Below are positions 1-64,000 of a DNA stretch of 64,000 nucleotides, one piece after another (the first letter of the stretch is position 1; each line of letters starts with the position of its first letter). The DNA comes from Octopus vulgaris (Eukaryota): assembly GCA_951406725.2 (NCBI GenBank), contig OX597816.1:119164001-119228000 (forward strand). The letters run 5' to 3'. A model generated the notes under the pieces. That model saw only the letters and a list, made by a program, of their open reading frames with translations, was not told the DNA's origin and did no database searches. Made by a program: the position numbers and the translations under genes.

Positions 1-168
1 TAGCAATATTTTTTTCTGACACTTTACGTTGTGACCTGAAATTCCATAGGGATCGACTCATCTATTTGAGGGTTGATAATATGAGCACCAGTCAACTACT
101 GGAGTAGATGTAAATGACTTGCTCTCTTCCCCCCAAAATTGCTGGGCCTTATACTAAAGTTAGAACGA
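1..168 (+). mobile_element. tRNA-derived SINE family A, degenerate and cut by the window edge
   Basis: Colinear with better copies (e.g. 58308-58512): ...gggttgataa..gagcaccagt...ggagtagatgtaaatgactt...ccccaaaattgctgggcctt. Confidence 0.7.
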
Positions 169-170
169 AT

Positions 171-173
171 ATG

Positions 174-205
<32 letters not shown>

Positions 206-235
206 AACATATATATGTAACTATATACACATACA

Positions 236-269
<34 letters not shown>

Positions 270-298
270 AAATTACATACATACATACACACACACAC

Positions 299-339
<41 letters not shown>

Positions 340-517
340 TGTGTTTTGATTCAAGATAGACGAACAACGATGTTCCATGTGGTAGGTTTAATAATTATTA
401 AGGAACTTCTCCCCACATGAAACCGACGGTAGCCTTACATATATATATACATACATACATACATACACACAGGCGTAGGAGTGGCTGTGTGGGAGTTGCT
501 AACAAACCACACACACA

Positions 518-566
<49 letters not shown>

Positions 567-671
567 TATTTTAACGTACCGATCTACTTGGTGAAATTAT
601 TAATTAATTGATGATTAATTAATTGAAAAATTTCACCCTTTTATTATGAATCTAAAATTACATACATACAT

Positions 672-766
<95 letters not shown>

Positions 767-790
767 CATACACACACATACACACACACA

Positions 791-848
<58 letters not shown>

Positions 849-1001
849 TCTCTATGTATATAAAAAAAGTAACGGTTGTTACCACCTCAACGTGGTTGTT
901 CCGTACAGAACAACGTACAGAACTCTTTTTAACCTCAGAAGGTCACCTCCTCCAGCATACATACATACATACATACATACATACATACATACATACACGC
1001 A

Positions 1002-1044
<43 letters not shown>

Positions 1045-1105
1045 ATGCACACACACATTGTTGTATTTCGGGAAATATACATATATATATATATATATAT
1101 ATGTA
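171..1105. repeat. Compound microsatellite field (TA)n/(TACA)n/(CA)n, with a SINE family B head fragment at 472-510
   Basis: Directly visible. ggcgtaggagtggctgtgtgg at 472 matches the head of the SINE at 32716. Confidence 0.9.
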
Positions 1106-1464
1106 TTAATATGTATTAGCACACACATACATATATTCACACACTCACGGATGCTTACATGCGTCACGCGAATACACACACATATATACGAAACCGTGCA
1201 GTGTGCTGTAAGGCTGTCTATATATTAAAAGACAGCAGACGACAACCCCATTCTCTGACGTTAATGTCTTCGGTAAACGTTGACCAGCGAATGAAACGAC
1301 ACCTACTCTGACGTTATTTCAATTTGCTACCTTTCAGCATAAAATTTCCTCTAATTATTTAGTTTGATCAGTACAACTTTCATTACTCACGCAAATTGAT
1401 GAATCAAGTGCCACCGAACAAACCTCTTCCTTTCTTTCTTTATTTTTTTCTTTCTTTATTTTTT

Positions 1465-1496
<32 letters not shown>

Positions 1497-1547
1497 TCGT
1501 TCTTTTATTCTTCACTTTTATCGTTTCTCTTATTTCTTTTAAAGCAG

Positions 1548-1619
<72 letters not shown>

Positions 1620-2206
1620 TGTTGTTGTTGTTGTTGTTGATGACGTTATTCTTGTTGTTGCAGCTTCTTTTTGTTTCGTTTTCATTTTCTTCTGACTAGG
1701 AGAAAAGCGAAGGCATATTTCAAGTATGTGTACTTTTTTGTGGGTGTTTGTATGTATGTATGAATGTATGTATGAATGTATGTATGTATGTGTGTATGTG
1801 TGTGTGTAGGAGTGTGTGTGTATAGGAGTGTGTGAGTATGTGCGTGTAGGAGTGTATGTATAGGAGTGTGTGAGTGTATGTGTGTGTACGAGTGTGTGTG
1901 TACATAGCGTGCCTTATTCGTCCTCTTGATTCATTTTCTCTGTCAATGCAATGAAATTTCTAACAATAAGAAGTCATTCTGTTATAGCAGCAAGGACAAC
2001 AGATGTGGTTAACTTTTAATAGAGACTTCCATGTAACTTTTATTGATTCAACCCGAGGGTATTGTGCAAAACAAGGAATTAGTTCTATGTAAATGCTGGG
2101 GATCTAGGCTTCGAACGAACTGTTTTCAGCTGAAACTATTAGAAGGACTTCAATAATGCAACGGTAGTGCCGTAAGTTGCAAATAAACAGTTTCTGATGA
2201 ATACCG

Positions 2207-2275
<69 letters not shown>

Positions 2276-5200
2276 TGTATGTGTGCGCATGTGTGTCTTT
2301 GTATGTGTGTTGTAGAGGAAGAGGGAGAAAGAGAAAGAAAGAGAGAACGTCCTGATCGTTTCAAACAGTAATTGAATATCGCAGTAGTGAAATGCAAACT
2401 AAATTTGCGAAGCAGCTGATATTGATGTGATAAGCAAACACAACAGGCCGATATACATCGGAAACTGGGGTTCTCTAATCATCTTAAATTAGGCGATTGT
2501 TCGCTGCAGGGGAAGGTTGTGTTGTGTGAGAGACGGTGGTGTTTAAAAGGAATTATAGTTACCAACATATCATGTAGAGCAGGTAGGCTCCTATTTAGAC
2601 GACGGTGGAAATTTGTCAAAATAGAATTATCTAAGACGTTTAAAGGGCACTCATTCACAATAGACTGTAATTTCCCTAAAGACCTACTCAGAAACAAGAG
2701 GGTAAAACAAAATAATAATAATAATAATAATAATAATAGATAGAAATAAATGAATAAAAATAAGAAGAACGCGTCGGGTGGTTAGGAATAAAGAGGAAGT
2801 ATGAAGTGAACGAGGCAAAGTGGAAAAAGAAAGCAATGTTGTTGAGATGGATGGGATGGAGGAAAGTGGGAGAGCGCAGAGGAGGATGGTTTGTTGACAA
2901 AACGCAAGAGAAGGAAATGGGAGGAAATCATTCCAATTTCAACATGGAATGATAGCAAACACTGGAAATGGCTTCATTCATATAATCATGTAATTCACAA
3001 ATGATATATCATTGCCGATTTGATGACAAGCTGTGAAACTGTTCTACACTAGTTCAAGCCTTTACAATGGCTAAATTGATAATAGATCTCGTGAAATGAA
3101 GGTAAAATAGCAATCAATATGGCTGGCACTACACTGAAGCTCCAAAGATTGCTTATGGAACTGAAATGTTCCATGCAACACGTATTATCTGCAATCAGTG
3201 ATCTTACTAATATGTCTTTCTGTAGAAACAGAAAAGGAAAATAAAGATAGCTTCTAACAATGCAGAAAGTTTTATAAAAACAAAAATTTATATTTCAGGT
3301 GCTAAATCCCATCCTCAGAAGGAAGAAGTCCAAGATTTCGTTATTTTATTTGAACTGCTCGGCGTTTGGGTTAGCAGTAGTAGCATCTCTCCAGCTGTGG
3401 GTCTTTCTTTCAACTGTATCTTCGGATAGATTCCTTTTTGAAGGCTTTCTAAAATAGGGAGAGTTTTCTGAAGGGAAATAATCATATTCTGTTAACCAGT
3501 GATATTTACAAGCTCACCTACCGTTAGAGAGTTTGAGGCAGCTAGAATGAATACAGTCCGATATCTATTCCTGACTGCGCACAAATTTCATTATTTTGAT
3601 AGGAAATGGCAACTAGGTACAAGGCTAAAGTATGTAGAAAGAGTACATAAACTATTGGATTGATATATTATATGACTGCTGCTACTTATTTTATCAAGAA
3701 AGCAAAATATAATCGATCACAGCAGGTGTTGAACTTAGAACTTAGAGGAATCGAAGAAGGTATTTGGTGGGGGTTGCGTTTTAACTATCTCCCCCATCAA
3801 AATATTGATTAACAAATATTATTGTGGTAAAATATTTCTTAAATTTGTCAATTAAGTGTTATCGTCATCGTTTACAGAGAATATTCATTATACATTTCGG
3901 TTTCTTCTGAATTACTTTAATGTCACATTAAGATACCCGAGAAACGAGTATTTAACGGATATAGAGTTCGTTAATCAAGTGTCGCGGTTAGTTACATTCG
4001 AACTGAAAAAATTTAATAAAAGAGATAATTAAGGCTCCAATTTGATTGGAATGAACAATTCAGTAGATAAAAGTATTGAAAATAACAAAAGTTAAAAAAC
4101 AAATTGGCGCAATGCCTACTGGGTAGTAAGTATGAAAATGGAGAGTGAAAAAACTATATTTATATATAATAACACAAGGAAATAATGAAGTGGAATAAAT
4201 AAATTACGCTGTCCTGTAGCTAGTCCCACCACTTTCCATTTTATGAAAAAGTCAGTGTGTAAAGCTTATTCGAAAACAAACTCGTAATTACTATTGCCGG
4301 AGTAAAAACATTAGTGAGATATTTAACAAATATTGCATCTATTCTCAAATATGTTTCCACAACATTGAGCTAATAACACCAGTTACAACAACCAACAGAA
4401 ATTTTATATAAAAATCTGACTTATTTCTACGAATATTTGAAATTAGTTGCCAAAGCTATGAATGAAATTTCTATCTAGCGTTGATAATCTCTTTGATGTT
4501 TCCGAGTCATAAAACTGCTCTCTAGCCAAGCGAGAACCTTGTTAAATGAATACAATGTCCAATGAATGTCCGTTCAATGTTTTTCTATGTAGAACTTCAT
4601 AATAATGGATACTCAGAAGCGTTTTAGCACCACATAAAAAGATAAAATCTTCTAGAAAATTGCTTTCTGCCTTAATTTTTCTTAACCAAACGTTTAAGCA
4701 GTTGTACGCATCAGAGAAGATTCTTGTTTCAAATAACGGCAACTAATATACTTATATGTACATTTCTATTGCAATTTTCTGCGAGAAAAAATAGAGGTTG
4801 GGGGTGATGGTTTTATTGGTTAAACCAATGGATGAGAGATAAGGGATAAATTTTATCTGAAACCCTGTTTGATTTTGAAGCGATTTCAAAAGATTCCGAT
4901 GTGGTGAATGACCAAAAACGATTGCTCAATGAAAATTATTTTGTTCTCGGCCCAAACTGCGACTAGTACAAAGAGAAGAAAAAAATAACAGAATAATGTT
5001 AAATGTCCCCCCAGTGAAAGACGAAGAGGTTACAGTTTATTTATCATTGACAACTTTCTTCAATGTTGATTCCTTCAGTTTACTCGCGTGTTTGGATCAT
5101 TGAACATGAATGAAGGTTCCGTTAGGTTTATAATTATCTTTGCCCATGCAGAACAGCGATTTGTGGAAGGAGAATACTACTTTTCCGTCAATAAAGTACC

Positions 5201-5900
5201 AAAAGATTTACTTGTGAAGCAAATAGGATAAAGTAAAAAGAAAGAAGAAGAAAGCTAAAGATAAAAGGAATAGGGAGATAGAACGGAGAGGAGATGAGAA
5301 AAAGATGGAAAAGAGCAAGAATATGATAGAAATAATAAATAATGAAAGACAGAAAGAAAGAAATATACAGAGAAAAATAGAGAGGTGGGAGGTCGAATAA
5401 CTGTGGAGGATGGAAGAGAACATCTCAGTGTGACAACGCATAGAAAATGGCGATGGTGGAGTAAAATAAAGAGTATGAGAGAGAGAGAGAGGGCGAAAAA
5501 GAAACCAAAATAATGAAACAGAAAGAGTAAGATAAAGATTAAGAGAAAGAGAAAGAATGATACGATAGAAAGATCTGAATTGAAAAGATGGGAAATGTTT
5601 GGAAAGGAGAGATGCGGGAGCGAATACATTCAAAGAATATTGCTAAATCTTCTCTGACAACAAATAGTTTTAATATACAGACATTAGGCAAAACTTTTAT
5701 CGACATCAACGAGCCAATTTACTTTTATTGCTGACTGCATTAAACATTAAAAAGAATCAACACATATATACACACATACAAGTAAATACTACATACGGGA
5801 CACGCTCATACATACTCATAAAAATATAAGCAAAGAAGCACATATTGTTTTCTCTGTGTGTGTGTGTATATATATCTGTATATGTATATATATATAAGTG

Positions 5901-5951
<51 letters not shown>

Positions 5952-6029
5952 TACAACACACACAAATATATGTTACTGTGTGCCATCCCTCTTTTTCCAA
6001 TTCTCAAATATACATACACACATATATGC

Positions 6030-6068
<39 letters not shown>

Positions 6069-6183
6069 TGCAGTAAAGTACAAAGATATATGTGTGATTA
6101 TACATACATGCACACATAAACTTATACACATATCAGTATATATGTACGAACATATGTATGCATATGTGTATGTATGTATGTAT

Positions 6184-6218
<35 letters not shown>

Positions 6219-6266
6219 ATGCATATATACACTCATACAAATACACACACAGGCATACACGCACGC

Positions 6267-6331
<65 letters not shown>

Positions 6332-6738
6332 AACATAAATACACAGAGATACTTTTAAGTACATTCGTACAAAATTCAATTTTAATAAAACTTCTGATCG
6401 TCACTTTTTACTTATATCTGCTCTCCAGTGGGGAATTAAAGCACTTGGCCGCCATTGCTAACAGTCGAAAATCATTTTTCGTTTGAAGAAACATGGCGCC
6501 TAATCATATAACGCTCAAAGACACTGTTTTTAATGACCAATAGAATACTTGTGGCGAGTTTATGTACCATAAATACTTTAAGTGACGGCAAGAGATTTCT
6601 TCTGCTTTATACGAGAAGAAAAACACGCAGCAATCTACAATTGAAATTGAGAGCTGGCGACATTGTTTGGCGATTGGGAATACATCATGATTGTTATTAT
6701 TGAACAGATATACATACATACATACATACATACATACA

Positions 6739-6774
<36 letters not shown>

Positions 6775-6842
6775 TACGTATATACATACGCGCATAAACT
6801 AACATACACATATATACATACATGTATGTATGTATATCTATG

Positions 6843-6895
<53 letters not shown>

Positions 6896-8454
6896 GTATG
6901 TATGTATGTATATAAGTATATATAGTGTGCTTGTACGTATGTGTATGTGTATTGGCATTTTTATGTGAACATATATATTTATAAGTATAATTCAGTATAT
7001 AACCATTTGTATACATGTATGTATATGTGTGATTGTACAGATTTATTTGTGTGTGAGTGTGTCTACATAAGTGTAAACATGCAGTTTGTGAATTTGTATA
7101 CATATGTGTGAGTCGTGTGTGTGTGTGTTTGTGTGTGTGTGTAATCGCGTGTAAGACGGGTGTATTGTTACAAATCTGTAATAACAAGTTTGTGACATGC
7201 ATCATCAACGGCATGGTGTGTGAGCGGTTAAACCCGGATTGAATAAGAAACACATGATGAGTTCAAAGGGGTAAATTGAATAGGATTCAAAGGACGCCAG
7301 TAGCTCCGCCTAAACTGCATGATACCCTGCTTAGGGATATCGACTGTATAAATCATATCATGTCGCCTGTAATAACTATGTTTAGACATTAACATTGATT
7401 TCAAACAGGAGCTCAATGGTAACATAATTAGAAGAGTTTTTTTTAATGGTATATGGACGCAATACGCCATGGGTACATATTTTGTCGGCCCCCGGAAGCA
7501 TCTTAAAAGAATGTAGCCAACAGTATACTACAAATGGTTTAATTGTCCGGCGTTCTACCGATTCTGCCAATTTACCAGCTTATGTTTGACGGCGATTTAA
7601 CAGAGTTGTTACAGTGTAGAATAGAATCCTTGGCAGTATTTCCGACTTCCTTTATTCTAAATCCAAATCTCGCCGATGTCATCTTTGTTTTTGATCTATT
7701 AGGGCGGAGGGGGAAGTCATAAAGCAAAATATCAGTCAGTTCTGTTCTCTCTCCTCCTCTCTCTGTCTCTCTTTCTCTCCTCCTTCTCCTCCTCCCTGCC
7801 TCCCTCTCCCCCTCTCGCTTACGTTTCTCTACCCTCTCTCCTGCTCTCTCTCAACCTCTCTCCACATCTCCTCTTCCTCCATCTCCATCTCCACACTCTC
7901 TCCCCCAGCACTGCTCCTGTCTGTCTTCCCTGTTTCTCTCTTTCTCTTTCCCTGTCTCTCTCCCTCTGTCTCTCTCTCTCCTGTGTCTCTCCCCTCCTCC
8001 ATTATTTCTCTCCGATTTTTTTCCACGAGAAGGAGCGTAGAGGATCACTCAGAACGTTCCTTTCTCCAAAAAGTGGGGCAGATTTGCGTAAAGGAGCACA
8101 GCATCTTCTTCTCGTATAGATACTAGGACGATACTGACCGACTTGATGTGCAGTGAATCACAGAAAGGAAAGAAAGGCCTACTTCTGTTTTCCTTTTTCA
8201 TTTTTCGTTACCATAGGAAGAAACGGTAGTGGTCAGGATCCTTTAAAGGGCTCCCGAGACTGGTGGGAAAGCGTGAGGGATGCATCCTCAAAACGCTTGC
8301 AACAAAGTAGGTTCTACTAAAGCACATAAGCACAAAGAGGTGTTAAACCAGGCGATTGATAAAATCAACCACATAAATTGAGCACAGCGAGATTTGGAGT
8401 CTAAACGTAAATTATAAGAACAAATACGGCAAGACTTTTTAACGATTCCACCAG

Positions 8455-9642
8455 ACAATTTCCCCAACCTGGAAGTTTGTTTATCGATCCCGAAAGAAGG
8501 CAAGTCAAAGTTTATATCAACGAGATTTGAACCCAGAACGCAAAAGTCCAGAATAAATACAAAGCATATAATATGTTTCTCTAACAACTCAGCCAAATCG
8601 CCGTCTGTAGCCATTATGATTCATTTCAAAATTTGGCACAAGGCCAGCAATTTCGGGTAGTGGTCGTGGGGTGGGGGTAAGATGATTAAATCGACTCCAG
8701 TGCGAAACTGGTATTTATTTTATCGACCCCGAAAGAGTGAAAGGCAAAGTTGACCTAGGTGGAATTTGAACTCAGAACATAAAGACGGACAAAATACTGC
8801 TAACGATCAGTCAGCTCGCCACCTTATGTAGCCATTATAATCGGTTTCAAATCTTGGCACGAGGTCAGCAGTTTTGGGAGAGGGGTAAGTCGATTACATC
8901 GATCTCATTGTTTAACTGATGCTTATTTTATCGACTCAGGAAGGATAAAAGACAATGTCAACCTCGGTAGTATTTGAACTCAGAATGTAAAGGGGGAAGA
9001 AGTGCCACTAAGCATTTTATTCGGCATGCTAATGATTCAGCCACCTTTTCTACTCTAGCACAAGGTCCGAAAGTTTGGGGAAGGTGGCCAATCGATTAGA
9101 TCGACCCCAGTACGCAACTGGTACTTAATTGATCGACCTCGAAAGGATGAAAGACAAAGACGACCTCGGTGGAATTTGAACTCAGAACGTAACGGTTGAC
9201 GAAATACCTATTTCTTTACTACCCACAAGGGGCTAAACACAGAGAGGGCAAACAAGGACAGACAAACTGATTAAGTCGATTATATCGACCTCAGTGCGTA
9301 ACTGGTACTTATTTAATCGACCCTGAAAGGATGAAAGGCAAAGTCGACCTCGTCGGAATTTGAACTCAGAACGTCGCAGCCGACGAAATACCGCTAAGCA
9401 TTTTGCCCGGCGTGCTAACGTTTCTTATTTCTTTATTGCCCATAAGGGGCTAAACATAGAGGGGACAAACAAGGACAGAAAAAGGGATTAAGATCGACCC
9501 CAGTGCGTGACTGGTACTTAGTTTATAAACCCCGAAAGGACGAAAGGCAAAGTCGACCGCGGCGGAACTTGAACTCAGAACGTAGCGGCAGACGAAATAC
9601 CGCTCGCCCGACGTGCTAACGATTCTGCCAGCTCGCTGCCTT
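8455..9642 (-). mobile_element. Head-to-tail array of about six SINE family A monomers
   Basis: Repeated tcgaccccgaaaggatgaaaggcaaagtcgacctcggcggaatttgaactcagaacgt blocks. The 15-bp flank tgtagccattat(g/a)at recurs at 8606 and 8827 and, degenerate, at 9644. Confidence 0.9.
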
Positions 9643-9792
9643 ATTTAGTCATTAGAATTAGAAATACTTATCTCGATGTCTTTAACCTGGCAGAACTGAT
9701 ATTTGAATAGTCTAGGTTCAAGTGATGTCTAAGAATCTCTTCCATCTTATATATTTGTTCATTTATTTGTAATGTGTTTTGAGGCTGTAATG

Positions 9793-9906
9793 CAGGCATG
9801 GGCAACATTTATCGAGGAGCGAGCCGCATCACTAAAAGACTCATGATAGTTTTTCGGTGGGCGTGCCATTCAGAAAATCACGCAACTCGCAGTTTACCCA
9901 TGACTG
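9793..9906. mobile_element. hAT-type MITE (114 bp)
   Basis: TIRs CAGGCATGGGCAA / TTACCCATGACTG. Flanks ctgtaatg (9785-9792) and ctataagg (9907-9914) match at 6/8, consistent with a decayed 8-bp hAT TSD. Confidence 0.65.
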
Positions 9907-10133
9907 CTATAAGGAACTCCTTTACCATACAGCTACTGGTTTCTGGGAAAGCGTACACTTAGATTATTAGTTGGGAGCCATTTCGTTTCGTTATATTGAC
10001 GTTATACGGTCAGTATCGTACTAGTATCTCTACGAGAAGAGGATGCTGGGCCCCTTTATGCAAATCTGCCCCACTTTTTGGAGAAAGGATTCGGACGAAC
10101 AAATTGGCACCAGTGCAATTTTTTTTTAAAGCC

Positions 10134-10223
10134 TGGTACTTATTCTGTTAACATCTTTTTGCCAAACCTACCAAACCGCTAATGTTTAGGGGATGTAAAC
10201 AAACTAACCACAGTGGTGAGGGA

Positions 10224-10260
<37 letters not shown>
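10134..10260 (-). mobile_element. SINE family B, 3' half, ending in its internal (CA)n tract
   Basis: tggtacttattct...tttttgccaaac..cgctaa..ggggatgtaaac matches 26474-26575 and 33268-33365. Confidence 0.7.
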
Positions 10261-10262
<2 letters not shown>

Positions 10263-10373
10263 TATTCTTTAACAAGATTAGTATTGACAGTGATTTCGTA
10301 GTCTAAGCCAATGATGGTTTTTCTGGCCGAAACTTCGAAGTTACTGCCAATGCTGTTTTTGTTAAAGAATAAT
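10261..10373. repeat. 113-bp palindrome (50-bp arms, 13-nt loop)
   Basis: 10261-10310 versus the reverse complement of 10324-10373: 39/50 identical. Five of the 11 mismatches become G-U pairs in a + strand transcript. Confidence 0.85.
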
Positions 10374-10737
10374 AATTTTCTGCTCTACAAAAGTATGGAG
10401 TAACCTTTCGGATTAATGTAAAAATTGTTGTTATTGTAACTGAACACACCAGGCAAAACGCTTGGCAGCATTTCGTTCATCTTTACATTTTGAGTTCAAA
10501 TTCGCTGAGGTCGACTTTGCATTTCCCTCTAGTTAACTCTCTCATATCGTCTTTGATGAAGGACTATCCCTAATATTCCAGAAACAGCTTTAAGACTACC
10601 TTTCTCTTTATAAATGCCCTTTATAAATTCCACATAGCCTTGGCTTTGTTGTCTCATTTTATTTAACACACACACACACATACACACATATATATATATA
10701 TATGTATTTATGTATTTATGTATGTATGTATGTATAT

Positions 10738-10865
10738 ATGACGAGCCTCTTTGCTTCTTCCATTTTGTGTCTATTATATCCATTTACAAGATATTGGTCG
10801 CCCCACAGCTGTAGTAGAAGACAATAATTGATCAAGGTGCCACGCAATGGGATTGAACTCGAAAC
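10738..10865 (-). mobile_element. SINE family B, 5' half, degenerate
   Basis: gtagtagaagac...caaggtgccacgcaatgggattgaactcgaaacc matches the family B head. Confidence 0.7.
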
Positions 10866-11683
10866 CGGCACCTAAAAAGTAGGTGGAAAGTTTGTTTGTG
10901 TGTTTGTTTGTTTGTTTTTGTAAGATGGCTAGATGTGAATTTAGGTAAATGTGGTTGCTACATCAGGTGATTCGATGCTTCTTCTGGTTGTTGTCGCAAA
11001 GAATATCTTTAAGCAGAATGAAGTGCAGAGTCGGAGACCAAAATGGCAACTAGTTATCCCGGTCTTTAGTACTACACTGTGATTACGGGAAAGACACTTA
11101 ACTATCACTGCTTTGGTAAAAAATAAAGCGTAAAGCGAGGAAATTCCATCCTAGGACACAAAAGAATTGAAGTTTCACCAACCTCTTCTGAGGGAACCTG
11201 TCTATGGTCATTTACCTTGCTAGAAATAATAGTCAACTTTCGTCTCAAATTACACTCAGCTGTCTTAACGGGAGATACGTTGTGTAATGTGGATATGTTA
11301 AATAATGTTGAGTTACATGACTCTAGCAAAGATAAACAGGATGGTCAGTTCAGTGTACTTTTTCACCACAACTTTCTCTCACTCTTTCTTCCTACTTCTG
11401 CCACAAAGCAGAGGAATCATGGTTTAACCTACTATGGTGTGGTAAACTTTCAGACCCTAGTCTAGATTACGAATTCTCTGTACACCAGGATGGTTCAGCT
11501 CTCCACCCGTTAAAAGCCACCGTTTACGGAATGAGGATAACAACGTAGCTTTCGCACTCGTGCAACCACCAGTTTATCGCGTGTGGTGGGTAGATCTTCA
11601 AGTTGCCACACGCATTCTTAGTAGCTTAGATTAGACTCGAATTAGAGATTATTCTTTGTGGCTAATGGCGTGAAACCTGATTG

Positions 11684-11817
11684 GAAGAAGAAGAAGAAGA
11701 AGAAGAAGAAGAAGAAGAAGAAGAAGAAGAAGAAGAAGAAGAAGAAGAAGAAGAAGAAGAAGAAGAAGAAGAAGAAGAAGAAGAAGAAGAAGAAGAAGAA
11801 GAAGAAGAAGAAGAAGA
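11684..11817 (+). repeat. (GAA)n microsatellite, about 44 units
   Basis: Directly visible pure tract. Confidence 0.95.
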
Positions 11818-12322
11818 CAGCAGCGACAGCAACGACAACCACAACCGCATTACTTGCGCGCAATTGAGAGAATCTCAAATCATATTCTACCGTTTTAAAA
11901 AAGAAAACATTGAATAATGTAGTCCTTGATGGACTATGCCTCATCAAAAGACAAGATATAGACAGCTGGAATGTCTTTGGTCATAGGTTTACTCATCTAT
12001 TGAACAACCACCATTACCACAACAACAACGACGAGAACGAAAAACAACGATAACAATTGTACTACAAGCAATACGACTGTTATTGTTAGTAATCAGTAAT
12101 CTAAATGGCAATCAGTCTCACAGAAATACCTCTTTGTTCTCCATAACAACACCCAGGATGTTTCCAATTAAAATATTTTAATTCTTTAGACTAGCTGTCC
12201 CCACCTCTTTTGCATCAATTTTTCAAGGGACGGGAGATCACGTGCATAACAAAATACTATAAAATGCATAATATACAATTCATTCATTACATATATAATG
12301 ATTTCATATATTGGCAGCAATT

Positions 12323-13056
12323 TCCGTGGTCGAGACAATGGAATTTACCATGCTACGCCAGACTTCACGGTCCATCATGGCATTACGGAGGTCCTGTTGC
12401 TGGATGCCCGTATCCCTGGAGATTACATCAGGGTAGGAGAGTGTGCGCCCTCTGGTATTGCGAGTAGATGGCTTCCAGAGAAGAAGAGTAGAAATTACTT
12501 CTTTTTCAGCTCTGCAACAATGTCCAGCAAACTGAATTCTCGTACCTTTCACAAGAGATGACACAGGTGGTAGTTTCCCATATATTTGCATTTTGGTTGG
12601 ATGGTGCTTCCACGAGAGATTTTGAGTTCTCATAAGGAGGCGAGTGTAGGTTTCATCCAACCGCCTCTCAAGCTTCTTTGATAGCGTCCAGGTTTCTGAG
12701 CCATATAGTAGAATTGGTTCGACTGTGGCTTTGAAGATTTCAAGTTTGAAGTCTCTACTTAGATTTGATGACCAGATCTTATGCATGTCATTACAGGCTG
12801 ACCAGGCCATACCCTTTCTAGTTAGAAAGTCTTTTCCAGATGATGATATGTATAACCCAAGATATTTATAATCAGAAACCATATTTAAGGGCGCATTGTT
12901 GAGAGTATGGATGATGCAATCACTGTTGGACAGGCACTTGTTTATGTATTCAGTTTTGGCCTCATTGAGGTAAAGACCTACACAATTTGAGGCTTGTTCA
13001 AGAGATTGTAAAAGAGACTGGGCATTGGAGAGAGAATCACTGATAAGAGCGATGGT
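12323..13056 (-). mobile_element. RTE-like non-LTR retrotransposon fragment (RT domains 5-7 and C-terminal region) with an uninterrupted frame
   Basis: ORF 12304..13110: IALISDSLSNAQSLL...GLYLNEAKT...YKYLG...EPILLYGSETWTL...FAGHC...DREVWRSMV. These are typical RTE-group motifs. Homology starts just after the (Y)ADD position. Confidence 0.9.
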
Positions 13057-13424
13057 ATTGTTAAGACACAAAGTCTCATTCAAAAACTCATTATATTTAC
13101 GCACTCTCAATCGTCAGGTCTACTTTCCCAACATTTATAAATATAACTACTTCTTATCTAACATTTTTGCCAAAATTAATTACAAGTATATAAGTATAAA
13201 TAAGTAAATAAATAAAGTCATGAACCTTATAACTTTAAGACATAAAAACTTAAGGAATACAAACGGATATGAAATACGACTAAAAATATTTTATGGCTTG
13301 GTTGAGTTAATACCGTTTGGAGTTAATGAAGTTGTGGGTGTTTCTATCTCTAACACTATATATATATATGGTTGAAATTTACAGAAAAACAAAAGACGAA
13401 GACATGTGTATGTGTATGTATGTA

Positions 13425-13583
13425 TACATACGACGGCCGTCTTACAGTTACCATCTACCAAATCCACTCAAAAGGTTTTGATCGTCCCGAAGCTATAGTA
13501 GAAGACACTTGCCTAAGATGCCACGCAGTAGGAGTGAACCTGAAACCATGTGGTTGGGGAGCAAGTTTACTATCACACAGCCT
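13425..13583 (-). mobile_element. SINE family B, 5' half
   Basis: tctaccaaatccactca...gctatagtagaagacacttgcctaagatgccacgcagt...accatgtggttgg. Confidence 0.85.
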
Positions 13584-13617
13584 TACACACACTGACACAT
13601 ACACACATATATACATA

Positions 13618-14886
13618 CAGGATGTCTCACAAAAGCGTAAAAGCGTTGTAACAGCTGATAACTCAATTTTCATCACTGTTTAGATTTAATCCATTTGAAA
13701 TAATGAAGGTAGACAGACTATCTTTGAACAAAGAAAATTTGTCGTAAGGTGTAAACGAAAATTTGAAAACGCAGTCGAAATGCTAAAACAATTTAGAAAG
13801 AAGTTTCAAACAGATCCACCAATGCCACTTGTCATCCCTTGTAATAAGGATAAGTTTAAAACAGATGGAACTGTTCAAAATATCCATCAGGAACGTTTCG
13901 AAAGACACTACATACCGATGACAGGGTACTAGAAACGTAATGCTAGAGTTCAAGAATATCTGTGCGGCAAGCGAGTCGTGAGATAGGAATTTCAAAATCA
14001 AATGTCCATTGCATTTCGAAGTGCTGTCATTGGAAAAGTTAGTCTGAATGATGTCCCGAACCGAAGAGAGGAATTTTGCGAATGGTACTTGGCAAGTTAT
14101 TTAGAAGAACGTACACTCTCTAAAATTGATTGTTTGAAGTGATGAGCGTATATATAAATTAAATGATTCATTTAACCGCTACAATTCCATCTATTGGGGA
14201 GCTAAGAATCTGCATATGATGAAGGAACATGAGATTAATTTAGTAGGAGCTACACTATAGAGAGGTATATGATGAAAAGTATTAACTAGACCATTCTTTT
14301 ATAACGGTACTGTGACTGATACAATTTACTCTAACATGCATTCAAGACTCCTTTGAAGATGTGAGGTTTTATCTCTAGCAAGATGGGACACAGCACATTA
14401 GCAAAGTAAGGCTTTTGTGGAGTTTTATCTCTAGCAAGATGGGACACATCACATTAGCATAGTAATGTAAGGGCTTACCTTCATAAGATTTTGCCACACA
14501 AGTTTATTGGACAAACAAGTTCACTTGAATACTGCCTATATTCGCCATACCTCACACCACTGTATTTTTTATGGGAATACTTAAAAGATAAAGTTTACAG
14601 TACAAAACCGACAGCAGTTGACGAATTGAAATCAGCCATTGAACAACAATACTCAGAAATATCGAACAAAATGTTTCTTGATGTTTGAAATTCTATTGCT
14701 TCCCGTTTATCAGGAGTGCCTGGATCAAAACAGTAATCAGTTTGAAGACAGGCGTTCTTAAATAAATAAATAATTAAATAAATATATTCTGCTGGGAGAT
14801 TCCACTTGATTTTAAAAATGAAATGTATTTTAATAAGTATTGACTTTATTATTCAATGTGCGTATACATTCCTGTGCATATACACC

Positions 14887-14887
<1 letters not shown>
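13618..14887 (+). mobile_element. Tc1/mariner transposon, DD41D (rosa/Visitor-like), full-length but dead
   Basis: TA flanks and degenerate TIR CAGGATGTCTCACAAAAG. Translated pieces: FEQRKFVVRC..FENAVEMLKQFRKKFQTDPP, SDE...NRYNSIYWG, QDG, SPYLTPLYFLWEYLKDKVYSTKP. There are 41 residues between the 2nd and 3rd catalytic positions after one frameshift correction. Internal duplication at about 14367-14459. Confidence 0.85.
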
Positions 14888-14937
<50 letters not shown>

Positions 14938-14940
14938 TAA

Positions 14941-15009
<69 letters not shown>

Positions 15010-15261
15010 TGTATGTATGTATGTATGTATGTATCTGTGTATGTATGTATGTATGTATGTATATGTAAGTATGTATATGTATGTGTGCGTGTATTGATAT
15101 GTATATACATATATATATATATGCGTGTGTGCGTGCGCGCGTGTCTACATGTCTATATAAATATTTAGATCAGATCAAATATGTTTGGGATATATTTGAT
15201 CTGTATTATACTAGTATTATGAATTTTTTCTTCCAAGTCTGTTTAAATAAATCAGAGAATG

Positions 15262-15314
<53 letters not shown>

Positions 15315-16076
15315 ACGCAGCAAACTGATTCGTTTTCTTCCAAATTCAACTATCTTCATAATTTGTGAAACATTCCAGGGAGTCTCCATTTGAGGTGCAC
15401 ATACATGCAATCATATGTGTATATGATATACACATGCACATTAACTGTTGTACTCCTAGATACACTATGTCTGAATAAAAGGTGAGATAGTCGCGGCTGG
15501 AACACAATTTTTATGGTGCTGTATAATTAAGGCTCAGTTGTGCTTACACACCAAGAACAAAAATCCTAATACCTGATCAACTTCCTTCCCTTTTCCCTTC
15601 TTTTCGTCAACATCCTTTGCACCCATCCAACACACTATTCAAAAAAATGTCTCTGCTTGGAACGCCAGAATTAATACACACACACACATATACACAGACT
15701 ACATACGAACTAATTAAATTTCAGGAAGTTTATTAACTATATTGCTGTTTTTTTTTTTATTGAAACAAATCATCATTCGTCGGTGCTTTTCTTTTGCGAG
15801 AACAAATGATTCGTTTGATTTTAGTGATGAATTCAGATTCTCTTGTGTTTCTCTTATTAATTATTATTTTAAAAATTGATTGAAACTATAATTCACAGCG
15901 ATATTCTGTAGTAAAGCTGAAAAATGAAAAATCGTAGCAGTTTCATAAAAACACATGAGCAGAGTGGGTACATTTACACTTCATGACAAACATTGTCTTA
16001 TAAATTGACCATGTTACATCACTGTGTAACGTTTTCCTAGGCGGAGTTTAGTAACAACATTCAGACCAGCAATATA

Positions 16077-16308
16077 TATTTCTTTACTACTCACAAGGGG
16101 CAAAACACAGAGGGGACAAACAAGGACAAACAAAGGGATTAAGTCGATTACATCGACCCCAGTGCGTAACTGGTACTTAATTTATCGACCCCGAAAGGAT
16201 GAAAGGCAAAGTCAACCTCGGCAGAACTTGAACTCAGAACGTAACGACAGACGAAATACGGCTACGCATTTCGCCCGGCGTGCTAACGTTTCTGCCAGCT
16301 CGCCGCCT
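16077..16308 (-). mobile_element. Full-length young SINE family A with a 17-bp target-site duplication
   Basis: Perfect TSD ttcagaccagcaatata at 16060-16076 and 16309-16325. tRNA-like head ggcggcgagctggcagaaacgttagc...gagttcaagttc. Confidence 0.95.
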
Positions 16309-17922
16309 TTCAGACCAGCAATATAATTGACCGTTGATCGATTACAATGCTGAAATTCATGATACCTAATAATTATGTAGAAAGGACGATAAAGAAGAAA
16401 GAGTGTTAGAAAAGCTATGCAACATATCTTAAACTACTATCTTTCTAACATGGCAAATTGGAACTCCATCATTCCCATTTTCAGTCTCTTAAAATAAAAA
16501 AAATAAAATAAAATGATCAGTTCTTCGAAAGCCTAGAATCATTTTTCTCTGTGACCACAGGTTTCTGGTATATAAATCCGTTCTAGTTCTTCTTATTTTA
16601 TATCATGATGGCGCTAAAGTTTAGGAAAACAAAAGAAAAGCAAAGTTGTATTTAATACCAACAAAATATTTCTTGAAGTATCTAATAAAGTTTCTCATGA
16701 AATAATAACACATAGACTGAATTTTGCTCAGTAGTAGTGATTAATAAATCTGCCTGTATCCATACCCCGCCTCATCAATTTTGATGTCCCTCCGTCATCT
16801 GTGGAATTTATTTTTGGTCTTCCTTAACAACATTCTGCTTTTTACTATTACAATAGAATCGCTAGAGCGTCGGGTTTCTTTGCCTTATGGAATTTGTTAT
16901 GGCTCTCTACATTCTGAGATCAGATCCCTCTAAGATCAAATTTGACTTTAACCCTTCTGAGGTCGATAAATAAAGTCCTTGCACAGAGCAATGGTTTGGT
17001 AGAAGTATTAGAACATCGGTCGAGATGTCCTGCTTTACTAGAGAGTCCCGCAAATAATTAGGTTACCATGAAACACCGGCATCGAGGCCAGTGTAATAAA
17101 AAATTTGACTGCCCAAGAAATTCCAATGAACTTACAAAAACTAATGTATAGCGGATTCATAAGAGCCTTAAGTATTGGTGGGAGTTAGCGGGTAGGCAAG
17201 GCTTTTAATCACGATTTACTTCGTCTCAAACCTATGGTTCCTTATTATTTCTTGATTTAAATATTAGCAGCTTTCAACAATATATTTGCACTTTCGTATT
17301 AGAGATGTTTACATAATTCATAAAAAGTTTGAAAGACAATGTTTATATCGGCGGGATTTGAACTTACGACGCTGAAAGATTAGGATAGATTTTGTAAGAT
17401 ATTCATTTCGATGCAGTCTCGTTTCTGGCACATCACCCTAGTTATAGAGTTCTCACTTCGCCAAATACTCTTAGAGAAGACGTACATGGCACATGTTCTG
17501 TGCCACTATTTTAATAAATTTCAACACATGACATAGATACCTCTGCGCAGAACAAGGAATGTCTGCTATACACTTCTGATTACTGGTGATTTCGTATCAC
17601 TTGCAACGTTAACAACTTGAGGAAAAGAATGGACGTTACATCTTCGGTTTTCACTTCCTCTAAAATCAGAGAAACTTTTGTGTTTAATGAAAAAGAAAAT
17701 TTTAAAATTCAACACTTTTACAGCTACTATGATATGAATATTTGATTCTGAATCTTAATTTGATAATGATTTCTTAATTAAGAAAGAACTTCTAATTAAT
17801 TTAGCGTTAAGTGTCTTAATCCGGATCATATAATTATATTTGAAGAGGAATTCGAACGCTTAACTTTCAAGACAAGAGTTTGAATTATGGCATTGCGTGT
17901 GTGCGTGTGTGTGTGCATGCAT

Positions 17923-18024
<102 letters not shown>

Positions 18025-18169
18025 GTATGTATGTATGCCTGTATGTATGTATTATGTATATGTAGATATATTATGCATACACAAAAATATATATTTATGC
18101 ATATATTTGTATTATTTGTATATGCGTGTATATACATATTGTATAAATTTATGTGTGCGCGTGTATATA

Positions 18170-18217
<48 letters not shown>

Positions 18218-18854
18218 ATATGTATATATATATATGCATATACATATATATTTATACGATTAGCCTCAACAACGACTCATCAAAAGTTAAATAAAACATC
18301 ATAACATGGCGGCTACAACCATATGAAAATGAAATGGTCCTGTTTACGAATTCTATAACTTAATTTGATAAAAACATAATGATAATGATAACAATGAAAA
18401 ATAACAATAAAAACAAAAACAATACAAAATAAAACCAAAAAACGTAAATGGAAGGTAAACAAACGAAGACAAAACATCTAGCTATTTACTTTAATATACT
18501 CTTTCCTTTTTCTGCTTTTTTTTTTAATATGCCAATCATTTCAATTTAAGCGTGTTGTGCTATCGATATTGTTCTCCTCGTTAGCTATTTTTTCGTCCGT
18601 TTTATTCAAAACGTTTCTCACGCCTTGTCAAAATATTGGTATTTTCATCAGCATTCATCGATTCCTAGTCAAACATGATATTGTAGTAAGCAATTTAGGT
18701 AAAAATCGCTTAATTGTGTTATCATTCATTAAATGAAAATTCTTCATCTAAATGTTCTCCTTCACTTAATTAACTTAAGACTAACCGACGCTATCAATCG
18801 ACATTTTGTTACTTCTATGTTATTTCCTTTTAATTTTTTCGTTTATATTTTATC

Positions 18855-19708
<854 letters not shown>

Positions 19709-20037
19709 TACAATTGAATGAACCCCAGTATATTAAACGTATATCATTTATCCAAGTGGAATAAAAAGGCAAAAATCAACTCCGGCCGAACTTTAATGAT
19801 GCTGAGAGCAGGACTAAGAAATTAAATATTCTAAGAATTAAATATTCTAAGACATTTAGTAGAATTCCACCATTGCTTCACTTCCTACCTTTTGCATATT
19901 AGCAATAATAATTACCATGCATTCCAGCACAAAAATACAATTTTAAACCTAATCTTCGCTTGACTAGAGTTGAACGTTGCCTCTATCTTCTACTGATAGC
20001 TAAAGACGACAATTAAACACTGAGAAAATAGTTCATT

Positions 20038-20288
20038 TCGTTGCTGTTATGATAAACTGTCGTACCGAATTTGGACAAATGCGCTTGTTTTTTTCAATAT
20101 TGATTTTTGCTTGAACTAGCCGGTTCTTTTGGTCAAACTATCGTATCTCCAGCTGCTTAAGATGTCAAGATATCAAAAATTGTCAAAGTGTAGTATGACG
20201 GTTTTGTAATGGAATGGTGAAAACTATTTTTTCGTTTTCTGAAAAAGCAACGTTTTGGACTTATGACACGTTTGCATAATAGCAACGA
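20038..20288. mobile_element. Old MITE-like element with ~28-bp inverted ends
   Basis: tcgttgctgttatgataaactgtcgta versus the reverse complement of the right end, tcgttgctattatgcaaacgtgtcata. True termini and TSD unresolved. Confidence 0.45.
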
Positions 20289-20480
20289 TTTTGATTTCGA
20301 AATTTGCATGCAAACTGCTTACTAAGGTTCAAATCCTGTTGCGGTCTCTTGTGCCTTTCATCCTTTTGGGGTCGATAAAATGACCACCAGTTGAGCTGTG
20401 GAGTCGATGTAATCGACTGCCCTACTCTCCTAAATTCATGGCCTTGTGCCTATAGTAGAAAGAATGATAACGCATTCCTT

Positions 20481-20596
<116 letters not shown>

Positions 20597-20963
20597 AAGC
20601 AATCAGAAACTCATAGAACCAGGGCACTATCAGTTCGCATAAACGCGAAATGTATGGAGTGGCAAAATGAAAATAAGAATACACAAGAAAAACACGATAA
20701 CAGTTATTATCTTTATTATTTTACCACCGACCTTGCATGTCGGGATCGATAAAATATGTTCTAGTTGAGCATAGGAGTCTACAAATTCCAGAATTTCAAG
20801 CCTTGTGCCTATTGTAGAAAGCATTATTTATTATTATCATTATATCACCGAGGATGACTTCATTTTTTATCCTTTCGTGGTTGATAACATTAGAGTCAAA
20901 GTTTCCCCAAAATTTCAGGCTTTGGGCCTATTGTAGAAAATATTGTTATTATTATCATTATTA

Positions 20964-21345
20964 AGGCGGTGAGCTGGCAGAATCGTTAACGCCCGGGCAA
21001 AATGCTTAGCGGCATTTCTGCGGCGCTTTACGTTCTGAATTCGACTTTGCCTTTCATCTTTCCGAGTCGAAAAAAAAAGTACTACTCAAGTAACGGGAGT
21101 CGATGCGAGGAAGCGCGTGGCTTAGTGGTAAGGGTATTGGACTCATGATTGTAAGATTGTAGTTTCAATTCCTGGAGCGGGCGACGTGTTGTGTTCTTAG
21201 AGTAAAACACTTCATTTCACGTTGTACCAGTCCACTCAGCTGTGAATAAGAAATCCTAGGACGGACTTGTGTCCTGTTGTGGGTTAATGTTGTGATAGCG
21301 ATCACTTATACCCTATGGGAACCGGGTATCCAGTCCTATGAGACC
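20964..21345 (+). mobile_element. SINE family A (20964-21106) interrupted by SINE family C (21107-21345)
   Basis: Family C head gcgcgtggcttagtggtaag...ttggactcatgat...gtttcaattcc has A/B-box-like motifs; a second copy is at 25506. Confidence 0.8.
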
Positions 21346-22209
21346 TAGAGTTCCAGACCGTAATGTCCAGAGGATTTGCTTTGTCAAATGTTCTACTGTT
21401 TCGTCTTGTTTAGTCCTTCCAACTCCGATCAGTCTTGGTTGAATTGACTTATAATCAAACACATTTCAATCATGACCAATCTGTTTTTTTTTGGACTATA
21501 CTAAGGTCTACATTATCTAGTGTGTTCTGTTCTTTCTCAATACCATAGATTGTGATTTGAGAAAAATGTGGTTGTTATTTGGAGCAGATCGAGTGACCAC
21601 GTATATTCTTTCTCGTTCATTTCTTAGTAATTATTAAGGGGTCCAAAAGCATTCTATTACTGGCTTTTGTGTCTGTTTAGGGATATTGTAAAACCCTTTA
21701 ACCAGTATGCTTCATTTGTTTCTCAAGAAAGTAGAAATGAGATTTGAGGGAGACTTTCCTACTATTTCTAGTAAGTCTAGCGACCATATAAAAGTTCTTT
21801 CGTTATCTGGAATGATGAAATAGCAGAAACGATGAAGTGTCGATGTCAACAACTCGCTATGACCATTTAGGTCCTTAGATTGATGAAATAATCTTTCATA
21901 TTATAAAATGGTAGATTGGCTGAACAATAAGAGCGTTCAGTAAGACCTGTCGAAGTCAACTTTGCCTTTTACAATTCCTGGGTCGATCATATAAAGGATC
22001 AAGATCCGATCCAAGGCGGTGGATTGGCGAAATTATTAAATATTTGAGCATAATACCTTGCTGTATTTGTTCTGGCTCTTAAATTTATGAGTTCACCGAG
22101 GATGATGCTGGTCGGAACTCTATCGGATTTTGTTTTCTTCCCAGACAGCGTCGGTGGCGTGGAAGGAGAAAAATAAACTGCATATATTATTTGTCTTCCA
22201 AAGCTGGCG

Positions 22210-23585
22210 CACATTGTGCTCAGATTGGCTAATTCAGGAAAAGAAATTCATATCTGGGATTAAAATAATCACCTGATAGTGGTTGGGGGCTCGTTTGAAC
22301 CACAATTTTAAGGGCTATCAGCTAGAACCAAAATTATTGTTTGTCTTTGTTTATGGGGGTCTGGGTACAAATAATCAAATCAGGGCATATCGACCAAAAT
22401 TGCCTCTTTGGTGAATTGCGGTTAAAAGTGATTATCTCGTCAGCTTATCAAGTATAACATCCATGACATCTTCAGAAGAATGTTCATCATGTCGCATCCA
22501 GCAATTGCTTCGAAACAACCCAGCCGAAGTTGTTCTGTTTGTGGTAAAGTTGATCACACAGCTCGTTCTTCAAAACTTAAGAAGATGTCTGCTTTGGCAG
22601 AACAATCGAGAATCGAATCACTATATTACTGACTGGTCCATGTTACGCATATTTATTGTTTGACATTGTTGTTTCGATATTTGTTGTGAATAATAAGTGA
22701 TGAGTTTTCACAATTTAGTGCAAATGATGGGGGAGGGGTGGTTTTCATTGTATTTTTCCTTTTTTGTGGGGAGGGTGGGGTAGACTATGGTAAAGTTCCA
22801 ATCCAGGGATTTGTTGGGTATAGTTTCTTTTTGTTATCTCGTGTTTTGGCCCTTCTTCAATTTCGGCGTAAGCAAGGCAAAATCCTCCAAGCCAGAACCT
22901 GACATTCCTAATCAGATTTTTACTCCATAAAATAGGTTGAATACCAAAATAAGTACTCATAAGATCAATTATTTCAAGAAATTTATTAGATTTTGAGTCC
23001 ATTTTATGCTTCCTGCTTTATACTTGTTTAATCACGTCGGGGGTCAATAAATACCGATTTTTCCCAATTTTGGTTGGTTATGATGTTTGGTTCCCAAACT
23101 GGAATTATACTTTCTGTGTGGACTTTTAACCTCTTTGAACTGATTTTTTTTCTCACAGTTTACATAAAATGCTGAGGATGTCAAATATGTTAGCCCTTAA
23201 TATGTTGAAATTTGTAAGTTTTTAAAAAAAATATGAAGTTTGAGGCGGTTTTACCAAAAAATTGGATATTTTTCGTGCATCCCCTATTTTTTCAAATTTC
23301 TCAAATTTATATTGGACTATGCACTCTTGGCTGTAGCTTGACTGAAAGACAAATGCTTCTAAATAAGTTCAAACAGAGGTTTAAAATATTTTTTGTGAAA
23401 GAAAATATGATCAATCTTATGATACTAAAAAAAAAACGTAAATTTCGTTAAAAATTGAGCTATAATTTATTTTAAACTTTTTTTTGCTTTTTAATCTCTT
23501 GAGTTTAGAGAAACAGAAAATATGCATTTTAGACATCTGGGGGAAACTTTCAAAAATGATAAATTCCCACTCTGGGCACAATGTG
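22210..23585 (+). mobile_element. Non-autonomous Transib/RAG1-like DNA transposon (1,376 bp)
   Basis: TIRs CACATTGTGCTCAGATTGGCTAATT and (reverse complement) CACATTGTGCCCAGAGTGGGAATT. 5-bp flanks TGGCG/CAGCG, both one CpG transition from CGGCG. Inserted in the head of a family A SINE. Contains a RAG1/Transib-like C-terminal remnant. Confidence 0.8.
22432..22632 (+). pseudogene. C-terminal remnant of a RAG1-like/Transib transposase
   Basis: Open frame LSRQLIKYNIHDIFRRMFIMSHPAIASKQPSRSCSVCGKVDHTARSSKLKKMSALAEQSRIESLYY*. Resembles the RAG1 ARQS..EDV and Transib D(V/I)FxR..S(D/H)PxI region, followed by a Cx2Cx3(G>D)H knuckle. Confidence 0.65.
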
Positions 23586-24000
23586 CAGCGAGCTGTCAGA
23601 ATCGTTAGCGCGCTGGACAAGATGCTTAACGGCAGTTCGTTCATCTTTACGTTCTTAGTTTAAATTCCGTCGAGGTCGACTTTGCGCTTCATACTTTCGG
23701 AGTCGATAAATTCAGTATCAGTCAAGCGCTAGATTCGATATAATCGACTAGCCAACTCCTAAATTTCAAGCCTTGTACCTATAACAGAAAGGATTATTAA
23801 CTTTCCAAAGGTGGTGAGCTGATAGAATCGTTAGCACGCCAGACAAAATGCTTATTGGTATTTCAATTTCTGAGCTCAAATTATGCTAAGGTCGACTTTG
23901 CTTTACATCCTTTCGGGGTCGATAAAATAAGTACCAGTTGAGTAATCGACTCCCCCCCCCCCACCACCACTCCAATTCAGAACTTGTATCTATAATAGAA
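23586..24000 (+). mobile_element. Two tandem SINE family A copies; the first has its head split by the Transib-like element
   Basis: cagcgagctgtcagaatcgttagc... and ggtggtgagctgatagaatcgttagcacgcc... Confidence 0.85.
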
Positions 24001-24142
24001 ACAAATTTTAGTCTATGTAAAAGATATCAAACTTGTCCCGACTTGCAAATTGAAGAGGACTCCCTGTGTAAATTAGAAAGTTAACGCTGACTGGCAAAGA
24101 CCTTACGAGCGAAGAGCCTATTTGTTCCTTTAATATTGGAGT

Positions 24143-24352
24143 CAAGTTTTGGCACAAGGCTAGTCATTTCGAGGGAAGGGATAATTTGATTAAATTGACC
24201 CCAATGCTCAACTGGTACTTATTTTATCGACCCCCAAAAAGATGAAAGGCAAAGTCAACCCCGGCAGCATTTGAACCCAGAACGTAAAGTCGGGTGAAAT
24301 GCCGTGAAGCATTTTGCCTGGCGTGCTAACGATTTTGCTAGCTTGCCACTTA
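24143..24352 (-). mobile_element. SINE family A
   Basis: ttttggcacaaggc...ggtacttattttatcgacccc...gcctggcgtgctaacgattttgctagcttgccac. Confidence 0.9.
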
Positions 24353-25505
24353 ATTTGTTCCAGTTTTAGTATTATCTAGGGTATTAAAGAGATAGAAGTA
24401 GAATTACTTCAATATTTAGTATAATCTAGGGCAATTATGAGATAGAAATGAAATTTCTTTAATATTTAGCGTTATATAGGACTGTAGAGAAGTAGAAAGA
24501 ATAGTCCTGTACAGTATTTAACCTTCTTTACCTTATGTACACAAATGTCATGGAGGGGAATTTTTTTTCTCTTTTTTGCCTGTTGTGTCCATGGTTCTAT
24601 AAAAGGTGTCAGCAATGTGCTGCCGTCGATTTAATCGATACCATTCATTTCCTTACAAATTTGTGGTATTGTGCCAAAAGTTAGAAATCAATATTTAATA
24701 TTACTACGAGGAACGGAGGGGAGAGAGTAGGGTGATAATCAAAGAATTGAAGATTGATTGGTTTCTGTTTTATTGTATTTATATATTTGTTTATCATATT
24801 AGTCTTTATCAATGTTGTTGTTGCTGCTTAGCCTCAGAACTCTATTATTTAACGTGTCCTTTATTTTATTAAGGCGGTGGAGGGATTGATTGCAGGGATG
24901 TTCTATTAGGTCTAACAACCATTTACGAGTTCTTCCATTTTCTCTTATATTCATTACTGTTGCTTTGTCCCGCACCAGCCAACTCTGATCGAACAGACCG
25001 AGCCATGAGCAAAACTATTTCCAACCGTGGCCATCTCAACTTTTCGAGGAATATTAAGGACTACATTATCTAATGTGCCATACATCAGATAATGTAGTTT
25101 TTAAGATCGCAAGCTGCAATTTTGGAGGTATTTTTTGCATATATACGTAAATGTTAGCGATATGAATATAGGTAAAAACAATGTTAGAACGTTTGTCATG
25201 TAAACAGATGTGGGCTTCAGTTCCGTGAGTAGCCCCCGATCGTTTTCTACCCAATATTTACATGCTTTTATTTAGAGGCATATGGTCCATCTTTTCATCC
25301 GCCAAGGGCGACTTCGCCAGTCATCTTTTTCGTAGTCGATAAAATAAGTAACAGTTGAACACTGGGGTCAATAGTATCGATTAGATCCTTCCACTAAATT
25401 TCACGCTCTGTGCCTATAATAGAACGAAAAAAATTTATGGCTCTATGTGTGCTTGGAGAACTACTATTCCATAAAACAATTTTTAATATTAGCCTGTTGC
25501 TACGT

Positions 25506-25945
25506 GGAGGCGCGTGGCTTAGTGGTAAGAGTGTTGGACTCATGATCGTAAGATTGTGGTTTCGATTCTTGAACTGGGCGACGTGCTGTATTCTTGAGCA
25601 AAACACTTCATTTTACGTTGCTACAGTTCGTTCAACTGGAAGAAATGAGTAATCCTGCGACGGACCGGCATCTCGTCCAGGTGGAGAATATATGCGCCAT
25701 GGAAACCGGCTCTGTGAATCTATATGACTCGGGAAGGAACTTTACTTAGGGTAGTGAGCAGAATGCTTAGTGACATTTCTTTCCGTCATGATGTTCTGAA
25801 TTCAAATTCCTCCAACATTGACTTTACCTTTCATCCCTTCGGGGTCGATAAAATAAGTACCAGTTGAATTCTGTGCTCCATGCAATCGACTTATCCTCCC
25901 CACCCGCCAAAAAAATTGTTGGCCTTGTGCCAAAATTTGAAATCA
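25506..25945 (+). mobile_element. SINE family C (25506-25745) followed by SINE family A (25748-25945)
   Basis: Head gaggcgcgtggcttagtggtaagagtgttggactcatgatcg; matches the 21107 copy. Confidence 0.85.
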
Positions 25946-26298
25946 TTATTGTGCTGTTGCTATGATTCGAATGCTTTACACTCTTCGTCGGGAATTTATT
26001 GGAAAGAATAACATAACATAGATAGAGAGTTAAACTAGTAATGACATGGTCAGGCTCTTTTTCTGGCGCATTTTAGTCGGTCAGACATCCAAAAGTCCAC
26101 TGGCAGCAGAACGCATCTATCACGGTCTTAATATCTTTGCAATGTCAGAACAAGGTATCGGAAGCAAAGATGTTGATCTCATCCCTGCAATCACTCATCA
26201 CCTTAAGGAACACGGATAAAATTAACACAAATGAAATTAAGTGAAATGAAGTTTTAATACCAAACTGTGGTTTGGTGATATATCTAAGGATTTCAGGT

Positions 26299-26352
<54 letters not shown>

Positions 26353-26354
<2 letters not shown>

Positions 26355-26766
26355 TTCTTTTTTATCTTTTTTATCTTTTATCTTTTACTTGTTTCAGTCA
26401 TTTGACTGCGGCCATGCTGGAGCACCGCCTGTAGTCGAGCAAATCGACCCCGGGACTTATTCTTTGTAAGCCCAGTACTTATTCTATCGGTCTATTTTGC
26501 CGAACCGCTAAGTGACGGGGACGTAAACACACCAGCATCGGTTGTCAAGCAACGCTAGGGGGACAAACACACACACATACAGATATATATATATACATAT
26601 ATACGACAGGCTTCTTTCAGTTTCCGTCTACCAAATCCACTCACAAGGCATTGGTCGGCCCGGGGCTATAGCAGAAGACACTTGCCCAAGATGCCACGCA
26701 GTGGGACTGAACCCGGAGCCATGTGGTTGGTTAGCAAGCTACTTACCACACAGTCACTCCTGTGCC
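26353..26766 (-). mobile_element. Full-length SINE family B (CORE-like, internal microsatellite; probably the octopus OR-type)
   Basis: Element sense: ggcacaggagtgactgtgtggtaagtagc...gggttcagtccc...cttgggcaagtgtcttc...(TA/TG)n...gctccagcatggccgcagtcaaatgactgaaacaagtaaaaga. Near-identical to 33161-33613. Confidence 0.9.
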
Positions 26767-27161
26767 TATCTACAAATAAATAAATAAATAAATAAATAAC
26801 AGACGATGGATGAATGTCAGTTCATTACATCTATTTCTAACGCATTTTAAATAGATGAATGTACTCATTCATTTATTCAAAATGCTTTAGGAACAGCTTT
26901 AATAAACTGGCATGTATTCGTCGTCTGCTATTTATTTATTTGCTTATAATACACCAAAAGAGATTCAGGACCTGTCAAACATTCTAGGGTATATCAAATA
27001 CCGTGTGATCAACACAACGTGCACTTTCAACCAGCCCCTAGGCGTTAAATACTCGGAAGGGTTGAATTCTCCGTGTGCACAACCTGAATATTCTACTGGA
27101 TGAACTTCAGTACCCAGTATATTTATTCGACTAAAAGCGGTGCTTGCAAGTTATACATACA

Positions 27162-27889
27162 TAAATGTGACCTCGTGTGTACCGTTGGCGATTTTTTTTC
27201 CTCTGTCTTCCCTTCTTTGGATCTTTCCTTCTCCCATGTTTCCGACGAAGAGCTCCGCTTGAAACGTTAAACCCTCCTTCTTTCCTTTTTTCTTGAGCGT
27301 CCAATAATACTATATTTGTTCCACGTCCTCGCGTTGTTGTGTTTTTTTGTGCTTTCTTGTTTGGATTAACTATATATATATAGTTAATCCAAACATGAAC
27401 AAAGAGAAAACACAACAACGCGAGGATTTGGAACAGTTATAGTGTTATTGGACACTCAGGAAAGGAAAGAAAGAAGGATTTCGAGCGGAGCTCTTCGTCA
27501 GAAACATAGAAAAAGGAAAGGTCCAAGGAAGGGAAGACGGAGAAAAAAAATCCTGTAAATGGTGGCGACAAAAAGAGAAAAGTGGAAATAGAAGAAGGAA
27601 GAAAGGTAAAAAGCGGATGAGAAGTGGAAGAGTCACGGACAAATTTTTGATGATTTCCAATCACGATTAGAGTGGCGGACTCCGGATGAATGGTAGCAGT
27701 AATCCGTAGGTGTAGGAATTCCAGGAATTGGTTACCCAAGTCAGTCAGAAGGCCGGGGTCCGTGTGAGTGTGTGGTATATATAATTAATCCAAACATGAA
27801 CAAAGAGAACGTGGAACAAGTATAGTGTTATTGGACGCCCAGGAAAGGAAAGAAAGAAGGAGAATTTAACGTTTCGAACGGACTTCTTC

Positions 27890-27890
<1 letters not shown>
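27162..27890. mobile_element. Three copies of a Penelope-like terminal repeat (one +, two -), tail-to-tail across (TA)n, carrying hammerhead-like cores
   Basis: 27162-27370 is mirrored by 27383-27552, and a third partial copy lies at 27781-27890. Motif gtttc(t/c)gacgaagagctccgctcgaaacgttaaac. The PLE assignment is an inference. Confidence 0.6.
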
Positions 27891-27956
<66 letters not shown>

Positions 27957-28014
27957 ACACGTGCGTACGTACGTGTGTATGTATGTTTGTATGTGTGCAT
28001 GTATGTATGTACCC

Positions 28015-28545
28015 TGTTACTTCCTCTTACTTCTGTCATTTGACTCACTCAAGTCTGGTACTTCTTCTATTGGTCTTTTTTTAGCAAGCCGCTAAGTCAA
28101 AGGGACGTAAACAAATACTGGTTGTCAAGCGATGTGAAGACAAACACGAAAACATGCGCTCGCATCCTTCCATCCATCCATCCATCCATCCATCCATCCA
28201 TCCATACATACATGCATACATACATATGTACATATATACATACGTACGTACTTACATACATACATGCATACATACATACATACATACATATGTACATATA
28301 TACATACGTACGTATATACATACATACATACATACATACATACATACATACATACATACATACATACATACCTACATACATACATACATACATAAGACAG
28401 GCTTCCACACAAATCTCGCCTACCAAACTCACTCACACGCCACTGATCAGTCAGGTTCTGTAGCAGAAGGCACTTCACCAAAGTGCCGCGTAGTGAGACT
28501 GAACCTAAAATCATGTGATTGCAAAGTGAACATCTTAACCTATGT
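28015..28545 (-). mobile_element. SINE family B, degenerate, with an expanded internal microsatellite
   Basis: Both halves of family B are recognisable around (CATC)n/(CATA)n. Confidence 0.75.
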
Positions 28546-28546
28546 C

Positions 28547-28589
<43 letters not shown>

Positions 28590-28596
28590 TGTATCT

Positions 28597-28933
28597 GAAG
28601 GCTCGTGACTCAATGGTTTGAGCGTCGGGCTCACAATTATGAGGTAGTTAGTTTGATTCTCGGACCGGGCTGCGTGTTGTGTTCTTGAGCAAAACACTTT
28701 ATTTCACGTAGCTCCAGTTCACGCAGCTGTGAAATGAGTTGTGACGTCACTGGGGCCAAGCTGTATCGGCCTTTGCCTTTCCTTTGGGTTACATCGGTGA
28801 AGTGAGGAGGGGAGGCTGATATGCATGATCGACTGCTGGTCATCGATAAACGACCTTGCCCAGACTTGTGCCTCGGAGGGGAACTCTCTAGGTGCAATCC
28901 CATGGTCATTCATGACTGGAGGGGGTCTTTACT
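28597..28933 (+). mobile_element. tRNA-derived SINE family D (shares its core with family C, different tail)
   Basis: Head gaaggctcgtgactcaatggtt...gtttgattc; core gtgttcttgagcaaaacacttt atttcacgt shared with 25506. Confidence 0.7.
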
Positions 28934-31299
28934 CTTTGTTTGTTTGTTTGTACGTATGTATGTATTTGTGCTTTTGAGTGTAATGTGTACATTTGCATAT
29001 ATGTAAATATATAGACATACAGAAAAACTACTACCGCATATATTTAGAAAACAACCCCACAATTGTAGTAATCAAATCTGTATAGAAAAATATTTCATAT
29101 TGAGAAATATACCACAGCAAAGCTATCTGTATATACTACAACTGACCAGCGTGTATACTGTCTGGTTTTGTCCTATACGATAATATGTACTGTAAGAAAC
29201 TATTTCGATCCGTATATACATTGTGTGTGACATGTAAGAGTGTATACATGTGAATATCTACAGTTATCCGCCTGCTTTGTATCTGTATACACCATAATCC
29301 AGTCACTTAAATGTATATAGAAATATATGTGTAGTTGTGTATGTATTCCTAGTGTTTCCCTGTGTATCTATGTGTTTGTTTGTGAATGCATGAACATGTG
29401 CGTGTGTGTGTTTATGTATATATGTGCACGTAAATGTATATGTATTAGATGAGTGTATTTGTCTATGCATGTATGTTTGATGTATGTAAGTGGCTGTGTA
29501 TGTATGTAGGAAAGTGTGAGCGTTTACGTGTGTATGTGTATATGCATGTATATGTACGTGCGTATGTGGGTCTCTGTGTGTATGTGATTATGTATGTATT
29601 TACATACGTATATATGCATGCATGTATTATAAAATGTGCGTACATGTATGTGTTCGTTGTGCGTAGTTGTATACCTAATGTGTATAATATGAGAGCGTAT
29701 AGTATAATAATGTATACTGTGAGAGGTCACTTCTTCTCCATAACTAAATTAAGTGAGTCGTGTCAATAAGCAAACCAACAATCAAAGTTCCGAATGAATT
29801 TCAAATTGAGTCTAAACTAGCATGCCATTTAGTCCGGCCTCAGAAATGATGGATGTGGCATTATTGAATAGAATGAGGCACTCAGCTGTGAGTTATTGTC
29901 GTTAAATCAATGAACAGAAATACCGTTTTCGACACTATGCTCGGTTGGTCGATCATGATCTCCTCGGAAACTCCTTCTGATTGCCTACTAGTTCTTCTTA
30001 GGCGAAATAATTTAGGAATTATTTATTACCGATTCTCTGTGTCAGAACTGAGGTCATTTTCATTAAGGACTGATCAATTTAAGTAGAAGATACTAAGAAA
30101 TCATTTGTTATACTGAAATGCTATTGTTCGCTGATAACGATGGCAAAATGGTGAAATTCTGTTCACAGATAAGCAAAGCATAGGGACGGTCGAAGGTAGT
30201 GAGTGAGTGTGAAATATTTAGCGGGAAAAAATATATTATCGATCATTTAGTAATGGTTGGATAAACGGGGGACGATTAATCGATCACTGTTACAGTAAGA
30301 ACGCTTACGGCTTTCACTTATTCACCGTGCATGTCTTAACAAGCATTTCTCGAGTTTTGTCGAAGAAACAAATAAAGGAACGATTAATTTAGACGGAGCA
30401 GCCATCCACTTTTTAACAAGTGGTTCATTTCAGTGAGTATTCAAGAAACAAACACAAAACAACAATTTGCACGTCAGCACCGTTCCTCTGAATTGCCATC
30501 AAACTTCCCTGCTACACTTGAGTCTGAGTATGGTGGAGAGTGACGTCTGCAGGATTTGTGCAGTCCACTACACCGGTCCATAATATGAATGATGCCCTGT
30601 GACGCACTGGTGCAGACCACCACGCCAGGCCGATGATGTTCCAAGACGCTGCTGCGACCACGACGTGAGGATGGGTCGAATTTATGTAATGCATTCCAAC
30701 GACTCATGAGAGATCCTGTCTCCGAGTCAATGAGAGAGCCTTAGCTGTTGCTTAACTTACAAGAAACAGCAATCAAATATCCCTCAATTCACACCCTGAC
30801 GTCTTAAAAAGGAAAGGATACCTTACATAATGTAATCCATATCTGGCAAAAAGAAAACAGATAGGATGGTCATAATTGGAGCATCTAGTTGTTGTTCCCG
30901 ATGCATTACACTTTTCTTCATCCCTTTATATATTTTTTTAAGCACAGAAAAGTAAATGGAACAGAATCAAAATAATCTGACTTTTGCAACTTACACATAT
31001 TCTTTATCCTAAGAAATGAGTAAACTATTGCAGCATAAAACACAACATACAGATCTGCACATCCACCGACTCCAGATACTTGCACATATACACTTACATG
31101 TACAAGCTCTTTGTTGATGTTGAAATTTCAGTGAAGGAGCATTGCATCAAGATTAGAAACCAGCTCTTTCTCCGTTGGCAAGAAAACTAGAAATAAAACT
31201 AAATAATTACATACATACGTACATATGCCCGTATGTACGTACGTTTGTATGTATGCATGTATGTAAGTATGTATGTATGTATGTAAGTATGTATGTATG

Positions 31300-31333
<34 letters not shown>

Positions 31334-31917
31334 TGTATGTATGTATATATGTGAGGAGAGATAATAATACAAGAGAAAGATATAGTTGACAGAGAGTAAA
31401 GGAAATATACGGCAGAGATACTTCATAAATTTTTGTGGTAATATTGTGAGTAAGTAATCCAATAGGAAAACTTGTTTCTAAATCATTTTGAAGTGTACCA
31501 AGAAATTAAAGACTGTAATAAAATATAGATTTTTTTTCGTCCGATCCCCAAATAATGATTAACGAAGTAAAAATGGTTGCAAGATTTTAAAAAATTACTC
31601 TGGCCAGAAAAAATACGAAAAAATAAATGAATTGTGTACTTTTCAAATATGTTATGCTTTATATTCCCGCATGGAAATATTCACCGATAAAAAATCTTTA
31701 GAATAAAAAAATATATGGACTGTAAATTACTAAGAGTGAGAAAACATAAACGCTTATAGAATTGCTAAAAGGGAAACGGAGGAAATACTATTTGGTTTGC
31801 TATATTTTAAATCTCATTGAACTGGTGAAACTGTTGTCTGATAAGTGGTTATTGATAAAAATATATCATCGAGGAAATTTCAAATTTTGAAACGGGCTTG
31901 TTTTTTTTGGTGTCGGC

Positions 31918-31955
<38 letters not shown>

Positions 31956-32089
31956 GTGTGTGTGTGTGTATTTATGCATCTATATATATTTATGTGTGTA
32001 TGTGTGTGTATACACGTATATATATATATATGTGTGTGTGTATATGTATGTATGAGTGTTTAGTAGTAGAAGCAGCAGGATAAATGGAA

Positions 32090-32390
32090 CTTAATACATG
32101 AATTATTATCTATAGGAATTGGTATACAACTTGCAAAACAAATACTTATTACCAACTTAGACCACTCTAAGAAAGACGAAAACACCGGAAGACAAAAGCA
32201 GATGAAAAATGTTTCCAAATGCCCATGTAAACTGTAAATAGAAATCTGACCTATAGCATCAAGTATCCGAATTGCAATAAAATGTATCTTGGGCCAGATG
32301 GGAAACTCAATATCGGAATACACGCGAGTAGACCGGCAATAGCTTAATCCAGCAGATTCCATTATGTAATCATTTAGCAACATCTGTCAT
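32090..32390 (+). mobile_element. Penelope-like element remnant (GIY-YIG endonuclease region)
   Basis: Frameshifted translation: GIQLAKQIL...NLTYSIKYPNCNKMYLG/QMGNSISEYTRVDRQ*LNP/QIPLCNHLAT. Confidence 0.6.
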
Positions 32391-32638
32391 AAAGTTTTTA
32401 AATATTTTCATTTTACAATAGGTGGTAAGCTAGTTGAACTGTTAGCACGCCAAGATCGTCTTTGTTTTTCCAACTTTTGAGGTCAATAAAATTAGTACAA
32501 GTCGAGTACTGGGGACGTCGTAATCAACACACGAACTCACATAAAGAATCTTGCAAACCAAATCCAAAAACGAAATTTGAAACTAATGTTTTCATTTTAA
32601 GAACTTATTTAGTTGTGCCTATTGTTGTTATTGTTGTA

Positions 32639-32715
<77 letters not shown>

Positions 32716-32873
32716 GGCGTAGGAGTGGCTGTGTGGTAAGTAACTTGCTTACGAACCACATGGTTCCGGGTTCAGTCCCACTGCGTAGCATATTGTCTTC
32801 TACTATATAACCTCGGGCCGACCAAAGCCTTGTGAGTGGATTTGGTAGACGGAAACTGAAAAGAAGCCCGTCG
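32716..32873 (+). mobile_element. SINE family B, 5' half
   Basis: ggcgtaggagtggctgtgtggtaagtaac...gagtggatttggtagacggaaactgaaaagaagcccgtcg. Confidence 0.9.
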
Positions 32874-32875
32874 TA

Positions 32876-32953
<78 letters not shown>

Positions 32954-32958
<5 letters not shown>

Positions 32959-33097
32959 CGAAATGGGACAAGAACGCAAAACATCCAGATACACGATACA
33001 AAGAAAACAAGGACGGGTCATTAGAAGTTTTCTCTCTTCAGTCAAGTACCAGAAGAAAACTGCTGTCCGGATGTTCTGCGTTCTTGTCCCATTTTGC

Positions 33098-33101
<4 letters not shown>
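32954..33101. mobile_element. Short element with 36-bp inverted ends, embedded in microsatellites; same family at 33736-33958 and 63686-63760
   Basis: taatacgaaatgggacaagaacgcaaaacatccaga versus reverse complement taatgcaaaatgggacaagaacgcagaacatccgga (32/36). Confidence 0.7.
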
Positions 33102-33160
<59 letters not shown>

Positions 33161-33374
33161 CTTTTACTCTTTTACTCTTTTATTTGTCTCAGTCATTTGA
33201 CTGCGGCCATGCTGGAGCAGCGCCTTTAGTCGAGCAACTCGACTCCGGGACTTATTCTTTGTAAGCCCAGTACTTATTCTATCGGTCTCTTTTGCCAAAC
33301 CGCTAAGTGACGGGGACGTAAACACACCAGCATCGGTTGTCAAGCAATGCTAGAGGGACAAACACAGACACACA

Positions 33375-33450
<76 letters not shown>

Positions 33451-33613
33451 CGACAGGCTTCTTTCAGTTTCCGTCTACCAAATCCACTCACAAGGCATTG
33501 GTCGGCCCGGGGCTATAGCAGAAGACACTTGCCCAAGATGCCACGCAGTGGGACTGAATCCGGAACCATGAGATTGGTTAGCAAGCTGCTTACCACACAG
33601 CCACTCCTGCGCC
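33161..33613 (-). mobile_element. Full-length SINE family B
   Basis: Near-identical to 26353-26766. Confidence 0.9.
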
Positions 33614-33644
33614 TATATATATATATATATAGCGGCGTTCTCTT

Positions 33645-33739
<95 letters not shown>

Positions 33740-33959
33740 CAAAATGGAACAAGAGCGCAAAACATCCGGGCAACTAGGTGATACAAAAAGGAACAACAAA
33801 GCATCCAGATAGACGATACAAAAAAAACAAAACAAGGACGGGTCATTCGAAGTTTTTTTATCCTCAGTCAAGAACCGGATCATCCTCGCAATTTCGTCTG
33901 ATTAATCTTGAGATTGCTCCAATCTGGCCAGCCCCAAGGATATACTAAGCTAAGAGCTA

Positions 33960-34410
33960 ATTAATATTTAATTCCCTGTAAAGACTGAAATTCATGTCAT
34001 CACGCAAACACTTATATTGGATACACAAATCGACTTTTTCTCCTCAGTTAACCATTCACTTACAACAAAGAACCATCGTAAGTCATTATAAAACTACACC
34101 ATATGAAATTAGATACAAAATCATTGGCAGATCATAGAATTCCACAAAAAAAAATTACGATAGCTATGGGCAGTTTATTACTAGCACGATACAAACCAAA
34201 CACCAACACACAGATAGACCACAAGCATGGACAGTACAAGGACTTGAGTGATTAATAATTTTTAAATATGGCGTTGATGATTGTTGTTAACTATTTCAAT
34301 ATTCCTTTGATATTTTGTTAATATCATGTTATTCTGATGATGAAGCCGAGAAGGTTTCAAAATGTTAATTTACTAATGGATTTAAGAATTCCATTGTTCT
34401 GAATGAAATA
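33960..34410 (+). mobile_element. Penelope-like element 3' end: GIY-YIG remnant plus a decayed hammerhead-like motif
   Basis: Translated pieces TYIGYTN, LTIHLQQRTIVSHYKT and LLARYKPNTNTQ. ctgatga-tgaagcc-gagaa-ggtttca-aaatgtt at 34334-34366. Confidence 0.6.
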
Positions 34411-34828
34411 TCATGGAAATATGGGTAAAGAAATCCTGATAAAAATTCTTAATCTCGGACATACCAATATCTTTAGTATAACGTTTATGAGAATAAAGCA
34501 GTTCCCTATTTCAGCATATGCATACATACGTGTGCTCACGCACACACCCACATACACATACACGCTTACACATACACACGTGCGTATATATATGCGTGTG
34601 TGTGTGTATGTATTTATACATACAGACATACCTGTATAGATGTACAGTCCGATGAAGTCTAGCATGCCGAATCTCTGGAGTCACTGTCATCACTCTTATT
34701 GCAAAAATATAAATACACTTTCTACAAAAGATATTGAATAATCCTTTAGTTTAATATGAGATTATTTTTTTTATTATAGTTCAGCATACAAACAAACATC
34801 AATACATGTGAGTGTGTGTGTGCGTGTA

Positions 34829-35042
34829 AGGCGGTGAGATTGCAGAATCGTTAGCACGCTATACAAAATACTTAGCAGCGTCTCGTCCATCTTTATGTTC
34901 TGAGTTCAAATTGCACCGAGGTCGACTTTGCCTTTTCTCCCTTTGAGGTTAATAAAATGAGTACAAGTTGAGCACTGTGGTCGACATAATTGACTTACTC
35001 CCTTCCTCCGCACTTGCTGACCTTGTGCTAAAATTCGAAACC
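34829..35042 (+). mobile_element. SINE family A
   Basis: aggcggtgagattgcagaatcgttagcacg...gagttcaaatt...ccttgtgctaaaattcgaaacc. Confidence 0.9.
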
Positions 35043-35071
35043 TGTATGTGTGTGTGTGTATGTGTGTGTGT

Positions 35072-35180
35072 AATCCGTAGTATCCATGGATATCGGGTGG
35101 TTCATAGTTCATGCGTTCATTGCCTGATGAAATGAACGCATGAGCTATGATCCACCCGACGTCGAAGAACACTTTGGATT
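35072..35180. repeat. 109-bp hairpin/palindrome (50-bp arms, 9-nt loop)
   Basis: tcgggtggttcatagttcatgcgttcatt [gcctgatga] aatgaacgcatgagctatgatccacccga. The inner 29 bp have only 2 non-Watson-Crick positions. Confidence 0.85.
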
Positions 35181-35206
35181 GTACTATATTCATCCCAGGA
35201 ATACAG

Positions 35207-35250
<44 letters not shown>

Positions 35251-35780
35251 ACACACACACACATACACACACACACTCACACACCACACACACACACACA
35301 TATATATCTATCTATCTATATATATATATATATAATGTACTTATTTGTGTATTGTATAAATATGCATATACATGTACACACACACGAACACTTGCGAACA
35401 TATTCAAAAGTATGTACATATGTAGGTCTGTGCATGCGTACAATGTCTATTCAAGATCGTACATTCGTTCGTCATGAATGAAGCGAAAGTTACTAAACAT
35501 TTAATTAGGATAGATGCTTGTACAGCATTTCTAAGTACCAGCTGTACATGATTGCAATCATCTGAGCTATCACTATAATTAATGATACTGTCTAAATGAC
35601 CATATTTATAATCCAGAAGAAATTTTATTGATTGAACAGGTCGCTGTTTGTTCGTTTTCTTAAGCAGTTATCAATCAAAATATTAGCCACGTTGAATATA
35701 TACTACGTGAAATTTAAGCCGGTAGTTGGAAGGAAAATGTGTGTGTTTGTGTGAATGTGTGTGTGTGTATGTGTGTAAGC

Positions 35781-35801
35781 GGGAGAGAGAGAGAGAGTGA
35801 A

Positions 35802-35832
<31 letters not shown>

Positions 35833-36330
35833 AAGAGAAATATGTATAAGAAGAAAAAGAAGTGAAGAGAGTTAGAGAGAGTAAAGAGAGAAAATATATA
35901 GATCAAGGTAGAGGCCAACAGATGAAAGAGAGAAAGAGAGAAGAAAGAGACCAACGAGAGAGAAAGAGAGAAGGGGAGGAATGAAGGAGAGAGACAGAGA
36001 AAAATGGGATGAAAAGAAGGGATAGAGGTATAAAGGGGAAGAGAGAGAAATGGAGAGAGTTAGAGAGATATACAAAGAAAGAGAAGAAATAAGAAAAATA
36101 AGATGGAGGATTATGGTTGATAGAAAACGTGGACGAAAGAGAGAGATGGGGGGGAGAGGGAGAAAGGGAGAGAAAGAAATGAAAGCGTAGACATAAAGAG
36201 AAAAAAGGAGAAAGTGTGGGGGAGAGTGAGAGAAAGTGAGAGAGAGAAAGAGAGAGAGACGGAAGGAAGGAGAGAGAGACGGAAGGAAGGAGAGAGAGAC
36301 AATAGAGAAAGGAAAATAATGAGGGAGATA
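35781..36330 (+). repeat. Polypurine (GA-rich) low-complexity tract; similar tracts at 5220-5610 and, as polypyrimidine, at 7741-8010
   Basis: Directly visible strand-asymmetric composition. Confidence 0.85.
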
Positions 36331-36702
36331 TAATTTCACACTACAGCATTAGTGACCCAAACTCAACATTACTTCATTTTCCAACACATGATATAAACGT
36401 GCAGACACATACCTAGACACATTGGCCGACTTATATACACACGTACATACATACAAATATACATACATATATATGTATTGGCAAACATAATGCATTGACA
36501 TCCACACAGAAATATACATATACAGTCATCTTATATAGCAACATACACATACATGCGGTATATATGTATGTATGAACGTATGTATATACATGCATATTTA
36601 TATAAGTATGTATATGTATGTATACTTACAGATATGTATGTATAGAAATATGAATTTATACATGTATGTGTATGCTATATAAATATGCATATACGTGTGC
36701 AT

Positions 36703-36733
<31 letters not shown>

Positions 36734-36862
36734 CATAGATATGGATACATACACATACACACATGTATGTATGCATGCATATGTACAGTATATATATGTA
36801 CATACGTATAAACATGTATATCTACATTTATATTTATACACGCACATATACATATATACACA

Positions 36863-36893
<31 letters not shown>

Positions 36894-36966
36894 ATATATG
36901 ATTATATATATTTGGCCATACAATGATATGCACATACATATATCTTCGCCCCCCACTTCCTACCCA

Positions 36967-37030
<64 letters not shown>

Positions 37031-37488
37031 TGTATGTATGTATGTATGTATGTATACAAACACACACACACACATCTATTTATACACGTACACACACAGA
37101 GATATTTAGATATCTTTACATTCATACATATTTATGTATGTAAGCATATAGCATGTAAGTATAAAAGTATAAATACACACAAGTTTACATATATTACTTT
37201 GTCGGATGATCTATATACATATGAAAGATATTTACATAACACTTGCATCTTTGCATATATACAAATTAATTTATAGACAAATAAACAGAAATGCTTAAAC
37301 ATACACTACACAGCCAGAGCTAAAACTAAGAGTTCAAATGAAGCTTGATAAATGAAGTTATCTCACTGCTTATTCTCAAAGGAGTGAGTCTAATGAAGCT
37401 TTAAATCATACTACTCAACTATACAATGGTTAGGTTAGGAATGTACCAGAGAGGTATATATTTGCGTGTATATACGTTATTACGTTAC

Positions 37489-37519
<31 letters not shown>

Positions 37520-37603
37520 CATACATACATACATACATACATACATGCTTATATGTTTTCATACATATATACAGATACTTACATGCACATATGCAGACAT
37601 AGG

Positions 37604-37639
<36 letters not shown>

Positions 37640-37659
37640 CATGTATGTATGTGTGTGTA

Positions 37660-37693
<34 letters not shown>

Positions 37694-37714
37694 ATATATA
37701 ATATATAATATATA

Positions 37715-37759
<45 letters not shown>

Positions 37760-37838
37760 ATGGATGTATATATATTCATTCGCTCCCCTTTCATCTCGTT
37801 CTTATTTTGTCAACTCAATACAACTAGCTACTATCTTT

Positions 37839-37891
<53 letters not shown>

Positions 37892-37924
37892 GGATATATA
37901 CATATATACAGGTATAATACATAT

Positions 37925-37959
<35 letters not shown>

Positions 37960-38216
37960 CACACATGCATACACACACAGATGCATGTATTTATTACATC
38001 TTACGTTCAAGCATATATACATTAATGCAACATAACCTCACTTATTTATGCATGCAAGTATGAATGTATGTATATATCTATGTATGGGCTATATATTAAA
38101 GAAAACAAGAGGGAGAATGGATAAGGTTAGACAGAACAAACATGAGAAAAATTATTCAATACATTCACATGTATATTTACTATTTTCTAATCGGCATAAG
38201 TTATAATGAATTGACA

Positions 38217-38282
<66 letters not shown>

Positions 38283-38288
<6 letters not shown>

Positions 38289-38492
38289 ATCCAAACAAGA
38301 AAGCACAAAAAAACACAGCAACGCGAGGACGTGGAACAAATATAGTATTATTGGACGCCCAGGAAAGAAGGAAAGAAGGAGGGATTAACGTTTCGAGCGG
38401 AGCTCTTCGTCGGAAACATAGGAGAAGGAAAGATCCAGAGAAGGGAAGACAGAGGAAAAAAAATCGCCAACTGTACACACGCGGTCACATTT
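38283..38492 (-). mobile_element. Penelope-like terminal repeat, same family as 27162-27370
   Basis: Near-identical reverse complement of 27162-27370, abutting (TA)n. Hammerhead-like core at 38383-38417. Confidence 0.65.
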
Positions 38493-40262
38493 TCAGGCCG
38501 CCACCGACAACAGATGCAGGATGGCCACCACTAACACCAACACAGACGTCTCAAAAATATTTCTACTAAATATCGGAGGTTGTTGCATGGTGACTGTGAA
38601 ACAAGAGTCTCATTACTAAGAGACTTTGCTGCATGCAATCAAGCTCAAATGCATAACACTTGTGGAAACGTATCTTACACTTGATATACGGGATGTAAAA
38701 ATACATATACATCAGTATGTTGTCATACGCTCTGAAAAAGAAGGAAGGGTTTATGGAGGAGTTGCTGTGTACATTCGAGAGGACCTCACGCCCGAGGTCC
38801 TGCTGTCATATTCAAATTCAATGTGTGACACTGTAATGGTACACATAAGCCAACTTAATATTGTCATATGTAACTACATATCGCCCACCGGATGCTCCAA
38901 ATCATACAGGTAAGTTTGAAGACTGCCTAGTAAAGATAGAAGTCCTCGCCAAACTGGAACAACATATCAGCGTATTTCTTTCGGGTGACTTTACCTTCCC
39001 CAATGTGGGATAGCCTGGGATCTACATGCTCCCAGGAATGACGCATCACCAATAAGTGCAGGCGGAGTCCTTGCTCCATCTTACCAACGCTCCTTTCGTG
39101 GAGCAAATTGTACTGCAACCAACCAGGGCAAATAATATTCTGGATCTGTGCTTCACAAACAATATGGACATTATCCATAATGTTAAAGGGATGCCGACGC
39201 TGATCTCGGATCACAACATAATAGAGATGTCTATGTATGGACCAAAAGCCCCACAGACGTACAGCCTATACGAAGCACCCAAAGTCTCTCCAAGCTAAAT
39301 TTTCATAAAGCAAACTGGAAGTTGATTGAGAAAGAGATCCTCAAACAAGTTTGTCCTCTCCACACCAGACAATGACATGAAACACAAATATATCATGTTC
39401 ACAATGAAAGCCATAATGTCCCAATCCGCAGGGCCACCATACACAAAACCAGGATCCCTAGGGAAAGAAAGATTCCTATGAGACGACGGGCAAAGATTGC
39501 GAGCCGACTGAGCAAGCACCCCAAAGAGAAAGTGCTATTGGAGATTGAGAAAAATCTGCATCAATCTTACGAAAAGGAAGCTTGGGTTATAGAAAATATC
39601 AATTCCAACCTTAAAGCTGTCTTTAACTTTGCCAAAGAAACAGCCTCAAAAAGATGGCTCAAAAAGATGGCTCTCTCACAGGAAACCCAATTAGGATAAG
39701 TGAAATACTGAATGAACAGTTCCAAAGCGTATTCTCTATATCTCTGGGACACAGGCAAGTGAACAAGCCAGCAGAATTCTTTGCCACTCTACCTGTAATC
39801 AAAGAGGCGGAAATTGATTACATCAACATTGAAGAAGATGTAACACTGGCCATATATGAGGTTGACACCAACTCAGTTGAAGAAAATGACTTGCTGACTG
39901 ACACCCAGCATGGATTCGACCAGGTAGAAGCTGCCTAACACACCTCTTGCAACACTACGACTGAGTGTTAAAACAGCTGCTAAATGATTTAAGTGTTGAT
40001 GTGATATATCTCAACTTTGCAAAAGCCTTTGATAAATCGACCATGGTATGACATGTTACAAGCTGCGTGATCTCGGCATAGTTGGAAAATTTGGAGAGTG
40101 GCTGCACGACTTTCTAAAAGATAGACGTCAGGCAGTGGTGGCCAACGGAGCCACCTCCAAGGAAACACAAATAGCAAGTGGTGTTCTACATAGCACTGTC
40201 TTAGGGCCATTGTTATTCATATTGGTCCTCTCAGACATGCCGTCAGCTGCTCAGCTACCCAC
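38493..40262 (+). mobile_element. CR1-group LINE ORF2 fragment (APE endonuclease and N-terminal half of RT), frameshifted, internally deleted and 3'-truncated
   Basis: ITLVETYL..GGVAVYIRE; GDF; PTRANNILDLCFTN..SDHNII; QHGFRPGRSC; DVIYLNFAKAFD; SGVLHSTVLGPLLFILVLSDMP. Confidence 0.9.
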
Positions 40263-40304
40263 CTTTTTAATTAATTTCTTTTTAACTAAACAGACTTTTA
40301 TATT

Positions 40305-40713
40305 TATTTCTTTATTGCCTACAGGGGGCTAAACATAGAGGGGACAAACAAGGACAGACAAACGGATTAAGTCGATTACATAGACCCCAGTGCGTAACTC
40401 GTACTTATTTAATCGACCCCGAAAGGATGAAAGACAAAGTCGGCCCCAACAGAATTTGAACTCAGAACGTAACGGCAGACGAAATACCTATTTCTTTACT
40501 GCCCACGAGGGGCTACACACAGAGGGGAGAAACAAGGACAGACAAACAGATTAAGTCGATTATATCGACCCCAGTGCGTAACTGGTACTTATTTAATCGA
40601 CCCCGAAAGGATGAAAGGCAAAGCTGACTTCAGCGGAATTTGAACTCAGAACGTAGAGGCAGACGAAATACGGCAAAGCATTTCGCCCGACGTGCTAACT
40701 TTTCTACCAGCTT
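40305..40713 (-). mobile_element. Dimeric SINE family A
   Basis: Two monomers joined at gaaatacc|tatttctttact (40488/40489). Confidence 0.9.
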
Positions 40714-41329
40714 GTGATTATAGTAAGATAAAATTATGACAATAACAATACATCTCATAGTTGTAAAGTAAGACATTTTGAAACTACATATACGTCAAGA
40801 ACAAAAAAATCTAGCTGCGGACTCGTTGCTCTATGGTATTGATTCTTCGAACAGAGTGGTGACAGTAGCGATGACCCAGAAGTTGTTCCTCTTCGATTAC
40901 TATCACAACCGAGTACCCGTCGTTGATTGGTTGAAATTACCCAAATACGACAATAACTTCTAAAATAGGAAATTTCGTCAAAAATTTCAGAGTAAACCGT
41001 GTTCTACGTGAGAAATTCTACCAGTATTCGAGGTTTCAAACTGTTTAGTTTTAAAAATTAATTAAAAAATCTGTGACTGAGATGGAATAGATCCGACTTA
41101 ACTAGTACTTATTTTGTCGTCCTCGAAACAATGAAAGACAAAGTCGACTCTGAATTCAGAATGTGAAGCGTAAGCAATGCTGCTTAGCATTTTGTCTAGT
41201 GTGCAAACAATTTTGCCAGCCCCCCCTCTCAACATTCAGTGTGGTAATAGCGAATCATAACACGTCAGTTAGTCATCAATCTACAATTGCTAGAATGAGC
41301 ACAAGTTTAGTGACCTTGATGCTTTGTTG

Positions 41330-41735
41330 CGCGTTCAACATCGAATAATTTGGAAGTGCATCTTGTTTCAAATTGAGAAAAACTATTGCGGAAACTTTTG
41401 TAATGTGGCAACAGGCCTACGCGATGGAATGTTTGAACCGTATTCATTGTTAGAAGTGGTGACAGAGTTTTAAGTCAGGAAAAACAACCACCAGATATTA
41501 TCACAAATTTAGACGATCTTCAATAATACGACCGACGATCACGGAAGTGTATACCGAAATATCTGAAAATTATCTCCTGGCTTTTTGGCTAAATTTTCTA
41601 AGATTTAGGCATCTGAAAACTTTCCTATGACATAATTTTAAAAGGACAATAAAGATGTATCCTGTCATCACAAACATTTATCATAGATGAATCAAAAGAG
41701 AACGGAGTCGCATAACCAATCAGGAGTTGTTTGAA
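41330..41735 (+). mobile_element. Mariner transposase N-terminal (HTH) remnant
   Basis: CFKLRKTIAETFVMWQQAYAMECLNRIHC*KW*QSFKSGKTT resembles the Mos1-type HTH. Confidence 0.65.
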
Positions 41736-41871
41736 ATATAGAAATATAGAAATCATTGTTATTATAGTGTTCAAATCCTTTCATATTTGTCTTTTATCTT
41801 TCCGGAGTCGATATAATCCGCTAACTCCTTACCATCCCAAATTTGTAGACCTGTCTCTGTTAGAAACTATT

Positions 41872-42262
41872 AAGGCGACGAGCTGGCAGAAACGTTAGCA
41901 CGCCGGGCGAAATGCGTAGCCGTATTTCATCTGGCATTACGTTCTGAGTTCAAATTCCGCCGAGGTCGACTTTACCTTTCGGGGTCGATAAATTAAATAC
42001 CAGTTACGCACTGGGGTCGATGTAATCGACTTAATCCGTTTGTCTGTCCTTGTTTGTCTCCTCTGTGTTTAGCCCCTAGTGGATAGTAAAGAAATAGGTA
42101 TTTCGTCCATCTTTACGTTCTGAGTTCAATTTCCGCCGAGCTCGACTTCACCTTTCATCCTTTCAGGGTCGATAAATTAAATACCAGTGAAACACTGGGG
42201 TCGATGTAATCGACTAGTCTCCTTCCCGCAAATTCCACGCCTTGTGCTTTTATTTGGAAAGA
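41872..42262 (+). mobile_element. Dimeric SINE family A
   Basis: Full monomer plus a headless monomer, joined at gtaaagaaata|ggtatttcgtc (42096/42097). Confidence 0.9.
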
Positions 42263-42459
42263 TTATTTATCGAAGCATTTTATGAGAAATTGTTGGTTGA
42301 TAAAACAAGAAATAATTAATTTTCCTTTCTTTTTAGTAATGCGTGTGTGTGTGAGAGAGAGACAGGGAGAGGGAGAGAGAGAGAGAGGGGGGGAGAGAGA
42401 GAGAAAGAGAGAGTATGTGCGTATGTCTTTAGGTACATCAAACAATTATTTGAAGGGTG

Positions 42460-42830
42460 TCGTAATAGGCGGTGAAACTTGGATTGCGTGGCTGCGAAGT
42501 CGAAGCAAAAGAGGCAAACGTCTCAGGTGATTGGACCAAAAATTAACATATGATAGAAATAAATACTTTAAGAAGCCCGAAATCGCATTCAAATGTTGAT
42601 TTTTTTTCTGCTTTTCTTTTTGCGATTGCAATAAACTCCATGATACATGACAGGCGATAAATAGCTTTAATTGGATGTATTGAGGCGTTTGAGAGAGGCA
42701 GTGCAAAGGAAGAGAGACCTGAGGTATGTACAAGCAAAATCTCGTGCTGTACCATTACAACGCATGCGCTCCCGCGTCACTCTTTCTCCGCATTTCAGCA
42801 AAGAACAAAATCGAAGCAAATTCGCGATAA
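42460..42830. promoter_or_regulatory. Candidate promoter/first-exon island
   Basis: 20 CpGs in about 370 bp of non-repeat DNA. ATTGG at 42530 and 42670, NRF1-like CGCATGCG at 42761-42768, GCGTCA at 42774, TCGCGA at 42822, and donor-like GAG|GTATGT at 42723/42724. Confidence 0.35.
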
Positions 42831-43543
42831 GAAATTCTCATTACTCCTGAAAATGCATCTTGATGTATTTTCAAAACTGGAAGGAAGATGTTGAGATTTG
42901 TGTATCAATATTAACCGAAACTATTTTAAAAGAAACGAGTCTGATTAAATTGTATGTTAACCAATAAGATTGTATTTATTTTTTAAAGCTCGGTTTCTTT
43001 TTGAACAGAACTCGTAAACACACGCATATATATAACGTGTATGTGTGTGTGTATGTGTGTGTGTATGTGTGTGTATGTGTGTGTGTATGTGTGTGTATTT
43101 ATTTCGGTGTATTTATGCTTGTGTGCATTTAATTTATCATGTTTAGATATGAATTGGTTAATTTGGAAATGTGCACCTATAAGTAATTCCGTGTTTATAT
43201 ATGTTTTTACTTTAATATAGATATTAAATATTTAATATTGACATTGCAACTGTCCTTTGCAAATTACAAATTTATATATTTTGTGTACATATTTGAGCGT
43301 ATCTGTCCTTTTGCGTATCTATATACATGTGTGTGTGTGTGCAGGGGGTGCGCGCACGTGTATGTATAAATATATATGTATGTATATATATATATATTAT
43401 TCACATGCATATGAAGGAAGATGCCTCGAATTTATTGATGTATAAAACTACATATGATCAATTACTGAAATTGCTTACATGTTTACGGATGTGTGTATGT
43501 GTTTGTGCATATTTATGTTTGTATTTGTTTAGAGATGGTTTTA

Positions 43544-43593
<50 letters not shown>

Positions 43594-43643
43594 AATTCGC
43601 AATGCTTGTGTGTGTTGGGGGCGTGTGTGTGTGTGTACGCGCG

Positions 43644-43684
<41 letters not shown>

Positions 43685-43804
43685 TCGTGCATATTTATGT
43701 TTACAAGTTTGCAGCGCTTGTGTGTGCGTGTGTGTTTGCGTGTTTGTGTGTGTGTGTATGTGCGTGTGTGTGTGTGTGCGTGCGTGTGTGTGTGTGTGTA
43801 ATAA

Positions 43805-44077
43805 CACCATATTTTTGAACCGACTAGCCCCTAATTCTACAATGTATCCATCTCTTAGGGTTCTATCCTGATCCTTGGAAACGCTAGTGTGTGTCCCATT
43901 CCCAAGAAAGGCAGCCACTGTGTTCCTGCCAACTATCACCCTATTGCATCTGTAATATACGTCATTTGATTGAGAGAGAGTCAAGGTCTTCCACATCTCT
44001 CTCCCCATCCTCCCCACCTCTCTCTCCCGTCCCCCACCTCTCTCACTTTCTCTGTACGTATACACTCTCTCACACAC

Positions 44078-44138
<61 letters not shown>

Positions 44139-45235
44139 TATTAATTGCTGGTAGGGATTGCGTATTTAGTTTTGCAACCATAATATTCTACAAGGTATAT
44201 TAAAGTCAATACTGTATCTTTATGTTAGCTGTGTGCTGTTTTTATTTCTTAAGTTTATCTCTACAGATTTTCCATAGAATTTAGAGCCAACACTGAAAGT
44301 TACAATTCGTACACGAATACGTCTATGTAAACAATGCAATCGAAGATAGAAAAATAGATATTGGGTTTATGTGGATATTTCAGAAGTTATTGCTCCTTCT
44401 TCAGCATCACATCCAACCCATTAACTATCCACGTATACTAACTCTTACGCAGATGACACTATCAGCCTTTTCTCACATTCTCCAATTATGCATTCATCAC
44501 TTGTAACTAAGAAAACATGCCAAACCCACACTGACCCCATGAGGGAAGATCACGAAAGTAGCTAATTTTGTCCTTTTCAACATCAAGAGAATACAAATAC
44601 TGCTTGCATCAAGAAAACATCGCACTTGCAACCCCTTATAATCGGAAGCGGTTACTCACTTCGAATTGCTCCAACTGTTGTGTCTCACTATTATTGAGTA
44701 ACTCTCATGGCGAAAGCTCATCCTTAACGTAACTAGATAAACGTCCCGACGATTAGCACTTCACTTCATGGCCTGATAATAATTTATCCTTTAAGAATTA
44801 ATGACACGCTAAGAATTTCAGGTGAAGCCCACAGTTCAATATTACAAATGCCCAAACACAGACATTTCAGGTGAAGCCCACAGTTCAATATTACAGATGC
44901 CCAAACACAGACATTCTTGCGTATGTACAGAAAAAGGTTATCCGACTTATTAGAATACACTCATTTACAAACTCACTCTAGCCTTTGGCCCACAGGCAAA
45001 CTGTCTCTTATTTCTTCTTTTTCTACTGCTATGAAATGATCTTCGCCTCTCAGGGCTGGTTGGGCTCATGTCACCTTCACTCAAGTACATTCGTTCTTCT
45101 CGCTTCTCCTATCAACGTTGTTGTGTTCAAACACCCAGGTCCCGCACTAACCCCTACGCCCGGTCCTTCCTTCGTAGAATGCCAGTCCACTGGAATTCCC
45201 TCTCTGCTCATGTCTTTCCTGTCAGTTTTTACTTA
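43805..45235 (+). mobile_element. Highly decayed L2/CR1-group LINE RT, split by microsatellites
   Basis: YPDPWK..VCPIPKKGSHCVPANYHPIA (43865-43950), SYADDT (about 44445), LAHRQTVS and WNSLSAHVFP. A 49-bp tandem duplication lies at 44815-44912. Confidence 0.7.
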
Positions 45236-45749
45236 AAGATGTCCATTACAGTAGTCTACGAGGGATTGCAAAGATCATGGTTATTGTTTTTTTTTCTTCA
45301 AAACCAGTAAATAAAAAATGAAACTAATAAAAGTTTTAAAATATAAGGAATGTAGAAGGATATGAAATTCATAAAAAAGAGTGGAAAACCTACCTGTTAT
45401 AGTTTTCAGAGCAAAACACACCTTAGAATTAAATGTACCGATAGACTGGGAAGACTAAACAAAAACAAACAAAACAAAAACCGATCCTTGACGCTGCAGA
45501 GCTTTTCTGTCTGCATGCGCTTATTAGTTTTAGGGAAAGAGTCAATCTGCACAATCCGATCTCACAGTGGCTAAGACGGTTGCGGTGACCGGCAAACTGT
45601 AGGAATAGACAATTTAACCTATGCATGTACATATAAACACATGCACATAAGCACGCATGCATTCACATACACACACAACCATACATATGTACATATGTTT
45701 GTATGTTTGTGCGTAGGGCTTCTTTGCAAGTAAATATATATATATATAT

Positions 45750-46551
45750 GAGCTGATGCATTTTGGAAGAAATTCCTCACTAAAACAGCCATACTCTCTT
45801 CCTTCAGGGGAACCGCTCACAGCCTCTAACAATATCAGAGACCTGGGTGTAATTGTTGATGACGATCTCAGTTGGAGTGCACACATCAAGAAGAAGGTCG
45901 ATATAACTCGTAGGATGAGTTCCTGGATCTTAAGAACTTTCCGGTCACACCTCGAATACTGCTGCCCACTGTGGTCTTCTCATACAAGACAAAACATCTC
46001 GAGGATTGAGTCACCCCATAGGGCACTCACTAAACGAATTGAAGGCATGGCTGCTCTCAATTATTGGGATCGCTTTAAAGTCTTGAAACTTTACTCTCTC
46101 CAGCGTCGCCGTGAGCGGTACATAATTTTTACGTTGTGGAGAATATACCGCCAACTTTGCCCAAACGACCTGAACATTAGCTTCAAGGTTCATCCAAGAA
46201 TGGGACCACGGGCCATACGTCCCCTGTCCAATTCAAGATCACAGCATACACGTACACTGTAACATAATTTCTTTTCCTCAACAGGCCCTGCCCTATTTAA
46301 CATTGTCCCGAAAGAGATCAAAGAGGAAAAGGATCCCATCAACTTTAAACGGAGTCTGGATAGATTCCTTCAAAGAATACCAGATAAGCCACCCATAATT
46401 GGATACAACTCACCCAACAAGAACTCACTACTTGAATGGACCATAGACAAAACTTGACTTAAACAGGATTCGAATAATCCTATCAGGTGGTGGTATTAAG
46501 TTAGACATGGCCTGGACCAATCTTTGGTCGAAACATATCTAAGTTTATCTA

Positions 46552-46556
<5 letters not shown>
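45750..46556 (+). mobile_element. CR1-group LINE 3' end (RT C-terminus, 3' UTR stem-loop, tandem tail)
   Basis: RDLGVIVDDDLSWSAHI..HLEYCCPLWS..LKLYSLQRRRERY..FKRSLDRFL. Stem gacca/tggtc and tail (tatctaagtt)2. Confidence 0.9.
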
Positions 46557-46645
<89 letters not shown>

Positions 46646-47329
46646 GGTAACAGTTCAGCACCCTACACAGACCAAAACGAAACCTACTATTATCTTAAAT
46701 AATTGACTATCTTTCAGGATGAAATTTCAAATTATTTATTTTGTAAACAGCCACCAACAAAATTCCAACTATTTTACAATAATGATATGGAGCAAAAAGA
46801 ACGAAATCCTAAACAAACTATTATACATAGATGACGTCACATCACATGAGCAATCACCTAATTTTTGTTTCTTCTTCAAATACTCAAAGAATGGCTACGA
46901 TTGACGTAGATACTTTTATTGTCTCAAATACGTTCAAATTCTTACTATTGTAAAAGCTTTCAGCTTTTGTATGATTTATTAGGATTTAGAATTCCTTTTC
47001 TACTATTGGCGTGCTTGGTTAAGTTTTTAAATATCTGTATGTCTGTGTGTGTATTGCGTTTCGTGTAACGTATGCAAATGTGTGTGCGTGTGTGTGCGTG
47101 CATATATTTATGTATGTGTGTATACATATAAAAATATGTGAATGAATATATGCTTATATATGTGTGTGTGTGTATGTGTATGTATGCATATATATGTATA
47201 TATATATATATATATACATGCATACACACACACATATATGTATGTATGTATGTATGTATGTAAGTATGTATGTATGTATGTATGTATATGTGTGTGTGTC
47301 TGTTTGTCTGTCTGTCTGTGTACATCATT

Positions 47330-48860
47330 GGATCTGGAGGAACTTACAGTGCCATTGCTTTTGCAAGCGAAACCGATAAGTCTTGCTAAAACGAGATGAG
47401 CAGGGAGTGAGTTATAGAGGATCGACATTCTGGGGAAGAAGCACTGTGCGTAGTGAAAAGTGCGTTGTCTGGGGTTGGATGTAACAAGAGTAATGAGAAG
47501 AGGAAAGGCGAGTGGCTCGGGAATGAAATAGTGTGAACATAGCCGTCTTCGAGGTACACAGGCCAATATGGAAATGAGAGGAGACAGTGCAATGTAGAGC
47601 AGAAGCTGGAGTGCATCGAAAGGTAAGCTTATGTGAATCAGCCTATTAGATAGAGCGCAATCTAGTAGGATGTGAGTGCCGTAGCAGCATCGTCCCACAT
47701 TTAAAAGCAATACTGTATTATGGGCATTAGCTGAACTTTGAGAAAGTCGATAATTGTTGAAGTATGAAGAGAAGGACCATATTAAATGCAGTCCTGATTA
47801 TGATAACGATATGCTTTCGCCGTGAGAGATCCTTGGTGATAGTGAGGTCCAACCCAATATTTTGAGCGATTGTTTGAGCTCTCATGATACAGAAGATGCA
47901 ATGATGTTTCTTGATGTGAGTGGCATTTCTGTTTTCTTGCAGTTGAATGATATAAGATTGGCATATTCACATAGGAGGATACTTTCGGGGTCTCAGTTTA
48001 TAAGGTCAATGTAAATTTGCCGGCGTGTGACTTTTAGTTAGAGTGGAGATTATACATGGGTGGAGAAGCTTAAGAAGGAATAAAAGAGTAGCACTATCTG
48101 CATGAGAGTGAACGTTATTGGATGGAAAGGGAAGCAGGTCATTAATGAATAGGGAGAATGCAGTACAGAAAATCCTGCGGCTCGTTAGAGACCATAGAAT
48201 GAGGAACAGAGTGTCGTCAACACGCGCCGCGATAGTGCATTTATATTGGAGGCCTGAGATCAATTCTTCCAGTTTGTTTAATTCAAATAGTCATAAAGTC
48301 ATAGTACCTGTTACTTATTCGGTTGTTGTGCACTACTGTAGGTGATGATAAAGTATTACGTTCATTGCTAGCTTGTGGAGAATTTGTCGATTAGTTATTC
48401 TCATGTGTTGGATGGATCTATGTGATGGCCAAGACCTTTGTAAGGATTAACCCACTAACTTCTTTTGACTGGAAAAAGCTGTTGTTTTTCTGTATCTGGT
48501 TTCTATGGGAAAAGAAGTTGTGTGATAGATACGAAGGAAAAGGCTGAAGATACACTTTTCTCTTTCACCTTCGTCGACATTTTCAAGTTTCATTTGGAAG
48601 AAAGTGAGAGTGGAAAATGACACAATATTATCCAACAAACTCGATGAAAGGCTGACAAGAATATCGAACATGGACCGAGCAAATGGGGAGCCAGGATTTG
48701 CGGGTTGGTCTGGTAGCAGTGGCATCATCAACAGCAGATGTTATGCTTTTTCTAAGGAGAAAGATTAAAGCGTCCTCAATAGAAGTAAGCAAAGACGTAG
48801 TGATAGGACAGAGCATCCACATTACTCCCCATTATTCCACATTACTCTAACCACCCTTGG
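47330..48860 (-). mobile_element. Decayed L2/CR1-group LINE, same type as 43805-45235, opposite strand
   Basis: FSLFINDLL..SNNVHSHADSATL; QCFFPRMSILYNSLPAHL. Confidence 0.7.
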
Positions 48861-49030
48861 TGGTCAGAATAATATTAGATCTGTGAGCTACTTTGATTAG
48901 CCCGTGATGGCTTGCTCCGAAATTGGGAAGATATCCTTTTTTGTATGTTATTGTTATTGTCTCCGGCATTTTTTAGTATTTAAGTCTAACAAAGAAATTC
49001 GTGTCATTATGAAAGTATTCATCAGCATTA

Positions 49031-49828
<798 letters not shown>

Positions 49829-50826
49829 TTATTATGATTACTTTAGATTCAGCGATTACATTTGTGGTCAGTACTCCTTATTTTTGCTATTGATATTCGA
49901 ATCTGTCGGTAGCTGTCGTTGCGGTTAAATATCAGGTGGCTATTCATTTTACTGTCGAGTTTGTTCGGTACAAAACAGTGAAGTTTGTCCATTAATGCCT
50001 AGCAGTAAGCATTAGAACCAGCAGCAGCAGCAGTAGTATTTAGATGCGATTGACATTATGAGACGTGTGGCATTTAGAAAGCGGTGTCGACATCTGTGTC
50101 ATTGATCAACGGTGTTTTAGTATTTCTCTCCCCTGGGAGTATTTAAATGTGTCGTCTATTCGTTTCAACTGTCTCTTTTTCACCTTCTTTTTCTCATATA
50201 TGATTCTTCTATCCATTTCAACTATTCATCCTCTCATTTCTCATCACTCACAGATGACTCTCTTCGTTTCATTATCTTCTCTTTCATCCCTCCTTCACAG
50301 ATAATCACCAGTCTTTCTCTAATACTTTCTATCTCCAACACGACACTGTCTATTTCACTGTTCTTCCACATATCTCTGCTCTTTGAGATAAGTCTAGTTA
50401 AAAAGAAATCAATATTTCCTGAATACTGTAACAAAAACAAAGCAAAACTTTAAATCTGAACGTATCCCTAACTTTATTATATCACTTTCTTTTTCTTTTT
50501 GTCTACGAAATAATATTCCCCAGATAAAGTGATTTAGATTCTAAAATACATTTAGTCGATCAAAAAACATGAAAAAAAAAAGATAAAAACTAGCGTAAAG
50601 AATAATATGAGACTTCTAGATTCTTGTTTCAGATTCTTATTCGGCAAAGAAAGTTTTAATAATGTTTATTATAAATTCCAATCATTTTTCTTTTCAAAAC
50701 TATGACTAAATAATATCTAACACATTTTGAATACGATTTCTTTTAAAGTAAAAAATAAAGACGAGAGAACGAATAAATGAGGCGAAAAATATCATTGGTT
50801 CTTGACGAAAAATAACTTTCGGGGGA

Positions 50827-51119
50827 CCGTTGAATAATTCTTTTTTGGAACAATGGATCTCGAAGCACTTAAAGCTATAAATAATAACATGTAAATATTG
50901 GCCTGAAAAATACTTTTCGATAGGAAAATTTAGAAGGCTGTCCGTAGGACACGAAGCTATATCTCCTGTAGACTTGATAAGCGTTCTAATATTGGACAAT
51001 CACGAACAGTCTTCGAGTTTTTCTATCCAAAAAGGTTGTACTGCCCCAAATTTTAATTCTTTCATTTATAGCTGTGTGTGCTTCGAGACCCATTGTTCCA
51101 AAACTAATTCCATCAACGG
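50827..51119. mobile_element. Palindromic MITE with ~120-bp inverted arms (possibly PIF/Harbinger-derived)
   Basis: ccgttga..ttttggaacaatggatctcgaagcac..agctataaat is mirrored by atttatagct..gtgcttcgagacccattgttccaaaa..tcaacgg. Superfamily uncertain. Confidence 0.7.
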
Positions 51120-52029
51120 CTCTAATTTTGATACCGTTGACCCTAGAACTAATCAGGCACTTTGTTTTAACGACATCTTGGAGAGATGAAAGGTGAAGCT
51201 TCGGTGGAATTTAAACTCAAAATGTAAAGAACCAGAACAAACACCACAAGACATTTGGTCCGATGCTCTAACGATTCTGTTAATCTATCACCCTATAACA
51301 AAGGTCATATAGTTGTTTTGTTCCAGTTCAGCCCAGAATGAGCAAGACTATGATGAAAAATATTCCAGCGATAACCAAGTCCTACCACACTCAGATACAG
51401 TAGATTGAGGCCTGCATCGTTTAATGTGTTCTAACAATTATCTAAAAGACAGTAAAATCAGATCTGACTGTTTTTGACTGTTGTTTCTAGTAGAACAAGC
51501 AGCAACTGCTTAAAGACACATAGTGGCAGGTAAACAAGAGCTAGATTGGTATTTCATCCCATATAAAATTCTTTGCCTAGTCTTGCGTCTTAATGGCATC
51601 CATATCTTAGACAAACAATCAAGGAAGGCAAAACTAAAGCTCGTGGAAACGAACAAACAAACCGAAGATTCGCCTTACTCCAGTCACAGATGCGCTGCTC
51701 TATTTTAAGGAAATATTCCATAATACACAAACAAACATTTAAAAATAGTCTTAGATACACAAATTTACTGAAGTGTGTGTATAGATCGACCAATTCTTTT
51801 CAAAGTAATCACCACTAAAAAGAAGAAAAAAATAAAAATGTATACACTTACACAGACATACATGTGTGAATGCATGCATACATACATACGTACATACATA
51901 CATATGGTAAACAAAAACGTCCGTAAGAGAGTAATATGCTTACAAATAGAGATATGCCCGAAAATTCCAATTTCTCTCTCATGTGTGTATGTGTACACAC
52001 ATATAAATATATGTATGTATGCATGTATG

Positions 52030-52061
<32 letters not shown>

Positions 52062-52146
52062 TGTATGTATGTATGTATGTATGTATGTATGTATGTATCT
52101 GTGTCTCTCTCTTTCTCTCTTTCTTCCTCTTTCTCTCTGTATGTAT

Positions 52147-52187
<41 letters not shown>

Positions 52188-52188
52188 A

Positions 52189-52224
<36 letters not shown>

Positions 52225-53032
52225 TGTATGTATATGAATGTGACTGCTTTCCTTTCTAAAGTATATACAGTGATGACACACCACTACAGTAGAGAAGAGA
52301 AGAAGAAGAATATTTACAGTTAATTTTGAGATAGCTTCAAAATAAACAAATTCGCACTGCGTCCTTCCACGCCATACATAGACCAACGAGCGTAATTGGA
52401 AATATACGATTTTTCACCGACTTAGCAAAGTAGATTTGATGGCGCATACTGTGTTAAAATATACGAACGGATTAATCTGTCTAAAGTATATTGTGTGCTT
52501 TAATGGGAATTCAATGCATCTTGGGAAAAAGATGATATTTTCATTTTATTAGGCTTACATTACAGATTTTAAAGAGCATCACTTTACGATGCTGTGTTAA
52601 GTTCGCTTATTAGCAATCAGTTTTTATGCTGGTTGCTCTAGCTGTCAAATCAAGAAACAGGCAGGCGTGATCGTTATTCATAGAGAGAAAGCCGTTACTA
52701 ACAAAGAGATGTCAGGAATACACAATTAGGACGATATACAAATTAAAACTAATCTCATTGGCTTCATGTGTGAATGAAATTAGTCTTTCGAGAGAACGCT
52801 ATCTTTCCACAAACGCCTCCACCTCCTTCACCGCTTCCGCCTGCACCTCTCCCAGTCAGCACCTCTTGTTTGAAATGGTCTAAATATGTGCACAAATGAG
52901 TGTTTGTATGTATGTATGTATGTATGTGTATGTATGTATGTATGTATGTATGTATGTCTCTGTGTCTCTCTCTTTCTCTCTTTCTTTCTCTTTCTTCCTC
53001 TTTCTCTCTTTATGTATATGTTTATATATACA

Positions 53033-53097
<65 letters not shown>

Positions 53098-53240
53098 ATG
53101 TATGTATGTATATATACGTACATACGGGTGTACACATAGTTATGTGTGTATTATAAATATATATGTATGTATATAGATGCATACATACACTTATGCATGT
53201 GTGTATATAAATCGGGAGACAGACAGATAGACAAAGCGAT

Positions 53241-53295
<55 letters not shown>

Positions 53296-53498
53296 CAGAG
53301 CAGGAGATATAGAGGTGAACATCAATAGAATTAGTGTCAAATGAAAATGAAATAGCATCAGTTGGGAGAACATTAAACATAAAAACAATAGAGTTGTGTT
53401 AGGCAAGTTATTTATTTTATTCATTTTCTCCGATCGAAACCATGTTTTATAGTGATCAAAACTCTTAGTTCTTCATTGAAACATACACACAGACACGT

Positions 53499-53578
<80 letters not shown>

Positions 53579-53829
53579 GCACGCACGCACGCACGCACGC
53601 ACAAGCTTGTCAAAGATTTCAGTTCAATGACTTTGTACCTCTTCCTACCCAGCGTGCTTTGCACTCGCTCTACCTCACTAATTAACCGGCAGTTTTAACA
53701 CATAATAACTTTTAATCATTCATTTTCAAAATAAATCAATAGGTAGATAAATATTTGTTTTCTTTACTTTGCAGCATTCACTTATTTCCTTTCTTATTAC
53801 TGTCGAGAAGATAGGAAAGGTAAAGTTTT

Positions 53830-54250
53830 GGCGAAATGCATCGTCAACGAACCGGTTTCGATTTGTAGTAGTATTCATTATATTCAATTTCTGTTGTTAG
53901 GAGTGTCCAGAAAGGTTAGGAAGAGAAGAACGAGAGAGCAACATGCAAGACCTGTTAAAATTTGCGACTAAATTGTTTCATATGTCTCTGTACAATACCC
54001 TGATCTCGTTGTTCTGAGTTGTCCTTCATTCTCGTAGAGGTGAACTTGTGAAAAGGCTCATAGCTTACGGTTGTTTTGTTGTTGTATTATAACATATATT
54101 AATACTCTGCGATTGTCTTCATCGGTAGTCTAATTATGGCTAGGTCAATACTTAAAGGTTTCTAGTTTTAGGAAGATTTATGGCATATATTACATAGTAC
54201 GTCACACTAAATGTTCGAGTATTGTGCTTTCAACAAGTTTATCTATGGAA
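53830..54250 (-). mobile_element. Penelope-like reverse transcriptase remnant
   Basis: Frameshifted pieces VSY/SLFTSSPL (54035-54070), SSLPNL and RFVDDAF (53834-53854), in the order expected for PLE RT motifs 3-5. Confidence 0.5.
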
Positions 54251-54304
54251 CAATATCGAAGGCATAATCGGAACCTTTGGCATAGAATCTAGCCGATTTG
54301 GATT

Positions 54305-54640
54305 AAAAGTTTGCTCGCCTCGTAGCTACAAGGTCCAGGATTCGATAACACTGCGTATTATCTCAGGTAAATGTCATTTTCCGTAGTCTTGGATCTAGAC
54401 ATACTATGTAAGTGAAATTGGTTAGACGAAAACTGTATAGAAGTCTCTGTCTAATAGATTATACTTGTAATTCAAAAGGTACAATCTTGTTATACAGTAT
54501 CACGCTGATTCAGGCTTAGATTTACGATAAGGATATGTGTGTCTATGGAATGCTAACCACTTATACATAAATTCTGGGGTAGGTAATTCAATTGATCGAA
54601 CAACTGAATCCTTATCGTCGAACGACGGAAATCCACTACT
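54305..54640 (+). mobile_element. Old SINE with a family-B-like head and a different tail
   Basis: ggattcgat..cactgcgt..ggtaaatgtcattttc..gtgaaattggttagacgaaaactgtatagaagtc aligns to the family B 5' half. Confidence 0.5.
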
Positions 54641-55969
54641 ATTTACTCCACGACAAACTAAACCTAAACTTAAACCTTCTCCTATTAATATCAGCTTTGC
54701 TTTTACCTTTACAAGTGATTAATGCTTTCCGGCTTTTTATACAAGTTACAATTTACGGAATCTCACTCAGCACGCTCGAATTTTTCCGCGCGATTCACAT
54801 TTGATTATTTTGTACTTTAGGCACAAGGTTACAGATTTTCGAAGCGGTTAATGATTGGTACTTGATTTAATCGATCTCAGAAGGACGAAAAGTGAATTTT
54901 AACTCAGAGCATAACGGCAGGATTTTAACTCAGAGTGTATCGTTAAAAGCCAAAATAAATAATTTATCTGACGTTTTAACAATTCTGCCAATCGACTACC
55001 CTAAACCGAACACAAATTACCTAAACCATAAATGTATTCTACCCTTTTTTTTATAAGTCTAAGTCCATTCGCTACGGGAGACAAGGTTGGACAATTGTCA
55101 TGCTGATGATGCGTATTGAAGCAGAAACATATCTTTCGAATTTCTAGAGAAAAATGCTTTTCTTTTTCCTAAGCGACATGTAAGTTTCGAAGACCTCTTG
55201 ACTCTTGAGATGATTTCCCCTTCTGAAGAGGAGCTGGTCTTAATTGCTATTTGGTTATTATGATGCATCCTCTTGAGACGGAGATAATTTTGATAAATCA
55301 AGAATAAGGTATTTGATATAAGCTGTATTTGTCTATGTCGTTCATGTATGAGCCTCTGAATACTTCGAGTATTCTTTTGGATCATTTTTGCGTAAATTAG
55401 ATTATAACAAACTAGTTTTTGTAACTGTAATTAGCTTTTTATTGTTCACTACATTGAATATGTTAACATTTTCTTAACTCTTGTTTTCAGGCAGACAGTG
55501 TTTGTGAATTATTTTACACTCGAGCAATTATGTTTTTATACACCAGCCAATAAGTCATCTGATATTTTAGGTCAATGTTTCTTTCGTCATTACTTAGGAA
55601 AGTGTAAGACCTATTAATACTTAGTGAGGTCAAAGTTAAACCGAAATAAGCCTGGTTTATCGCCTATATATGCCCAGAAAATGAAAATGGCATTTGGTCA
55701 GTGACTAGTATTGTTTTTAACTTCTAATATTGTTTTACAGGATTATGTATAGTTACCCTTTTAATAACTATGTCTTGTTGCCTTTTTGATACTCACGGCA
55801 TTAAATATATTTATAATAATTAAGTAATCGCCTACTTGGTTACTGGAGGATACTTGGAATAATTTGTATTGAAAAAAGCATGGCAATGGCTAAACAGTCT
55901 TCACCCAGAGATTTTACACCAAAAAGAAACAACAAAGAAATTATTTGATAAAGTGACAATTTAACACAT

Positions 55970-56002
<33 letters not shown>

Positions 56003-58020
56003 AGAGGAAAGAGTTGTTTCTCATCAAAATATAACGCTCACTCATAAGACAATCGACAACTGAGAAATAGTTTAAAATGTCTACAAATGCGTTGTTTGTT
56101 GAATCCTATCAACGTACATGAAGTACTAACACAATACATTATATTTTCGAGTTTAAGTAATGTATTTACTACAACTACCATCATTTGTTTTTGTTTCATC
56201 TCAGGCTGGCATTTGGTGCGTAAGTTATGTAGTTCTGTGTTCGAATGTTCATCTATCGGCAATATCTATTAAATCTTTTATGAAAAGATTACTGGAACTT
56301 ATCGTCTTCTAAATAGATATCTGTTGTTACGAAAAATTATTAAAATTTTTTCTTCTTTACAGAAGCGCTGGTCAGTGAATTAAATAAATTAAAACGTACA
56401 TGGTCTTGTTTTACGCCCGTTTCAATTAATGTTGGTAGTAAAACATAAATCACAAACTATTTCAATTGTTTAATTAAATACCTTTAGCTAACATTAACCG
56501 GCATTTTAGAAGTTAGACTGGTTGCTCAGTTCTTAATGTGGAATACAGCTACTGTTGGTACTGCATCCGCGACTGAACTTCTTTCTAGCTAAATCTAACA
56601 ATGGCATTCTAGCATGTAGTATGTGTTTTCCTCGGCTTCTCCTATCTTAATTACAACACTTTCAATGTATCTTAACTTACTACACATATGTCGTCTGCAC
56701 ATATCTTGTCTACATATGTTGTCTGCACCCGTAGAAATGGAAAGGAATGGGTACTCAGGAGGACGGCATTCCTCCCTTTTCAGTTAACGAGAAGTCTTAT
56801 ATATTCCACCCCAACCCACCACCATCACCACACCTTACATCTTATCTTTAGCCTCAGTGATCTTAGCGTACCTTAAAATCCATTTCGATCACTTCTCTTA
56901 AGTTGGCCTGATTGCCATGTCATGCTATTGCCACCTAAGTTCTGTTCAAATTATTCCTGATTTTATCCAATAAAGGGGATTTGTTAGCGTTTACTTCTGT
57001 TGTGCATTCTGTTGTGCATTCTGTCGTGAAGCTGACGAGGAATGATCAGAAGAAACCCATTTCATTTTTAGTATTTTCAATGGCGGGAAATTTGCTAAAA
57101 GTTTCTAAAAATACAGTTAAAAATACAGTTAAACCTTGATTATTCGAACAAGAGAGGTGGAGTGTATTTTTCGGATAACTTATTTTTGAGAGAACTGATC
57201 CGATTAAATTTGTAGTTGCTGTTGTTGTTGGGTGAAGTTGTTTGCTGTATTCGTCGAGTGGGCTTTCTTCTGGTTCTCCTTTATATTCGTGAACATCAAG
57301 TAGTTGATACTACCATATGTGTAATATCTAGGCCTTCTGCTTTCTACTATGACCTCCAATTGTGACTTATATGGCAATTAAATCGGGTCGACAAGTCTTT
57401 TCTTAGGTATCCCGTTTTACTTGAGTGAAGATCTCTTACTCCTCTCGGCCTAGTTTTCTTAATATCGAGCAAGATGTCCAGACTTTCTATGACCATCCAC
57501 CAAACGTTTAATTCTTATGGCGCACCTGATATTTTTGCTGACTAAGGTATGGTAATGTGTGTATGTGTGTAGCATCTCTATCCACCGGTTCTTAACGAAA
57601 AGACACGCCGGTACATAATAAATCTGTCAGTTCTTTCTGCCCATTGTAAAGGGACTACCAACTGAATTCTCCTACTCCATTTGTTGATGAGCTTCTCTGC
57701 TATACTCAAGTTCATGTTATTGTCTTTCGTCGAGGCTGGTTTATAGATATGCCAGTGTAGACATGGAGCAGCTATAAGGGATCTTATCCAGGTAACAAGA
57801 TAGAAATTTTATTCAGTCAGCGTATAATGCTAGTGTAAGATGGCCCCTGTTCAAAATATTCGACTGCATAGGCCATAAAATTGCGCGGCAGAAAATGCAA
57901 TATTCAGCCAAAATAAACAGCAGTTGAAACAAGGAAGGTGGTGAGCGGTTGCACAAAGTGCAAATCATCCAGCTTGTCCCCTCCCCCGAAACTGCTGACC
58001 TTGTGCCAAAATTAGAAAGG

Positions 58021-58080
<60 letters not shown>

Positions 58081-58081
58081 G

Positions 58082-58149
<68 letters not shown>

Positions 58150-58175
58150 GGTATTGTTATTATTATTATTATTAA

Positions 58176-58215
<40 letters not shown>

Positions 58216-58218
58216 ATA

Positions 58219-58303
<85 letters not shown>

Positions 58304-58512
58304 GTAAAGGTGGCGAGCTGGCTGAACCGTTAACGCGCCGGAATGAAATGCTTAACGGTATTTCGCCCGTCTTTACGTTCTGAGTTCAAATTCCGCCGAA
58401 GTCGACTTTGCCTTCCGGGGTCGATAAATTAAGTACCAGTGAAACACTGCGGTCAATGTAATCGACTAGTCCCCTCCCACAAATTTCAGGCCTTGTACCT
58501 ATATTCGAAAAG
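58021..58512 (+). repeat. ~280-bp (ATT)n tract followed by SINE family A (58308-58512)
   Basis: Directly visible. Confidence 0.9.
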
Positions 58513-59337
58513 ATTATTATTATACGTTTGACTTTAGCTTCGTATTTTTACAAGTTGGCTCCAAGTCTCACCCAGAGATTTCAAGCGACAAGTTAGAAGT
58601 TCAAGTTGGTGTTATGGCTAGGGTGCCATAGTTTTGGTTTGCACAAAGTATTGTTCTAGAAAATGTCTGTCAAAACAAGCAAATTAGAAGTTTGTTTTAA
58701 AAGTAATTTGATTATAAGATGGTGATCTTAAGATGCAGTAAAAGGTATTTACTATCATGTACATTTAAAAGTACTTTTAACAGTTTGCAGATTAAAATCT
58801 GCAAACCGGGGATTATGTAGACTATATTTTTGGATTTTGATTTTTGGGATTATACAAACTATAATTTTCGTATGATACGAGCACTTCTCATAAGCACTAT
58901 TTTCGGAATTTCTTCCATTATTATTAATATAAAGAATTACCATGAAGTTGTAAAATTTTAGTTTCGCAAACAGACGTCTACTAAATCCAAAAGGACAAGG
59001 TTTTAGATGAAAGAAAAAGACCAAGGAAGAGATTCTACGCGATTTTCTGTTCGCACTAGGGTCGATTTAATCGACCAAGTACCCGACTTCTTCCAAAATT
59101 TCAGGCCTATAACAGAAAGACGTCGGGAAACACGGCAATCTCTGAAGGTTGATTTACATGCTTAAGAAAAGAAAATTATGATCTTTGCATAACTAAGGTC
59201 AATAGAGACCGTATTGGTCATTATTACCGACTTACCTGATACATAGAACAATCAGATGAGGTTAGCAACAACGGTAATAATAACAGTAGCTGCAGTATGT
59301 AGTAGTATGTATGTACTATGTAGTACTATGTACTATT

Positions 59338-59375
<38 letters not shown>

Positions 59376-59381
59376 TAGTAG

Positions 59382-59435
<54 letters not shown>

Positions 59436-59653
59436 TAGTAGTAGTACTAGTAGTAGTAGTAGCAGTAGTAGTAGTAGTAGTAGTAGTAGTAGGTTTGGAT
59501 ACATTTGGTTTTTCAGACTAATTGATATGGAGTGATCAAAACTCGTCAGCTTCTAATAAACTGACATAGTGCCTCTCTGTTTTTCTTCTTCTTCTTCTTC
59601 TTCTTCTTCTTCTTCTTCTTCTTCTTCTTCTTCTTCTTCTTTTTCTTCTTCTG

Positions 59654-59702
<49 letters not shown>

Positions 59703-60043
59703 AATAACCGCTGCTCTTTAAAGCTAACTACTTGCCTGTCACCTTCTTCAAGCCCACTGTTCCACTCTTCCTCTTGCCACCCAACCTGTGTCCCTCCAAC
59801 CCTTGACCCTATACACATCACTATACCGCAAATATTCCCCCTGCTTATGAAAAGGATACACCGTCCTCTTTTTACATTTCTTTTTGTCTCACAATCGATG
59901 GCTTGCAGATGATGAAACTGAACATCCACCACGTGTATTTCATCGGGTTATGGCTTCAGCTAGATATATAAGCGCAGTCATAAGAGTGTAATTAATAAGT
60001 TTTCTTCGCAATCATGTGGTTCCAGATATGACGCCATTATGTA

Positions 60044-61323
60044 CAGGGTGTCCTCAAAAGTGTATATACACTTTTTGTGGTACCCTGGTACTGCTGATAT
60101 CTTACTTAATTTTCTTTATTTTATTTTATTTTTTAGATTTAATACATTAGAAATAATGAAATGGAATAGATTAGATTTGATCAAGGGAAATTTGTCCCAA
60201 AGTGTTACTGGAAGTTTGAAAATGCAATCAAAGTTCAAAGATAGTTTAGGGGGAATTTCAAACATATCCACCACCTGCGCGACGTACTACCAATCGAATT
60301 AGAAATAAGATTGAAGCAGGCTAGCCTGTTCAGAATGTCCACAAGAAATGCTCGAGAAAACCACAGGCATCGACGATCCCCCAAAATCAAGAAAGGGTAC
60401 TAGGAACGTATTGACAGAGGCCAAGTACATTCGTGCAGCAAGCGAGTCGTGAGAATTTCAAAGCGAATTTCAAAGAATTTTGAAGTCAAGCGGCAATTGC
60501 ATTTTGAAGCACTGTCATTAGAAAAGCTACATTCCAAGAATGATCCATACTTCCAATGAAGATGATCTGAGTCTAAGAAAGAAGTTTTACGAGTGCTACT
60601 TGGCAAGATGTGTAGAAGATACACACTTTCCGACAAAGATTGTTTGGAGTGATAAGGCTACATTTAAGTTAAATGACTCAGTTAACCGCCACAATTGCAC
60701 TTACTGGGGAGCTGAGAATCTGCATATTACGTAGGAATATCAGTTCAATTTATTAGGAGTTGCAGTATAGAGCGGCTTATCATCAAAAGGATTAATTAGG
60801 CGATTCTTTTTTGACGGTACTTGAACTTGCTGCGATAATCTTCATGCCAAGCATTCAATAGAATTTTGAAGATGTGGAGTTTTACATCCAGTGAAATCGG
60901 GCAGCCCACACTACCATAACGATGTAAAGGCCAACCTTGATACTTTTAAACATATGGATTGGATGAAGAGATTCAGTGGAATACACACTGCGTTCAACGG
61001 AGCTCAGACTACTCGACTTTTTACTGGAATACTTAAAATATAAATTCAACGGTACAAAACTGGCAACAGCCGACAACGTCATTGGCAGCATGCAACGAGA
61101 CTGCACAGAAACGCGCAGCAAAATGTTTGTTGCCGCTTCCGATTCAAGTGCTTTGCTTTATCGGCAATTCGTGGACCAGAATACCTATCAGTGTAAAATA
61201 CGGCCTTCATAAAAATGAAATTCTGGATGTAGATTCTATTAAATTTTGAAAATGAAATATATTTTAATAAAGACTGACATTATCATAATTCAACATGTGC
61301 ACACATTTTTGAGGGACTCTCTA
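60044..61323 (+). mobile_element. Tc1/mariner transposon, DD41D-type, second full-length dead copy
   Basis: TA|CAGGGTGTCCTCAAAAGTGT...ACATTTTTGAGGGACTCTCTA|TA. Translated pieces [25 protein letters not shown] and RSTELRLLDFLLEYLK. Colinear with 13618-14887. Confidence 0.9.
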
Positions 61324-61426
61324 TACATAACTGTATATATATGCGCATGTGCGATTATATGGATATCAATATAACTATATGTACGCAAGTATAAATATAT
61401 ATATATATATATATACATACATACAT

Positions 61427-61457
<31 letters not shown>

Positions 61458-61970
61458 ATAATTTTTAATTCCATTTATTCCATTTCTCCGTTCATAATTT
61501 TAAGTGATGTCCGTTTTCTAGAGCGTGAATGTGGGTTGTATGTGTGTGTGTGTGGGAGTATGAATAAGTATTGTGTTGAAGTATTTAGCTATTTTATTTA
61601 TTTATAGTTGCCTAGACGTTTTTATGTGTATGTATAGGGATATATATATAGGTGTGTGATTTAGTGTATGTAGTTAGATATGGTTATATATAATTAGGTA
61701 TATGTGTATGGGTGTATATATAATTTATTATTATATTATTATTATATTTTTTGTTTTGTTTTATATTTTATATTTTATATTTTATATTTTATATTTTATA
61801 TTTAATTGTTGATAGGTTTATTTTAGTTTATATATTGTTTATATATTGATTATATATGGATTATATATAGGTTATATATGGATTATATATTTATATTTTT
61901 CATTCATACTTTAATTATTTTAAAATTATTATTTTTATATTTTAAAATATTGATATTTTAGATTGGAAGT

Positions 61971-62013
61971 CCACCTGAAGATTGTCGATCAAGACAAGAA
62001 ACAATTGTAGTGG
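61971..62013 (+). ncRNA. Minimal type-I hammerhead ribozyme within a probable Penelope-like terminal repeat (about 61470-62190)
   Basis: CCAC-CUGAAGA-UUGUC(GAUCAA)GACAA-GAA-AC(AAUU)GU-A-GUGG. All core nucleotides and three stems are present; predicted cleavage after A62009. Confidence 0.8.
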
Positions 62014-62183
62014 CGGTTTTTTTGACTATTTATTAAAATTTTATGTATTGATTAAGTCTTTCCTTGTTTGTTTTGCAAAATAGTGGTTTTGTCTCTAATA
62101 ATATTTTATAATATTTTACTATAAAATTGGATTTAATCCTAAATCTGATTTTTTCCTGTAAATTTGGATTTATTCCCTAATAT

Positions 62184-62274
<91 letters not shown>

Positions 62275-62421
62275 GTGTATATTAAATTCACTTCAACATT
62301 TAAATTTAATTTGTCAAAATATTTTCGTCGCTTTGCTGCAGCACGGAATTTTGTTAGTGAATATAAATGATTTAAATGATTTAACAACATCCCGAGAGTT
62401 CGTCAGTTTGTTTAATTTTCC

Positions 62422-62459
<38 letters not shown>

Positions 62460-62708
62460 CTAAACTTGGCTTTCGTCTTGATCTGTATGGCAATTCTACG
62501 AAAAGGTATCTTAGTTATAATTGCAAGGCATTTTATTGATACTTTTACTAACACACCCTAATTAATCTTAATTTCCATACGCAATGTTACTTTCAGTGAT
62601 TCGAGAATATTTGTAAGATGTTTTGGCCGCCGCAGACTGGAATTATTAGTTTTCCTGATATTTCGGCCGTTTCCTTACATCACTGTTTTCTAATACACAG
62701 TGTATATA

Positions 62709-62896
62709 CCGTATATTCTGGCATACAAGTTGATGTCGTATATTGTGTAGATATAAGCATTCTGCCACCCTGTTTTTCTCTTCCCCAATCCTGCTGCATT
62801 TCAAATTGAATCTTTGGTCCTCCAATGTTGTCTTTCTGTATAAGCTGGCTACAAATTTTGGTCTGAAAATTTCGTCTTGTATACTGGAAAATACAG
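62709..62896. mobile_element. pogo/Tc2-type MITE (188 bp)
   Basis: TA|CCGTATATTCTGGCATACAAG...CTTGTATACTGGAAAATACAG|TA. Confidence 0.75.
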
Positions 62897-62972
62897 TAAA
62901 CAATAACATTTTCCAGCGTCTTATTTTTTCGGTCAGCTGAGGAGGTATCACACGGCTATATAGTTAAGAATA

Positions 62973-63684
62973 TCTGGGTGCAAATAATTCATGAGCATTT
63001 CTTTTTTTCAAATTTAAAAATGCACGTAGAAATTAAATGCTTTGGTAAAATGTTTTATGTCATTTAAAAGAGAACTTTTGCTCCACAAGATAGTGTGTTT
63101 TGATTTTTCAATTTTATTGATTTTTGTGTATTTCTAGATCATTAAAATGGAATGTCAAGTGGACAAAACTGAGCATTTTCGACACCAGTTACTTTTTACA
63201 TTTAATCGAGGTGTTAAGGCTGCCGAAGCTGTTCGTAAGATTTGTGCTGTGTATGGAGAAGGAGCAATGCCTCAAAGTACCGCCAGCCGTTGATTTTCGC
63301 GCTTCAAAAATGGGAATTTTGACGTTAAGGACAGATTACATATCGGTCGATCAACCGAGTTCGATGAAGAACGATTGAATGAAATTCATCACGAAAATCG
63401 ACATCAGACGACTAGAGAATTGACGGAGCAGATAGACTGTGATAAAAAAACTGTGGTGAACCAACTTAACTCAATGGGCAAGGTTCAGAAACTCAGTGCT
63501 TGAGCGAAAACAACAAAAATCATCGCTCCACAATCGCTTCCACGAAATCGCTCAACACATGATTTCAAACAACGTTTTCTTTATCGCATTGTCACTAGCG
63601 ATGAAAAATGGCTCCTTTACGCCAATATGAAGCAGCGAAAAAAACGGCTCAGCTCCGAGAAACAAGCGACTCCGAGGAAAGCAA
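62973..63684 (+). mobile_element. Mariner (Mos1/Hsmar-type) 5' half, 3'-truncated
   Basis: ATG at 63147: MECQVDKTEHFRHQLLFTFNRGVKAAEAVRKICAVYGEGA..FKNGNFDVKD..TTRELTE..RIVTSDEKWLLY, with in-frame stops and the WVPH linker deleted. Confidence 0.9.
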
Positions 63685-64000
63685 GGCCTTCCTCCTCGAA
63701 AGACCTTGTTTCCTTTGTATCGTCTGTCTGGATGGTTTGCGTTCTTGTCCCATATTTTGTATATATATATATATATATATGTATGCTTGTATGTATATAT
63801 ACTCATATTGTGAGTTCTATTTTTCCTGTTTGAATCGTCAAACCTGTATATATACATTCATACAGTATGTGTGTATTGGTATATATGTATACGCAAACAC
63901 ACGTATATAACATTCACACACACATACATAAATATGTATATATATATAAACATATCTATATAATCCAGTAAATTCATGTTACTAATAGTTTCAAATTCTC

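Follow-up and report, generated by a model that had tools for sequence, protein, structure and literature searches.

Inverted duplications of unique DNA were reported at 17 of 29 Drosophila inversions, with duplicated stretches from 46 bp upward, a mean identity of about 88% and often an origin from one breakpoint only (PMC1885836). Inverted templated insertions were described as accumulating among germline variants, the insertions called being those within 100 bp of their template (PMC8421209). Inverted terminal or flanking repeats are also described for Spy transposons (PMC4122938), for DIRS1-like elements, whose required internal complementary region measures 85-130 bp (PMC3266345), and for Penelope-like elements (PLEs), where one end often carries a 30-40-bp tail and a bias for microsatellites is seen (PMC8557442). 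Some PLEs have no TSDs and some capture host DNA, according to PMC3846280.

The module considered here lies in a 64-kb window (the whole stretch of octopus DNA analysed) of microsatellite-rich animal DNA with abundant SINE, LINE and mariner debris. Elsewhere in the window we observed a Mos1-type mariner HTH (63138-63290, +; E 5e-14) and MITE-like palindromes, 67-87% self-complementary, at 26800-26927, 27190-27552, 35093-35159 and 50843-51103. The window's best exon-like sites by a crude splice score were 53775-53914 and 55491-55603 (+), and the frame covering the latter had no Pfam match. None of the SINE motifs was found in the full-text literature or the supplement files searched (PMC13282606, PMC4758252 and PMC4824008).

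The module is bounded by two arms of 83 nt, the left at 8058..8140 (+) and the right at 10007..10089 (-), 1.9 kb apart. The right arm is the reverse complement of the left with six substitutions (77/83 positions complementary; no gaps or indels). Both ends are sharp, as identity falls to 6/30 outside the arms and 9/30 inside, and gapped alignment found no inverted extension into the inner flanks (p 0.35). Alignment thus reproduced the coordinates and counts of the initial annotation, which had described 83-bp inverted repeats with sharp boundaries. Its claim that the arm sequence occurs nowhere else in the window was also upheld, with blastn (word size 7) and nhmmer agreeing on the lack of a third copy in the 64 kb. 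A full-text literature search with two arm motifs matched no paper.

The six substitutions, three transitions and three transversions, correspond to a divergence of 7.2% (95% interval 2.7-15%). The longest exact run between the arms is 30 nt, and the number of such runs expected by chance is about 1e-8. Of the 27 inverted matches within 5 kb that were listed, no other of at least 40 nt equals the arms in identity. The outer 30 nt of the arms are free of mismatches (p 0.06), which we counted against a repair scar. At the rate of 0.0036 per Myr given in PMC13282606, the arm pair would be about 10 Myr old (range 4-23), if this octopus rate applies.

The interior (8141-10006; 1.87 kb) begins with 236 nt of unique DNA (8141..8376). 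A putative exon in this part would be delimited by a strong acceptor-like site (8215-8216, +) and by one of three donor-like sites (8263, 8273 and 8307). It is followed by seven SINE1 copies or fragments arranged head to tail (8377..9638, +), with 68-92% identity to the window majority sequence, and then by 135 nt of unique DNA. Next comes a MITE (9793..9906), presumably of the hAT superfamily, with decayed ends and an 8-bp duplication that agrees at 6/8 positions. The last 99 nt before the right arm (9908..10006) are again unique.

The arms had been described as better conserved than the elements nested between them. The point estimates bore this out for all seven SINE1 matches (93% for the arms vs 76, 79, 79, 85, 88, 90 and 92% for the SINE1 matches against their best partners in the 64 kb, a measure that overstates SINE1 age). 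The interval of the arms, however, excludes only three of the seven and contains the other four. The three excluded matches clearly predate the arms, and both the ends and the duplication of the MITE are more decayed than the arms. This indicated that at least part of the interior was there before the arm pair, a situation that calls for capture, homogenisation or selection, or else for duplication around DNA already in place.

In the module all seven SINE1 copies lie on the + strand, vs 22 of 32 on the - strand in the rest of the window. The inside copies form one cluster, and the contrast is weak evidence for inversion; the skew and SINE-orientation tests for inversion were without power.

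To the left of the module lies a CT-rich low-complexity tract (7740..8019; 75-95% pyrimidine per 20 nt), then a unique spacer of about 38 nt (8020..8057) that ends in an 11-mer common to SINE1 (8047-8057). The reported absence of a TSD was confirmed by a scan of 81 boundary offsets, which gave a single 3-mer, at chance level. Neither arm taken alone had a TSD. The joined flanks had been thought to resemble a SINE fragment. The left 11-mer supports this (p 0.01-0.04), but the right flank, judged conditionally on the left, added no significant SINE1 continuity (p 0.12-0.42).

Two smaller motifs in the initial annotation were present but weak. The octamer at 10058-10065 is present in the right arm, but it occurs five times in the window and not in the left arm. 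Both copies of another 11-mer, in the two inner unique stretches (8264 and 9944), are present, but their pairing is marginal (p 0.03-0.10 when compared with real DNA of the window). A post hoc chain of this 11-mer and two shorter motifs gave p 0.008-0.045. The three motifs keep their order and orientation between the two inner sides (8207-8275 and 9920-9955); the chain reached this level for the short segment and was not significant for the long one. It is possibly an older direct duplication.

The right junction was the most informative. An old SINE2 body (10090..10219, -), 71% identical to a young copy (78/110), starts where the right arm ends: its profile match begins at 10090, the first base past the arm. 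With a single-copy SINE2 query the alignment drifted to 10079, at low confidence. The copy lacks model positions 24-65, about 42 nt of its 3' tail. A SINE2 head half at 10753..10866 (-) is probably part of the same copy. In the young SINE2 copies (26388 and 33183), the head, on the minus strand, is tRNA-like, with box labels that are our assumption, and the tail is a simple repeat. The 10090-10145 part of the old copy also aligns to the SINE1 5' core, and the two families seem to have a common core. Also in the old SINE2, beside a CA tract, is a MITE-like imperfect palindrome of 111 nt (10262-10372; 70% self-complementary).

SINE insertion starts from the 3' end, by target-primed reverse transcription, and the SINE2 tail was therefore lost after insertion. 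The models differ in where they place it. Insertion of the module as an element would leave the tail at the left outer flank, inversion would leave it reversed in the left arm, and insertion of the 83-mer alone would leave it in the right arm. The tail was absent at all three rejoinable flanks (p 0.23, 0.48 and 0.87 against 2124 window tiles), and it was found nowhere in 7601-10400. In simulations, an intact tail was recovered in 97-99% of cases at 30-35% divergence; recovery fell to 52-68% with 12 nt lost and to less than 10% with 25 nt lost. Clean insertion, clean inversion and clean insertion of the 83-mer are thus all unlikely, inversion being excluded at the same power as transposition. 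Since the tail is missing despite this power, tens of bases would have been lost at the junction. Repair typically causes losses of this size, and cut-and-paste insertion typically does not.

The coincidence of the right arm with the SINE2 truncation is no more than suggestive. By chance, at least one of the four arm ends would have a SINE end no further than 5 nt away with a probability of 0.07 at the SINE density of the window and 0.21 at the local one, and a second old SINE2 copy, at 28051, is also without a tail. Reconstructed junctions (inversion, module insertion and single-arm insertion) gave no significant match to SINE1 or SINE2, and the re-inverted interior junctions gave p 0.2-1.0. 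None of the rejoined junctions restored an ancestral sequence, and both the inversion and the insertion are therefore putative. Two continuities noticed by eye were rejected: a SINE2 tail in the left arm (11.6% of tiles reach that score) and a SINE1 rebuilt from the left-outer and right-inner flanks (p 0.24-1.0 given the 11-mer).

We interpreted the module as the scar of a single break-repair or template-switch event, with a probability of about 0.52. The features in favour are an inverted duplication of DNA otherwise unique within the window, free of gaps, sharp-ended and without a TSD. Sequence loss at the right junction, too, is more in keeping with repair than with precise transposition. 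The truncation of the SINE at the right arm points to the left arm as the original and the right arm as the copy. Such an event would have involved two switches, separated by about 2 kb; the left 83 nt would have been copied in inverted orientation into 10007-10089 and the tail of the old SINE there deleted. It is about even whether that event also flipped the 1.87-kb interior, as in a staggered-break or template-switch inversion, or left it in place, as in a templated insertion; both versions need two switches and yield the identical present sequence. The arms would then have decayed neutrally, probably with no selected function. Four readings had originally been offered. The inversion scar, once widened to a scar of break repair or template switching, fits best, whereas the novel TIR element failed the tests described below.

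The locus resembles the Drosophila inversions of Ranz et al. 2007 in that unique DNA is duplicated in inverted orientation, with a size and identity in the reported range, on one side only and without a TSD; it differs in that the interval here is just 1.87 kb and its inversion is a putative reading (PMC1885836). The junction also resembles MMBIR-type templated insertions as described in PMC8421209, being a short inverted copy of nearby DNA, here accompanied by sequence loss; the template, however, is 1.9 kb off, compared with 100 bp or less there. The inversions of Ranz and colleagues are reportedly far larger than 2 kb.

Searches for coding, structured-RNA and foreign sequences bear on the readings that follow. 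The + frames at 7997-8116 and 8147-8317 gave six and three candidates, all with E above 10. For the right-arm frame 10000-10179, phmmer returned three matches among 1.84 billion proteins; all were tandem-repeat proteins that summed weak stretches, and they were rejected. No PDB match was obtained for any of the four arm-region frames, and neither of two frames had a usable match in the ESM Atlas. Pfam gave nothing in the module, first with 42 and then with 352 unmasked window frames of 36 aa or more. The word-index protein searches covered proteins up to 2000 aa. As a positive control, a LINE reverse-transcriptase frame (12313-13113) returned 321 matches, one named animal protein included, with no named octopus protein among the 120 matches listed. 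This made the negative protein results moderately strong only. The control frame is itself a LINE fragment on the - strand with 321 homologues, which we take to be RTE. Rfam gave nothing of weight over the arms, and ARAGORN found no genes. A prokaryotic or vector origin was rejected, as searches of phages, plasmids and GTDB genomes were negative.

Taken together, the mobile-element readings have a limited chance of being right. The better of them, though still unlikely, is that of a non-autonomous DNA transposon whose TIRs are 83 bp long and which either took up older DNA or received SINE insertions afterwards. The geometry is TIR-like, with terminal inverted repeats present, and the join of the left and right outer flanks was the sole one of five rejoined junctions to give a SINE1 profile match (5.1 bits), which was not significant on the p test. 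In O. vulgaris, 238 TIR families are reported to have been active recently, and 49 of these are unclassified (PMC13282606). Against this, the module has no TSD, although the older internal MITE retains 6/8 positions of its own. The Pfam frames contain no transposase remnant, and the contents are older than the ends. The precise empty site also fails, with the SINE2 tail absent at the left flank. A novel TIR element is therefore poorly supported: no TSD, no coding remnants, and an empty-site test that failed at a power of 97-99% for an intact tail.

Two known families with TSD-less inverted ends were compared directly. The module shares with Spy transposons, as described in PMC4122938, TIRs without a TSD, but its flanks are CGT / TTC, compared with AAA / TTT in Spy, and its terminus is TCCTTTCT, compared with GGANNNNG. 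Spy membership was rejected, as neither the AAA|TTT target nor the GGANNNNG terminus is present. With DIRS1-like elements, as described in PMC3266345, it shares inverted terminal repeats of such size, the lack of a TSD and NTT ends; it has no divergent outer ITR part or extension. The NTT ends (GTT at 8056-8058 and ATT at 10089-10091) have a rough chance of about 3%, post hoc. No internal complementary region was seen, since no minus-strand match of the termini to the interior was found (best 14/18, p 0.11). Pfam found no RT/RNase H and no tyrosine recombinase ORFs of the DIRS1-like kind in the module.

A Penelope-like insertion, for example of a Naiad, is improbable. It would consist of inverted, truncated pseudo-LTRs with captured host DNA between them. 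A 10-residue stretch in the arm frame (8049-8207, - / 10000-10182, +) resembles what we take to be a Penelope-type RT motif; this likeness had no true match among the 1.84 billion proteins. The roughly 38 unique nt between the CT tract and the left arm are a loose fit to Penelope tail geometry. There is no remnant of an RT or a GIY-YIG endonuclease and no direct copy of a pseudo-LTR. The hammerhead core is absent and Rfam had no match, though hammerheads are absent from Naiads too. Naiads occur in Octopus and are described as being without canonical hammerheads (PMC8557442). The likeness to Penelope and Naiad thus consists of inverted flanking repeats, an optional TSD, a possible 30-40-nt tail and a simple-sequence neighbour; the module differs from their published descriptions in having no ORF remnant, no direct pseudo-LTR and an interior of old SINEs (PMC3846280, PMC8557442).

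A selected long-range pre-mRNA duplex, serving as an ADAR substrate or in the control of splicing or back-splicing of a short exon (8217-8272/8306), is a little less probable again. The predicted duplex energies are -141 (+) and -137 (-) kcal/mol. When 2.1 kb were folded, the arms dominated the predicted fold, with 79/83 (+) and 78/83 (-) positions paired in register; any such inverted repeat would fold likewise. The acceptor-like site, 75 nt inward of the left arm, is among the top 13 of 3610 AG sites on the + strand by a crude weight matrix, and the open frame behind it is in phase with the left-arm frame. The donor within the arm, on the other hand, is poor (score -4.1), the four frames over or beside the arms have no protein homologues, and no host gene was identified among the 352 frames. 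The mismatches do not preserve pairing either, as G:U was kept in 2/6 on the + strand or 1/6 on the - strand. The earlier suggestion of an RNA duplex therefore stands as thermodynamically expected, if the arms are co-transcribed, but the mismatches give no sign of selection for pairing. Editing in octopus is very high, and for 0.44% of 50-bp loci in O. bimaculoides a near-perfect inverted partner was reported no more than 2 kb away (PMC5625713). This figure, obtained with no low-complexity filter, shows loosely that such pairs are common.

There is a slight chance of an undescribed cephalopod family with long inverted ends, NTT termini, no TSD and no DIRS internal complementary region, which would move kilobases of host DNA and leave ADAR duplexes behind.

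Equally slight is the chance that the arms are two independent neighbouring copies of a low-copy dispersed repeat. By arithmetic for a 2.8-Gb genome, a given 64 kb might contain no member of a repeat family that numbers some tens of thousands of copies. The two arms, however, coincide exactly at both ends, neither has a tail, a TSD or an internal TIR, and no further copy is present in 62 kb. An assembly artefact is barely credible, for although inverted structures can mislead assemblers (PMC8557442), six substitutions (7%) far exceed those of a misjoined copy from the same read.

As a repair scar, the module would be of little consequence: one more case of a known route to inverted duplications and, in a lineage with heavy RNA editing, possibly an incidental substrate of that editing. 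Its importance would be greater if the 83-mer marked a TSD-less family that moves host DNA, or if the arms formed a conserved duplex that controls an exon.
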